A stretch of 64,000 nt of DNA, taken from contig OZ231126.1 of assembly GCA_965153355.1 (NCBI GenBank), forward strand, positions 42,718,001 through 42,782,000. Direction: 5' to 3'. A model generated the notes under the pieces. The model ran no database searches, was not told where the DNA came from, and was given only the letters and a program-made list of their open reading frames with translations. This document shows, piece after piece, positions 1-64,000 of the stretch (position 1 is the stretch's first letter; every line of letters starts with the position of its first letter). Origin of the DNA: Flaccisagitta enflata. Lineage: Eukaryota. Made by a program: the position numbers and the translations under genes.

Positions 1-95
1 CCCGAGTGTAAAACCGGAAGTTCGTTACGCGTGCGGAAGGGGCAACCACTCATGACCGAATTTCGAATTAATTTTGAACCAAATCGGACGAAATA

Positions 96-492
96 CACTT
101 TTTTTTAAAATAAGAGACAACTGGGTGTTCTTAAATTTTCATCCATTTTCAGCTTGAAATTCTCTTAAAGTGTTCTTAATTTCTTGGATGTATATTAATC
201 GTGTAAAAATACCTTATTTATAACAACTGTATCTTAAACTTGATAGTTATCATGTTTTTTTTAAATAATGCCTGATTTTATGGGCAAACTAAAAAAAACA
301 GTTTTTTTCAAAAGATAAAAGGCCTATATTTCTGAAAAATTAATTCTTTAGACAAGAAACTAAAAAAAAGTTCCTTTGAAATTGGCCAAAATTGAATGTT
401 AGCCTGGGCATTCTCTTATTTTGTTCCTAAAATTTTAGCAAATCTCAGGCTCATGTCTCTTATAAACTGGTCTCTTATAAAAGAAAAAAGTG
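96..492. mobile_element. TA-flanked MITE (CACTTTTTT...AAAAAAGTG family), copy 1
   Basis: Terminal inverted repeats CACTTTTTTT..TAAGAGA / TCTCTTA..AAAAAAGTG with TA on both sides; internal sequence resembles 25267-25742 in opposite orientation. Confidence 0.7.
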
Positions 493-1754
493 TATGGGAG
501 TGATGAAGAGCATTCTTAACTTTCAAATTCAAACTCAGTTCTAACTGTAGCAGAGAGCCTGAGAGAGGTCATCGCACATCACTACGCCCCACAACGAGAA
601 ATAGCACTTCATCAGTGATTGAATAAGTAACCTGGGGTTATAATATCGTTGCGGACGGGTGGGCAGGGGCGTACAACTCCCCAGTCCACACACACACACC
701 CTGAAATGTGCGTTTCTTCAATTTTTTACGCATGCGTTTCGGACCAACAGATGGACGGACAGACAAAGCCTCTTACAAAGTTGCGTGTCTCCTTTTAAAA
801 ACCCGGTTGCTCAACGAAGTTTCGCCATGTTACCAGGAATGCGGAAGCGGTTGACCGCTTCCAATGGCCCGACCGTTGGGTGGAATGGTTAGTATTTGAA
901 CTGCAAAATTGAATCAAAAGCGGCATGAAAATGGACCGCTTCCACGCCCTTGTTCAAAATAAATGCGATTTGAAAAGAAAATCTACTGTGCCGATTAATT
1001 GTTGCCAATCAGTATTTTTTTTGTCACGGACTCTATACGGTGCCGTGTCGGTCAGTCCATCGGCCTTTTTTGAGGGAATTTTTTGCCATTCGTAGGTGCG
1101 TCTGTGATATGTATGAGCATAACTGAGCATGTTTTCTTGTACTGCTCCTGCCTAACCGTCCGCGACGGTGTTGCGCTTGTTTGATCACCTCTCAATTGTA
1201 TTTGAATGTTCCCTAAAGGCCTAACTAGCTTTTTACAAAAACGTTTTCGTATAATCGGTATTCATTTGGAACTTGTCTTGCTACGTCGCTCTCGCAACAA
1301 TTTTATTTTCAAAGCTTTTTGAATACAAGTGGGAAGGGGGCCTTGCTTTTTATTCACATTAAAGTAACAGAATCGATTATAAGATTAACGACTGTTAAAA
1401 AGTAAAGGAAAAGCGATGAAATGTGAACTGAGTAGGATGACAAACAAGAATTAGTTGACCCCTTGGTCGACAATAAAAATGTAGAAGCAAGAGGTCGAGG
1501 CTTAGAAATGGCTGGCATTCCTTTCTTAAGTCGCGAATTAGCTCTGTCAGTCTGTCCGTCGGTCCGTGGGTCCATCAGAAATGGATAGACGGATGCATCG
1601 TTTGTCATTTTTTTAGCGGACAGTGATGACCAAAGGAAATAAAGGGGAATGAAATATTGCGAATAGCGAAAAAAAGCAACAAAGGGTCTAAACGAAACTA
1701 ACTGTGGTGAAGGGGATGGATGAAGTGAGGGGTTTGATGGAATGGGTGTGGGAC

Positions 1755-1755
<1 letters not shown>

Positions 1756-1824
<69 letters not shown>

Positions 1825-1832
1825 AGAGAGAG
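1756..1832. repeat. (GA)n microsatellite
   Basis: Dinucleotide run downstream of the SR gene stop codon. Confidence 0.95.
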
Positions 1833-1887
1833 ACTTATGGAGGAGACTTATGGAGACTTATGGAGACTTATGGAGACTTATGGAGAC

Positions 1888-2306
1888 TTATGGAGGAGAA
1901 GGAGAGCCGCGGCCACGTGGGGAGCGAGATCTGGACCTTGGAGACCTGGACCTAAATCGATCATATCTGCCCTTATTACTCGGAGAAGGACTTCTCCTTC
2001 GACCGCCACCTCCTCCTCCTCTGACGGGACTGCGTCTGGGACTTCCGCCTCTACGTCCCTCGTATTCATCGTATCGTCCGCCTCCTCCGTGTCTCGGTGG
2101 CGGGGAACGACGTCGATCGCCGCGGTCACCGCGGTCACCGCCGCCCCGGTCGCTGCCTCCGCGGTCGCCGCCGCCGCTGCGCCCGCCTTTACTGCGCCCG
2201 TGACTCATCTCCACCTTAACACGAGAACCGTTAATACGAACGCCATCTAAATGACGACAAGAATCTTCCGCGTCTCGAGGATCGTCAAACTCGACGAATG
2301 CAAAAC
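1888..2306 (-). CDS. SR splicing factor (SRSF3/Rbp1-like), coding exon 2: RRM C-half, Gly/Arg linker, RS domain, stop
   Basis: Acceptor TTCAG|GT; reads (G)[36 protein letters not shown] (RNP1), then [15 protein letters not shown] at 1888-1890. No Zn knuckle, so closer to SRSF3/Rbp1 than SRSF7. Confidence 0.93.
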
Positions 2307-2329
2307 CTGAAGAGAAAAATGTCATTGTT

Positions 2330-2527
2330 TTCATCATCATAATCATCATCACCATGATCATGATCATGATCATCATCACCATGATCATCATCATGATCAT
2401 CATCACCATGATCATGATCATCATCATCGATCATGATCATCATCATGATCATCAATGATAATTTGAAATCATGATCATCATCATGATCATCATCATCATC
2501 ATCATCATCATAATCATCATCATCATC
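2330..2527. repeat. Imperfect (ATC)n/(ATG)n microsatellite in SR gene intron
   Basis: Mixed CAT/GAT triplets seen directly. Confidence 0.9.
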
Positions 2528-2620
2528 GTTTTTTGTGAATTTTAGGGTTGATTTCTTAAAATCTAGATGGGCAGTACATGCGAGAAAAAAAAATAACAAC
2601 TTCCATCTAACTCTTCCTAC

Positions 2621-2765
2621 CTGGAGGTCTTTGAGCGACCCAAACGTTGCGCAGTTGACCAAACTTGCTGAAGGGCTCCTCGATATCCCGCTCGGTCGTG
2701 CCCGGGCGGAGGTCACCAATGTAAACCTTACACTCTGGCGCCCAATTTCCATGCCGAGCGGCCAT
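2621..2765 (-). CDS. SR splicing factor, coding exon 1 (RRM N-half)
   Basis: MAARHGNWAPECKVYIGDLRPGTTERDIEEPFSKFGQLRNVWVAQRPP-G (RNP2 KVYIGDL); donor CCAG|GTAGGA is phase 1 and matches exon 2; spliced CDS 564 nt = 187 aa. Confidence 0.93.
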
Positions 2766-3089
2766 CTTTCAGGGGGATGGGTGCAGCCTAGATAGTGCAT
2801 GAAAATGTTAGGACTTCTAAAAATTTAAAATGAAAAAAAAAAGTTGAGAGAATCAAAGCAACCTTGTGTTAAAATCTAGTTAAATCGTTTTGTACACTTG
2901 TGACATGTACGAACTCTGGTACTTCCCTAGTATAGAGTATCAAATTTCAATTATATTCCATTCTATTCCTGCACAGATGAAAGGAAAATGAGTTGATACA
3001 AAGAAAACCGTCCTCAGGAAAGGAAAAGAAAGTTGACAGGCGGGGAGTTCTAAAACTGATTGTGACGAATTCGGCCTAGTGCAATTGTG

Positions 3090-3497
3090 CATACAAACGA
3101 AAGTAAAATACAAGAAGTTAACCCCCCAAAAATTGTAGCAACCCCCCTAAAGCCGCATCCACTGAATGAAAAAACGCATAAAAGATGAGGAATAGAAGCT
3201 TATGTCAATACTATGAGCCTCATCAAAGTGATTTTTGAATTTCATTTTCCCAAACAAGTTAGTTTAAAAATTAACTTTTTTTTAATTATACAAAAATACA
3301 ACATTTTATAGTTTTTTTTAGTTTTAACTTTTTACTGGGAATGAAATTCCAAAATTGCTCTGATGAGGCTAATTATATTGATATAAGCTTCAATCCGTAA
3401 TATAATATGTCTTTCTTCATTCTACAGTTAAAACTGTAGGGGGGGGGGTGTTTTGTTTTTTGGGGGTTAACTTCTTGTATTTCATTTTCGTCTGTAG
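3090..3497. mobile_element. Foldback MITE (~400 bp imperfect palindrome)
   Basis: AAATACAAGAAGTTAACCCCC is mirrored by GGGGGTTAACTTCTTGTATTT, with further mirrored internal segments; exact ends uncertain. Confidence 0.65.
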
Positions 3498-4915
3498 TGT
3501 GTCAGTGTGATCTTGTGATTTTGTGCGATTGTAAAGACCATTTTAGATCAACGACCAAAATAGGACATATTCAACTCGACAAAAACCGGAAATGAAAGAT
3601 GAAAAGATGTAAGTCGTGTGAAACAACAAGGGTCCTCTTGGTCAAACATGAGGGACATGAGCGATACGATTATCTCCGAATTTTGGGTAATCTGATTGCC
3701 AAAATGGAACAAAAAGTAACGACAGTGAAAAGAAAGATCCCGGAAATGCACACGTTTTTTGAATTTTGTGCGAAAACGCGAGAAGACTGACGGCGCATTC
3801 GGCACCCATTACATAAGCGCATGCCTCCTGAGAGTCCTAAGACACTTTCTCCTCGTCATAACAACTTCTAAGCACAGTTCCTTTATCTGTATAAACGGCT
3901 TCATGATTTTGCTTGCGTGCATACAATTGCATCCCGCTATGACGCTCACTCCGTTCGTATCGACATAACCAATCACATATTCGCGTATTTCAGGGTTATT
4001 TTGCATTACTGCCCCAGCCCATATGCCTTTCTGGTCTCGGGTACCACCGCCCAGGCGCCCACTATACCGAGTTTTGCCGTAAAAGCGGTTTAGCATTGTA
4101 TCTTGGCAAACCACAATTGCACTCAGGTTAAGATGGCTTTTTAATAACAGAATTCAAAGAGGAACACGGAAAGGAAAGGAAAAAAAAGCGGATTAAAGAC
4201 AAGTGGTGCTGTTATTTGTAATTGTTTGGTCTTGTCATTTGGACTCATTTGGTAGTGTCCAGTGATCAAACTCAATTTTGTAGTCATATGACTCATATTG
4301 TTGTCAGATGGCGGAAGGGAGTAGAAGGAGCTAGGATGTCAGATTGGTGGTAGAGTTGATGGGCCTCTTGAGCTAAGATGGTTGGGTCGTTAAGCAGAGC
4401 TGGTTGGGATGGTGTTTAGAGCTGATTGGGATGGTGGGAAGATGATGGGTAGAGCAGGTTGGGATGGTTGACTAAAATTGTTGGCTGGGACGAAACTACG
4501 TAACACGCGGCCGATGAAACTTAGGCAGAACTTTGGAGGTAGAGGGGCGCTGACGAGAAGGGATGACTGTGCTGAGCTGAGATGCCAGTAGAAGGCGGGT
4601 GGAAGAATAAATCAAGTTAGCTGATGAACGCATTCATGACACTGCTTAATGTTGGCTGAACTGAAACCATGTTGGCTGAATGATGAACAGAAGGCAGACT
4701 TTGATGGACTGAATAGAATCAAAAAAACGAAAACGTAATTAGAATCTGCTTAAAACAATGCCAATGGCAACACCTTTGTAAATAACAAAATGGAGGTATG
4801 ACGAGTACATTCATGAGCAGTGTACACACGGATCGGTGCAATTCAGACTTTTACTGAAAACCTTTGGATTTTTTCCTCGGTTCATGATGCTTGGCCGCTT
4901 ACCAATGGACCGACC

Positions 4916-5396
4916 CAGGGGCCTGAAGAGGCCTATACACCCTATACAAATTATAGGGGCCCGGGGCTAGGGGGGCCCGGAGGGCCCCCTTCAATTGTTA
5001 TAGAATTTAGAAGGAAAGGAAAGGGAAAAGGGAGAAAAGAAAAAGGGGAAAAAAAAAGAACAAAAAAAAAAAAGAAAAAAACAGAAAAAAAGGTTTGGCT
5101 CCATTGTAAACCAAGGCCCCTGAGGGAATGGTTTGCAAAACCAGGCTCTTAGCTAATAATACAAATGATGAAAACTCTTTTTAAAATACTAAAACTTTTT
5201 TTCTATTTTTGTTACAGATCAAAATACTAAGTTAAAGACTTGGATCTTCTTCTCCAAATAGAATGTAAAGACTTAAAAATAATATGTAAAAAAACTACAT
5301 GTGCTATCATTTTGGCCAGCAGTTATGCCAAAACTAAGGGGGGGGGGCCGGATTTTTGGATTGTATAGGGGCCCGAAATTTCTTTGCTGGCCCCTG
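4916..5396. mobile_element. hAT-type MITE
   Basis: TIR CAGGGGCC/GGCCCCTG; perfect 8-bp TSD GACCGACC at 4908-4915 and 5397-5404. Confidence 0.85.
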
Positions 5397-5470
5397 GACC
5401 GACCACACACGTTGTTTGGCTTCATAAAATAACGTAAGTTTAAAAATGAACGAAACACTAATGTACTTAC

Positions 5471-5812
5471 CCTAGAGGCGAAGAACAGACGCCAAAGAAT
5501 GCAATATTTCTGCTTTGTCAATAATCAACGGCTGGGTTAAAGATGGTCCGGGTAAAGACAGCGATTTATACTTGGGGAAAAAGCATCAAAAACCCAAAAG
5601 AGACAACGAATTTTGTGGATTTGTGGGGAGAGCAGGTCAGCAGGAGCAGCTCACTGCGCATGTGCATCTGCGGCTTCGCCGAGCCTTCTGCCGCTGCTGC
5701 AGCCGCCTTGTCGCGCTCAAAAAGACTCCGAACCGGCCCATCCATATTCCATTGTTAAAAGAAGTAAACTGAGTAAACGCAGAATGCACGAATTCGCGGC
5801 GATGCCAATGAG
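5471..5812. promoter_or_regulatory. Putative bidirectional promoter / first-exon region
   Basis: Consensus - strand donor (TAGG|GTAAGT at 5470) and + strand donor (ATGAG|GTGAGT at 5813) face away from a short non-repetitive, CpG-richer segment. Confidence 0.45.
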
Positions 5813-5957
5813 GTGAGTGAAGTGGCTGAGGAGGTGACTGCTGCCCGTGTCTCCAGCGCTTGCAAGCTTGGACGAATTCTTCTCCAGTTCAAAGATTGTT
5901 AATGATTCTTCGATTTTAAGTGAGGTTCTAATGCGATGATTGGTCTCTTTCCTCCCT

Positions 5958-6017
<60 letters not shown>

Positions 6018-6779
6018 AACGATTTCTAAGAACGATTTAAAGACAGACAGACCATGGAGAAAGAGGGTCCGTCGGTCGGTCGGTCGGTCGGTCTCTTTCT
6101 TAGAACGATTTCTTAGAACGATTCACAGACAGACCGAGGGAGAGAGACAGACAGACCATGGAGAAAGAGGGTCAGTCGGTCGTTCGGTCTGTCGGTGGGT
6201 CTGTTACACCTGTGCAAAAAACGCATTTCTCGACACTTTTCGACCGTGGCAGGATCTCAGACCGGATCAAGCGATGATAGACGTGTTCTGAGAAGCTCAT
6301 TCCCTCCTTCCTTACTTAAGGAGAGTTTTCCAGTCCGTCCATCTCTCCCCCCCCCTGCATTATTTCACTTACCCAGCACGCAGTTCACTAATACGCAATG
6401 ACACAGTCAGGATGTATCGTTGCCCAATCGGGCTTATTAATAGATGCGTCCGAGAACAAATCATTCTAAGAGGGTCTGTCCGTACGTCCGTCCGGCCGTC
6501 CGTTCATTCATCAGTCGGTATGTATGTATGAAAGTTGAAACAACATTCCCTTACAAAAGGAGGCCAGAATTCTCCAATTTACAAAGGATGAAAGCCTTGC
6601 AAGCTTTCAATGGTGTTTACTCCGGATTGCTCACAACTATCCCTTACCAAAGACAAACAAAAAAGATGCTTACCTGACAAAACTATCAGCTTGACTGCAT
6701 ACCTCATTAGTATAGGGTTGGACAGACCTATACCATTTAGTATACACAAAATATCTTACAAAAGTAACAATCATAAGTA

Positions 6780-7112
6780 CAGTGCGATGGGAGCAATGAC
6801 GACCTAAACTGGAGGATAAAATTTAGATACTTTAATTTTGTTTGTATCCTAAAATATTTGAAATCTAAGGTAATTAAAGGTTGCTTTATTAAATGAAAAT
6901 GTTTGCATCTTTCAAACTTCAACTTGCAACTTGACCTCATCAAGACTTCATTTTTCAAAGTTCTAACCTATCTCAATAGATCAGGTGAAAAATTTTATAT
7001 GGTTTTGAAAAAAAAAATCAGCTCAATCGGTCTATTCTTACAGGTTTTATAGCTATTTTAAGTTTTGCACAAAAATTAATTAACCTTGTGGGCATAAGAA
7101 ATGGCGGATTTT
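6780..7112 (+). mobile_element. Left arm of long-TIR, TA-flanked DNA element (pairs with 13460-13792)
   Basis: TA|CAGTGCGATGGGAGCAATGACGACCTAAACTGGAGG is the near reverse complement of the end at 13792. Confidence 0.7.
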
Positions 7113-8022
7113 AGAAAACTAGTTTTATCTACCTTAAATTGAGAAAAACTATAAAAAATTGGTGACCACTTTGAAGCTCTGCAAAAGATCTTTCAAATGA
7201 GACGTTGCTGGATGTCCTAACTTTATCCGTTTAGAAATGGCATGGGGATGAACACAGGTTATCATGAATTTGAGAATTCACTACAGGATTTGCAACTTTT
7301 CTGTTTGTTGTGACATAGAAACTAAACGCATTGAATAAAAAATTCGTTCTTGGCGCTATCTTGAAGAAAATTCAAAACTCTTTAATTTGCTCATGGATAT
7401 CAAGTAGCTGTGACAATTCTAAATTGCATTATTAAGAAAAACGTTTGAGACAAAAATTGCTAATGGATTAAAAGGACAATATTTGCCCTTTTTCAATTGG
7501 TGATATTTTTCTAAACAAATAAAGCTGCGGATACCCGACACGACTCAAATGAAAGACCTTTCAAAGGGCTTTACAGTAGCGTGGTCACTATTTGACCTTT
7601 TCATCTTGGTCTTTACGGCATGAACATGGGCCATCCACTACTTCCAAGTAGCATTTCTCTCAAAGGTTTTCTCTTTTTAAGCATCTAAAAACCCTGCGGA
7701 GTAAGATATGCAGATGAAGGTGGAGGTGTTTTTTGTTTTGTTTTGTTTATTTTTGTTCTTTTTTTTTTGCAAGCTTGTAGGTTATGCTTATCCGTTTGTA
7801 CGCTTGTGCAAAAAGCCGGCAAGGGTAAAACATCATGAAATGCATTCTAATCAAATTGATAGGATCAGTAATATAGGCTCGGTACAAGTTACTACAGTCT
7901 TTACTAAACCAGAACCCCCCTTCTCCCAATAAAAGGTGATATAAATTTTTTTGGGGTTGCAATGTAGTGTTGTCAAAGTCATGAAGGAATGGCATCTTTA
8001 TTTCATTTGTTTTTTTTGATGA

Positions 8023-8097
<75 letters not shown>

Positions 8098-8112
8098 CCT
8101 TCCCCCTTCCCT

Positions 8113-8197
<85 letters not shown>

Positions 8198-8375
8198 CAT
8201 TTATCCAGACCGCCTGGTCAGGTTCGTTAAATTTACCATGTTTCCAAACCAAAAATGTGACCACAGAAAATGATAAGACATAGAAAATGGTAGTTTAATC
8301 AATGTTATGCTGACCGCCAATACTTAAGAGCTCAATATTGATATTTGGCATAACAAAACCGTAGCTTACCACCTA

Positions 8376-8977
8376 CAGTGGGGTTTGTGGAATAACAGCC
8401 TAAACTGGAGGAAGGTATTTAAGTGTCTTAATTTCATTTGACAAACTTGATACTTGAAATATAAGTTGTTCACTTGATGCTTTTGTCCCTGAGTTTTTTG
8501 GTTGCTATGGAAACCGAAATTATTTTTTTGATCATTCATAAGAACTAGAATATCAATATTTTGACAAATATTATCAGGGAACATTGCTCAGAATTAAATT
8601 TGCTACAACTTTTCCACAGTATGTCCTGTAAGAATATTGCTAGTTTAGCCATTGCTAGGGAGCATCATTTAGCGGTTGCTAGGTGTGATGCCCCCTAGCA
8701 ACGGCCAAACGAGCAATATTCTTACAGAACATACTGTGGGAAAGTTGTAGTAAATCTAATTTTGAGCAATGTTCCCTGACAATATTTCTCCATATATTGA
8801 TATTTTAGTAGTTATAAATGTTTGAAAAAATGATTTTGGTTTCCATAGCAACCAAAAAACTTAGGGACAAAAGCATTGAGTGAACAACCTATATTTCAAA
8901 TATCAAGTTTGTAAAATGAAATTAAGACACTCAAATACCTTCCTCCAGTTAAGGCTGTCATTCCATGAACCCTACTG
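8376..8977. mobile_element. Foldback MITE with TA TSD (Tc1/mariner/pogo-like ends CAGT...ACTG)
   Basis: Whole ~600 bp is an imperfect palindrome centred near 8680; TA on both sides. Confidence 0.85.
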
Positions 8978-9139
8978 TATATACACTGAAAATATGAAGA
9001 CTTTTCTCCCAATAGATTTCAAGTTATAAAGGTTTCCGATTTGAAGACCCTGTATGTCTATGAAGCTACCTTAGTAAAGTTCTACATGTATGCATCCGAG
9101 TTCATGAGTCCCAGAGCGCGTGTGTGTGTACTTCCGATC

Positions 9140-9548
<409 letters not shown>

Positions 9549-9740
9549 GCACCCAAAGTGCACATTTTCACATCTTTCAACTTGACCTTCATAAACTAAC
9601 GAACTAACTGACGGATGGAGGGGCCAACAGATTCATGTCCAAAACTAATCCCAGGTTTGCAATTTTACAACTTTAAAGATAACAAACAAACCAAGCTACA
9701 TTTTAATTCTTATAAAGGCAGTTTTTACCCATGGTGTCCC

Positions 9741-10235
9741 TTTTTGGGCAGCGGCCCCAAAGGGCCGATGTCCTGTAGAACACAGGGGGAATTTCCAGAC
9801 GTCATTCCTTCCATCCTTTTGTCCTTCCATCCATTTCCCCCCCCCCTATTAAGCATCAAGACCTCAAATTAGCCGTCCTAAGCCTCGAATTAGCCCTCCA
9901 GGCTTCAAATTAGCCCCCCATACCTCAAATCTGCCCTAAAGACCTCAAATCTGCCGTCCAGACCTTCAATCAGCTCTCCAAGCATCAAATTAGCCCTCCT
10001 TGCCTCAAATTTGCCCTCCAAACCTCAAAACTGCTCTCCCAGCCTAAATTCTGCCCTCCAGCCCTCCAATATGCCTTCAGTGGCGTAAATCAGTAATCTA
10101 AGGCCTGAAATGTACCCCCTCAGGACGTCTGGAAATTCCCTCCTGTGTTCTGCGGCCGCTACCCTGCTGTCGCTCCACTTCTCAACTGGATCACTCAGAG
10201 CAGGGCGTCAGTTACCCCTGACCATGTGCAATCCT
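9741..10235 (+). mobile_element. Interspersed repeat family 'TTTTGGGCAGCGGCCCC...GTCCTGTAGAACACAGG' with internal ~21-22 bp minisatellite
   Basis: Same start at 27416; related 3' part at 43820-43935; internal CCTCAAAT(T/C)TGCCCTCC repeats. Confidence 0.6.
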
Positions 10236-10353
10236 AGTTTGATACGTCCTTGCATCTTTTTAAGAGGCTTTGTCCATCTAACCGTCCATCCATTGGTCCA
10301 TTGCATTTTGTTTTGTTTTTGTAAAATCAAGAAAGATCGAGCATGATCGGGTA

Positions 10354-10388
<35 letters not shown>

Positions 10389-10495
10389 CTTTTTTTTCCG
10401 ACGGGAAAGGCAATGTTGACAAAAATGACAAAGATGACAAAGATAACGTCGACGACCAAGACTCAGACACAGACACACACACAGACACACACACA

Positions 10496-10554
<59 letters not shown>

Positions 10555-10564
10555 ACACACATAC

Positions 10565-10698
<134 letters not shown>

Positions 10699-11703
10699 TT
10701 AACAAGCTTAGCGGCAGAAAGAAAAGAAAGAGGACACATCGAAAGGATTTTTTGGCTTCTTTGTTTGTTTCTTGTCCCAAAATTGCAAAAAAATTTCTGA
10801 AAAACGTTTTTAATTTTACTTACTGTTTGTTGGCTCTGTTTGTACGCCAAGAAGACTCAGTTACGCAACTCTTCACCCTGCTTTTTGTCCATCCATCCGT
10901 TGGTTGATTTGTTGGTCAGTTGGTCAGTCGGTTCCATTTTTTTTCCTCTATCTTTTATTTTTTGGCCTCACTGCTTCTGCCCAAATGCTCTAGTGACCTC
11001 GATAACCACACCTGCCAACCCTCATGCGCCTGTGTAGGAGTGTGAAACAGGCAAAAAATCCAAACTTATTTATTTTAAGTGGCAGAAACGCGACTCTACA
11101 CCTTGCCGTGTGGTTTGGTAGGTCGTTACATCGGTTGGTCCGTCACATTTTTGTATTGCGAGCAGTTTTTGCATTACTACTCCTGCCTATAGTGTTTTTA
11201 GTTGCGGACTAGCATCTCTAAAGGAGGATTCGTCTGTTGGTCCATTTGTTAGTCCGTCCGTAATTATTCAGTCAAAAAGTAGAAAAATGATCGCTCTAGA
11301 TTTGTGCGTGGGGGTTTGGGTTTGAGTGTGGATTGGGGTTGGACGCCCCTGCCCACCCTTGTGTGGAGATATAGTGAATGCACTTTACATCATGAAATGT
11401 GCTCACATGGTTCAAGGTCCGTAGCTCAATTTGGCTAGGAAGTACAAAAGCACAATGTTGTGAGGGTTTTCACCATTTTCCTGAAAATGATATCAACTTT
11501 GGAAGACTGTTGCTCCTAAACGAATCAAGCCACAAATCTCAACTTGGGCTCATTTTAAAGAGCTGTATCTGCTTTTTAAAATGAGCCCAAGTTGAGGTCA
11601 TTTTGTCAATTTGTTAAGGAAATGTGAGCCGTTGAAGATTCCTCTTGAACAAGTAACCCGGGGTTACAACGATGCGTCCACATGCTGGTTAGCTTGTAAA
11701 TGA

Positions 11704-11747
<44 letters not shown>

Positions 11748-12083
11748 AACATTGCATCAGCCCAGTGTCAGAAAATAAAATGATGAAATCGACTTTGGGA
11801 TCGTTTGCGATCGTTTTCAACTCGAGCGTGACGGACCGACCGACCGACCAACGGACCAACCAACCAACCAACGGACGGACAAAGCCTCTTATAGAGATGC
11901 GTGGACGCATCTAAAAAAAGGAACAAATCTAGGCAATTACCACTTTTACCCCTTCTCCTCATCCTACTCCGCATCGTTTGAATCGGACAGACGAGTCGTC
12001 AAACTTGGGAAATACACTCAGTAATAGTGATGTGATACCCCCTTAAATGCCGTATTGAGCAAGGTAATCGAGTCATGTATGAC

Positions 12084-12287
12084 CAAGCCCGGGCAATTTT
12101 GCATTTTCTATAACAATACAATACACTATACAATTTTTGAAAGTATTGGGCCAATACAATACAATACCAATACAATACAATACCTTGAAAAATTATACCC
12201 AATATATAACAATACTTTTATTCATTTAATTTAAGATTTTTTTTGTATCTTGAATAAATAGATAGTTTTTGTAGTTGGTCTGTATGT

Positions 12288-12318
<31 letters not shown>

Positions 12319-13383
12319 AGTGTGTGTGTGTGTTTGTGTGTGTTTGTTTCTGTTTGTCTGTCTCTCTTTAGTTTCTTTTTTTCTGTTTCTCTCTCTCTCT
12401 GTCTGTCTCTCTCTCTCTCTCTCTTTCTCTTTCTCTCTCTCTCTTTTTTTTCTTCTCTCCCTTGAGTGTACTGACCCAGGATTAGATCTGAGGGATTACA
12501 TCGAAGGGAAAATCAATTTATGACGGCAAAATTTTGAAGGAAAACTAAGCGTTTCACCATACTTGTTGCATCAGTATTAGGATAATGATGATACTAAAAT
12601 GCTTTTAGAAGACAAATTGTCTCTAAAGACACTTGATGTGTACATTTTTACCATATTCTGACCTTGAAAGTAATTTTAACCATGCCATTCACTTGATAAT
12701 AGACAAGAAAATAAAGGTTTTTTGTAAAATCTTATTATTATTTTTTCATTCTTGCCTGTGGTTGAAATTATATTACGCTCTAATGAAGGGAAATTTTGCA
12801 TTTTCAATAACATAGTTCTCTCTGTAAATGATTTTAAAGGAGAACTATGTTTTTCATTTTTTCATTTTTTATTTTCTATGCAAATTTATAATTTCATCTT
12901 TATTAGGTTCTTTTTCGTTGTTAAGTGCAAAGCATGCAAAAAAATATCTATTGTAACTTATTTCAATGATTATTTTAGTACAATCATTCAGTTTTACACA
13001 TTTTCATTTTTTAATTTTGACCCCCGATGAAACACAAATGTTGCCTTCGAAAGACCACTGTCTTATCCTTATCCTCCTCATCCTCCTAGCTTTATCCTCT
13101 TCTTCTTCACCACTTCTTATTCACCATTTTTTCATCTGCACTTCCTGAAAAATCAATCACTCCTCATCCTCCTCATCCATCCAACTTTATCCTCTTCTTC
13201 CTCACCATACTTATGTTTGTCTTTCCCTACTTTTATTTTTCACCAGTAAACTTGACCTTTTTTCATCCATTTTTTTGTATTGTATTGGGAAAATAACAAT
13301 ACTCATAGTGAGTATTGGGTAGACCCAATACTAACAAGTATTGTAAAGACAATACAATACCCAATACGAATCGCCCGGCCTTG
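12084..13383. mobile_element. Non-autonomous hAT-type element (1.3 kb)
   Basis: TIR CAAGCCCGGGC / GCCCGGCCTTG (one mismatch), subterminal CAATA repeats, perfect 8-bp TSD TGTATGAC (12076-12083, 13384-13391). Confidence 0.88.
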
Positions 13384-13459
13384 TGTATGACCACTCTACT
13401 TTACAGGCATCACCAATTTCAATCCAATTTTCTTATATTATGGCTCAAAAGAAAGGTTT

Positions 13460-13792
13460 GAAAATCCGCCATTTTTTTTGCCCCCAAGGTTAGCATAACT
13501 TTTGTTTATTAAACATAGCCATAAAACCTGTAAAAATAGTCCGATTGAGCTGATTTTTTTTTCTCAAAATTATATAAATTTTTTCGCCCAATCTAATGAA
13601 ATTGGTTAGAACCTTTAAAAATGAAGTCTTGGTGAGGTCAAGTCACAAAGTGAGGTTTGAGAGACGCAAATGCATTCACTCAATAGAGCAATCTTCAATT
13701 AGCCCAGATCTCAAATATTTCATAATATAAATGAAATTACGATATCTAAAATCTATCCTCCAGTCTAGGTCGTCATTGCTCCCATCGTACTG
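13460..13792 (-). mobile_element. Right arm of long-TIR, TA-flanked DNA element (pairs with 6780-7112)
   Basis: ...CCTCCAGTCTAGGTCGTCATTGCTCCCATCGTACTG|TA; about 330 bp of inverted similarity. Confidence 0.7.
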
Positions 13793-14433
13793 TATGACAA
13801 TGAGGTCTACTGGTCGAAAACCTTACCATATCAATCCTCAAATCCACTTACTTATCAACTTGGGTTTCTGTAGCTTTTTTGGACCCCGTACGTATGACAT
13901 GTATGACAAGTGGAACAATATCCCTCAATTAACCCGAACTGAAATAAATGGAAGAGGGCCTTGTGAACCTTCACTGACTAGTTGATACGCGCACGTATGT
14001 ATGAATTCGGAGACATCGCAGCTGTTGTGAGATGCCTGTCCCTCCTATCTCATCTCACATTTCTTGCGGCAAAGTCAACACACGCAGAGACACAGTCAGG
14101 ACGCATTGTGTCGTTGCCCGATCGGGCGTATTGTTGAGTGTTTTTGGTTGCGGACATGCAACTCAATAGGAGGCTTTGTCTGTCCGTCCGTTCGTTCGTC
14201 CGTCTGTCCGTTGGTCCGTCCGTCCGTGAGCACGAGTTGTAAATTGGAAAAACGAGCGTTTTGAAGCTTTTAGTGTATGTGTCTGTGTTGGAAAGGGTGT
14301 TGTGTGTGGATGGGGGTTAGCTGCCCCTGCCCACCCGTCCGCAACGATATTGTGACCCCGCGTCACTTGTTCCGTACCGTGCCCTTCTGTTTCGAGCATT
14401 AGTGAGCTTGAGTGAGTGAGTGAGCGATTGTTT

Positions 14434-14578
14434 TTAGTTGCGGACACGCAACTCTAAAAGAGCCTTTGTCCGTCCGTCGGTCCGTCGGTCCGTGAGCACG
14501 AGTCGAAAAGTGTGAAAACGCGCATTTTGGCCCCTGCCCACCCGTCCACAGCTGGTATTGGCCGTGTACCCGGCCTTG
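14434..14578 (+). mobile_element. Non-autonomous Helentron (HINE/DINE-1-like) copy
   Basis: TTAGTTGCGGACACGCAACT terminal hairpin, (CCGT/CGGT)n, CCCCTGCCCACCCG core, GGCCGTGTACCCGGCCTTG end hairpin. Confidence 0.8.
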
Positions 14579-16283
14579 TTTTTTTCTGAAAAAAGAAGAG
14601 TAAGACATGGCAAACAAAATCAGCGAGCGTTAATATTGCATAAGCATAAGTGATTGATTGATTGATTGAGTGGTGTTAATTGTTGCTTGGCATTTGTTTT
14701 TAGTTCCACTTTTCTCCCTCCTCTGCCAATTCGCAGATCAGGTCGACTCAGTTGACGAAACAAAATGGAATTACGTTGGAATTACATTGGAGCACTGGCA
14801 CTGCTATTATAGCGCACCAATCATTGATGATTTTATTTTTATTATATTATTATTATTGTTATTATTATTCATTTAGGCATAATGAATCGCAAAGTGAAGA
14901 GACAATAAAATCCACATCACAGATACGGTACAGCCGTAAATCAGTTCACCAAACCTCCCGAAGTCATTACCAGAGCACGTTTGGCGGCCCAAAACATTCG
15001 CCCCCCAAATCGCCTCCCAAATCGCCCCCGGTCACAAATCCCGCGGGGCGATCCAATGACACCCTGAAGTACCCTGTGTGAGGTCCATTGTCATGTCATA
15101 CCAAAAGTTACGAAACTTTAAAGCCAGAGTAAAAAAATAACGGGTGGTCTTTAAAAAGGTAGCTTTTGATTTTTTTATATTTCTTTTAAAATTTCTCCTA
15201 AGTGAAAAAAATTGATTTTTCTATCTAGCTATGATCGTGGCCTACATGTTCCATTATGAAATTTTTTAAAAAGGATCAATATCTTTCATTTTATCTTTAA
15301 AAAACTGAATTGAATTAGGGACCACTTAAAAATTTTTGCTTAAATTTGACTAAAGATCAATGATTTTAACAAAACTTATTTTTGAATAAAGATATCTGAA
15401 TAAAAGTGGGTCTTAGAAAACTATAAAAACCAAGAATTTTGAAGTAAATAACCAAATGCACATCTAAAACACTGATAATAATTAATCATCACTTTTAGAT
15501 AAAAACAGGCAATAATGCTCAGAAAAAATTGTTTTGATTTATCATACATAATTTGAATTTGTATATTTTAATCATATATACAAATTCATAGATTCATCAT
15601 TTTAAATATTCACATTATCGGGAAAAAAGTCAAAGTCAGTCTTCGACTTATTGACATATTCGAAAGAAACATGGTTTTCATTTTCTTATGGGAAAGTTGT
15701 GAATCTCCATTGAGCGATTGAGGCCTCCAATGAAATTGATAGGGTAAGTAAATTTGATAATTCTCTTTCACTTGGCAACAAGCAGGATACTTTATGATAG
15801 ATTTTAAGTAGGATCAATAAAAAAGTGTGTTCATGTTTGTTTGAGCATGCAAATACAAGAAAACATTTTTATGAGCATAACTGCTCATATGTGAGGGTGT
15901 TTTAGGGCATTCTAGCTCATTTAGCTCATTTTGCTTATTTTGCTCAATCTTTTTTTCTGATTTCAAATGCGATAAATGAGTAAATATTTTGATACATGTT
16001 AAAGCAAGCAGATACAAAAAACATATCAGTGAGCATAACTGCTCTTCTGGTGAGGTTTTTTAGAATTATTCTAGCTCACTTAGCTCATTTGGTAATCCGA
16101 TGAATTCGCCGCGAATCCTTCGCCTCAGAATTTAGGGCCTGGATTCTACCGCCTCCGAATCCAGTGCCGCGCCGAACCTACCGCCTCTGGAAGAATTCGC
16201 CGACTTAGTTCTATCTATAAAAAAAAAACAAAAGGGGAAGAAGCGAGTGAACGAGTGATGATGAAGATGAAACATAGAAAAAA

Positions 16284-16350
<67 letters not shown>

Positions 16351-16522
16351 GTAGAAGGATAGATAAATGAGGAGAGTGATGATGATGATAATGATGATGA
16401 TCATGATCATGAAGGTGAGAGATAACATTAAGTGCAGTATGCAGGAATAGCTTTATTTGAATAGATAAAGTGTTGATGATGATGATGGAATTGAGAGACA
16501 ACGACAAGAATAGCTTTGTTTG

Positions 16523-16716
<194 letters not shown>

Positions 16717-17692
16717 AACGACAAGTGCAGTATGCAGGAACAACTGGTATATGCTCGTAAGATATAAAAGAATCAACCAGTGTAAGCTCACGGGTATACT
16801 AAAAAATGAAATACATGTTCATGTGGGAGCCATGTCAATTATTCATAAAATGATGCTTGAGCGCACGTTTGAATTGTACGAGAGACATCTCACTTTTCAC
16901 ATATGCAGGTAACTCGTTCCATTCTCGAACAACTGTGTAATGGAAAGTATTATTTGGAAACTCTCTAGTTTGGCACGTAATTCAAATCAGACCCGCGAGT
17001 TGAGTATGAATAAACAGGAGTGGTGGTTTGGAAGTCTTGGGCTAAATACTGTGGGGCTTGGCCAGTCTTGACTGGATTTTGGGGTTTCAACAAGGATGAA
17101 GGCGTCATGTTTTGCAGACAGATAATTTGTAAAATCTGCAAATGCGTTTTTTATTTGCAGAAGGTTTTTTATATTATCTGCTATTAAGTTTTTTAAATGT
17201 TTAAAAAAAAAAACCCAAGGTTTTTTCATGTTTTGTGATGAAATTTTCTTTCTAGTTTGAGTTTTCCAACTGTATTTTTATGTGATACTAAGGATTAAGA
17301 GATTGAAACTGGATATTTTTTAATAGTTAAGAATCAAACTTTGAATAAACACTATATTTATGAAAACACGGCTACTGAAGTCGCGTGCAGGTGGGCAGTG
17401 ATGAAAAGGGCTTACCCAAGCATTTGGGCAGGAGCAGGGACACAAAAACCGCCCATAACGCCGAAAAAGCTAACGCGGACCGATCAACAGACCTACCAAC
17501 TGACGGACATAGCGGGTTGTAGAGTCGCGTGCATGGGACTAAAAAGGTAGTCTCTGTGTTCTTTTTAGCATTTCTTTTTCATCAATTAGTTTTTTTTCTT
17601 TTACTGTATTTGTTTCTTTGCCTCTCTTTGTTTCTTTCTTTTTCTTTTTGTTTTTTTTTTCTTTTGTTTTTTTTTCTCTCTCTTTCTTTCGT

Positions 17693-17843
<151 letters not shown>

Positions 17844-19474
17844 TTATCTCTCTCTTGCTATCTCTTTCTCTCTCTCTGACTCCTGCTTTAGCCAGTCACT
17901 ATCACTTAAAGAGATTTCGTTTATACCTACTCTTGACTATCATTTATTCTTCTCTTTTTTTTTTATCTTTTACCTATGTCAGAAAGCAGACCAGAAAACA
18001 GGTTTAAAGGGTCAACCATTTTCCAATATTATTTTGATAAAAAAACTCGTTTTTTCTTTCAAAAAATGTTGTGGACATGTTGTTTGGTTGTATATTACTT
18101 ATTAGAACAGACTTAGATCCTTTGATAGACACTAGATATACTGTACAGGACAACAAAGCGGTAAAAACCTCATCAAAATTGTCATTTGATGTGACAATTT
18201 GTTTTTCAGTTGCTTACATCCACGATGATAACGCAATTAAAAAATTGGATCATAGTCATTTTCTCTTCTTATACCCCCTGAGTAACCTTTAAAGATATGG
18301 CAAAAATTTTCGCCAAGATTTTCTCCCCCTCCAACTATGGAAATACACTTGATTCATTGAAAAGTTCATGTTACAAATGAAAACTAAGAAATTTTGAACT
18401 TTTTTTTCTCGGCTTATTAACCATACTTCCTATCCTCCGATTAAGTTGAGATTTTAGGACAAAATAATGTATTAACTAAGGTTGCTCCATGTCCAATTTC
18501 AAGTTATTCAGCCAATATTAAGTGGGGTTTTGATGTCATTTTGAGTAATTTTCAAGCAAATTTTAAATTTTTGAAAAAAACATTTGAGCGGGAAATTGCC
18601 GATCTTGAGATAGGATGATTTTTTTGCATAAACTAAAACATACAAGAATCAATTTTTGGAGGTCTGTATGTTCTTGGATTTTGCAATTTTTCAATTTCTA
18701 TGCAAAACGGCAATTTCCTGTGAAGTCTGTCAAGTAGTAAAAAGAAGACAACTTTTTTGCACTTTCTGTGTATACAACAGACATTATGTTAGGCCCCCAT
18801 ATTCATAGGGGAGGGCCGGCTAGCAATTTAATTGGTTCTTTGTTGTATTGAAAAGTTATTCCAGGTCTTGTTGATGATTTTCTACCTTCCCTGGAGTAAC
18901 AGATTTGGTTTTACCATCATGGGTAAAAGGTGATTTCTGGGAAAATGTCCAACTTTGGCCTCAAAATAAGAAAACTTTGCCTAACCATGTATTTTGCATT
19001 GATTTTTGTTTTTTTAGTGTCCTCATACATAACTAGACCATATTCCAAGAGAGTTATGACCCATATGAAGATTTCATCATTTGGACCCTCTGAACGCCTA
19101 TATCGGCTCCTTCCTTTGCACCATGTCCTAATTTCTTTTTCATGTTTTTTTTTTCATTCACCCTTTCTTGAAGTTTAATGATTTTATCTAATTTTGAATA
19201 TGATTTTTACATGTTGTTCTTCATAAGAAAAAATGGCCTAGTCGCGTTAAGAACGCGGACGTGAGCGCGTTCACGTGAGGGAGAAAAATGGACACAAGGA
19301 AAATCACGTATCATTAATTTGACTCTATCAAGATTTGTCTTATACATATCTATTTGCTCTACGAAGGCTAACGCTATCACCCTCCTAAAATGTTATAATT
19401 TTCGCGTTTGAAAACAAAAAGGCAAGCATAATGGTTTTTGGGATAAAGTTATAATGGAAAACTACTTGCCTTTG

Positions 19475-19523
<49 letters not shown>

Positions 19524-19779
19524 TGACAAACTGAGCGCCCTTTTCTTCATGTGACAATCATGTTTTAAACGAGCCATTTGGTCTCTCGCTATGTCCGATT
19601 GCTCGCACTGCTCACTCCACTCACTCACTATGTTTGCTATGTTTGCTTTGCTTGCTTGCTTCATTCGCTTCAGTCACTTCCTCGTGGGTCGTAAATAAAT
19701 GTTTATGCTGTTAACGCATTTCACGAGAATGAACACGATTTTTCGTCTGTCAAAACACGCCCTCAGGAATGAAACTCAA

Positions 19780-19995
19780 CAAGGCCGGATACTTGGCAAT
19801 TCAGTCGCGGACGGGTGGGCAGTAGCAGTAATGCAGGAACCACTTGCAATTCAACAAGGCCGGATACACGGCTGGCCAAGTCGCGTGCGGGTAGGCAGGG
19901 GCAGTGATGAACTAGACCAGCTAGACAGTTGGGCAAGAGCTGTAACCCCAAAACCGCCCGTAAACGTTGAAAAAGCTAAGTGTTACCGACTGAAC

Positions 19996-20046
<51 letters not shown>

Positions 20047-20159
20047 GGACAGAGTGGGTTGTAGAGTCGCGTGCACGCGACTAAAAATGTGACTGACAGA
20101 CGGACTGACGGACATACTAACCAACACAGCAAAGTGCAGAGTCCCGTGTCCGCGACTAA
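19780..20159 (-). mobile_element. Nested HINE pair: inner copy 19855-20084 inside an older copy
   Basis: Two CAAGGCCGGATAC starts and two CGCGACTAA ends; removing the inner copy restores a sequence like the 57724 copy. Confidence 0.85.
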
Positions 20160-20700
20160 TAAAAAAAGAAAGGAAGGAAAAATGAAAAAAAAAAAAACAA
20201 GGACCAACTACCCTGCAATCAAAAGCAACTGATACCAGCGAAACCTTTATGGTGCCTGAAGTATCATTTTTTTATATTTGGACTGGCTTTGTCTGAAAGG
20301 AAATAACCTACTATCTATTCATGCAAAATTTAGCGGTTTTAATGAATGAATGAATGGATAACTGAGTAAATGAATGAATGAATGAATGAATGAATGAATG
20401 AATCATTGATCTAAGTAATGAAAGCGAGAAGTTCTATAAAATGGTGAGAATGCATGTTTAACTAGTTACGGGAGGACAGTCATGGACGGTTGCGCAGGAG
20501 CAGTAATGCAAAAAACTGCTCACAATTAAAAAATGTTACGAACAGGTTGACGGACTGACGGACAGACCATAGGTCAAGTTCTAGAGTTGCGTGTCAGTGA
20601 GTAAAAACGCACGGTTTTGTAATTACGTTCTCTCAAAAAGAACACATAATTCAAGGAAATGGAACGGGAAAAAGGGACATAGAAAGAGAGAAAGAAAGAT

Positions 20701-20759
<59 letters not shown>

Positions 20760-21813
20760 AAAAACTAAACCATTTGGGCAGGAGCTGTGAGGTCAGAGAA
20801 ATAAAATCATAAAAAAAGTAAAATGGGGACCAACCAACTGACCAACGGATAGACAGACAAAGCGGATTGTAGAGTTGTTTGCACGCGACTAAAAAGAAAG
20901 ACACAAAGCCTTCTCCCAGCGCATTCTCTAATGTTCAAAAGTGTAAAAAATGGAAAAAATCCCTTTAAGTTATTTGTGACGGACAGACGGATGGACGGAC
21001 CGACGGACTGATGGACCGAAAAGTGGCTCATAGAGTCATGTAGCACGCGACTAAAAAAAAAAAAGAAATGAATTCTCTAAAAATGTGCCCGCATAAAACT
21101 TCTGGTTCCTGCATGATTGTGTGTGTGTGTGTCAGTGAAAAAGGCAAACGCGATCACATGTAAAGACAAAAGGCACCATCACGGGATCCTAAAATACAAA
21201 AGAGAAAAATAGCTTGTCCTTAGCACCTGATCTTGCTTCTTTTTTGAAGGGCTATGGTGAAAAAAACGCGACCACGCCCGCGTTTTGCCCACTTATCAAG
21301 TTATGGTTTTGGCTGACGATATATCTCAATTTTTACTACAATTTTTTTTCTTCTTTATGAAAAAAACTCTTTTTTCAAAACTCATTTTTAAGCTAAAAAC
21401 GTTTTCGAGTTTCAATAGCCAGATCTGCAATTAGGTACCGGAAGCAGATGCAGAAAGGTAAACTCTAGTCTTGACCTTGCAAAGGTGTCAGAGTTTAAAA
21501 AAAGAGACACGTTTAGGGATAAAAAGCCACCCTACCACTGTTATTTCGGGTAAGCCAACGTGACATCTTGGGTGTCATCCATTTACATACCTCACCATTT
21601 TCCTCTGAATAACCTCCAAACGGTTTTTTGCCTTTGGTCTACCCCTGAGTACCACGATTTATTTCTGTTTGTTTTTTATTCTTCACCGGTCTTCGTAGAA
21701 TTTTATTTTAATTTGTTGTTTTCCTTCGTTTCTCGCAGAAAAAAAAGAAAACCCCGTCATAAATGCACTCCAATTCACTATATCTATGAAAGTTGGACAA
21801 CGTTACTACTCAA

Positions 21814-22152
21814 TAGGGTGACTGAAAGTATGGTCAAATCCGAATTTAGTGTTCCTCGCGGGAGAAATGTGTCCATTTCCACCACAGATGATGACTCTAA
21901 AATCTGGTGATGATCAGATAAAATTTACTCATGACCGCCACCCCACCCCTTTTCCCATTATAAAATATAGGGCTGGAATAAGACCAGAACTTCTTCTGTG
22001 TAGTTTCTATGGGATATCATGGGAGTGGCGGTCATGAGTAGACTTAATGTGATCATCACCAGATTTTAGGGTCATCATCTGTGATGGAAATGGTCACGTT
22101 TCTCCCGCGAGAAAGATGAAATTCGAATTTGACCATACTTTTGGTCACCCTA
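21814..22152. mobile_element. hAT-type foldback MITE
   Basis: TIR TAGGGTGAC.../...GTCACCCTA extending ~140 bp; perfect 8-bp TSD CTACTCAA (21806-21813, 22153-22160). Confidence 0.88.
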
Positions 22153-22855
22153 CTACTCAACCCCTATCTTACTTAAGGATGAGGGCCTTTAGAGCTCTCA
22201 ATGATGTTTAATCCGGACCTATCAAAACTATCCATAATAGTCAATAACAATTAAGACCATCTTAGCATCATCATGAAATCATTCAAAAAACAATCCCTTC
22301 AATAGAAACAAGGCCGGATACACGGCAATCCAGTCGCGGACGGTTGGGCAGGAGCAGTAGTGCAAAAACCACTCGGAGTTCAAAAATGTGTCCGCCACTA
22401 AAGATCAATAATTTTCACGTGTTTGCTACAAGTGTAGACTTAGACTCGAAAGTTTTCCTACGTCAGTCAGTAGCTCAATCTTTTGCATGGACCTGCTTAG
22501 CGCTTTCAATAATGCACGTTTCAAATTTCAAGGTTCTGGCTCGAATACTTTAGAAGTTATGAGCATTTGTTTGAACCATATCAAACTGAAAAAGTTCCAG
22601 GAGAATTTCTGAACTTTCTTTGAAAATATGGCCGGCAGTGAATTTTAAGAGAGTCCAAGTTTTTTAAAAAAAAAAAAGTAAAGTTACAGGATTTTGGATC
22701 TAGGCAAATCAAACAATTTCCTATTGATTGCACCCTACTTTTAAAAACCATTTTTCAAAAAAATATTTTGTGATTGTCCCCAACGCGCGACACAGAAATT
22801 TTTTAAGTTTTTTGAAAAAAAAAAATCTTGAAAGAGTATGGGTCCGCGACTGGGG

Positions 22856-23608
22856 TCAATCGGCGTTGTCAATCGGCGTTGTCAAACGGCGTTGTCAAAC
22901 GGCGTTGTCAAACGGCGTTGTCAAACGGCGTTGTCATTCGGCGTTGTCATACAGCGTTGTCATGTGGCGTTGTCATGCGGCGTTGTCATGCGGCGTTGTC
23001 ATATGGCATTGTCATATGGGCGTTGTCATACAGCGTTGTAATACGGGGTTGTGTAACGCCTTTATACAGCGTTGTATAATGGCGTTGTATAACGGCGTTG
23101 TATAATGGCGTTGTATAACGACATTGTGTAACGGCGTTGTAAAACGCCATTGTAAAACTGCGTTGTAAAACGGCGTTGTAAGACGGCGTTGTAAGACGGC
23201 GTTCTAAGACGGCGTTGTAAGACGGCGTTGTAAAACGGCGTTGTAAAACGGCGTTGTAAAACGGCGTTGTAAAACTGCGTTGTAAAACGGCGTTGTAAAA
23301 CGGCGTTGTAAAACGGCGTTGTAAAACGGCGTTGTAAAACGGCGTTGTAAAACGGCGTTGTAAAACGGCGTTGTAAAACGGCGTTGTAAAACGGCGTTGT
23401 AAAACGGCGTTGTAAAACGGCGTTGTAAAACGGCGTTGTAAAACAGCGTTGTAAAACGGCGTTGTAAAACGGCGTTGTAAAACGGCGTTGCTAAACGCCG
23501 TTGCCAAACGCCGTTGTTAAACGACATTGTCAAATGACGTTGTCAAACGACACTGTCAAACGACATTGTCAAATGGCATTATCAAACGGCAGTGTTGAAT
23601 GGCATTGA
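22856..23608. repeat. 13-bp minisatellite (AAAACGGCGTTGT)n
   Basis: Tandem units; explains the 13-aa periodic spurious ORFs. Confidence 0.95.
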
Positions 23609-23611
23609 CCA

Positions 23612-24405
23612 GTTAGCATGCTAAAATCTTTATAAATCAAATTCATATGTTGAGGCCTTCCAATTAGGGACTACATACCCAGTTTCAACCAAATCGGTTG
23701 AAAAATGCCAAAGTTATGCACGTTTTTCACTTTTAGGCTGGTACGCTAGTTGGGTGGTAGGCTAGTTTGGCTGGTTAGCACGCTAAAATCTTTACAATTC
23801 AAATACATATGTTGAGTCCTTCCATTTAGAGACTACATACCAAGTTTCAACCAAATCAGTTGAAAAATGCCGAAGTTATGCACATTTTTCACTTTTAGGC
23901 TGGTAGGCTAGTTGGGTGGTAGGCTGGTTTGGCTGGTTAGCATGCTTAAATCTTTATAAATCAAATTCATATGTTGAGGCCTTCTATTTAGGGACTACAT
24001 ACCAAGTTTCAACCAAATCGGTTGAAAAATGCCAAGTTATGCACGTTTTTCACTTTTAGGCTGGTAGGCTAGTTGGGTGGTAGGCTGGTTTGGCCGGTTA
24101 GCATGCTAAAACCTTTACAATTCAAATACATATGTTGAGTTCTTTCATTTAGAGACTACATACCGAGTTTCAACCAAATTGGTTGAAAAATGACGAAGTT
24201 ATGCACGTTTTTCACTTTTAGGCTGGTAGGCTGGTTGGGTGGTAGGCCGGTTTGGCCAGTTAACATGCTAAAATCTGTACAAATCAAATACAGTCCTTCC
24301 ATTTAGAGACTACATACCAACTTTCAACCAAATCGGTTGAAAAAAGCCAAAGTTATGCACGTTTTTCACTTTTTGGCTGGTAGGCTGGTTGGGCCGGTTG
24401 GGTGG
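23612..24405. repeat. ~162-bp tandem repeat, about 5 copies
   Basis: Unit starts (GTTAGCA/GTTAACA) at 23612, 23774, 23936, 24097, 24259. Confidence 0.92.
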
Positions 24406-25266
24406 GTCGGATCATAACATACGCATAGGATGTAAAGCGGCTTACCCTAGTACAACTTCTCTCCAAATATGAAGCAAATCGGTCAAGGCGTTCAAAAGTT
24501 AGCCCATTTTTAAAAGTGTGGACGACGACGACAACAACAACGACAACAACGACGACGACAACGACGACACCCACCCGCCTCGAATTATAGTCCGCGTCGG
24601 AATGGTATTCCGTCGTGGACAAAAATGAAAATACAAGATTTTGGATCTAGGCAAATCAGACAATTTCCTATCGATTGCACCCCACTTTTAAAAAACGCGT
24701 GACACAAAAATTTTATTAGTTTTTTTTGGAAATAGTGAAAAAACAAGATTTTGGATCTAGGCGAATCAAACAATTTCCTATTGATTGCACCCCACTTTTT
24801 TTTTCAGAAAAAAATCCTCAATTAGGGCTTTTTTTGGGGCCCTTAGGGGGCCCCTAAGACGTTCAAAATTTTGGTTAATGAGATCAACAGAGTTATGTGC
24901 ATACACCAAGGTATCTTTCAGGACCAAATTAAGGCTGATTAATTAGACCTCAAGCTCATGCCGTTAGTCCCTCTGGCACGGCCGCATTTAAAAGAGAAAT
25001 CGGATTCACAAGGACTCAGATTCCGGATCTAAGGTCAATCTCTATACAAGTGTCAGTGACAAGAAAGAGTTCCAGATGAGTGTGCTGAATGGTGGGGCCT
25101 AATTCATATATCCCTCACATCCATCTGATCTTCCCACACTGTGCTTTCCAAAAGAATCTCAGTGAAAAATCACATAACAGTGGGTTTCTCTGCATTTTTA
25201 TGTAGTGTTGAGGTGTGATAACATGTAACTAGCCATAATAGAATCATTCACCGAGCTTTTTGAGTA

Positions 25267-25742
25267 CACTTTTTTTATTTTATAAGAGACCAGTTTATAA
25301 GAGACATGAGGCTGAGATTTGCCGAAAATTTAAGAACAAAATAAGATAATGCCCAGGCTGAGATTCACTTTTGGAAATTTTTTAGAAAACTTTTTTTTGA
25401 GTCTCTGGATGAAACATATGACAATCCTTTAACTTTTTTTCAAAAATTTGAAAATTTTTCAGAAAAATACTTTCTTTTTTGGTTTTGTTTGTCACATTGA
25501 ACAACATAATTTAAGTTTTATAGTAATAACAAGTTTTCAATTGAAGATACATAGAACACTACGAAATGGTGTATTTATACATAGTTTTCCATATGAATAG
25601 CGTATTTTTACATTGTTTTCCATATTTCAGGCGTTGAAAAAATAAGAACAATTTAAGAGAATTTGAGCCTCAAAACAGCAAAAAATTTAAAAACATCCAG
25701 GCTGAGTTGAAAAATGTTGTCTCTTATAAAAAAAAAAAAGTG
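25267..25742. mobile_element. TA-flanked MITE (CACTTTTTT family), copy 2
   Basis: TA|CACTTTTTTT..TATAAGAGAC ... GTCTCTTATAAAAAAAAAAAAGTG|TA. Confidence 0.75.
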
Positions 25743-25919
25743 TAATTTTCAAAATGGAAAAAAATTAGACCCATTTTCATCGAAGATTCTACTGAGTTGT
25801 ATTGACCCATTTCTTTCCTCCTTATTGATAATCTATGCAAAATTCCCTTTCATTTGATAGGTCGCACTCCATACTTTTGCAGAGTTTGAAAATCTTTATT
25901 TTCTGATTCAAATTGAGTC

Positions 25920-26932
25920 AAATTGACTTAATATGACTTCAAATGACTAAAATGACTAAGTGACTTAAATTGACTTTCATTGAATTTAAATGACTTAAAA
26001 TGACTTAATATGACTTAAAATGACCTAAAAGGACTTAAATTGACTTAAAATGGCCTAAATTGACTTGAATTGACCTAAAATCATTAAAATGCCTTAAGTG
26101 ACTGAAATGACTTACATTGACTTAAAATAACTTAAAATGACTTAAAATGACTTGAAATGACCTAAAGTGACTTAAAATCACTTGAATTGATATACTGAAT
26201 TAAAATGTCTTAAAAAAGGACGTTATGGACAAAAAAGTAAGAAGGGGACAGACCAACCAATGAACTTAAAATGACTTAGAATGACTTAGAATGACTTAGA
26301 ATGACTTAGATTGACTTAACATGACTTAAACTAAATTAAAATGACTCTAAAAAGGACGTAATGGACAAAAAAGTAAAAAGGGGACAGACCAACCAACCGA
26401 CTTAAAATGACTTAAAATGACTTAGAATGACTTAGAATGACTTAGAATGACTTAAAATGACTTAAAATGGATCAAAATGACTCAAAAAAGGATGTAATGG
26501 ACAAAAAAGTAAAAAGGGGACAGACCAACCAACCAACTTTAAATGACTTAGAATGACCTAAAATGACTTAAAATGAATTAAAATGAATCAAAATGACTCA
26601 AAAAAGGATGTAATGGACAAAAAAGTAAAAAGGGGACAGACCAACCAACCGACTTAAAATGACTTAAAATGACTTAGAATGACTTAAAATGACTTAAAAT
26701 GACTTAAAATGAATCAAAATGATTCAAAAAAGGATGTAATGGACAAAAAAGTAAAAAGGGGACAGACCAACCAACCAACTTAAAATGACTTAAAATGACT
26801 TAGAATGACTTAGAATGACTTAGAATGACTTAAAATGACTTAAAATGACGTAATGGACAAAAAAGTAAAAAGGGGACCAACCGACCAACGGACCGACAAA
26901 GCGGGATGTAGAGTCGCGTGCACGCGACTAAA
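25920..26932 (-). mobile_element. HINE variant expanded by a 10-bp (AAATGACTTA)n minisatellite and ~120-bp higher-order repeats
   Basis: Ends in GAGTCGCGTGCACGCGACTAAAAA; block ATGGACAAAAAAGTAA..GGGGAC recurs six times. Confidence 0.75.
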
Positions 26933-27070
26933 AAGAATACAGTAAGTGTAAAACCATTGGGAGAACCACTAAAATGGTCGCAAAATCACATGGAATGAGA
27001 TATCGTACTCTCACTTGAGTAAGTACATGCCACCTTCTTGTTACCGGCGTGGTGCCACCGGTAACAACAT

Positions 27071-27302
27071 TCACTCTACTTGATTGTCCACCAAGACGTT
27101 GATATGCCCCATTTCCAAACCAGACCCGGACTTAGGGTGTTTGCCTTTTTTGAAGTGGATGCAAGAATTGATTTGGTTTTGGCGACGAAGTGTATCTGAC
27201 GGCTGAGCGAGTTCCATGCGGAGAGTGAAGCCTAAAATCTTGAGCAATCCATCTCCATCATTGCCCATCCGGCGCCGCAACTTTTCGTGGAACGAGAGAG
27301 AT
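27071..27302 (-). CDS. Divergent 7TM (class A GPCR-like) gene, exon 5 (helix 8, C-tail, stop)
   Basis: Acceptor TTTTTCAG|A matches the phase-2 donor of exon 4; R-SLSFHEKLRRR...QVE*. Confidence 0.75.
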
Positions 27303-27415
27303 CTGAAAAACAACGGACATTAGACTCTAATTTAGAGAGAAGATGAACAATCCTAAGTTGACCTCAAGAAATAAGAAATATGAATAAGAATATTTCAAAC
27401 AATTGATAGATCCAA

Positions 27416-28048
27416 TTTTGGGCAGCGGCCCCAAAGGGGACAAAGTCCTGTAGAACACAGGGGAAATCTGTCCGTCCGTCCGTTCGTCCGTCCGTCCGTC
27501 CGTCCGTCCGTCCGTCCGTCCGTCCGTCCGTCCGTCCGTCCGTCCGTCCGTCCGTCCGTCCGTCCGTCCCCCCCCGTCTGTCCGTCCGTCCCCCCCAGCC
27601 CCATCCTCAGGGCTTCGTCGCCTTTGGGGCCCAAATCCAAACTGTATGGCGCAAATCCAAGCAAAATAGCCAAAATCTAAGCGAAATGGTCCGAATCTGG
27701 TTAGAAAACCTGATTCTGGGCTGAATTCTATCATTTTAGCCCCTTAGACCTAGATTCTGACTTCTAAAACCCACATCCTAGCTTTAGAGACCCAGATTCT
27801 GGCCTCAAAGACCTAAATCCTGGCCTCAGAGACCCAAGTCCTAGCCTCAGAGACTCAAATCCTGGCCAAGTCCAAGAAATTGGTCTCTGAGACCGAACGT
27901 TGGCCCTAGGGACCCAGATCCTGGCCTGCTCCCCCCTCAACTTAACCTACAAACTACTCAAGAAGGGCACAGGTACCATTCTCCATATACTGCATTTTGT
28001 CATCTCTCCATGGGTACCGCTGACCACTTACTGCCTTTGGGCTGCTAT
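27416..28048 (+). mobile_element. Interspersed repeat with (CCGT)n, 'TTTTGGGCAGCGGCCCC' family, in 7TM intron 4
   Basis: Start shared with 9741; GGGTACCGCTGACCAC..CCTTTGGG end shared with ~43897-43927. Confidence 0.65.
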
Positions 28049-28487
28049 TAAGTTTACGTTTACGTTTACGTTTACGTTTTTACGGAGATCGACAGTATCA
28101 CTACTGCAAATCAAAACCATCAATTTCGAAAAAAAGATATCACGAGATCTAAAGAATAATTGTGGAGATGTGTGGAACAATTTTGAAGAATTATGTATGA
28201 CAATATCAATAAAAAGTGCTCGGGAAACATGCAAGATTAAGAACCATATTAGATACCACCTCAAACAAAGTTTGATTTTTGCCATGGAAACAATCAAAAA
28301 TCCCCGAAACTTATTTTTTTTTTCTAATATTTTGTTTTAAAATCAAAGCATAATGTATGGTGTATCAATCCTCTTCAGAACTGAACAAGTTTGAGAAGTA
28401 AAGATTTGAGAAAAAAGATGAAAAAATGAATAACAATTTAGGGCAACTTATGCTTACAGTTACACTGTTTGAATTTCCTATCCATAC

Positions 28488-28621
28488 CTTGAAATGAAGA
28501 TGAGAGGCGAAGAAATGATTTTGAATCGCCAGAGCAAAATGCACCAGGATTGATAATGGCGACCAATATCTTCCTCGAGAGTGTGAGTTGAAACCAAAAT
28601 TGCCACCAAGATGACGGGAAA
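28488..28621 (-). CDS. 7TM gene exon 4 (TM6 end, TM7)
   Basis: CCCGTCAG|TTT CCC: FPVILVAILVSTHTLEEDIGRHYQSWCILLWRFKIISSPLIFIS-R; donor AAG|GTATGG. Confidence 0.75.
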
Positions 28622-28781
28622 CTGACGGGAAAATTGTGTGATCAGGTAATAGTGTGATAATGGTAAGGCTAGTGGAGTGATAACATATAGGCACTTATAA
28701 CGTTTTTCCAGGTTAAAACTTTAATTTTGTAAAGGTTTGTTCAAGAATGAACTTATTTTCAACAAACTTTCACAAACTTAC

Positions 28782-29099
28782 GTAAAACAAAGCGGTGACG
28801 GCAAATTGCAAAGCGGACGTTTGCGTGGCCCGTTTGAGAAGCGTCCTGGTCTGCTTGAGGACGGCGTTTCCGGTGCCTTGATGGGACACGAACCAATACG
28901 TGTGAGCGCTGGTGGCGACGATAGTGAAGAGGGTCAGGATGAAATAAGTAATGTGGAGGACGATAAAGTACGTTTGCACGTCTTCGAGATGGCATAATTG
29001 TGAGAAAGGAATGATGGAGGAGATGACGAGAATCCAAGTCGTCGCCGCCATCACTGCAACTCCTTTGAGATTCATGCTGACCACGCGAAAACGCCGAAT
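28782..29099 (-). CDS. 7TM gene exon 3 (ICL2, TM4, TM5, TM6 start)
   Basis: CCTCCCAG|ATT: IRRFRVVSMNLKGVAVMAATTWILVISSIIPF...LQFAVTALFY; donor TAC|GTAAGT; TM4 Trp present. Confidence 0.82.
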
Positions 29100-29187
29100 C
29101 TGGGAGGGGACACTAGGTACAGTCGCTTTCTGATTTCATGGTCCCAAGACAAAATCGAAATCTACTTTTGATTGGCGTCAATGTTAC

Positions 29188-29365
29188 CTGCTCTGTTCGG
29201 AAAATCAAGAAGAAAATGGTGGTCCAGTCTTCGAACCAAATCGGCGCCGACGCCGAACGAATACTCATCTTGAACAGTCGAGAAGCCTGACCATCGTCTG
29301 AGACCAATTGAGAAGCGACGATAGTGATGAGACCAAACAATCCGATGATCAGGTCAAACACCGAC
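29188..29365 (-). CDS. 7TM gene exon 2 (TM2, TM3)
   Basis: TTTTAG|G completes the ATG split across intron 1: MSVFDLIIGLFGL (LAxxD-like) ... FFLIFRTEQ; donor CAG|GTAACA. Confidence 0.82.
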
Positions 29366-29571
29366 CTAAAACAATGTGTTCATTTAAGTGATAAGGCCCT
29401 CAGAAAGAGGATTGTTCACTGCTCCACCATCTGAATAAAGTAGCTCAAGCCATTGATGTTCTGAGAGGGGATGGGCCAGAGCTTCAATTCAATACTATTT
29501 TATAACACTAGCTAAATGACTGTCTGTTGACCAAAAAGGAAAGAAGCCCAACAATGCATAACATTCACTCC

Positions 29572-29760
<189 letters not shown>

Positions 29761-30889
29761 CAAAAACAATAAAAATAAAAAAAAACAAAGCAAAAAAACA
29801 AAAAACAAAAAAAAAACAAGATGCGTCTTTTCATTAATTGATGAATCAGATAAAAGAAACGATTAAAATTGTTTTCTTTCAAGACATTTTTAAAGACTTT
29901 TAAAAAAAAACTTTAATTCTAAACCAAACGTTGAAGCCCTGCAATTTGGAGGCGTCAGAGAGATCTTTTAGGAAGGGATTATGAAATGGGTAATGTTTTC
30001 ATTCAAACTACAGGGGGACCCCGCAATAACGGGCTCACTTTTAAAGGTTCCCCATTTATAAAGGTCATCATTTTAAGGTCCCAAATGACAGCTTCTTTTG
30101 TGATTTCACCTCTTTATTAAGGTAAACCTAAGATAAAGGTGAGAAATCTTCAGTCCCAATGGGACCGATTAGGTGGAGTCCTACTGTAATACCATTTCTA
30201 AGTGAAATTAGATAGCAATTCTACATTGGAGCCAAATAGAATACATTCAAAGAGCCTTGGAATGGTCTAGAATTTTGTTTAGAGATTTATTGGCACAGTC
30301 ATTCATTCAAATGTGCGTCTTTTTAGTCGCGTGCTACGCGACTCTATAAGCCACTTTGTCGGTCGGTCCGTCGGTCGGTCGGTCGGTCGGTCGGTCGGTC
30401 CGTAACAAAGTCGTTTAAAGGGTGTTTTAAACGTTTCTCAATCATTTAAAAGGGTTTTCAGGCAATTCTATAAGCCATATTTAGGTCTGTCCATCCGTCT
30501 GTCTGTTTGTCGGTCCGTCTGTTCGTCGGTCGGTCCGTCGGTCCGTCACAAAGTCGTTTTTAAGGTGTTTTGAACATTTCAGAGTCATTTCAAAGGGTTT
30601 TCAGACAATTCTGTAAGTCACTTTTAGGATTGTCCATCTGTCGGTCTGTCTGTTGGTCCATTTGTCGGTCCGTCTGTCAGTCTGTCATAAAATTGTCTGT
30701 CTGTCTGTCTGTCTGTCTGTCATAAAATTGTTTTTAAGGCTTGCGGCTTTAAGGCAAAAGTAATTATTAAAAAATTTCACTCATCTTTCAAGTGTTAAAA
30801 AAATAGACAAGTTCTGTTAAATTGTTTTCTATTTCTGTACATAACAATGAGGTTATACTAACAGGAACAACACTTTTAAAGACAAACAT

Positions 30890-31898
30890 TTAAAATAACG
30901 GAACAATACAAGGAGCAGCATGGTCAGTGTAATAGGGCCAATGATGATGAATGCTGTAATTGTTGCTTGAATTAACAAACGCATAATCTAGTACACTTCC
31001 GCTTTCATGAGTAGAATCTCTTACTAATTGTCGAAAACCAATTGAAAGTATTGAATTAATGATAGGGTGGTTATTGTTTTGATTGAAGTCAATGTTAAAG
31101 TCTCCGACAATAAAACAATTATCACAGTGACTTATCAATTGCATCAAATTTTGCAAAAAAGTTGATGTATCAGCTCCTTGAGATCGATAAACGTTGATAA
31201 CATGACAATGGTTACTTGAAAATTTTGTCATTTGAAAAAGTTTATGATTGACTTCACCAGTAAGTTTAAATCTTCTTTTATAATAGCTTGCTATGCCTTT
31301 TCCATTTCCATGATTTGTGAGATGAAGATTAAAGCCATCTATGTTCAAGTGATCATTCACATAACTATCATTGCACCAAGTTTCTTGAACACAGATCATG
31401 CTACATTTTTTAAATTTGAAATCATTTTGAAGATCATTAATTTGTTTAGGTAACGAACGAATATTCACACTGACAATAAAAGTTAATGTTCTCAAAGTCA
31501 TTTCAAGTTCATTAGTTGAGATAGATTGAAGCCTTGACAATTCTTGCATAGCTAAGGGGGAAGGGAATATCTTATTTCTTGGAACTTTTTCGATGATAAA
31601 TAATTGACTTATAGCTTGAACACGACTAAGCATGACATAGGCTTGAGCGGGTTCCCTTACAGATTTCAGATCTAAAACAAGAGAGTCCGGTTTAGAAACA
31701 GTAGCTCCCTGCATTTTATGAGCTGTACAAGCAAAACTTAGTCTGAGAGGAAATTGCAGAGCAGTAAGCATTTGACTATTGGTCTGTTTTTTTGACATAC
31801 TAAAATTGAATTCTATTTTTTCTATGGGAGTTACGGGGATACCTGGATACATGTCTTGAAGGAAAGAAAAGTTTTTTTCTCATATTCTTACCAACTTT
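30890..31898 (-). pseudogene. Helentron polyprotein C-terminal part: Pif1 helicase late motifs and APE (Exo-endo-phos) endonuclease
   Basis: QFPLRLSFACTAHKMQGAT, QAYVMLSRV; then SVNIRSL, ICVQETW, INVYRS, IVGDFN, VLDY, TDH. One extra base in the T7 run at 31872-31878. Confidence 0.92.
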
Positions 31899-32049
31899 TT
31901 AGTCGCGGACTCGCGACTCTAGAACTTGCCGCGTCGGTCGGTCGGTCGGTCGGTCGGTCGGTCGGTAACCAAAACAAAATGCGAGCGTTTTCTTGCTATT
32001 CCGCTCCTGCCCACCCGTCCGCGACTTACGGGGAGTGTATACGGCCTTG
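31899..32049 (+). mobile_element. HINE copy inserted in the Helentron helicase
   Basis: TTAGTCGCGGACTCGCGACT...(GGTC)n...ACGGCCTTG; removal restores VHFNNE-KVGKNMR. Confidence 0.92.
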
Positions 32050-34896
32050 TTCATTATTAAAATGGACTAATACAGTTTTGATGGCGCCACTTTTTGAAAA
32101 TTGAAAGCCGATTATTTTGCCAAATGCGCCATTTGTTAATGAATCAATGACATCTACATTATAAGTTAACATTACTTTGGCACCTATTTTTAGTCTAAGT
32201 TTTTTTTGAAGAGGGGTATTAAAGATATTACCATCATTTGACGTTCTTGCCTTAACATCTTTCTGTGCAGAACTTCTAACAATAGCGTCAATTTCATGAA
32301 GCTCTCCATCTAATTTCTCAAGTTTGCGTTCATTCATTTTATTCACTTGTGCATTTGTCCCAGTAACAAATAGAGCTTCAGGGGGGATACTCGGATCATT
32401 GATGTTAGGCTTGATTCTTTGATTTAGTAAATCGTAATCACTTTCAGTTTGTGAACCAGATCTGATTCTGTTCAAAACTTCTGCATAATAGAAGTCTTCT
32501 CCCTGCCTATGATTTGTAAGTAACTGAAATACTTCAAATGTGTTCCAAAGTGATTCAATATGATATGCAGCATGATAATCTTTTGATTGCGGTAAATGGA
32601 AAATGTATTTTCCCATAACGGGTTTCAATTGCAATATGTCACCAAACATTATAACTGCAATTCCTCCAAAAGGATCATTTGCATTTTCTAGGAGCTCTCT
32701 CAAACGAAGATCCATTTGATATAACATATCAGCTTTTACCATGCTAAATTCATCAATTACTATTAATTTAAGATTCTTAAGAAAATCCCTTTTTTTATCT
32801 CTCAATTTGTCGGAAAGTGAAAGAAATTCATTGCTAAAAGGAAAATTAAAAGCACTATGGAGTGTCATGCCATCAATATTTGCCGCTGCTGTGCCAGTAA
32901 ATGATAAAGGAAGAACATATGGATTATCTAAATTGTCTCCAGGCCGTCTTAGAAATTTTTCTGTCAATTGTACAATGACTTTGATTACTGAACTTTTTCC
33001 ACTACCTGCACCCCCTTGAACAATAAGTTTAGGTGCAACAAATTTAAGAGGACATTTTCGACTTATGATTATTCTCTTTAGGTACCGCATAACAACATCA
33101 ACAACCATTCTTTGATCAACATCCATTTGATGAATAAGTGGGTAAAGTTGTTCTTCAGCAAGTAAAGTCGTTGTTTTGAATAACCCAGGTGTAATAGGAG
33201 CATCATCATCATCAGTTAGACCTTCATAGTCCTTAACTTCATAATCTGGGTTGTCTAAAAGGCCAATTTCTTCACATTCCGCTTGATCTTGCTCGTTTTG
33301 TGGATCCAATTCAGCAGCAATAGTATCTCTTAGTTCCCGGGCTGCTGCCATTCCCTCCTCAACATTTTCAAGAAAAGGCATGATTTTTCTTTTTACTTTA
33401 TAAATCTCACTTGCATCATAAGTCTGTTGACAAACGTCCATATCATCCTTTTCATCAAATAAGCAGTAACTTGGACCATCTGTTACATAATTTGTATGAG
33501 GATGATACAATTGAAGTTCTGAAAAAAGATATTCATGAAGTGTTTTTGTTTTTTTAAATTTGTGGATTCTTAATACAGCCTCAGTTCTTTTTCTCATGAA
33601 ATTTGGTTCTTTTTCTTGAGTGTCTTTCAACTGAATATATTGAGGTAACTTGAAAACTTCTTGCTCATCGTCAATATTTTTAGTTATGATAATATCTTCA
33701 ACAAGGATATTTCCATTAGAATCTATTTTTTTTGCGATTTTATTACTTTTAAATTCGTGTGTTTTAGGAATTTTTCTTAGACTAGAATACCTTTTTATAA
33801 ATTGAGCATAACATAGATCTTTTAGCTCTGGTTGCAAAATGCAATCTCTTCTTAGATATTTTTCATACAAAGAAGCTTTTTCTATATATTTTCCATCTCT
33901 ACCATGAACTTCAATTGCATCACTTACATGGTCAGCAATATTATCATCAATTCTTTGTAGCATTCGACTTGGATTAAACCCAGTGGGAGCAAAAATATCT
34001 TCTATGTTGGAATATGTAAGATGCATATGAGGAAGATTTCGATAATAAGCTTCACTCTCTCCCATCTGTCGATGAGTTATGAAAACTGATTTTAGTCTTT
34101 TCATTTTTGTCCTTAACTCTTCATTTTGGGCATCTTTGAGTTCATCTAAAAGCAGTTGCATGGTCCCACTGTCATCTTTAGAATAATAATCACTTATATA
34201 AGTAATAACAGCAAAAAAGTCTAAACACAACTGAATATCCATGTTACCATTCCAAACAGACAACCATTCTGGATTATAAGTATTGACCATAGTTTCTGAA
34301 ATATCTCTTTTATAAAATGGGCGATAACCAGATCTGTTAACAGACAAAGCATTTTCATATTCTTCTAATTTAGTACTTACATCATCATGTTTAGTGATAT
34401 CAAAATCAGCATGTTCTAACAAGTGCTCAATTCTTTGTTTCACAATTAAATTCTCTTTTGAATCATAATTAGGGATAGAATCCAAAGCAGCTTTGATACT
34501 AGACAGATCAGATATACCCTCGTCAGTAAGTGTCCCGGGAGTGGAAAAGAGATGCTGCAAATCATCAGGAACATGAGAAAAATCTTTCTTTTGAAAATCT
34601 GCATTTTCTAACAAAAGATTCAGTCTATACTTCAATTTGGAAGCTTCCATACATTCATTTAACTGAATTTGTTTAAATGAGCATATTTCTTTCATTTTTT
34701 CATCATCCTCTAAAACTTCTTTCACTGCATTAATGACATTTTCATATCTGGTCATCTTTTCTTTTTTTTCATTTTCATCATCAAAAATATAGTCTGAAGG
34801 ACTGCTTATGACAGTTTTATGAATAGGAAGCTTTGGAAAGTTGAAACGGCATTGAGTACCATATTTTCTACAAGCCTTTGCAGTATGCCTGTGAAG
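32050..34896 (-). pseudogene. Helentron polyprotein middle part: Rep C-half and Pif1-family SF1 helicase
   Basis: In frame after the stop: LHRHTAKACRKYGTQCRFNFP; catalytic-Tyr motif YISDYYSK; Walker A QGGAGSGKS, FTGTAA..IDGMTLHS, IVIDEFSMV, FGDILQLKPV, TNHRQ. Confidence 0.93.
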
Positions 34897-37800
34897 TTAC
34901 ACTTCCTTCACTAAATCACTCACAGCAGGATTTCTCAAAGAAACAGAAATGGCGAGATCAGCAACCTTCTCCATTGCTTGTAAATGATGCTTACATAGTT
35001 TCTGGCAGTTTCTAATAAGGTTTTTAGCTTCAACGAAATTGGTTCTCTCAGATTGTGACAATTGGGGCATTTTTTCCCAGTCTATCCATAATACCCCATG
35101 AGCATGTGGGGCCCCTCTAAATTGAAATTCAATTCGATAATTATAGTACTTAGTAGGTAAGGGGCCCAACTTATTCACTACTATTACTCTAATGAATTCT
35201 TTTAGTCGTTGTTGAAAGTCTAGAGTTGCATTTAACAAATTTGTTTTAATCATGTTATGTTTAGAAGGATAAGCCGCTAAAAAATCATCAAGAGTTTCTC
35301 CATCTACAAATATCTTTTCTACTCCGTGTTCATTAGTATAGGTAACATCATGGCCGTCTAGAAGGGATGTAAAATTTTCATCCCATCTAGAATCAGCACA
35401 AGATAGAGTAAAGAAAAAATCAAAAGGACCAAGGTTTTCTAATTTTGCATTTAATTTATAACGAGCTTTTTGCCAATATCTTGGCGTATTTTTAATATTA
35501 TCCATAACACTTATAGCATCATCCAAATGATAAACAGTTTTTCCATCACTGTGAAGACGTTTGTTGCCCCTTTGAAAAGCAAGGCTAATGTTACTATTCA
35601 TTTGCTTTCTTTCATAATAAGCCGCATAAGCAAAATTATAGGCAGGGTCTTTGGCAAATCGAGAATCAAAATTCATAATCCTTTGAGTAATATATTGCGG
35701 TTCAGATAGACGAGTAGATCGTGGTTCATTCATATCATTTTTACCATCAGGAAAATGAGCGGGAAACGATTTTGATTCCCAATTATCAGGAAAATCTGTA
35801 GGAATTTTACCCTCTCCTGGGGCAAGAACAATCGGTTCATCTTTATCATCAGCAATAACATTGCTTTCTGCGCTTATTTCAGGGCAATTATCAGCAAAAC
35901 ATGATGAAGCATTGTAATTAAATTGAAATTTTCGGACTGTATCATTTTCTATGTATTCTTTTTCAATTTCATTTTCATTGTCTTTGTCATCTGTGTTTTC
36001 TTTATTCTTAATGATACAAGAGTCACCATTTGAAAAGAAGTTAGCAATATCGTCATCAGAAGAAATGTGGTCATCAGATGTTTCTAATCTAGTAGAGAAT
36101 GAAAAGCCTTCATTTATAGTTTCATTACATTCCTTGAAATATTCATTTGCATCTACAGAAATATCTTTGTAATAGGGATTTCCCAAATTTTTCATCGTTT
36201 CAATGGCTTTTACTATCTTGTGACAGTCAATATATTCTTGCTTGTGAGCATTTTTTAAACTTTTCATTCTCTTTAATTGAACAGGAATAATACAAGCATT
36301 AGATGGTCGTCGAGGTAGTTGCTCAATGGTATGAGATATTTCTTCTAAGGGAATTGGCACATTAACAGTTTTATCTATCATGGCATTCCATCTACTTTTT
36401 GGAAGCAATTTTATCTTTTGGAATATAAGATTTGGAGCAATCAACTGGTTTTCAACTTCTTTCAAGTCTAATTCTGGATATTCTGAAAGATCAACTAATT
36501 GCAAATTATTTTGATTTGACATGGGGGCCATTTTACCTTTGTTCTTATAACTGTTGCAAGTGTGACACATGTAATCTTTATTTTGACAATCAACGGTTCC
36601 TTGTTTCACCGGCCTAGGCATTCTTTTTCTTACAATCATTCCAATACATCTTTTTATATAATTTGGATGATCTTTTTCTAATTGTTCTTCCCAATTATCC
36701 TCTAAAGCTTTTACTCCATTTTTGAAAAGTTTGCGATGACATGAGATACAAATGTAAGTCCTTCCATCTCGAATGGCATTTGCAAATGCCATTTTTCTTT
36801 TATACACGGTGTTTAAAGTCATTTGCTTTTCTCTATTTCTTAAAATTTGCTTTTCTTTTGCTCTTTTCTGATTATATGCTTTCTTATTTTTTTGCTTGTC
36901 TTTTGTTCTTTCATCTCTTTTCTCTCTTGCTCTTTTCTGATTATATGCTTTCTTTTTTTTTTGTATTTCCCCAACTCGTCTGCTTTGCCTTCCTTGGGTT
37001 TCTGTTCTTTTGAATAGTACTTTATCTAATTGTCTTTTCCTTGCCCTTTCTAGTATTTTTTCTGCTGCTCTTTTTAGGTTAAACCTTTCCTTGTCTTTTA
37101 GCTTGTCTTTTGTTCTTTCATCTCTTTTCTCTTTTGCTCTTTTATATAATTTCTTGTCTTTTTGCTGGTCTCTTATTCTTTCATCCCTTTTTTCTTTTGC
37201 TCTTTTCTGATTATATGATTTCTTGTCTTTTTGCTGGTCTCTTGTTCTTTCATCACTTTTCTCTTTTGCTCTTTTCTGATTATATAATTCCTTGTCTTTT
37301 TGCTGGTCTCTTGTTCTTTCATCACTTTTCTCTTTGGCTCTTTTCTGATTATATAATTTTTTGTCTTTTTGCTGGTCTCTTGTTCTTTCATCACTTTTCT
37401 CTTTTGCTCTTTTCTGATTATATAACTTCTTGTCTTTTTGCTGGTCTCTTGTTCTTTCATCACTTTTCTCTTTTGCTCTTTTCTGATCATATAATTTCTT
37501 GTCTTTTTGCCTGTCTTTTTTTCTTTCATCACTTTTCTCTTTTGCTCTCTTGAGGTTGTATGCTTCCTTATTTTGTTTTTTTTCTTCCATTCGTCTGTTT
37601 TGTCTTCCAATTGTTTCTTTTTCCATAAAAAGTAACTCATCTTCTTGCCTTTCTCCTTGCCTCAATTTTCTCACTCTGAGCCTTGTATTTTCCCGCTTCT
37701 GCTCTGCAGTCTCATTCAATTCTGAAATAACATAACAATTTTTGCAAGTTATATTTTTCTTGTGATTTAGATGTGATTTAAGGGTAAAAAATTTTTGTTT

Positions 37801-38061
37801 GCATCCTCTGCATATTCTCAACCCATTCTTGTCCGTATCTTGGTCAATTCTTATCCCAACACTGACAAAGCATTCTTTTAAGCCAAAAAAGGACAAAATT
37901 TTCTTATCTTGTATGTTTTGTGTTTGTTGTTGTTGTTTTTGTTTTGTTGCTGTTGTTGTTGTCTCGGTTGTTGTTGTTTTTGTTGTTGTTTTTTGCTCTT
38001 TTGGTTCTTGTAGTTTTGGTTTCTTGCTTTGTTGTTTTGATTGTTGCTCCTCTTGATTTGT

Positions 38062-38133
<72 letters not shown>

Positions 38134-39570
38134 TGATTGTTGTTGTTTTGGTGGTTGTTGTTGTTGTTTTTGTTTTGGTTGTTGCTGCTGTTGTTTTGAT
38201 TGTTTTTGTTGTTTTTGTTGTCGTTGTTGTTGTTGTTGTTGTTTTTGTTGTTTTTGTTGTTGTTGTTGTTTTGTTTCTTGTGGTTGTTGTGGTTGTTGCT
38301 TTGTTTTTTGTGGTTGTTGTAATTCTTGTTGTTGTTGTCGTTGTTGTTGCTGTTGTTGTTGCTGTTGTTGTCGTGATGATAGTTGCTGTTGTTCTGGCAC
38401 AAAAACATCTTTAGTTTTTTCTGGTAATGAGTGATAAACTGATTTTGAGGGAACAAAAACTGCAGTGTCATCTGAATCATCTGATGATATATCAACAAGT
38501 TCAATGAAATATTTACCTTTTTTACAGTATAAAGACTTTTGTTGAGATGATTCAATGACTTGAGCTGTTTTTGTTCTACTTATTGTAATATTTGTATTTG
38601 ATTGTGCTGATGAAGATTGTGGTTGAGCCACCACATGCACGTTATCATTTGATGTCTGATTATCAATTGATATAACTTGCTCAAAAATATAGATGTAATT
38701 TTCAATAGAAAAAATGAAATCATTTTGAATTTGTTGTGGTACATTATCATCTTCACACTTGTACCATTTTCCATCATGTTCAAGTATTGAATAGTAATGG
38801 CCACTGTGTAAACTACCGCTATGATTGATCAATGCAATTAGTCTGTATGAAACATTTTGAACTTTTATTTCAAACGATCCTTTAACATAAGTATCATTTT
38901 TTTTGGGCAAGTTATTTTCGGTTTCAAATCTTAATAACTGAATAAATAGAAATGGCCCCGGCTGTGAAAAATCTGTTATTTCATGATATAATTTCGGTGG
39001 CTTATCTTGGCATGATGGCTTGCTACATTTTTTAAATCCAACACTTAGGTTGAAGTAGTTGTCCACCAGATTTTGCAGTTCTAAATAATGCGCGGGTAAT
39101 AAATGGATATGCAATGTTGTTTCAGTTGAGTAAACAGGATCTTCGACAGTGTGACAATAAAAACATGCAGGTGAAAATCTATGACCAACAAAATGGTAAG
39201 TTCTTTTGAAGGTAAATTTGAACAAATCCGATAATGATGGCATAAACTCCAACAGTGCATCTAAAAATTCCTTACAATCTTGCTGATTTCCAGAAGAAAA
39301 TGTCCTTTGATTATCACCTCTTAAATTATCAACTTCCCTTCTTAATTGAGAGGCACTAACTCTAACTTGGCTATTTTCAAAAGAAAAGATTTTATGTAAA
39401 CTAGCATGAATCAATGTTTCGTTTGAGAGAGCTGGAAGAATCTCTTTAAAAGTTTGCACTCTCCTAAGTACATTTATAATGCAGTTGGTGAAACATGCAT
39501 TCTTATCTACCCCAAAAAAAGAATTCTTTAGTAAAAGTTTTGGTATCATTTTCTTTGAATATTGACTCAC
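34897..39570 (-). pseudogene. Helentron polyprotein N-terminal part: USP (peptidase C19) domain, poly-Q, Zn-finger, 23-aa repeats, HUH Rep
   Basis: USP boxes NACFTNCIINVL, QQDCKEFL, LINHSGSLHSGHYYS..WYKCEDD; Rep motifs FFFTLSCADSRW and YRIEFQFRGAPHAHGVLW; premature TAA at 34897-34899. True start uncertain. Confidence 0.92.
36850..37570 (-). repeat. Coding tandem repeat, 69 nt / 23 aa (DKKLYNQKRAKEKSDERTRDQQK), about 10 copies
   Basis: Seen in the translation and in the DNA. Confidence 0.9.
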
Positions 39571-39614
39571 AAAAGATAGAAATGGAAATGGAAAAGACTT
39601 ACTTGCTGTAATAT

Positions 39615-41168
39615 TCAGAATGCAGAATTGATGATAGCTGCTGCAACACTTTTTGCGACAAGTTCTTGATGCTTAAAATCCACGTGAATTCCATCCTTCC
39701 AGTACAGATGTTCTTCTCTGACAAATGATTCAGAAAATCTCACTCCATGGCGCTCGCAGACAACTTCTGTGTAGCAGTTAAACATGAATGAGTCAAAATG
39801 AGCAGGAAAACGTGTCGGAGGACAGGCAAGAAAAACGATGTTACTTTTGTCGGTTTCCCGTTGTAGTTTTGTGATTATTTCTTCTTGTAAACCTCTGATA
39901 GTAGGGAGAGACTGATTGTACCGGATGTTGTTTGTCAAAGTGGCAATCACGACGATTGCATCAGTGTGGTCGTTATTCTTCATCTTATCAAGAGTCCCTT
40001 GTAGTGTGTAGGATCTCACAAAGTTTAGGTCATACTTCTCGGTTCCATCTGGTAGTTGTTCTTTGATCTTTAATCGTAGTCCGCGGTGACGTGTTTGATA
40101 GTTACTGTCACCATAGATGAAGACTCTTTTTGCTTTGTATTTGGGGAGAGAAAAACCTGCTTCAGGCGGCGGCAATTGGGCTGGTTGATGAGAAGATGGT
40201 TTAGTATGAGATTGATCAGAGAAAGGCTGTTGAGGTGGAGGAGGAGAACGAGGTTGAGAGGGTAGTTGAGAGGGTAGAGGGTGATGGGGAGTGGTGAAAC
40301 GTTGTGAGGGAGGGTGATGAAGGGGAGCATGATGAGAGGAAGCTTGTTGGGAAGAAGCTTGATGAGAGGAAGCCCCATGAGACGAGGGGTGAGTAGGGGC
40401 TTTATGAGATGAATGCATCTTGATCAATTTTGGGGAAACTGAAGGCTGAGAGTGAGAAATTGGGGCGTTCCACACATTGTGGGAGGGACTGGCCGCAGCT
40501 TTTGGTTGAGTCTTTGGTTTGACAGCAATTGGCGAATCAGTTTTGATGTAAGGAGATTCCTTGTGCTCATTTGAGTTGTACTTAGGATTGACAGCAATGT
40601 TCAATTGAGTCGCCTTTTTTGGCTGTCCCACAGTTTGCCACCCATAAGGTGGGAGTGGTGGAGGAGGAGGAACGAATTGAGGAGGAGGAGGAGGAGGAGG
40701 AGGAAGAGGAGTGGAGGGGTTGATGACATCTTTGGGCAAAGGAATTGTAGGAGCCGAGACTGGAGGAGCTTTTAGCTGAGAGTTTGATGAGGATGACAGT
40801 TTTGGCTCACTAGTGTCCGATGAGGAAGAGGGGTCTTCAGAGCATAGAATGTTGATGTCACTTTCCAATTTTTGAACTAATGAGAAAAGACTTTGAATGT
40901 GACGATTTTGTAGTTCCAATTGTTCTTTGAATTGTGCCTGTTCTTTTTCTCGTAATTTTAAAGCTGACTCGAGATTCTCAGACAGTTCAGCATTCTTTTT
41001 GATTAATTGAGCCTGGGACTTTTCAAATTGGGCTTGAGAATTTTCAAGTTCACGGACTTTATCTCTAAGTTTCTCTTGTTCACATCCAAGGTAGTAAGGG
41101 TCTTTGAGTCGCACATCCATGCTGGGGAAGATAAGATGGCGATCGTCTTTTTCTGTTTTTCCTCCCAT
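39615..41168 (-). CDS. Helentron-borne ORF1: coiled coil, Pro/Ser/His-rich linker, SGNH/GDSL hydrolase domain
   Basis: Heptad-rich N-terminus; VFIYGDSN (block I Ser), IATLTNN (block III-like), KDGIH (DxxH). Likely ATG at 41168, after a polypyrimidine-AG; open frame extends to 41273. Confidence 0.8.
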   Translation of the reverse strand: MGGKTEKDDRHLIFPSMDVRLKDPYYLGCEQEKLRDKVRELENSQAQFEKSQAQLIKKNAELSENLESALKLREKEQAQFKEQLELQNRHIQSLFSLVQKLESDINILCSEDPSSSSDTSEPKLSSSSNSQLKAPPVSAPTIPLPKDVINPSTPLPPPPPPPPQFVPPPPPLPPYGWQTVGQPKKATQLNIAVNPKYNSNEHKESPYIKTDSPIAVKPKTQPKAAASPSHNVWNAPISHSQPSVSPKLIKMHSSHKAPTHPSSHGASSHQASSQQASSHHAPLHHPPSQRFTTPHHPLPSQLPSQPRSPPPPQQPFSDQSHTKPSSHQPAQLPPPEAGFSLPKYKAKRVFIYGDSNYQTRHRGLRLKIKEQLPDGTEKYDLNFVRSYTLQGTLDKMKNNDHTDAIVVIATLTNNIRYNQSLPTIRGLQEEIITKLQRETDKSNIVFLACPPTRFPAHFDSFMFNCYTEVVCERHGVRFSESFVREEHLYWKDGIHVDFKHQELVAKSVAAAIINSAF

Positions 41169-41597
41169 TTTAAAGCTTGATCTCATTAAAATGAGACAGC
41201 AATAAAAGAAAGAAATTTTATCAAGATTGTATGAGTAGTTTTTTACATTTTCGTAGATATTGATGGGGTACACAGTTAAAGAAGAAAGTTTAGTTCAGGG
41301 AGAATTATGATAGAATATTGGAGATGTATTAGAATATTGGAGAAGATTTTTTTTAATTTTTGAAGAGTTGAATAGAAATGTTGGAGAGATGTGATAAGCA
41401 TGTTGGAATTGTGGTGAATGAACGAAAATCAGAGTGCTCTTCCATATAAGCTGAGACGGAGCCAGTTCAAGCCAGTTACAGCCAGTTACAGCAGGTTCAT
41501 GCCAAAGAGCAAAAAACATGCGGAAAAATTGACCACTGCTTTTCACACCTGCCACATGGAATCTCGATCAGAGAGATGGGGTGGAAGGGGGGGGTAA

Positions 41598-42310
<713 letters not shown>

Positions 42311-42849
42311 AAATTCTTCCATTGGCAGTAGAGACAGAGTCAGCTCGAGCCAGTTACAGCCAGTTTAAGCTAGATTATAATAAAGTGCTAAAAATAGACA
42401 AAGACAAACTTGACCGCTTCTTTTAAACTGGTCATTTTGAGAGGTGAAAGAGTTTGCGCACCTCCCAGCTGCAAAATATCCAAAATCGACTGGGGGGGGG
42501 AGAGAAAAGAGAGAAAGTAGTCATGCCTCCAATCGATCATTTTCAGGAAAAATGGAATGTTTTTTGATCATGCCGCCCCTCGCCAAAAGAAACTCACCAT
42601 GGCAACAATTTCAGATGAAATACAAGTGGAAGGGGGGGGGGCGGAGAAACTGAGCAAGATTGTTTTACTCAGGGCAAACGAATGCATGGACCATCATTAC
42701 CAGCCAATTTCAGGAAAAACGTTATTCCTTTGACAATGCCGCCATCACAACAATGCCACCATCACAACAATTTTCAGATGAAAAAGAAATGGTGGAAAAG
42801 AGGGGGCGGGAATTATTTCACTCACAGCTAGTTATCATCAAAATAAATG

Positions 42850-42941
<92 letters not shown>

Positions 42942-43184
42942 ACAGACAGACAGACATACAGAAAGTCCGTCCGTGTATATGCAATTTCTATTTCCGTCTT
43001 TCTGTCTTTTATTTTCTGAAAGTACCGATGCACGCGACTTAGGTCTAATGACCTTGTTTATACGCGTGGTGCAGTCCTTGACCATAGCATGTTAGGTTTT
43101 GATTTTAGCATGTTAGTTGTTGCGTTAGTTGTTGCGTTAGTTGTAAATTGATACAAAAATATGTTTCATTGCACATGTACATAC

Positions 43185-43390
43185 ATGTCGATTTCCAGAT
43201 AATCGAGAATAGACAAGTTTTTGACACTCTCCGCAGCAAATACCCAGAGGATGAGGCCGTTCAGCAAAAAGCCCAGTACCGTTACCAAGCATTGCAGAGG
43301 TACCACCAAATATGGGATACATCCCTGCCGTATGAAATCGGATGGAATGCTGTCCTGATCCTGATCAATGGAATCGGTAGATAGATTCAT
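43185..43390 (-). CDS. 7TM gene exon 1 (N-terminus, TM1, ICL1)
   Basis: MNLSTD...LVVPLQCLVTVLGFLLNGLILWVF (N-glycosylation sequon, TM1 GxxxN); donor GAC AT|GTATGT is phase 2. An upstream in-frame ATG at 43516 would add poly-Asn. Confidence 0.8.
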
Positions 43391-43394
43391 GACG

Positions 43395-43432
<38 letters not shown>

Positions 43433-43458
43433 GCTGTTGTTGTTGCTGTTGCTGTTGC

Positions 43459-43504
<46 letters not shown>

Positions 43505-44569
43505 GACAACTGGCATGCGATCATTTCAGGACAGCTCGAACGATAAATTTGCGATAGAATCAAGAATGACTTCCTTTTATAGATGACACTCCAGCTCCAG
43601 TACAAAAGAACGGAAAAAATAGTGGAGCAATTTTCGTCTCTACACTTCAATCAGCTTTTAATGCAATGTAAGTACGTCATCCAATTTGTCTATCGGCCTC
43701 ATTCGCTCTCAGGCCTCACAAAAGTCCTCATGGCCTTTCAAGCCTCAGACTCTTGAAGGCCTTCAATCAGCCCTCTATAGAATCTCATCAGATTTTTCAG
43801 GCAGGACGAACGAAAGTCTGCCTGTGTTCTACAGGACTTCGTTCCCTTTGGGATCGCTGCCCTGCTTCCCCTCACAATCATGCAAAGCAGGGCAACGGGT
43901 ATCGCTGACCACAGATTGCCCTTGGGTGACCTTTTACTTATATTGTGTGCCTGTCTGGTTTTCCATCCCCGATTAATAACTTTCATCAACCAACGAGTTT
44001 TAGTCGCCTACTATGCGACTCTTTATGCCCCTTTTTGGTCGGTCGATCGATCCTTCGGTCGGCTGGTTCGTCAGTCTGTCGCTTTCACATCAATACCACT
44101 GCCAAAAAACCTGAATGGCTACCTACATCAAAGCCCCTGCCCACCCGCACGTGACCAAGTCTAAGGTTGCCGTGTATCCGGCATTACGCCTTGCACTGTT
44201 ACCTAAACTTCGGCGTTCTCAATGCACTAATCGATACAGTACGTTTGGAGCAATGGGGCCAGTACAAAGTGGATCTCTATAAATAACACTGTTTGATTAA
44301 AGAACCCCAGGATTGGTCTTGCTGAAAGCTGATGGTTCAATTCAGTTCTCACAGCAAGTGATATAAAGCAAAACTAACAATACATTTCCTCTTATTGCTT
44401 GTGGCGCAATAGCTTTTTCTCTCTACTCAGAGTCAGACTGACAGGTTTGAATCCAAAAGGGGTATTGGACTTCTTTCTTTTTGGTCAACAGTTAGAGCTA
44501 GAGCTATCAAACTATATTCATTCAAAGCTGTGGTCCATCAACTTAAAGAAAAAAACATGATTCGAGCTA

Positions 44570-45096
44570 CAGTAGATGTCGTCTAGACTTGGAAATCTGG
44601 GGGAATTCATTACAGAAAGACAAATAAAGTTAAAAGAGTGACATTTGGAATATAAACTAATAAAAGGATGCTTTATTGCCCATGGGTGTTGGTTGCCATG
44701 GAAACATTTCCATGTATTTACGCTAAAGTATCAATTTTTGAGAAATTTTTGAGAGGATTGTTAAAATAATTTGCTTGCTTTCCACAGTATGTTCTGTAAG
44801 AATATCGCTGGTTTAGCGTTGCTGGGGACGTCACAGGGCTGTTACACATGAAGCTCTCAGCAACAAGCAATATTCTTACAGAACATCTGTGGAAAGACAA
44901 TAATAAATATTACACAAACAATGTTTCTAAAAATATGATACTTTGTGTATATGAAAATGTGTTTCCATAGCAACCAACACCCATGGGCAACAAAGCATAC
45001 TTTTATTAGTCTATATTCCAAATAACAGTCTCTTAAGTAAATTTGTCTTCCTGTAATGAATTCCCCCGTATTTCCAAGTCTAGACGACATCTACTG
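44570..45096. mobile_element. Foldback MITE with TA TSD
   Basis: TA|CAGTAGATGTCGTCTAGACTTGGAAAT ... ATTTCCAAGTCTAGACGACATCTACTG|TA; shares internal motifs with 8376-8977. Confidence 0.88.
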
Positions 45097-45532
45097 TACC
45101 TCATCAAAATTGTACTCAGCACTATATTTTCTAGTCTAGAATTTCAGTTTTAACTGTTGCAATCTGATATAGTGGCACAGTTGAATCCCGCTCTAACGGA
45201 TTTCAGGGGACCAACAAATTCTATCTGTTATAGCTAACATTAAAGATAAAGTAAAACTGGTTGAAGCAACTAAAAATTAGCATCTGTTTTAGGTGGAATT
45301 TCGTTAAAAGCGGGTCCGTTAGATCGGTAGTCTTAGAGCGGTAGTCTTAGATAACAGTGTTTTTGTGTGTACTGAGACCACCTCAAAGCGAATAAAATAT
45401 TTTAGCTGCTAAAAATCAATAAGTCAAAAAGATTATTAAAGCAAATCGAAAATCCAGGTGTGCCTAAAAAGGAAAGATGAGTCCCAATCGACTTCCCAAC
45501 CTCATCCTACCCTCTGACGTCACCAGTAGTTT

Positions 45533-45697
45533 TTAGTCGCGTGCACGCGACTCTACAACCCGCTTTGTCCGTCGGTCGGTCGGTTGGTCGGTTGGTCGGT
45601 TTGTCGGTCGGTCACACTTTACTTTTTTTTATGATTTTATTTTTTCGACCTCACTGCTCCTGCCCAAACGACTTCGGTAGCCGTGTATCCGGCCTTG
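45533..45697 (+). mobile_element. HINE copy
   Basis: TTAGTCGCGTGCACGCGACT ... GCCGTGTATCCGGCCTTG. Confidence 0.85.
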
Positions 45698-45856
45698 TTT
45701 TTTTCATATCCATTTTTGCATGTTGGAGGTTCACTGAATCAGGTATTTGGCACGTCCGTGCGCAAAAAATGCCTTTGCTTGACACTGTAAGAGAGGTTTT
45801 TATTCTTTCTGCGCAAAAAAATTATAATCATTTGTTATCTGACATTCGTTTCTCCC

Positions 45857-46697
<841 letters not shown>

Positions 46698-46947
46698 TGG
46701 CATAACTGTTATCGTAAAAAAAACACTCAAGTGATTCCATTAGCAAAGGTTTCCAGACAAAAACACAATAACGCGAAAAAAAACTCTGTGACGAAAACGT
46801 CAAATGACGTCAGTCTGGACTCATTCAATTTTGTTCGTTTTTCTCCACAGCTGGCGTCTTTTCCTGAAATTCCATTAAAAATGGCGAAAGTTGAAAGAGG
46901 AAAATCTGCTTGAGAGGCCCGAAGCGTTTGGCTTAAATTTTCTTATA

Positions 46948-47709
46948 CACTTTTTTTTTCTAATAACAACCAAGTTTATGAGAACGTTAGGCTTAAAATC
47001 CTCAAAAAATTAAGAACATGCTAAGAATATTGGGAGACTTTTTTTCATCTAGAATTTAAGAACATAAGCTTAACAAGGCCGGATACACGGCCACCAGTTG
47101 CGGACGGGTGGGCAGGGGCAGAAATGCTCGTTTTCACACTTTTTGACTCGTGGTCACGGACCGACCGACGGACGGACTGACGGACGGACGGACAAAGGCT
47201 CTTATAGAGTTGCGTGTCCGCAACTAAAAATTGCAAAAATTTAAGCACATTCTTATCATATTGGAAAGCTTCATTTTTAGTCGCGTCAGTTGGTCCGTCA
47301 CGTTTTACTTTTTTAATGATTTTATTTTTTTGACCTCACTGCTTCTGCGCAAATGGTCCAGTGACCTCAAATATGGCCCCTGCCCATCCGCACGCGACTT
47401 CGTTAGCTTTGTATCCAGCCTTATTTTATTGAAAATTATATACCTAGATTTTATTTTGTAAATTTTTATTTTTACAGCACATCTCATTCTATTTTCATTG
47501 TTCTTGACATTCACTAGAAATATCTAAACCTGCTGCTTTTTTGGGTCACCAACATTTTCCTTCATTTTCTCCTTGAAAACAAACTCAAACCAATTAAGAA
47601 CGTTTTTAATTGAGGGTTAAAAACTGCGTTTGAATTAAGAACAATCTGTCCAAAATTTAAGAACATTGAAGGCTTGCCCAAAAAGTGACGTTCTTACATA
47701 AAAAAAGTG
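46948..47709. mobile_element. TA-flanked CACTTTTTT-family MITE carrying two HINE insertions (47074-47227 and ~47277-47425)
   Basis: TA|CACTTTTTTTTT ... AAAAAAAGTG|TA with internal CAAGGCCGGATACACGG...CGCAACTAA. Confidence 0.65.
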
Positions 47710-48119
47710 TAGATAAAGAATTTTTTCAGTTGCTTGCAGAACGAGTCTATAAAAGGGTGTATCCGTAAGTCTGTCCGTAGGTTCGTCCATAGGTCCGTCC
47801 GTAGCTAAAGGTCGGAGGATTGGTCAGGGCCCTGACTCAGGGGCGAATTTTTGGAAGATGTAAAATCGGCTGAATGACAGATTCCTGCCCATCCTCATTA
47901 CTCCGCCTGCTTACTAGCTGAATTGCCCATGTTCCCTGACACAATGCTTTCGCTGGCCCTGCTTACCCGCAAGCAACTACCTGGTGGTGGAGTATACGGC
48001 CTTGGTAATTAATGACTCATAAGAAAACATCATTGAAAACAATCGGGATCATCAAATTGTCATATGAGTGATATGACTATGCGCTCTCGCTCTCGCTCTC
48101 GCTCTCGCTCTCGCTCTCG

Positions 48120-48182
<63 letters not shown>

Positions 48183-49195
48183 CTTGTACCTCTTCTACTC
48201 CTGTTATTGATCGTCTTCTTTCTCCACGCTTTTGTGGCTGCAAGGGTAGACTAGCGGTGATGAATTTGAGTTGCACAATCTGAAAACATGCGCCACTCTT
48301 GGAAGACGAAGTGTCCACGTCCCGGATGGTTTCCAACGTCGGCTCACTGGGGTGGTTGATTCTCCGGACCAATATCTGGTTGGTCCGTACGGAAAGCGTT
48401 CCGTGTTGATCTTGCTTATCTCTTGGTAGTATCTCTTGTGAATGGTCCGATAATTTGTTTTTAGTCACGTGCTACGCGGCTCTACACCCCGATTTGTCGG
48501 TCCGTCCGTCCGTCACACTTTACTTTTTTTTTGCGGCTTTTGGCCTCACTGCTTCTGCCCAAATCATCTGGTAACCTCAATTACGGCCCCTGCCCACCCG
48601 CACGCGACTGGGATAGCCGTGTATCTGGCCTTGTTTTTTTTTCTCTTGGGGTTTCATTTATTCATTCATTCATTCATTCATTCATTCATTCATTCATTCA
48701 TTCATTCATTCATTCATTCATTCATTCATTCACTCATTCATTCAGCTCTTGGTTATCTCTTGGCGTTATCTATTGTGGATGGTCCGATAATTAGGTTGTG
48801 TTTTTTGGTCGTTGTCGTGGGGGTTCATTTATTTGTTCATTCATTCATTAATTGATTGATTGATTGATTGATTCATTCATTCGTGAACTCATTCATTCAT
48901 CATTCATTCATTCATTCATTCTTTCAATAATTCATTCATTCATTCATTCATTCATTCATTCATTCATTCATTCATTCATTCATTCATTCATTCATTCATT
49001 CATTTATTCATTCTTTCATTAATTCATTCATTCTTACATTCCTTCATTAATTCATTCATTCTTACATTCCTTCATTCATTTATTCAAACATGCATTTCTC
49101 CAGTGGAGAATCTCTACATCTGAAATTGTCTATGTTCACCCTTCACACGGTGTTTTTTTTTATTTTTTTGCCCTTTAATCTTCGTGTTTTTTCTA

Positions 49196-51750
49196 CGGAA
49201 GAATTGGAGGCAGTGATCACGACCTCATTACGTTCAAAATGAGAGTGGCGGCGGGAAAAGAGGAGGAACGCATGATCAGGGACTTTGGACGGGCCAACTT
49301 TGTGGAAATGCGGAGAGGGATGGCCAATGTGGATTGGCAGCGAGAGTTAAGCGGTAAAGACGCAAACGAAATGTGGAATTCCATAAAAGGGTCGGTTTGT
49401 AAGTTGATGAAGGAGCATATTCCGATGAAAAAAAGGAGGTCAAACAAGAACCCACCATGGATGGACGCGGACATTAAGCGATGTCTGAAAGAAAAGAAAG
49501 AAGCGTGGAAGAGGTGGAAGGAGACGAAGAAGGAGAAGGATAGAGCGGACTATCGAAAGAAAGTCACTGAAGCAAAAAAGAAGATAAAAAAAAAAGAAGA
49601 ATTCCCATGAGAAAAAAATCGCAGAATGTCGAAAGTCCAATCCCAAGATGTTTTACGCCTTTGTCAATAGGGCAAAGAAAACTCGAAGTAAAATTGGGCC
49701 TTTGATGGACAAAAGAAAAAAAGTCATAACCGACGCGAAGCAGCAAGCAACTTTGTTGAACGAACAGTATGCATCAGTGTTTACTCGTGACGAAGGGGAA
49801 TCGCCTACGATCGAGTCAACGGCAAATGGGACGGAGATTGTCGACGTGGAGATAGAGAAGGAAACAATAATGCGGACGATTGACAATTTGAAGGAGCATT
49901 CAGCGGCGGGACCCGACGGTATTCCACCAAGAGTTTTGAAGGAAATTCGCAACGAAATTGCAGAACCGCTAAAGATCCTCTTTAGAGAATCAATGGACAC
50001 TGGCAAAATCCCCGATGACTGGAGGGACGCAGAGGTGACACCTATCTACAACAAGGCCGGATACACGGCTGGCCAAGTCGCGTGCGGGTGGGCAGGGGCA
50101 GTGATGAAATAGACCAATTAAGCAGTTGGGCAGGAGCTGTTACCCCAAAACCGCCCGTAAACGTCGAAAAAGCAAAGTGTCACCGACCGACCGACCGACC
50201 GACCAACCGACAGACGGACAGAGTGGGTTGTAGAGTCGCGTGCACGCGACTAAAAAGGGGAAAAAATCAGAGCCAAGCAATTACAGGCCGGTGAGTTTGA
50301 CTGATGTTACCGGTAAAATGATGGAAAGGATCGTGAAGGAAGCAATAACAAAATACGTGGAAGACAATCATCTAATCTCGGACAACCAGCACGGCTTTAG
50401 AGCGGGTCGGTCGGTTATGACAAATCTAGTGGAGTTCAATAACCAGACGACGAAGTGGATTGACGAAGGGAAGCCCTATGATGTGCTTTATCTGGATTTC
50501 TCAAAAGCTTTCGACAAAGTAAGCCACAAACGGCTTATGATAAAGTTGGAAGCGTTCGGGATCAAAGGCAAGCTGCTTGAGTGGTTACGCGATTGGCTGA
50601 GAGGGCGACGTCAACGGGTGAAGGTGGAGGACGCATTCTCAGAATGGATTGATGTCATCAGTAGCGTGGTCCAGGGTTCTGTGCTCGGCGGAACTCTTTT
50701 TGACATTTTCATCAATGACATATGCAAGATAGTGAAAGAAGTTCTAATCCTTCTCTTCGCTGATGACACAAAAGTGGCGAAAATTGTCCAGAATGAAGAC
50801 GACGCCAAGCGGATGCAGGAGACAATAAATAGGCTGGAAGAATGGTCTATTACGTGGGGAATGACGTTCAACGCGGAAAAATGCAAAATCATGCATTTTG
50901 GCCACAATAATAAAAAATTTTGCTACTTCATGGGTGGACAACAAATAGGAGACTCGAAAGAAGAAAAGGACCTTGGAGTATGGATGGAAAGTTCCATGAA
51001 ACCAGGGAAACAATGTGCAGTGGCAGCGAGAGCTGCAAATTTCACTCTGGGGCAAATTCAGCGGTCCTTTCACTTTCGAAGCAAAAAAAACTTGGTACCG
51101 TTGTACAAGTCATTCGTCAGACCGAAGCTGGAGTTTTCGGTGCAAGCATGGAGCCCTTGGCAGGAAGGGGACAAAAAAACTCTCGAAAAGGTGCAAGAGA
51201 GATTTGTACGGTTGCTCTCGGACGTCCATGGCGGAACGTATGAGGAAAAATTAAAGAGAGCCGGATTAACGATGTTAGAAGAGAGAAGGGAGCGCGGGGA
51301 CGCCATCGAGGCATTTAAAACCTTGAACGGTTTTAATCACGTCAATAAAGACGATTGGTTCTTTATTGAGGAAGAGGGGACAAGACCGACACGGCGGAAC
51401 ACGACAATCGAGGACGGGAGCGAGACTAGGAGAATAAACGTTTTGAAAGAGGAGTATGCACGACTCGAAGTCAGACGCAACTTTTACAATGTCAGAGCCG
51501 CAAAAACATGGAACAAAATTCCAGACAAAGTTCGACAACAGAAATCGGTAAACGCGTTTAAATCGGCGTATTACAGGTGGAAGACACAAAACCCCAACGA
51601 AAGTGATGCTTAGCCGCATACATCACGGTGGAACTGAAAGAGAAAGGACGACGGCTTTCTCACGCCTCAACCTAACTTTAAGAGGTCCCCGCCATGCGGA
51701 CGTCATGTCTGCCTAGGGGCACTATCTTCTCATCTCATCTCATCTCATCT
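49196..51750 (+). mobile_element. 5'-truncated CR1-clade LINE (end of APE, RT, 3' microsatellite tail)
   Basis: GGSDH (APE end), NYRPVSLT, YLDFSKAFDKV, VVQGSVLG, LFADDTK, RRERGDAIEAFK; (CATCT)n tail at 51729-51750; frameshift in A10 at 49586-49595 and a HINE insertion. Confidence 0.92.
50052..50253 (-). mobile_element. HINE copy inserted in LINE ORF2
   Basis: CAAGGCCGGATACACGGC...GTGCACGCGACTAA; removal restores VTPIYKKGKKSEPSNYRP in frame. Confidence 0.93.
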
Positions 51751-52330
51751 TACGTTTTGAAACAAAAAACCGTTAAGCGAGTAGCGTTGAGCGATTAGCG
51801 TTAAAATCCATTCCGACGACAAACGTCACATCGAATTTCCAATAGTTATCTCTCGCTCTTCAAGCTTTTCCATTCCTTCATTGAGTTTGAAAAAAAAAAT
51901 AGGTTTGATTAATTAACGGAAATAGAGGCCACGCAGGCCATGCACACACGGACACGAGTACGCTCACTTTGACTGGCTCTTGCTCCTCAACGGTTAAACT
52001 GTTAAAGATACAACCGTTATGGGATTGATCAAGAATGAAAGGAAATTTTGAAAATCTTCAAAATGATTTTGTTGGTTATGAATGTCTGAAGAACTTCTTT
52101 TAGCCTGTTTCATCAATAAATGCAAAGATGCGTCTTTTGTTTGTATCCGCATAGCTGTAAAGATAGTGAAATGGTCAAATGGGACGGAAAGAACAGTCAC
52201 TAAAGCAGATGGATTGCAGTGGAGACGGTTTTAAGTGGAAACATTCACTGAAGGGCAGTAGAGGATAGAGGGGGGTGGAGAATTTTGCGGCGGTGGTCTA
52301 GTTGAAGTGGAAACACTCACTGAAAGGTAA

Positions 52331-52804
52331 TGGTGGTGGTGATGGTGGTGGTGGTGGTGGTGGTGGTGGTGGTGGTGGTGGTGGTGGTGGTGGTGGTGGT
52401 GGTGGTGGTGGTGGTGGTGGTGGTGGTGGTGGTGGTGGTGGTGGTGGTGGTGGTGGTGGTGGTGGTGGTGGTAGTGGTGGTGGTGGTGGTGGTGGTGGTG
52501 GTGGTGGTGGTGGTGGTGGTGGTGGTGGTGGTGGTGGTGGTGGTGGTGGTGGTGGTGATGGTGGTGTTGGTGATGGTGGTGTTGGTGGTGGTGGTGGCGG
52601 TGGTGGTGGTGGCGGTGGTGGTGGTTAGAGGGGGGGAATGGCAAATTGGGGTGGAGAATTTTGAAGTGGAAACACTCACTGAAAGGTGGTGGTGGTGGTG
52701 ATGGCGGTGGTGGTGGTGGTGGTGGTGGTGGTGGTGGTGGTGGTGATGGTGGTGGTGGTGGTGGTGGTGGTGGTGGTGGTGGTGGTGGTGGTGGTGGTGG
52801 TGGC
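52331..52804. repeat. (GGT)n arrays separated by a repeated GAAGTGGAAACACTCACTGAAAGG spacer
   Basis: Spacer at ~52234 (variant), ~52304 and ~52663. Confidence 0.9.
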
Positions 52805-53113
52805 AATGGATCAAAAGTAACCAAAATTTGGCAGTGGGAGTGGTGGGTTTCGGTAGTGGTGCATAATTTACTGGAAGGTGGTGGAGAAAATGGTAGGTAG
52901 TAGTGGGGGTTGAAAGACTTACAAAATGTTACTGGTAAAGGTTATGGGTGGCAGCGGTGGTGGAAGAAAAAACTTACTAGAGGGCGGCGGAGGCGTTGAA
53001 GCCGACAGCTGCGAAGAAGTTGTGGCGTCGAAAGACAAAAAAGCGAGAAGAGCTTTTAATTACTTTTCTACTCTTCTTGCTGCCAGTCTGAAAGAATGAA
53101 CGATGATGGCTCT

Positions 53114-53153
<40 letters not shown>

Positions 53154-54074
53154 TTGCAGCGACCAGACAGAGTAGAGGAGACGATGATAAGGAAAAGGTG
53201 ATCGAGGATTAAGGGATTAAGGGTACAATCGTGGGAAAAAACGTGGTTCCCAACAAGGCGAATTTTCACACCGAAAGAATTGATATCACTTGAGGAAGGC
53301 ACCCCAATTTTATCGTGCTGCCCAGTTAGTTGTCAGAACAACTTTTGGTTGGTGAGCAGCAAGCTTTTTCCTCGCGTGCACGCGACTTTACACCCCGCTT
53401 TGTCTTTAAGTCATTTTAGGGTATACTAAGTCATTCTAAGTCATTCTAAGTCAATCTGTAAGTCTCGCACGCGGCTTATAGGTGTTGGCCTTGTTTTATA
53501 CAATATTGAAAAAAGAAGATTAAGTTAAATGATGTATTGATGATGTATTAGAAATGTTAGGCCATTTTAATGTTTCAGTTTAATCATAAAAGTGACATTT
53601 TTAAAAACACATAGAAATCAGAATAGGTGGCCAAAATTCTATGCTATGAAATATATGAGATATTTGATGTTTATAGTACTTTAGAATACGATGAAATTTT
53701 TTTTCATCATTCTTTTCTTTTTAAAATACTGGATCGTTACCAGTAATGCGTTTTGTGTGCTGACAGTTGGTCAAGCAGCGAAGATTAAGTCCTTGCACTG
53801 CCTCTCTCTTGCCCATCGCAAACAGATCGGTCTTCATGCTCCAGTCATTCCTAAAGCTATCACTCTGGCCAAACACGCCTTAGTGGCTCTCTGATTTTTC
53901 CCTCATCTTCCAATACTGCCAATGTGGTATCCACCGAGCAAATAAACACAATTGAAATTGACAAAACTCCTGAACCGACTGAATGCCTAAGTAACCGATT
54001 TAAACATTCCACACTTGCCAACACCTGATCAAGAAGGAAGAATACAGTCTTTTTTTGCCACTGACACAGACACT

Positions 54075-54886
54075 ATGGCAGATTCAGAGTCAAGCTCCGA
54101 TTCAGGTTCCGAGTCTGACTTAGAGTTAGAACCTTTATTGATTGGATCCGTTTTTGTAGCATCAAAGATTCCAAAAATGTATTGGGCATCCCATACTATA
54201 CTCGTCGACAACATTGAACGATTGATCCTGACCAAAAAGCCCATGATCTCCGACCCGTTCACATGCCCTCTCCTAAGTCGGCTGTCTTCGGACGAAAGCG
54301 GCCCGTGTGACAGACCGCTCATCTGTCGTATTTACGTGTATTTGAAGCGGTGGAAAAACAACACCATTCCTGGCGACGTCATCAGCATGAAAGTCGTAGT
54401 CAAACCCGAAAACGGATCGATGATCTTGCGAAATGTTATGTACCACGTCACTGATAATGTCGGGCTAACCATCACCACGGAAAAGGGTCCTACGATGAAA
54501 CTTTTGAAAAGGAACGCATCTGGACATACGACGCATATTTTTCTGAAATTGTCCAGAAAGGCAAACGCGTTCAAACTCCTCGCCGATATCGAGTACGAAA
54601 TAGGAATCGATCACGAAAATTTTTTCTTTCGGCCCACAATTTTGCAGCACTATCTCAAATTGCTGGAAACGCCTGAAAACGCCGACATCGCGTTCATCGT
54701 CGAAGGTGAGCAAATTATGGCCCATAAATGCATCCTGTCGGCGAGGTCAGACTATTTCGCGGCCATGTTCAAATCCGACTCGAAGGAAAATGTCACCAAC
54801 AAGGTGCAAGTCCCCGATGCCGATCCTCGAACGTTTCGAGCATTGCTGGAATTCATCCACGCGGAGTCGCGGACGTACATCCTAAG
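54075..54886 (+). CDS. SPOP-like BTB/POZ protein, exon 1 (possible degenerate MATH-like region, then BTB)
   Basis: ADIAFIVEGEQIMAHKCILSARSDYFAAMF..KENVTNKVQVPDADPRTFRALLEFIH; donor AAG|GTAAGG. Confidence 0.82.
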
Positions 54887-55424
54887 GTAAGGGGAAGTCT
54901 TGATGGGCATGATGGTGTAGCTGAATCACTCTATTGTGTGATGATGCCGTCACACTCAGCAACTGATCTACATCTAAATTATAGGAACCGATAGGTGGAC
55001 CACTGGACGGACCAATGGATGGACACATGCTATCTTGCTAGAACGCATCTAAAACATATTTGATACAAATGAGTTTTGTATGTCAGTTAGGGTGATTACC
55101 CAACGGCTTGACAAGTGACTTTTTTGGAACAAGAAAGCCAATTGGCCATGAAACCATGCATTCAATTTCTTAATCATGAATGATATCAAACAAGCAGAGT
55201 CTGATCAAGGAACCCGCACGGCAACAATAAAAATTTTCTATGCACAAAAAAATACTCTCATAAACTCAACCATTGTGTTGCTGCGCGGGTTTTTCAAAAA
55301 AAAATACCAACCACTGCCTGTCTGATTTCCATGGCAAAGACCACTTGCGTGTCTATGGTTGATTAGCAGAAGAATGTAAGATTTTGAACCAAATAAACCC
55401 TTTAGTTAACCAGCCTGATGTCAG

Positions 55425-55951
55425 TCCAATGATGAAAACTTTGTCTACACATGTATCCCTACTGTCAAAAAAGGCCAAAACGGCGTTGGATCTACTCGTT
55501 TTGGCGGATAAATACGGGATGGAGCACCTCAAACAGAAATGCGAGCTGATTCTGTTAAAAAAATCTACGATGGCTTGTAATTCGTAATTCCAACGATGGT
55601 TGTGGCCAAGCAAGTGGTGGAAGACGAGGTGGTGGAAGCGATAGCGGCGGTAGCGTTGGAGCTGGCAGCGATGAAGGCGGAAGCGGTGGTGGAGACGGCG
55701 ATGATAACGGCGGCGGAAGCGGAAACGGCGATGGCGACGGCGGCAATGGAATCGACGCAGTGGTCGACATAATTCTCGTCGCGGAACGACTCGGATGCGG
55801 AGAACTTGGTTCCAGAGCCAGAATCATTTTGCAAGAGAACATCGATCGGCTTTCCGAAGCGAGTCGCGTCAAGTTGAAATCAAATCCGGAACTTCTGTTG
55901 AAGATGTTCGAGCTGGCCTGCAAGAGACCAATGTCAAGAAACGGCAAGTGA
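55425..55951 (+). CDS. SPOP-like BTB protein, exon 2 (BTB end and BACK-like region; apparent frameshift)
   Basis: ALDLLVLADKYGMEHLKQKCE; one extra A in A7 at 55557-55563, then a Gly-rich insert and VVDIILVAERLGCGEL...LKSNPELLLKMF. Acceptor position uncertain. Confidence 0.65.
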
Positions 55952-57723
55952 GCAGGGCTAGAACTAGCCATTTTTTTAATGATTCAAATTCAACAAAACT
56001 ATACATTACTGTATAGCTTATGAAGTTACATATACGAATCCATAGAAGAATTTTGTTAACTGAGCTCAGTTTTCATGCATATTAAGCTTAATTAGACAGA
56101 TCTTGTACACAAAAAAATACAAAATTAAGCATATTGTAGCAAAAAATCAATATGAGAATATTTTTTACGTAAATTATGTTTAAACGCAATAGTATGAGGG
56201 TGTTTTATAAAAAAAAAATCGAAATTTCATGAATTTTCAAAAAATCGCTATAAGCACCATTTTTGGTTGGTTGGGCAGTGCGGTAAAAATTTGTTCGGCC
56301 AAGCTCTTCTTCATGCTAGTAATGTAGATACTCTTCAACAACTTTCATGCAAAATTTCAGCCAAATCGGCTATTTCATTCAAAAGTTATGCCACTTTTTC
56401 GTTTTTTCATTTGGTAGGTTGGTTGGGCTGGTTGGGCCGGTTGGACTCATCTTCAGAAGACCAACTTTTTTGGCCTGATCTCTCTTGGTAAAGTCTGTTT
56501 TCCCGCAAAAAATCATGGGTGTAGCTCAAAGGGTTCATGAGATATGGGCATTTTTGTAAATTGGACAAATTGATTTTTTTCTTCTTCTAAGTCCGCGAAA
56601 TCTTGACTTCCGCTAAGAAGAAAATAACTACGAAGATCGTCCAACGAGCGTATCAATTCTGTTCACACTTCAGGACTGATAAATTGTAAAATTTCAGTGT
56701 GACTAAACGCCTGGGAGGTAAGGCCTCAAATTTTCAGTGTAGACTCAAAATTTCACGCTCTTTCACGTGGTGTGGTCAGATTTCATGTAAAATGTGTCAT
56801 TTCCATGCCATAGTGGCATATCTTAAGCGTTAGGTATGCGTTAGGAACAAATTTGTGCGCAAATTGATACGCTCCAAGAAAATTTTTATTTCTCTGCCTA
56901 GGATCAACCCAATAACATGAAAATGAAGGGGAACGTCCCTCAAGTAGTTGTCCATCGAATGGCAAAAGAAAAAATGCTTAATGTTTAAGAAAAAGGAGGT
57001 TAAAAAAATTAATATCATGATATTCAGCCTTGAGAGAAAAAAAGCAAAAAAATCGAGCAGGGGTAAATTTGAATTATATGCCAATTTTTGGTAACTTATA
57101 GTTTGCTTACTAAGTTGATTTTTTTTGTGTATCCTATGGGACTACTACTAGTTGATGAAAACTCATAAAATCATAGGAAAAGACATTTCTTGATTGGTTT
57201 TGCTTGCTGTTTTCTACTGGAGACAGAATGGAGACAAGCCAAAAAAAGCTCTTTGACCAAATTTTTAGACCCCCTAAGGGTAGGGAGGGTCACAAAAAAT
57301 GGTTTGAAATTGTGCATTGGGTAGTCATGAATGTCTTTGAACCATTTAATCCGCATATAATGATGTATCGGAAGCTTGTGCTAATGTAGATTGGTGGTAA
57401 GTCGGGCCCTCCTGCTTGCTGTGGAACCGTGACATTTGCCTGGAATCAAATGCTGGCTACCGTTGCGCTTAATCATTAGGTTATCATTTGTTTATTTCAT
57501 CTGTTTATCATTTGTTAAATGATGTTTTAAATGTCGCTGTCGTTCAAGGCGTCCCAGTTTTTAATTCATTTTCTCCGTTGCGTTATTCTTTTGTTCTAAC
57601 TTGATATTCAAACCCCACAATTGCAATAAAAATCGTAAATGGCGTGCGAATTGATGGTGATAGTCCATAACACGAAATTGTGCAATCGATATGATTATGC
57701 ATCGTTTCGCGGTTAGAAACAAA

Positions 57724-57862
57724 CAAGGCCGGATACACGGCAATCCAGTCGCGGACGGTTTGGCAGGGGCGGTGCAAAAACCGCTCGGAATTAAAAAATG
57801 TGACGGACATACCGACCTACCGACCGACACTGCAAGGTGTAGAGTCGCGTGTCCGCGACTAA
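57724..57862 (-). mobile_element. HINE copy
   Basis: CAAGGCCGGATACACGGC...AGTCGCGTGTCCGCGACTAA. Confidence 0.85.
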
Positions 57863-58287
57863 AAACTCGGGGTTACAATATCGTCGCGGGCGGGTGACGG
57901 GTGACGGGTGAGCAGTTGCCCGACAATCACAAACACAATCCAAGCATCTTTGATAAGCTTTTTACACTATTCGAACATCATAGATGAACCAACAGATCGA
58001 CGGACAAAGTCTCTTATGGAGTCCACGACTAGAAAATGCCCGTGATTGCTTTCATATCATTATCTCCTTCCTTGAAGCGTGGTGATGATTTTGTAACTTT
58101 TCCAGTTAGAAATGCATCACCAACACGTTATTTCTACGCATGCTGATTCATATCTAGGAGCAGATCACAAATTCAAATCAGGATTTCAGACTCAATTCAG
58201 CATTGATACCACTTTGACCAAAAATTATGAAAAGATATTAAAAGTCTTGCAAAAACAATTGTTTCTCCCGACGTCCTCTGATGTCTA

Positions 58288-58353
<66 letters not shown>

Positions 58354-58385
58354 CATGTCTTTGAAACTCTATTTCCCTGTCTCTG

Positions 58386-58477
<92 letters not shown>

Positions 58478-58647
58478 GTTTCCGTTCCCCCGAAATGGCT
58501 GAGCGTCAGTGCTTGCTTTTGGATTCGTTTCCGTTTTTGTGAACCTCATGATTTCAGGGTCGTTCTCCAGCCTGCTTTTTATCGCTTCTTTCCAAACCCG
58601 TTGTTGTTGGAGGCAGAAGGGAGCAAAAGATAGATAGACAGATATAC

Positions 58648-58718
<71 letters not shown>

Positions 58719-59949
58719 CTTTGCAGTACACAGATTACAGAATGTTTTATACTTAAATGTCGACTATAGCAGTGTAGTAGTTGATGAAACTACAGAAGAG
58801 AAATGCAGAACTAAAAAGAAAACTATTCGACACAACATGGGGACATATATTGTGGTTGTAACAATCAAAACCATTTTTTTTCGATGATATCTTTGCCTTT
58901 TAACGAATGCCAAAAAGTCAGATTGAATCAATTTAACTTTCTATTACTCGTTAAAAGGGCGAGAAGGGAGACGTTAGACGTTAGACGTTAGACGTTAGAC
59001 GTTAGTTGTTAGACGATGCTCCAATGAGTCCTAGCCGCTACACCGATTTGGTTAACATAGATAAATTTAAGGCTAAAAAACCATAGAGACAAACGGCGAA
59101 TCAGTCGAGTTCGTTTGGACTAGGCCAGCATTGACCAATGTCTCCTAAAAAAATCGTCAAAATCAGCGGAACCGTGTCTCGATTGAAGCAGACGAACAGA
59201 CCAATGCAATGAGCTGAGACCACGGATTGACAGTCGGACTTTCCGGCCGCCAAGGGCACGAATATACCGCTGCTCTCACAGCTACTTGTTCCATAGAAGA
59301 ACAAGGCCAACACCTTACAGTTACAGTCGCGTGTGGTTGTTGAGACCATGAGACCAAAAGACGAAAAGACTAAATGTAAATTGTCTTTAAATAGCTTGAA
59401 ATAACTTAATATGACGTAATATGACGGAAAAAGCGACTTAAACTGACGTAAAATGACAAAAAAAGCTAAGCGTGACCGACCGACGGACCAATAGACGGAC
59501 AGAGCGGGTCATAGACTTGCGCGCAAGCGACTAAAAAAACGTTGAAACGGGGGTAGAGGGGGCATGAAAGAGGGGGGGGGGGGAAAGAAGAGAGATTGTA
59601 TCACACAAATATGCACGAAACTGAAAAATTAAGTAGCGGGAAGAAAAAGGGAGATAAAGTTGTTTCCTTCGTGTTCACGTTTATATCGACTTAAAAAATG
59701 GGAAGAAGCAGAAAGGAAGAAAGAAAGAAAGAAGAAAGGAAAAAGAAGTCTCTCAAAAAAATTTTATATGAAGTTTCTTATCTCATTAATCATTTTTCAT
59801 ATAAACCGGAAAGAATTTATCTTCTTTTTTCGTTCCACATTCGCGCGCATTCACACGTGCAATAATCACGCACGTAGAAAAGAGATATGAGTTTGCGCAT
59901 CTGCACGTACACATGCACGCAAGCACGTGCTCCAATATTTGAGGAATTG

Positions 59950-60835
<886 letters not shown>

Positions 60836-61028
60836 GTCTTGTTTTTTTTTCATTCCCTTCCCTCATTTTGTTCGTTGCCTTTGAGACTAGTCGTTCGCGT
60901 TGGAATCGATCTTTCGCCCTTCTTTCTCTTGTTTTTTTTTCTTTCCACGGCCACGCCCACCGCCGACGCTTAGTTTCAACCTCCAGAGCTCATTGGTGCT
61001 CAACCATGACGTTTAAGCTCCAGCCTCC

Positions 61029-61250
61029 AAAGCTCATTGGCGCTTATGGATGCTCAAGACTGGTGTTTAGCTCATTAAAGCTAATAGCGATTGATAGAAG
61101 CTCATTGGCGCTTATGGATGCTCAAGACTGGTGCTTAGCTCATTAAAGCTAATAGCGATTGATAGAAGCTCATTGGCGCTTATGGATGCTCAAGACTGGT
61201 GTTTAGCTCATTAAAGCTAATAGCGATTGATAGAAGCTCGTTGGCGCTCA
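61029..61250. repeat. 68-bp tandem repeat, about 3.3 copies
   Basis: AGCTCATTGG at 61031, 61099, 61167; partial at 61235. Confidence 0.92.
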
Positions 61251-61723
61251 CCACTGACTCTGGACATCTAAGGCCATCTGCACACTGGCTCTCTGATTTC
61301 AGCGAAACACCAGCACTTCCTGGCACTCAATAATTGTCATTTTGGGGACTGAAAATAATTGTTATCAAATCATCCCGGAAACCGCCATGTAAACATCCCT
61401 ATTAATTAGAAAAAAATGCTGGTACTGTTTTGGTCGTGGGCGCTTAAATTGGAGAGCCGGTTCTGAGCGCACATGGCCTTTGATGCTCAGCGTCAGTGTC
61501 AAGCGCCACTCTGTGCTCTGCACAGGCGCCAATTGGCCATTTAGCCTCGGCTCTGATCTATTAACTGCCATGGTCATTCCTAAATTATGATAACCGGAAC
61601 TCATTAGTGCTCACTGGCGCTTATCAAAGTTAAGTATAGGCATTTATTGGCGCTCATCTGAGTACATCAGTGCTGAGCACCGCTCATTGGTGCTCATTAA
61701 TGCTGAGCCCTGGTACTTTTCTG

Positions 61724-61985
61724 CGCTTAGCACCAGTGCTCATTGGCGCTTAGCACCGGCGCTCATTGACGCTTAGCACCGACGCTCATTGACGCTTAGC
61801 ACCGGCGCTCATCGACGCTTAGCCCCGGAGCTCATTGGCACTTAGCATCGGCGCTCATCGGCGCTTAGCACCGGTGCTCATTGACGCTTAGCACCGGCGC
61901 TCATTGACTCTTAGCCCCGGAGCTCATTGGCGCTTAGCACCGGCGCTCATTGACGCTTAGCACCGGCATTTATCGGCACTCATCG
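61724..61985. repeat. 23-bp minisatellite (CATTG[GA]CGCTTAGCACCGGCGCT)n, about 11 copies
   Basis: Period 23 read directly. Confidence 0.92.
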
Positions 61986-62067
61986 GCTCGAGTCACCGCC
62001 TCTAATTTCCGGTTCCCGGTTTTGACCGTTCCGCGGCGTTTCCAGGCAGAAACGAAGGAGAGAAAAT

Positions 62068-62117
<50 letters not shown>

Positions 62118-62778
62118 GCTTGAGCCTGGATATATAGATAGACACATACATAGATGCATATATAGATACATACATGGATAGATAGAAAGAAGAAAAGAAA
62201 GAAAGAAAGAAGAAAGAAAGATAGATGGATATCGGTATGTATACTAATATAGCGTGAATGAGAGCTAAAAAGTTGATGTGAGATAGAAAGATAACAATGA
62301 TGAAAGAAACAGAAGTCAGAGGAAAACCAGGTCAAATTAAAAAGAAGAATAGAAAAAAGAAAGAAAGCAAAAAACAATGAGGGAAAACGAGGGAAGCAAA
62401 ACAAAAGAGAAGAGTGAAAAAAGAAAAGAGCAAGGAAGAAGCGTGATAAGGGGTGACGTTACGTCCGATGTAAAGGGGAGACATAGGATGAAGGAGTCGG
62501 TGTGCAGAATTGGAAAGGTATAGAACACATTTTAGAGTAATTACACGTGAATGGTACAAAAAATTAGGTGCAATTAATATATTGCAGTGATACAGATTAC
62601 AGAGAGGCATGGTTTGGAGGATTTGAGAGGTTGAGAATCGAGGAGTATGAATGTGGATATTTCATCATTTCATGGAAAAAAAACAAAACAAAACGGCAGC
62701 AGCTCGATAATACATATTGCCTTTATTGGAAGCAACTTAAATATCGAAAAAAACGTCCACGGTTACAACAATACAACC

Positions 62779-62878
<100 letters not shown>

Positions 62879-62927
62879 CGGAGGCCAGTCACGATCACGA
62901 CAACAACAAAAACAGCAAAAACAAACA

Positions 62928-63270
62928 CAGCTACCCCCCTCCCACCTGCCCCACTTCAAAGTTAGTGTCTATATTAGTAGACAGATGGTTGAAAAAGCTA
63001 CAACCCCCCCCCCCACACTCCCACCAACATCACTACAAAGTTAGTGTCTAAATTAGTAGACAGATGGTTGAAACTGCTACCCCCCACCCACCTCCCTTGG
63101 TTCAAAGTTGGTGTCTTATTTGTAGACAGATGGTTGAAACAGCTACCCCCTCCCACCTCCCACCTCAAAGTTGGTGCCAAAGTTAGTAGACAGATGGTTG
63201 AAACAGCTACCCCCCTCCCACCTCCCTCGGTTCAAAGTTGGTGTCTAAGTTAGTAGACAGATGGTTGAAA
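62928..63270. repeat. ~65-80 bp tandem repeat, 5 copies
   Basis: GTAGACAGATGGTTGAAA and GCTACCCCC recur five times. Confidence 0.85.
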
Positions 63271-63326
63271 GCGGATCGATTCCCGGCTGAGGAAAAGAAA
63301 AAAAGCCCCATCCGGTTCCGGAAAAA

Positions 63327-63903
63327 CAAGGCCAACACCTATAAGTCGCGTGCAAGACTTAAATATGTAATTACTTTATTACATAACCACATAACTAAAA
63401 TGACTTTTATTGAATTTAATTTATGTAACATGACTTAAAATAATTTAAAACGACCTAAAATGACTTAAAATGCCCTAATTTGACTTGAATTGACCTAAAA
63501 TGACTAAAATGATTCAGTGACTAAAATAACTTAAATTGATTTAAATTGACATAAAATGACTTTAAATGACTTAAATTGACATAAAATGACTTAAAATGAC
63601 TTAAATTGACCTAGATTTACTGAAATTTTATTCAACTGACCTAAATTGACTTAAACAGACCTAAAATCGCTAAAATGATGAAAATTATTAAAATAACTCA
63701 AATGACTTCAATTGACTTAAACTGACTTAAAATGACTTAAAATGATTTAATTTGACTTTAAATGGACTATTTGACTTAAAATAAGCTAGTAGGAATAAAA
63801 CGAATAAAAAAAGTAAAGTGTGACCGACCAACCAACCGACCGACCGACCGACCGACCGACCGACGGACAAAGCGGGGTGTAGAGTCGCGTAGCACGCGAC
63901 TAA
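63327..63903 (-). mobile_element. HINE variant with internal 10-bp (AAATGACTTA)n array
   Basis: CAAGGCCAACACCTATAAGTCGCGTGC ... (CCGA)n ... AGTCGCGTAGCACGCGACTAA; the terminal hairpin is identical to the Helentron left end. Confidence 0.85.
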
Positions 63904-64000
63904 AAAGGCAACTGAGGCTAGTCAAGCTTCAAAGACAAGCGACGGTCAACCAATGCCGACCACTCCACCGTGTATGGACAGCAAACGATTGACAACAGTA

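Follow-up and report, generated by a model that had tools for sequence, protein, structure and literature searches.

The stretch of DNA analysed here, referred to below as the window, covers 64,000 nucleotides of contig OZ231126.1 of Flaccisagitta enflata. On its minus strand, positions 34900-39672 are open from stop to stop in the standard code, which gives a frame of 1591 codons in DNA of about 34% GC, with the first ATG at 39547-39549. The domains follow one another on this strand in the order USP, a linker of poly-Gln and Lys/Glu-rich repeats, DUF6570, Rep (HUH), Pif1 helicase and AP endonuclease (Table 1). DUF6570 was matched in a separate Pfam scan of residues 1000-1250, and the N-terminal part of Rep contains the sequence PHAHGVLW, which we take to be the HUH motif. 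An array similar to the Lys/Glu-rich repeats was seen by BLASTP colinearity in a crinoid relative, P0004. The 956-codon stretch that continues Rep lies directly beyond the TAA in the same frame and is colinear with P0155, P0173 and P0188, and the endonuclease region was matched in Pfam by Exo_endo_phos (E 1.1e-09) and Exo_endo_phos_2 (E 2.1e-06). By tblastn the window was colinear throughout with these three full-length relatives. Three features by which a Helentron (HLE2) is recognised are present, namely a HUH Rep with a Pif1-type helicase, DUF6570 and a C-terminal AP-type (EEP) endonuclease. Because this endonuclease is found at the C-terminal side of the helicase, the element is a Helentron (HLE2), and its transposase opens with a USP domain. 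No VTD or OTU was found in the window's element by Pfam. An inverted-repeat scan of 29900-42600 for the ends of the element gave no convincing terminal pair.

Table 1. Features of the Helentron and of the neighbouring ORF, with positions in the window.
Feature	Position	Strand	Basis or remark
Separate upstream ORF: coiled coil, Pro-rich region, C-terminal SGNH/GDSL-like lead	39615..41186	-	Translation, Pfam, Atlas
USP/UCH (peptidase C19) domain, first ATG to about residue 335	38668..39549	-	Pfam, AlphaFold, Foldseek, profile against PDB
Candidate oxyanion-hole Asn, Asn50 (LKN)	39523..39525	-	Profile alignment to USP2 and family alignment
Candidate catalytic Cys, Cys60 of the frame (Cys19 from Met), Cys box KNACFTN	39493..39495	-	Aligns with the Cys of USP2 NTCFMN
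Four Cys of the fingers zinc ribbon: C170/C173 (CFYC), C216/C221 (CSKPSC)	39010..39165	-	Family alignment
Candidate catalytic His, His292, GHY in HSGSLHSGHY	38797..38799	-	Aligns with GHY of USP15, USP21 and USP2
Glu307-Asp308 (in WYKCEDD), third and fourth 'critical' positions	38749..38754	-	HMMER: 'ceddn' against USP15 'FDDSS'
Poly-Gln linker, (CAA/CAG)n, about 151 triplets	37924..38371	-	Translation and repeat scan
Lys/Glu-rich array of 11 tandem 69-nt (23-aa) repeats, after the USP domain and before DUF6570	36822..37574	-	TRF
DUF6570 (PF20209)	36148..36540	-	E 5.2e-09, 37.1 bits against a cut-off of 24.3, residues 1045-1175
Rep N-terminal part (Helitron_like_N, PF14214), aa 1364-1528	35089..35583	-	Pfam E 6.6e-16
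In-frame TAA splitting Rep	34897..34899	-	Sequence; P0155 reads through here
Remaining Rep and Pif1-type helicase, 956 codons	32029..34896	-	PF05970 E 8.1e-24, PIF1 match about 32494-33027
(CCGA)n-bearing insertion of a very high-copy repeat, about 140 bp	31880..32040	-	Sequence, tblastn, word depth
Helicase C-terminus and AP (EEP) endonuclease (about 30968-31471), 329-codon frame	30893..31879	-	Pfam

The window's copy of the element is dead, and a full transposase cannot be made from it. Rep is interrupted by a single premature stop and the helicase by a single repeat insertion. The TAA at 34897-34899 truncates Rep ahead of the tyrosine motif and the helicase. The earlier note had described the USP as part of an uninterrupted ORF with Rep, which is correct through the HUH part of Rep (aa 1364-1528) and ceases to be so at this stop. 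Over the insertion at 31880-32040 the frame shifts from -2 to -1 in tblastn comparisons with the relatives, and the summed contig/word depth rises to about 1e5 from a few thousand in the adjacent bins. An intron at this place was considered and rejected, as a repeat insertion is favoured by the sequence, the depth and the tblastn frame change. A search of Rfam gave no match for the high-copy repeat. At eight sites in or just past the USP part the covering contigs differ from the window, four of them synonymous and four non-synonymous; these were among the 40 of 837 variable sites that were listed, at each of them every covering contig of at least one DNA run differs, and the count speaks to the decay of this copy only. 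One RNA run, of which about 6/100 was sampled, had nearly all of its reads on a high-copy repeat at 30500-30870 and none in the USP bins, and supports no inference.

Upstream of the long frame lies a separate ORF, in which Pfam found Lipase_GDSL_2 weakly (E 0.15) and Atlas feature matches to GDSL-like clusters scored 0.94-0.95. It is multi-copy in DNA runs X1 and X3, and in X2 its depth is below that of the USP-Rep part. This ORF may belong to the element as an accessory. Splicing of it onto the USP frame was considered and rejected, since its stop lies ahead of the only GTAAGT.

That the window's transposase contains a real USP-fold domain is virtually certain. The Pfam UCH profile (PF00443) matched residues 57-316 with E 2.5e-22 (80.1 bits against a cut-off of 23.9), and a phmmer search of PDB sequences returned USP15 (E 1.1e-08), USP21 and Ubp8 with the His box aligned. 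An alignment of 52 sequences (A1), made of the USP domain and its nearest full-length matches, was used as the basis of a profile and of an AlphaFold model. When compared with the PDB, the A1 profile matched USP2 at E 7.3e-55, and paired 'LkN..NlCflN' with 'GLRN-LGNTCFMN', 'GHYta' with 'GHYTA', and 'kcdDskv' with 'TFNDSSV'. The AlphaFold model had a pLDDT of 95.7 and a pTM of 0.91. Foldseek matched it to 451 PDB chains at E at most 1e-3, and among the matches listed the top ones were all of the USP family, led by USP2, USP21, USP30 and USP46 with TM 0.74-0.78 and E down to 6.6e-21. The USP motif set and the profile match are far above chance. The proposal of the earlier note that a USP (peptidase C19) stands in frame with a rolling-circle transposase is thus borne out by the profile match, the fold and the recurrence in relatives described below; the objection that a USP fold might be missing falls away, as both the profile and the structure prediction gave USP matches.

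The Rep part (residues 1050-1591) was used as a query and found 149 proteins at E at most 1e-5. Among the 120 of these that were listed, precomputed Pfam annotation put PF00443 in at least seven and OTU (PF02338) also in at least seven. A Pfam scan placed the USP N-terminal to Helitron_like_N in the same protein in all seven USP-bearing relatives, with DUF6570 between the two in four of the seven, and their Rep is 35-47% identical to that of the window. A C-terminal EN was found by Pfam in P0188 and P0234, and the C-terminus of P0173 aligns with the EN region of the window. The USP profile derived from A1 recovered the same seven relatives and no further ones. Many of the Rep relatives are cut off by short contigs; the nearest of them, P0155, is on a 5.9-kb contig with 63 residues upstream of the Rep query region. 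Ten further long relatives were scanned, and OTU was at or above the threshold in P0208 and P0238 and below it in P0221. In these relatives of the window's element the OTU occupies the same N-terminal place as the USP.

The only named match was P0004, an 'uncharacterized protein' of 1138 aa from the crinoid Antedon mediterranea. It is colinear with the window protein through the USP, a zinc-finger-like stretch, the Lys/Glu-rich repeats and DUF6570, where its gene model stops. Identity between the window and P0004 is 36-42% in the USP and about 75% in DUF6570, and between the window and P0188 it is 24% in the USP and 35% in RepHel; in these two comparisons the USP part diverges faster than RepHel. 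P0114 has a UCH together with DUF6570. The closest short USP matches were ENA fragments on contigs of 0.5-2.7 kb, and ENA protein fragments were 71-91% identical to the USP part of the window, one of them with a frameshift. Long, high-scoring USP matches were also considered as Helentrons and were rejected, because they are tandem multi-USP proteins with Helitron_like_N in 0/25 and DUF6570 in 1/25 of those scanned. Scans of metagenome contigs with the USP part and the Rep part as queries found no relatives.

All of the motifs quoted in the earlier note (KNACFTN, QQD, CFYC, CSKPSC, HSGSLHSGHY and WYKCEDD) were found in their places on the minus strand, the QQD box starting from Q130 of the frame. 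The catalytic Cys is kept in nine of the ten Helentron-linked USP domains, the tenth, P0187, being without the N-terminal part. His292 is at least 90% conserved in A1, and the zinc-ribbon residues C129, C132, C175 and C180 (numbered from the Met) are either invariant or at least 90% conserved there. The candidate Cys and His align in sequence with the catalytic residues of solved USPs. Retention of Cys, His and Asp had been claimed, and for Cys60 and His292 the claim stands; the retained Asp308, however, adjoins the canonical third position of the triad, which in the alignments to USP15 and USP2 is Glu307. Across the ten Helentron-linked USP domains this third position is taken by E in three (the window, P0004 and P0114) and by D or N in seven, and the residue that follows is an invariant D in all ten. 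Since the Glu is shared with P0004 and P0114, it is a trait of the lineage and not a product of the decay of this copy. The family is further marked by 4-8 residues that are inserted, in comparison with USP2, after the oxyanion Asn and before the catalytic Cys. The Cys, the QQD box, the CxxC pairs, the GHY and the fourth-position Asp are all retained among USP domains that are just 24-40% identical.

According to the excerpts of Keijzer et al. (PMC10867860), the third residue in human USPs is Asp in 46.4%, Asn in 44.6% and Ser in 5.4%, with Gln solely in the inactive USP39 and Glu in none, and the fourth residue is Asp in 96.4%. The same excerpts describe the fourth residue as vital and the third as dispensable in USP1, USP15, USP40 and USP48 (PMC10867860). 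With these four enzymes needing the fourth residue and not the third, the Glu-Asp pair of the window is therefore unusual yet compatible with activity. The USP domain of intact family copies is probably catalytically active.

The element is present in many copies. About 9100 contig pieces were placed on it at an identity of at least 90% in two DNA runs of the source organism (9103 in run X1), and the X1 pieces divide into 1113 at 99% identity or above, 2673 at 95-99% and 5317 at 90-95%. Depth was 2271-4948 in the USP bins versus 3497-6533 in the bins of Rep and helicase. We are confident that the USP is an integral part of this element family. The worry that the domain might belong to a single copy is answered by its occurrence in many copies and in distant relatives.

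Two trees were made to follow the USP among the relatives. The Rep tree was built with FastTree from 117 rows, 4 of 121 having been left out because fewer than 300 query residues were covered. Six of the eight USP-bearing rows, the window included, fall inside one clade of 35 rows (support 99), and the USP label requires 2 changes on this tree versus a mean of 5.2 when shuffled, with 1 of 500 shuffles as low. Within this clade the USP is present in six of the eight rows that have at least 600 residues upstream of Rep; in the N-terminally long P0165 and P0168 of the same clade no USP was detected by Pfam or the USP profile. The USP tree was a quick IQ-TREE run on 46 USP domains. All ten Helentron-linked USPs are on one side of 32 rows (SH-aLRT 89), beside 22 short fragments, and the other side of 14 rows holds multidomain USPs (Ank-USP, DUSP-USP, USP-ubiquitin and USP-caspase). 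Inside the 32 rows the Helentron-linked USPs are mixed with the context-less fragments (7 changes vs 9.2 shuffled, a value as low being reached in 28 of 500 shuffles). Two sister pairs, P0186/P0188 and P0187/P0190, are common to the USP and Rep trees, and the deeper order disagrees. These trees are compatible with what could be a single ancient acquisition of the USP, and USP domains may also have been exchanged among Helentrons. Given the recurrence in relatives, the Rep tree, the colinearity of P0004 and the copy number, the USP is therefore old and inherited in this Helentron lineage.

A USP on a Helentron is already in print as a kind. In the excerpts of the HELIANO study (Li et al., NAR 2024, PMC11417382), UCH (PF00443) is one of 20 extra domains that Helitron-like elements stably include; it occurs almost only in HLE2 and is enriched in subgroups c and d, whose members come chiefly from lungfish and axolotl, EN is enriched in subgroup b, and DUF6570 is a marker domain specific to HLE2. 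The UCH-bearing HLE2 elements described there resemble that of the window in having the UCH, and DUF6570 too, upstream of RepHel (PMC11417382). They differ in that UCH is given as one of 17 domains 'encoded in different ORFs', whereas the USP of the window shares its frame with DUF6570 and Rep; and UCH and EN are tied in the excerpted text to different subgroups, whereas the window's element, P0188, P0234 and P0173 combine USP and EN (PMC11417382). In the full-text literature, a coverage that leaves most subscription journals and Repbase reports outside, we found beyond HELIANO no description or biochemical study of a Helitron USP.

Other deubiquitinases on Helentrons have been described by Erven et al. 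(Nat Commun 2022, PMC9741609), in excerpts of which the Helentron VTDs show reactivity towards ubiquitin probes and cut K48, K63 and K11 chains in vitro, a role in shielding the proteins on which transposition depends is proposed for them, and OTU domains accompany or replace the VTD in Helitron-type elements. Like these VTD (herpes tegument-like) and OTU Helentrons, as far as they are characterised in those excerpts, the element of the window has a papain-fold cysteine DUB in the ORF of an endonuclease-bearing Helentron; unlike them, its DUB is of the USP class, with the fingers-palm-thumb fold and a zinc ribbon (PMC9741609). Cellular USPs of the USP2/USP21/USP15/USP8 type share with the window's USP the fold and the motif set and provide its best sequence and structure matches, at 16-21% identity in structural alignments. 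The window's USP departs from them in the loop insertion before the catalytic Cys and in the Glu at the third position, and it is fused to a transposase where the cellular enzymes bear cellular targeting domains. The element of the window is thus a further example of a published kind, and what it adds is modest: a USP in frame with DUF6570 and Rep (in the window, seven ENA proteins, P0114 and P0004), the presence of USP and EN side by side in a single element, a Glu as the third residue of the active site, and an alternation of USP and OTU among close relatives.

Pieces of host genes are captured by Helitron-like elements. The USP of the window could on this ground be a host gene fragment captured by, or adjoining, this one copy, neutral and without a role for the element. 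Such an origin would agree with the broken state of the window's copy and with the listing of UCH among the domains 'encoded in different ORFs' in the excerpts of HELIANO (PMC11417382). We nevertheless regard it as highly improbable: the USP is N-terminal and in one frame with RepHel in 7/7 USP-bearing relatives and also stands in the crinoid protein, the USP region is multi-copy with a depth similar to that of Rep, the catalytic motifs are retained, and the ten Helentron-linked USPs all lie on one side of the USP tree, apart from the multidomain USPs. Another role, suggested in the earlier note, is processing of the polyprotein, with the USP as a protease that would release USP, Rep-helicase and endonuclease pieces from its own product. 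The cut made by USPs follows a C-terminal Gly-Gly, and the 1591-aa frame contains no such pair; two GG are present in its continuation, both within helicase motifs, and Pfam found no ubiquitin-like domain in residues 346-1058. Viral papain-like DUBs are often also polyprotein proteases, as stated in the excerpts of Erven et al. (PMC9741609), and the frame is unusually long with low-complexity linkers, yet because it is without Gly-Gly we consider self-processing very unlikely and disfavour this part of the note. As for the other two roles offered there, the USP may shield the transposase from degradation or take ubiquitin marks off chromatin or repair proteins.

The alternative that comes closest to the data is that the USP fold is dead or weakened and has been kept as a ubiquitin-binding or scaffolding module, which for example could recruit the transposase to ubiquitinated chromatin or PCNA. 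Three observations could be read in this way: the Glu that the window, P0004 and P0114 share as third triad residue, which no human USP has in the excerpts of PMC10867860; the 4-8 residues by which, compared with USP2, the stretch from the oxyanion Asn to the catalytic Cys is extended; and the rapid divergence of the USP domain. Retention of the Cys, the His, the oxyanion Asn and the fourth-position Asp in very divergent members would however be unexpected for a pure binding module. In addition, the third position is Asp or Asn in the remaining Helentron USPs, and this residue is dispensable in USP1, USP15, USP40 and USP48 according to the same excerpts (PMC10867860). A module that only binds is in our view unlikely.

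Taken as a whole, the explanation that we favour on balance is that the domain is the N-terminal USP of a Helentron transposase and that in intact copies it would be an active isopeptidase which removes ubiquitin. The isopeptidase would travel on the transposase and act wherever the protein of about 2900 residues goes. Its substrate there could be the very large transposase itself or host proteins at the site of transposition, which would lose their ubiquitin or a ubiquitin-like modifier. As a result, proteasomal removal or ubiquitin-dependent restriction might be averted by deubiquitination in cis or near-cis. A role of the USP domain in stabilisation or against restriction is put forward tentatively; the same task was proposed for the VTD and OTU domains of Helentrons in the excerpts of Erven et al. 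(PMC9741609).

The family of the window presents a third DUB class in the same position and on the same polypeptide, the endonuclease included, and of the three classes only the VTD has been tested biochemically. It is conceivable, although we would not yet count on it, that an N-terminal 'deubiquitinase slot' of Helentrons has been filled at least three times by unrelated cysteine-DUB classes, namely OTU, VTD and USP, the last in a marine-invertebrate lineage. If this is true, Helentrons would come close to depending on ubiquitin removal in order to transpose, rather than owing it to an accident of gene capture, and the USP version would be a natural example of a USP active site of the Cys-His-Glu(+Asp) form, which is absent from human USPs. 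For annotation there is also a caution, as 'USP-like' gene models in marine invertebrates, such as the Antedon protein, can be fragments of transposons. A comparison of USP-, OTU- and VTD-bearing Helentrons could reveal whether hosts restrain these elements via ubiquitination.

Directly upstream of the USP frame, which carries the N-terminal USP domain and Rep, lies a separate ORF. Its N-terminal part is coiled-coil-like, its middle is long and rich in Pro, Ser and His, and about 170 aa make up its C-terminal part. The latter may resemble SGNH/GDSL esterases, for which the support was weak: the best Pfam match was at E 0.15, and comparison of Atlas features gave 0.94-0.95 to GDSL-like clusters from molluscs, annelids and cnidarians. 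The layout resembles that of ORF1 in CR1-type LINEs, an ORF that carries an esterase. The ORF region is present in many copies in the source organism. Since the USP-Rep part was much deeper than this region in the marine metagenome run, the ORF is at most a candidate member of the Helentron.

Features of the window in and around the Helentron
Feature	Window position	Strand	Remarks
Poly-Gln, about 151 CAA/CAG triplets	37924-38371	minus	within USP-DUF6570 linker
Eleven 69-nt repeats, each encoding a Lys/Glu-rich 23-mer	36822-37574	minus	within USP-DUF6570 linker
Repeat of very high copy number, containing (CCGA/GTCG)n-like runs	30485-30731, 31880-32040, about 27400-27600		fragment at 31880-32040 breaks helicase
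Separate ORF	39615-41186	minus	adjoins USP frame

The (CCGA/GTCG)n-type repeat, one fragment of which breaks the Helentron helicase, reached a summed contig depth of 1e5 to 4.6e5, compared with a few thousand for the Helentron. Poly-A RNA reads on the examined stretch were found at this repeat almost exclusively (one run, about 6 in 100 read), and an Rfam search with it gave no match. A long (CA/TG)n microsatellite (29512-29912) lies just past the 3' side of the Helentron.

The representative search with the USP domain as query also returned, among others, six proteins of 966-3205 aa, each with 3-10 USP domains in tandem (P0006, P0007, P0008, P0038, P0103 and P0153), and one combining USP and caspase domains (P0037); no link to Helitrons was found for these seven.

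Within the linker, the Lys/Glu-rich repeat array is a conserved feature, because the colinear relative from the crinoid Antedon mediterranea (P0004) also has a similar array.
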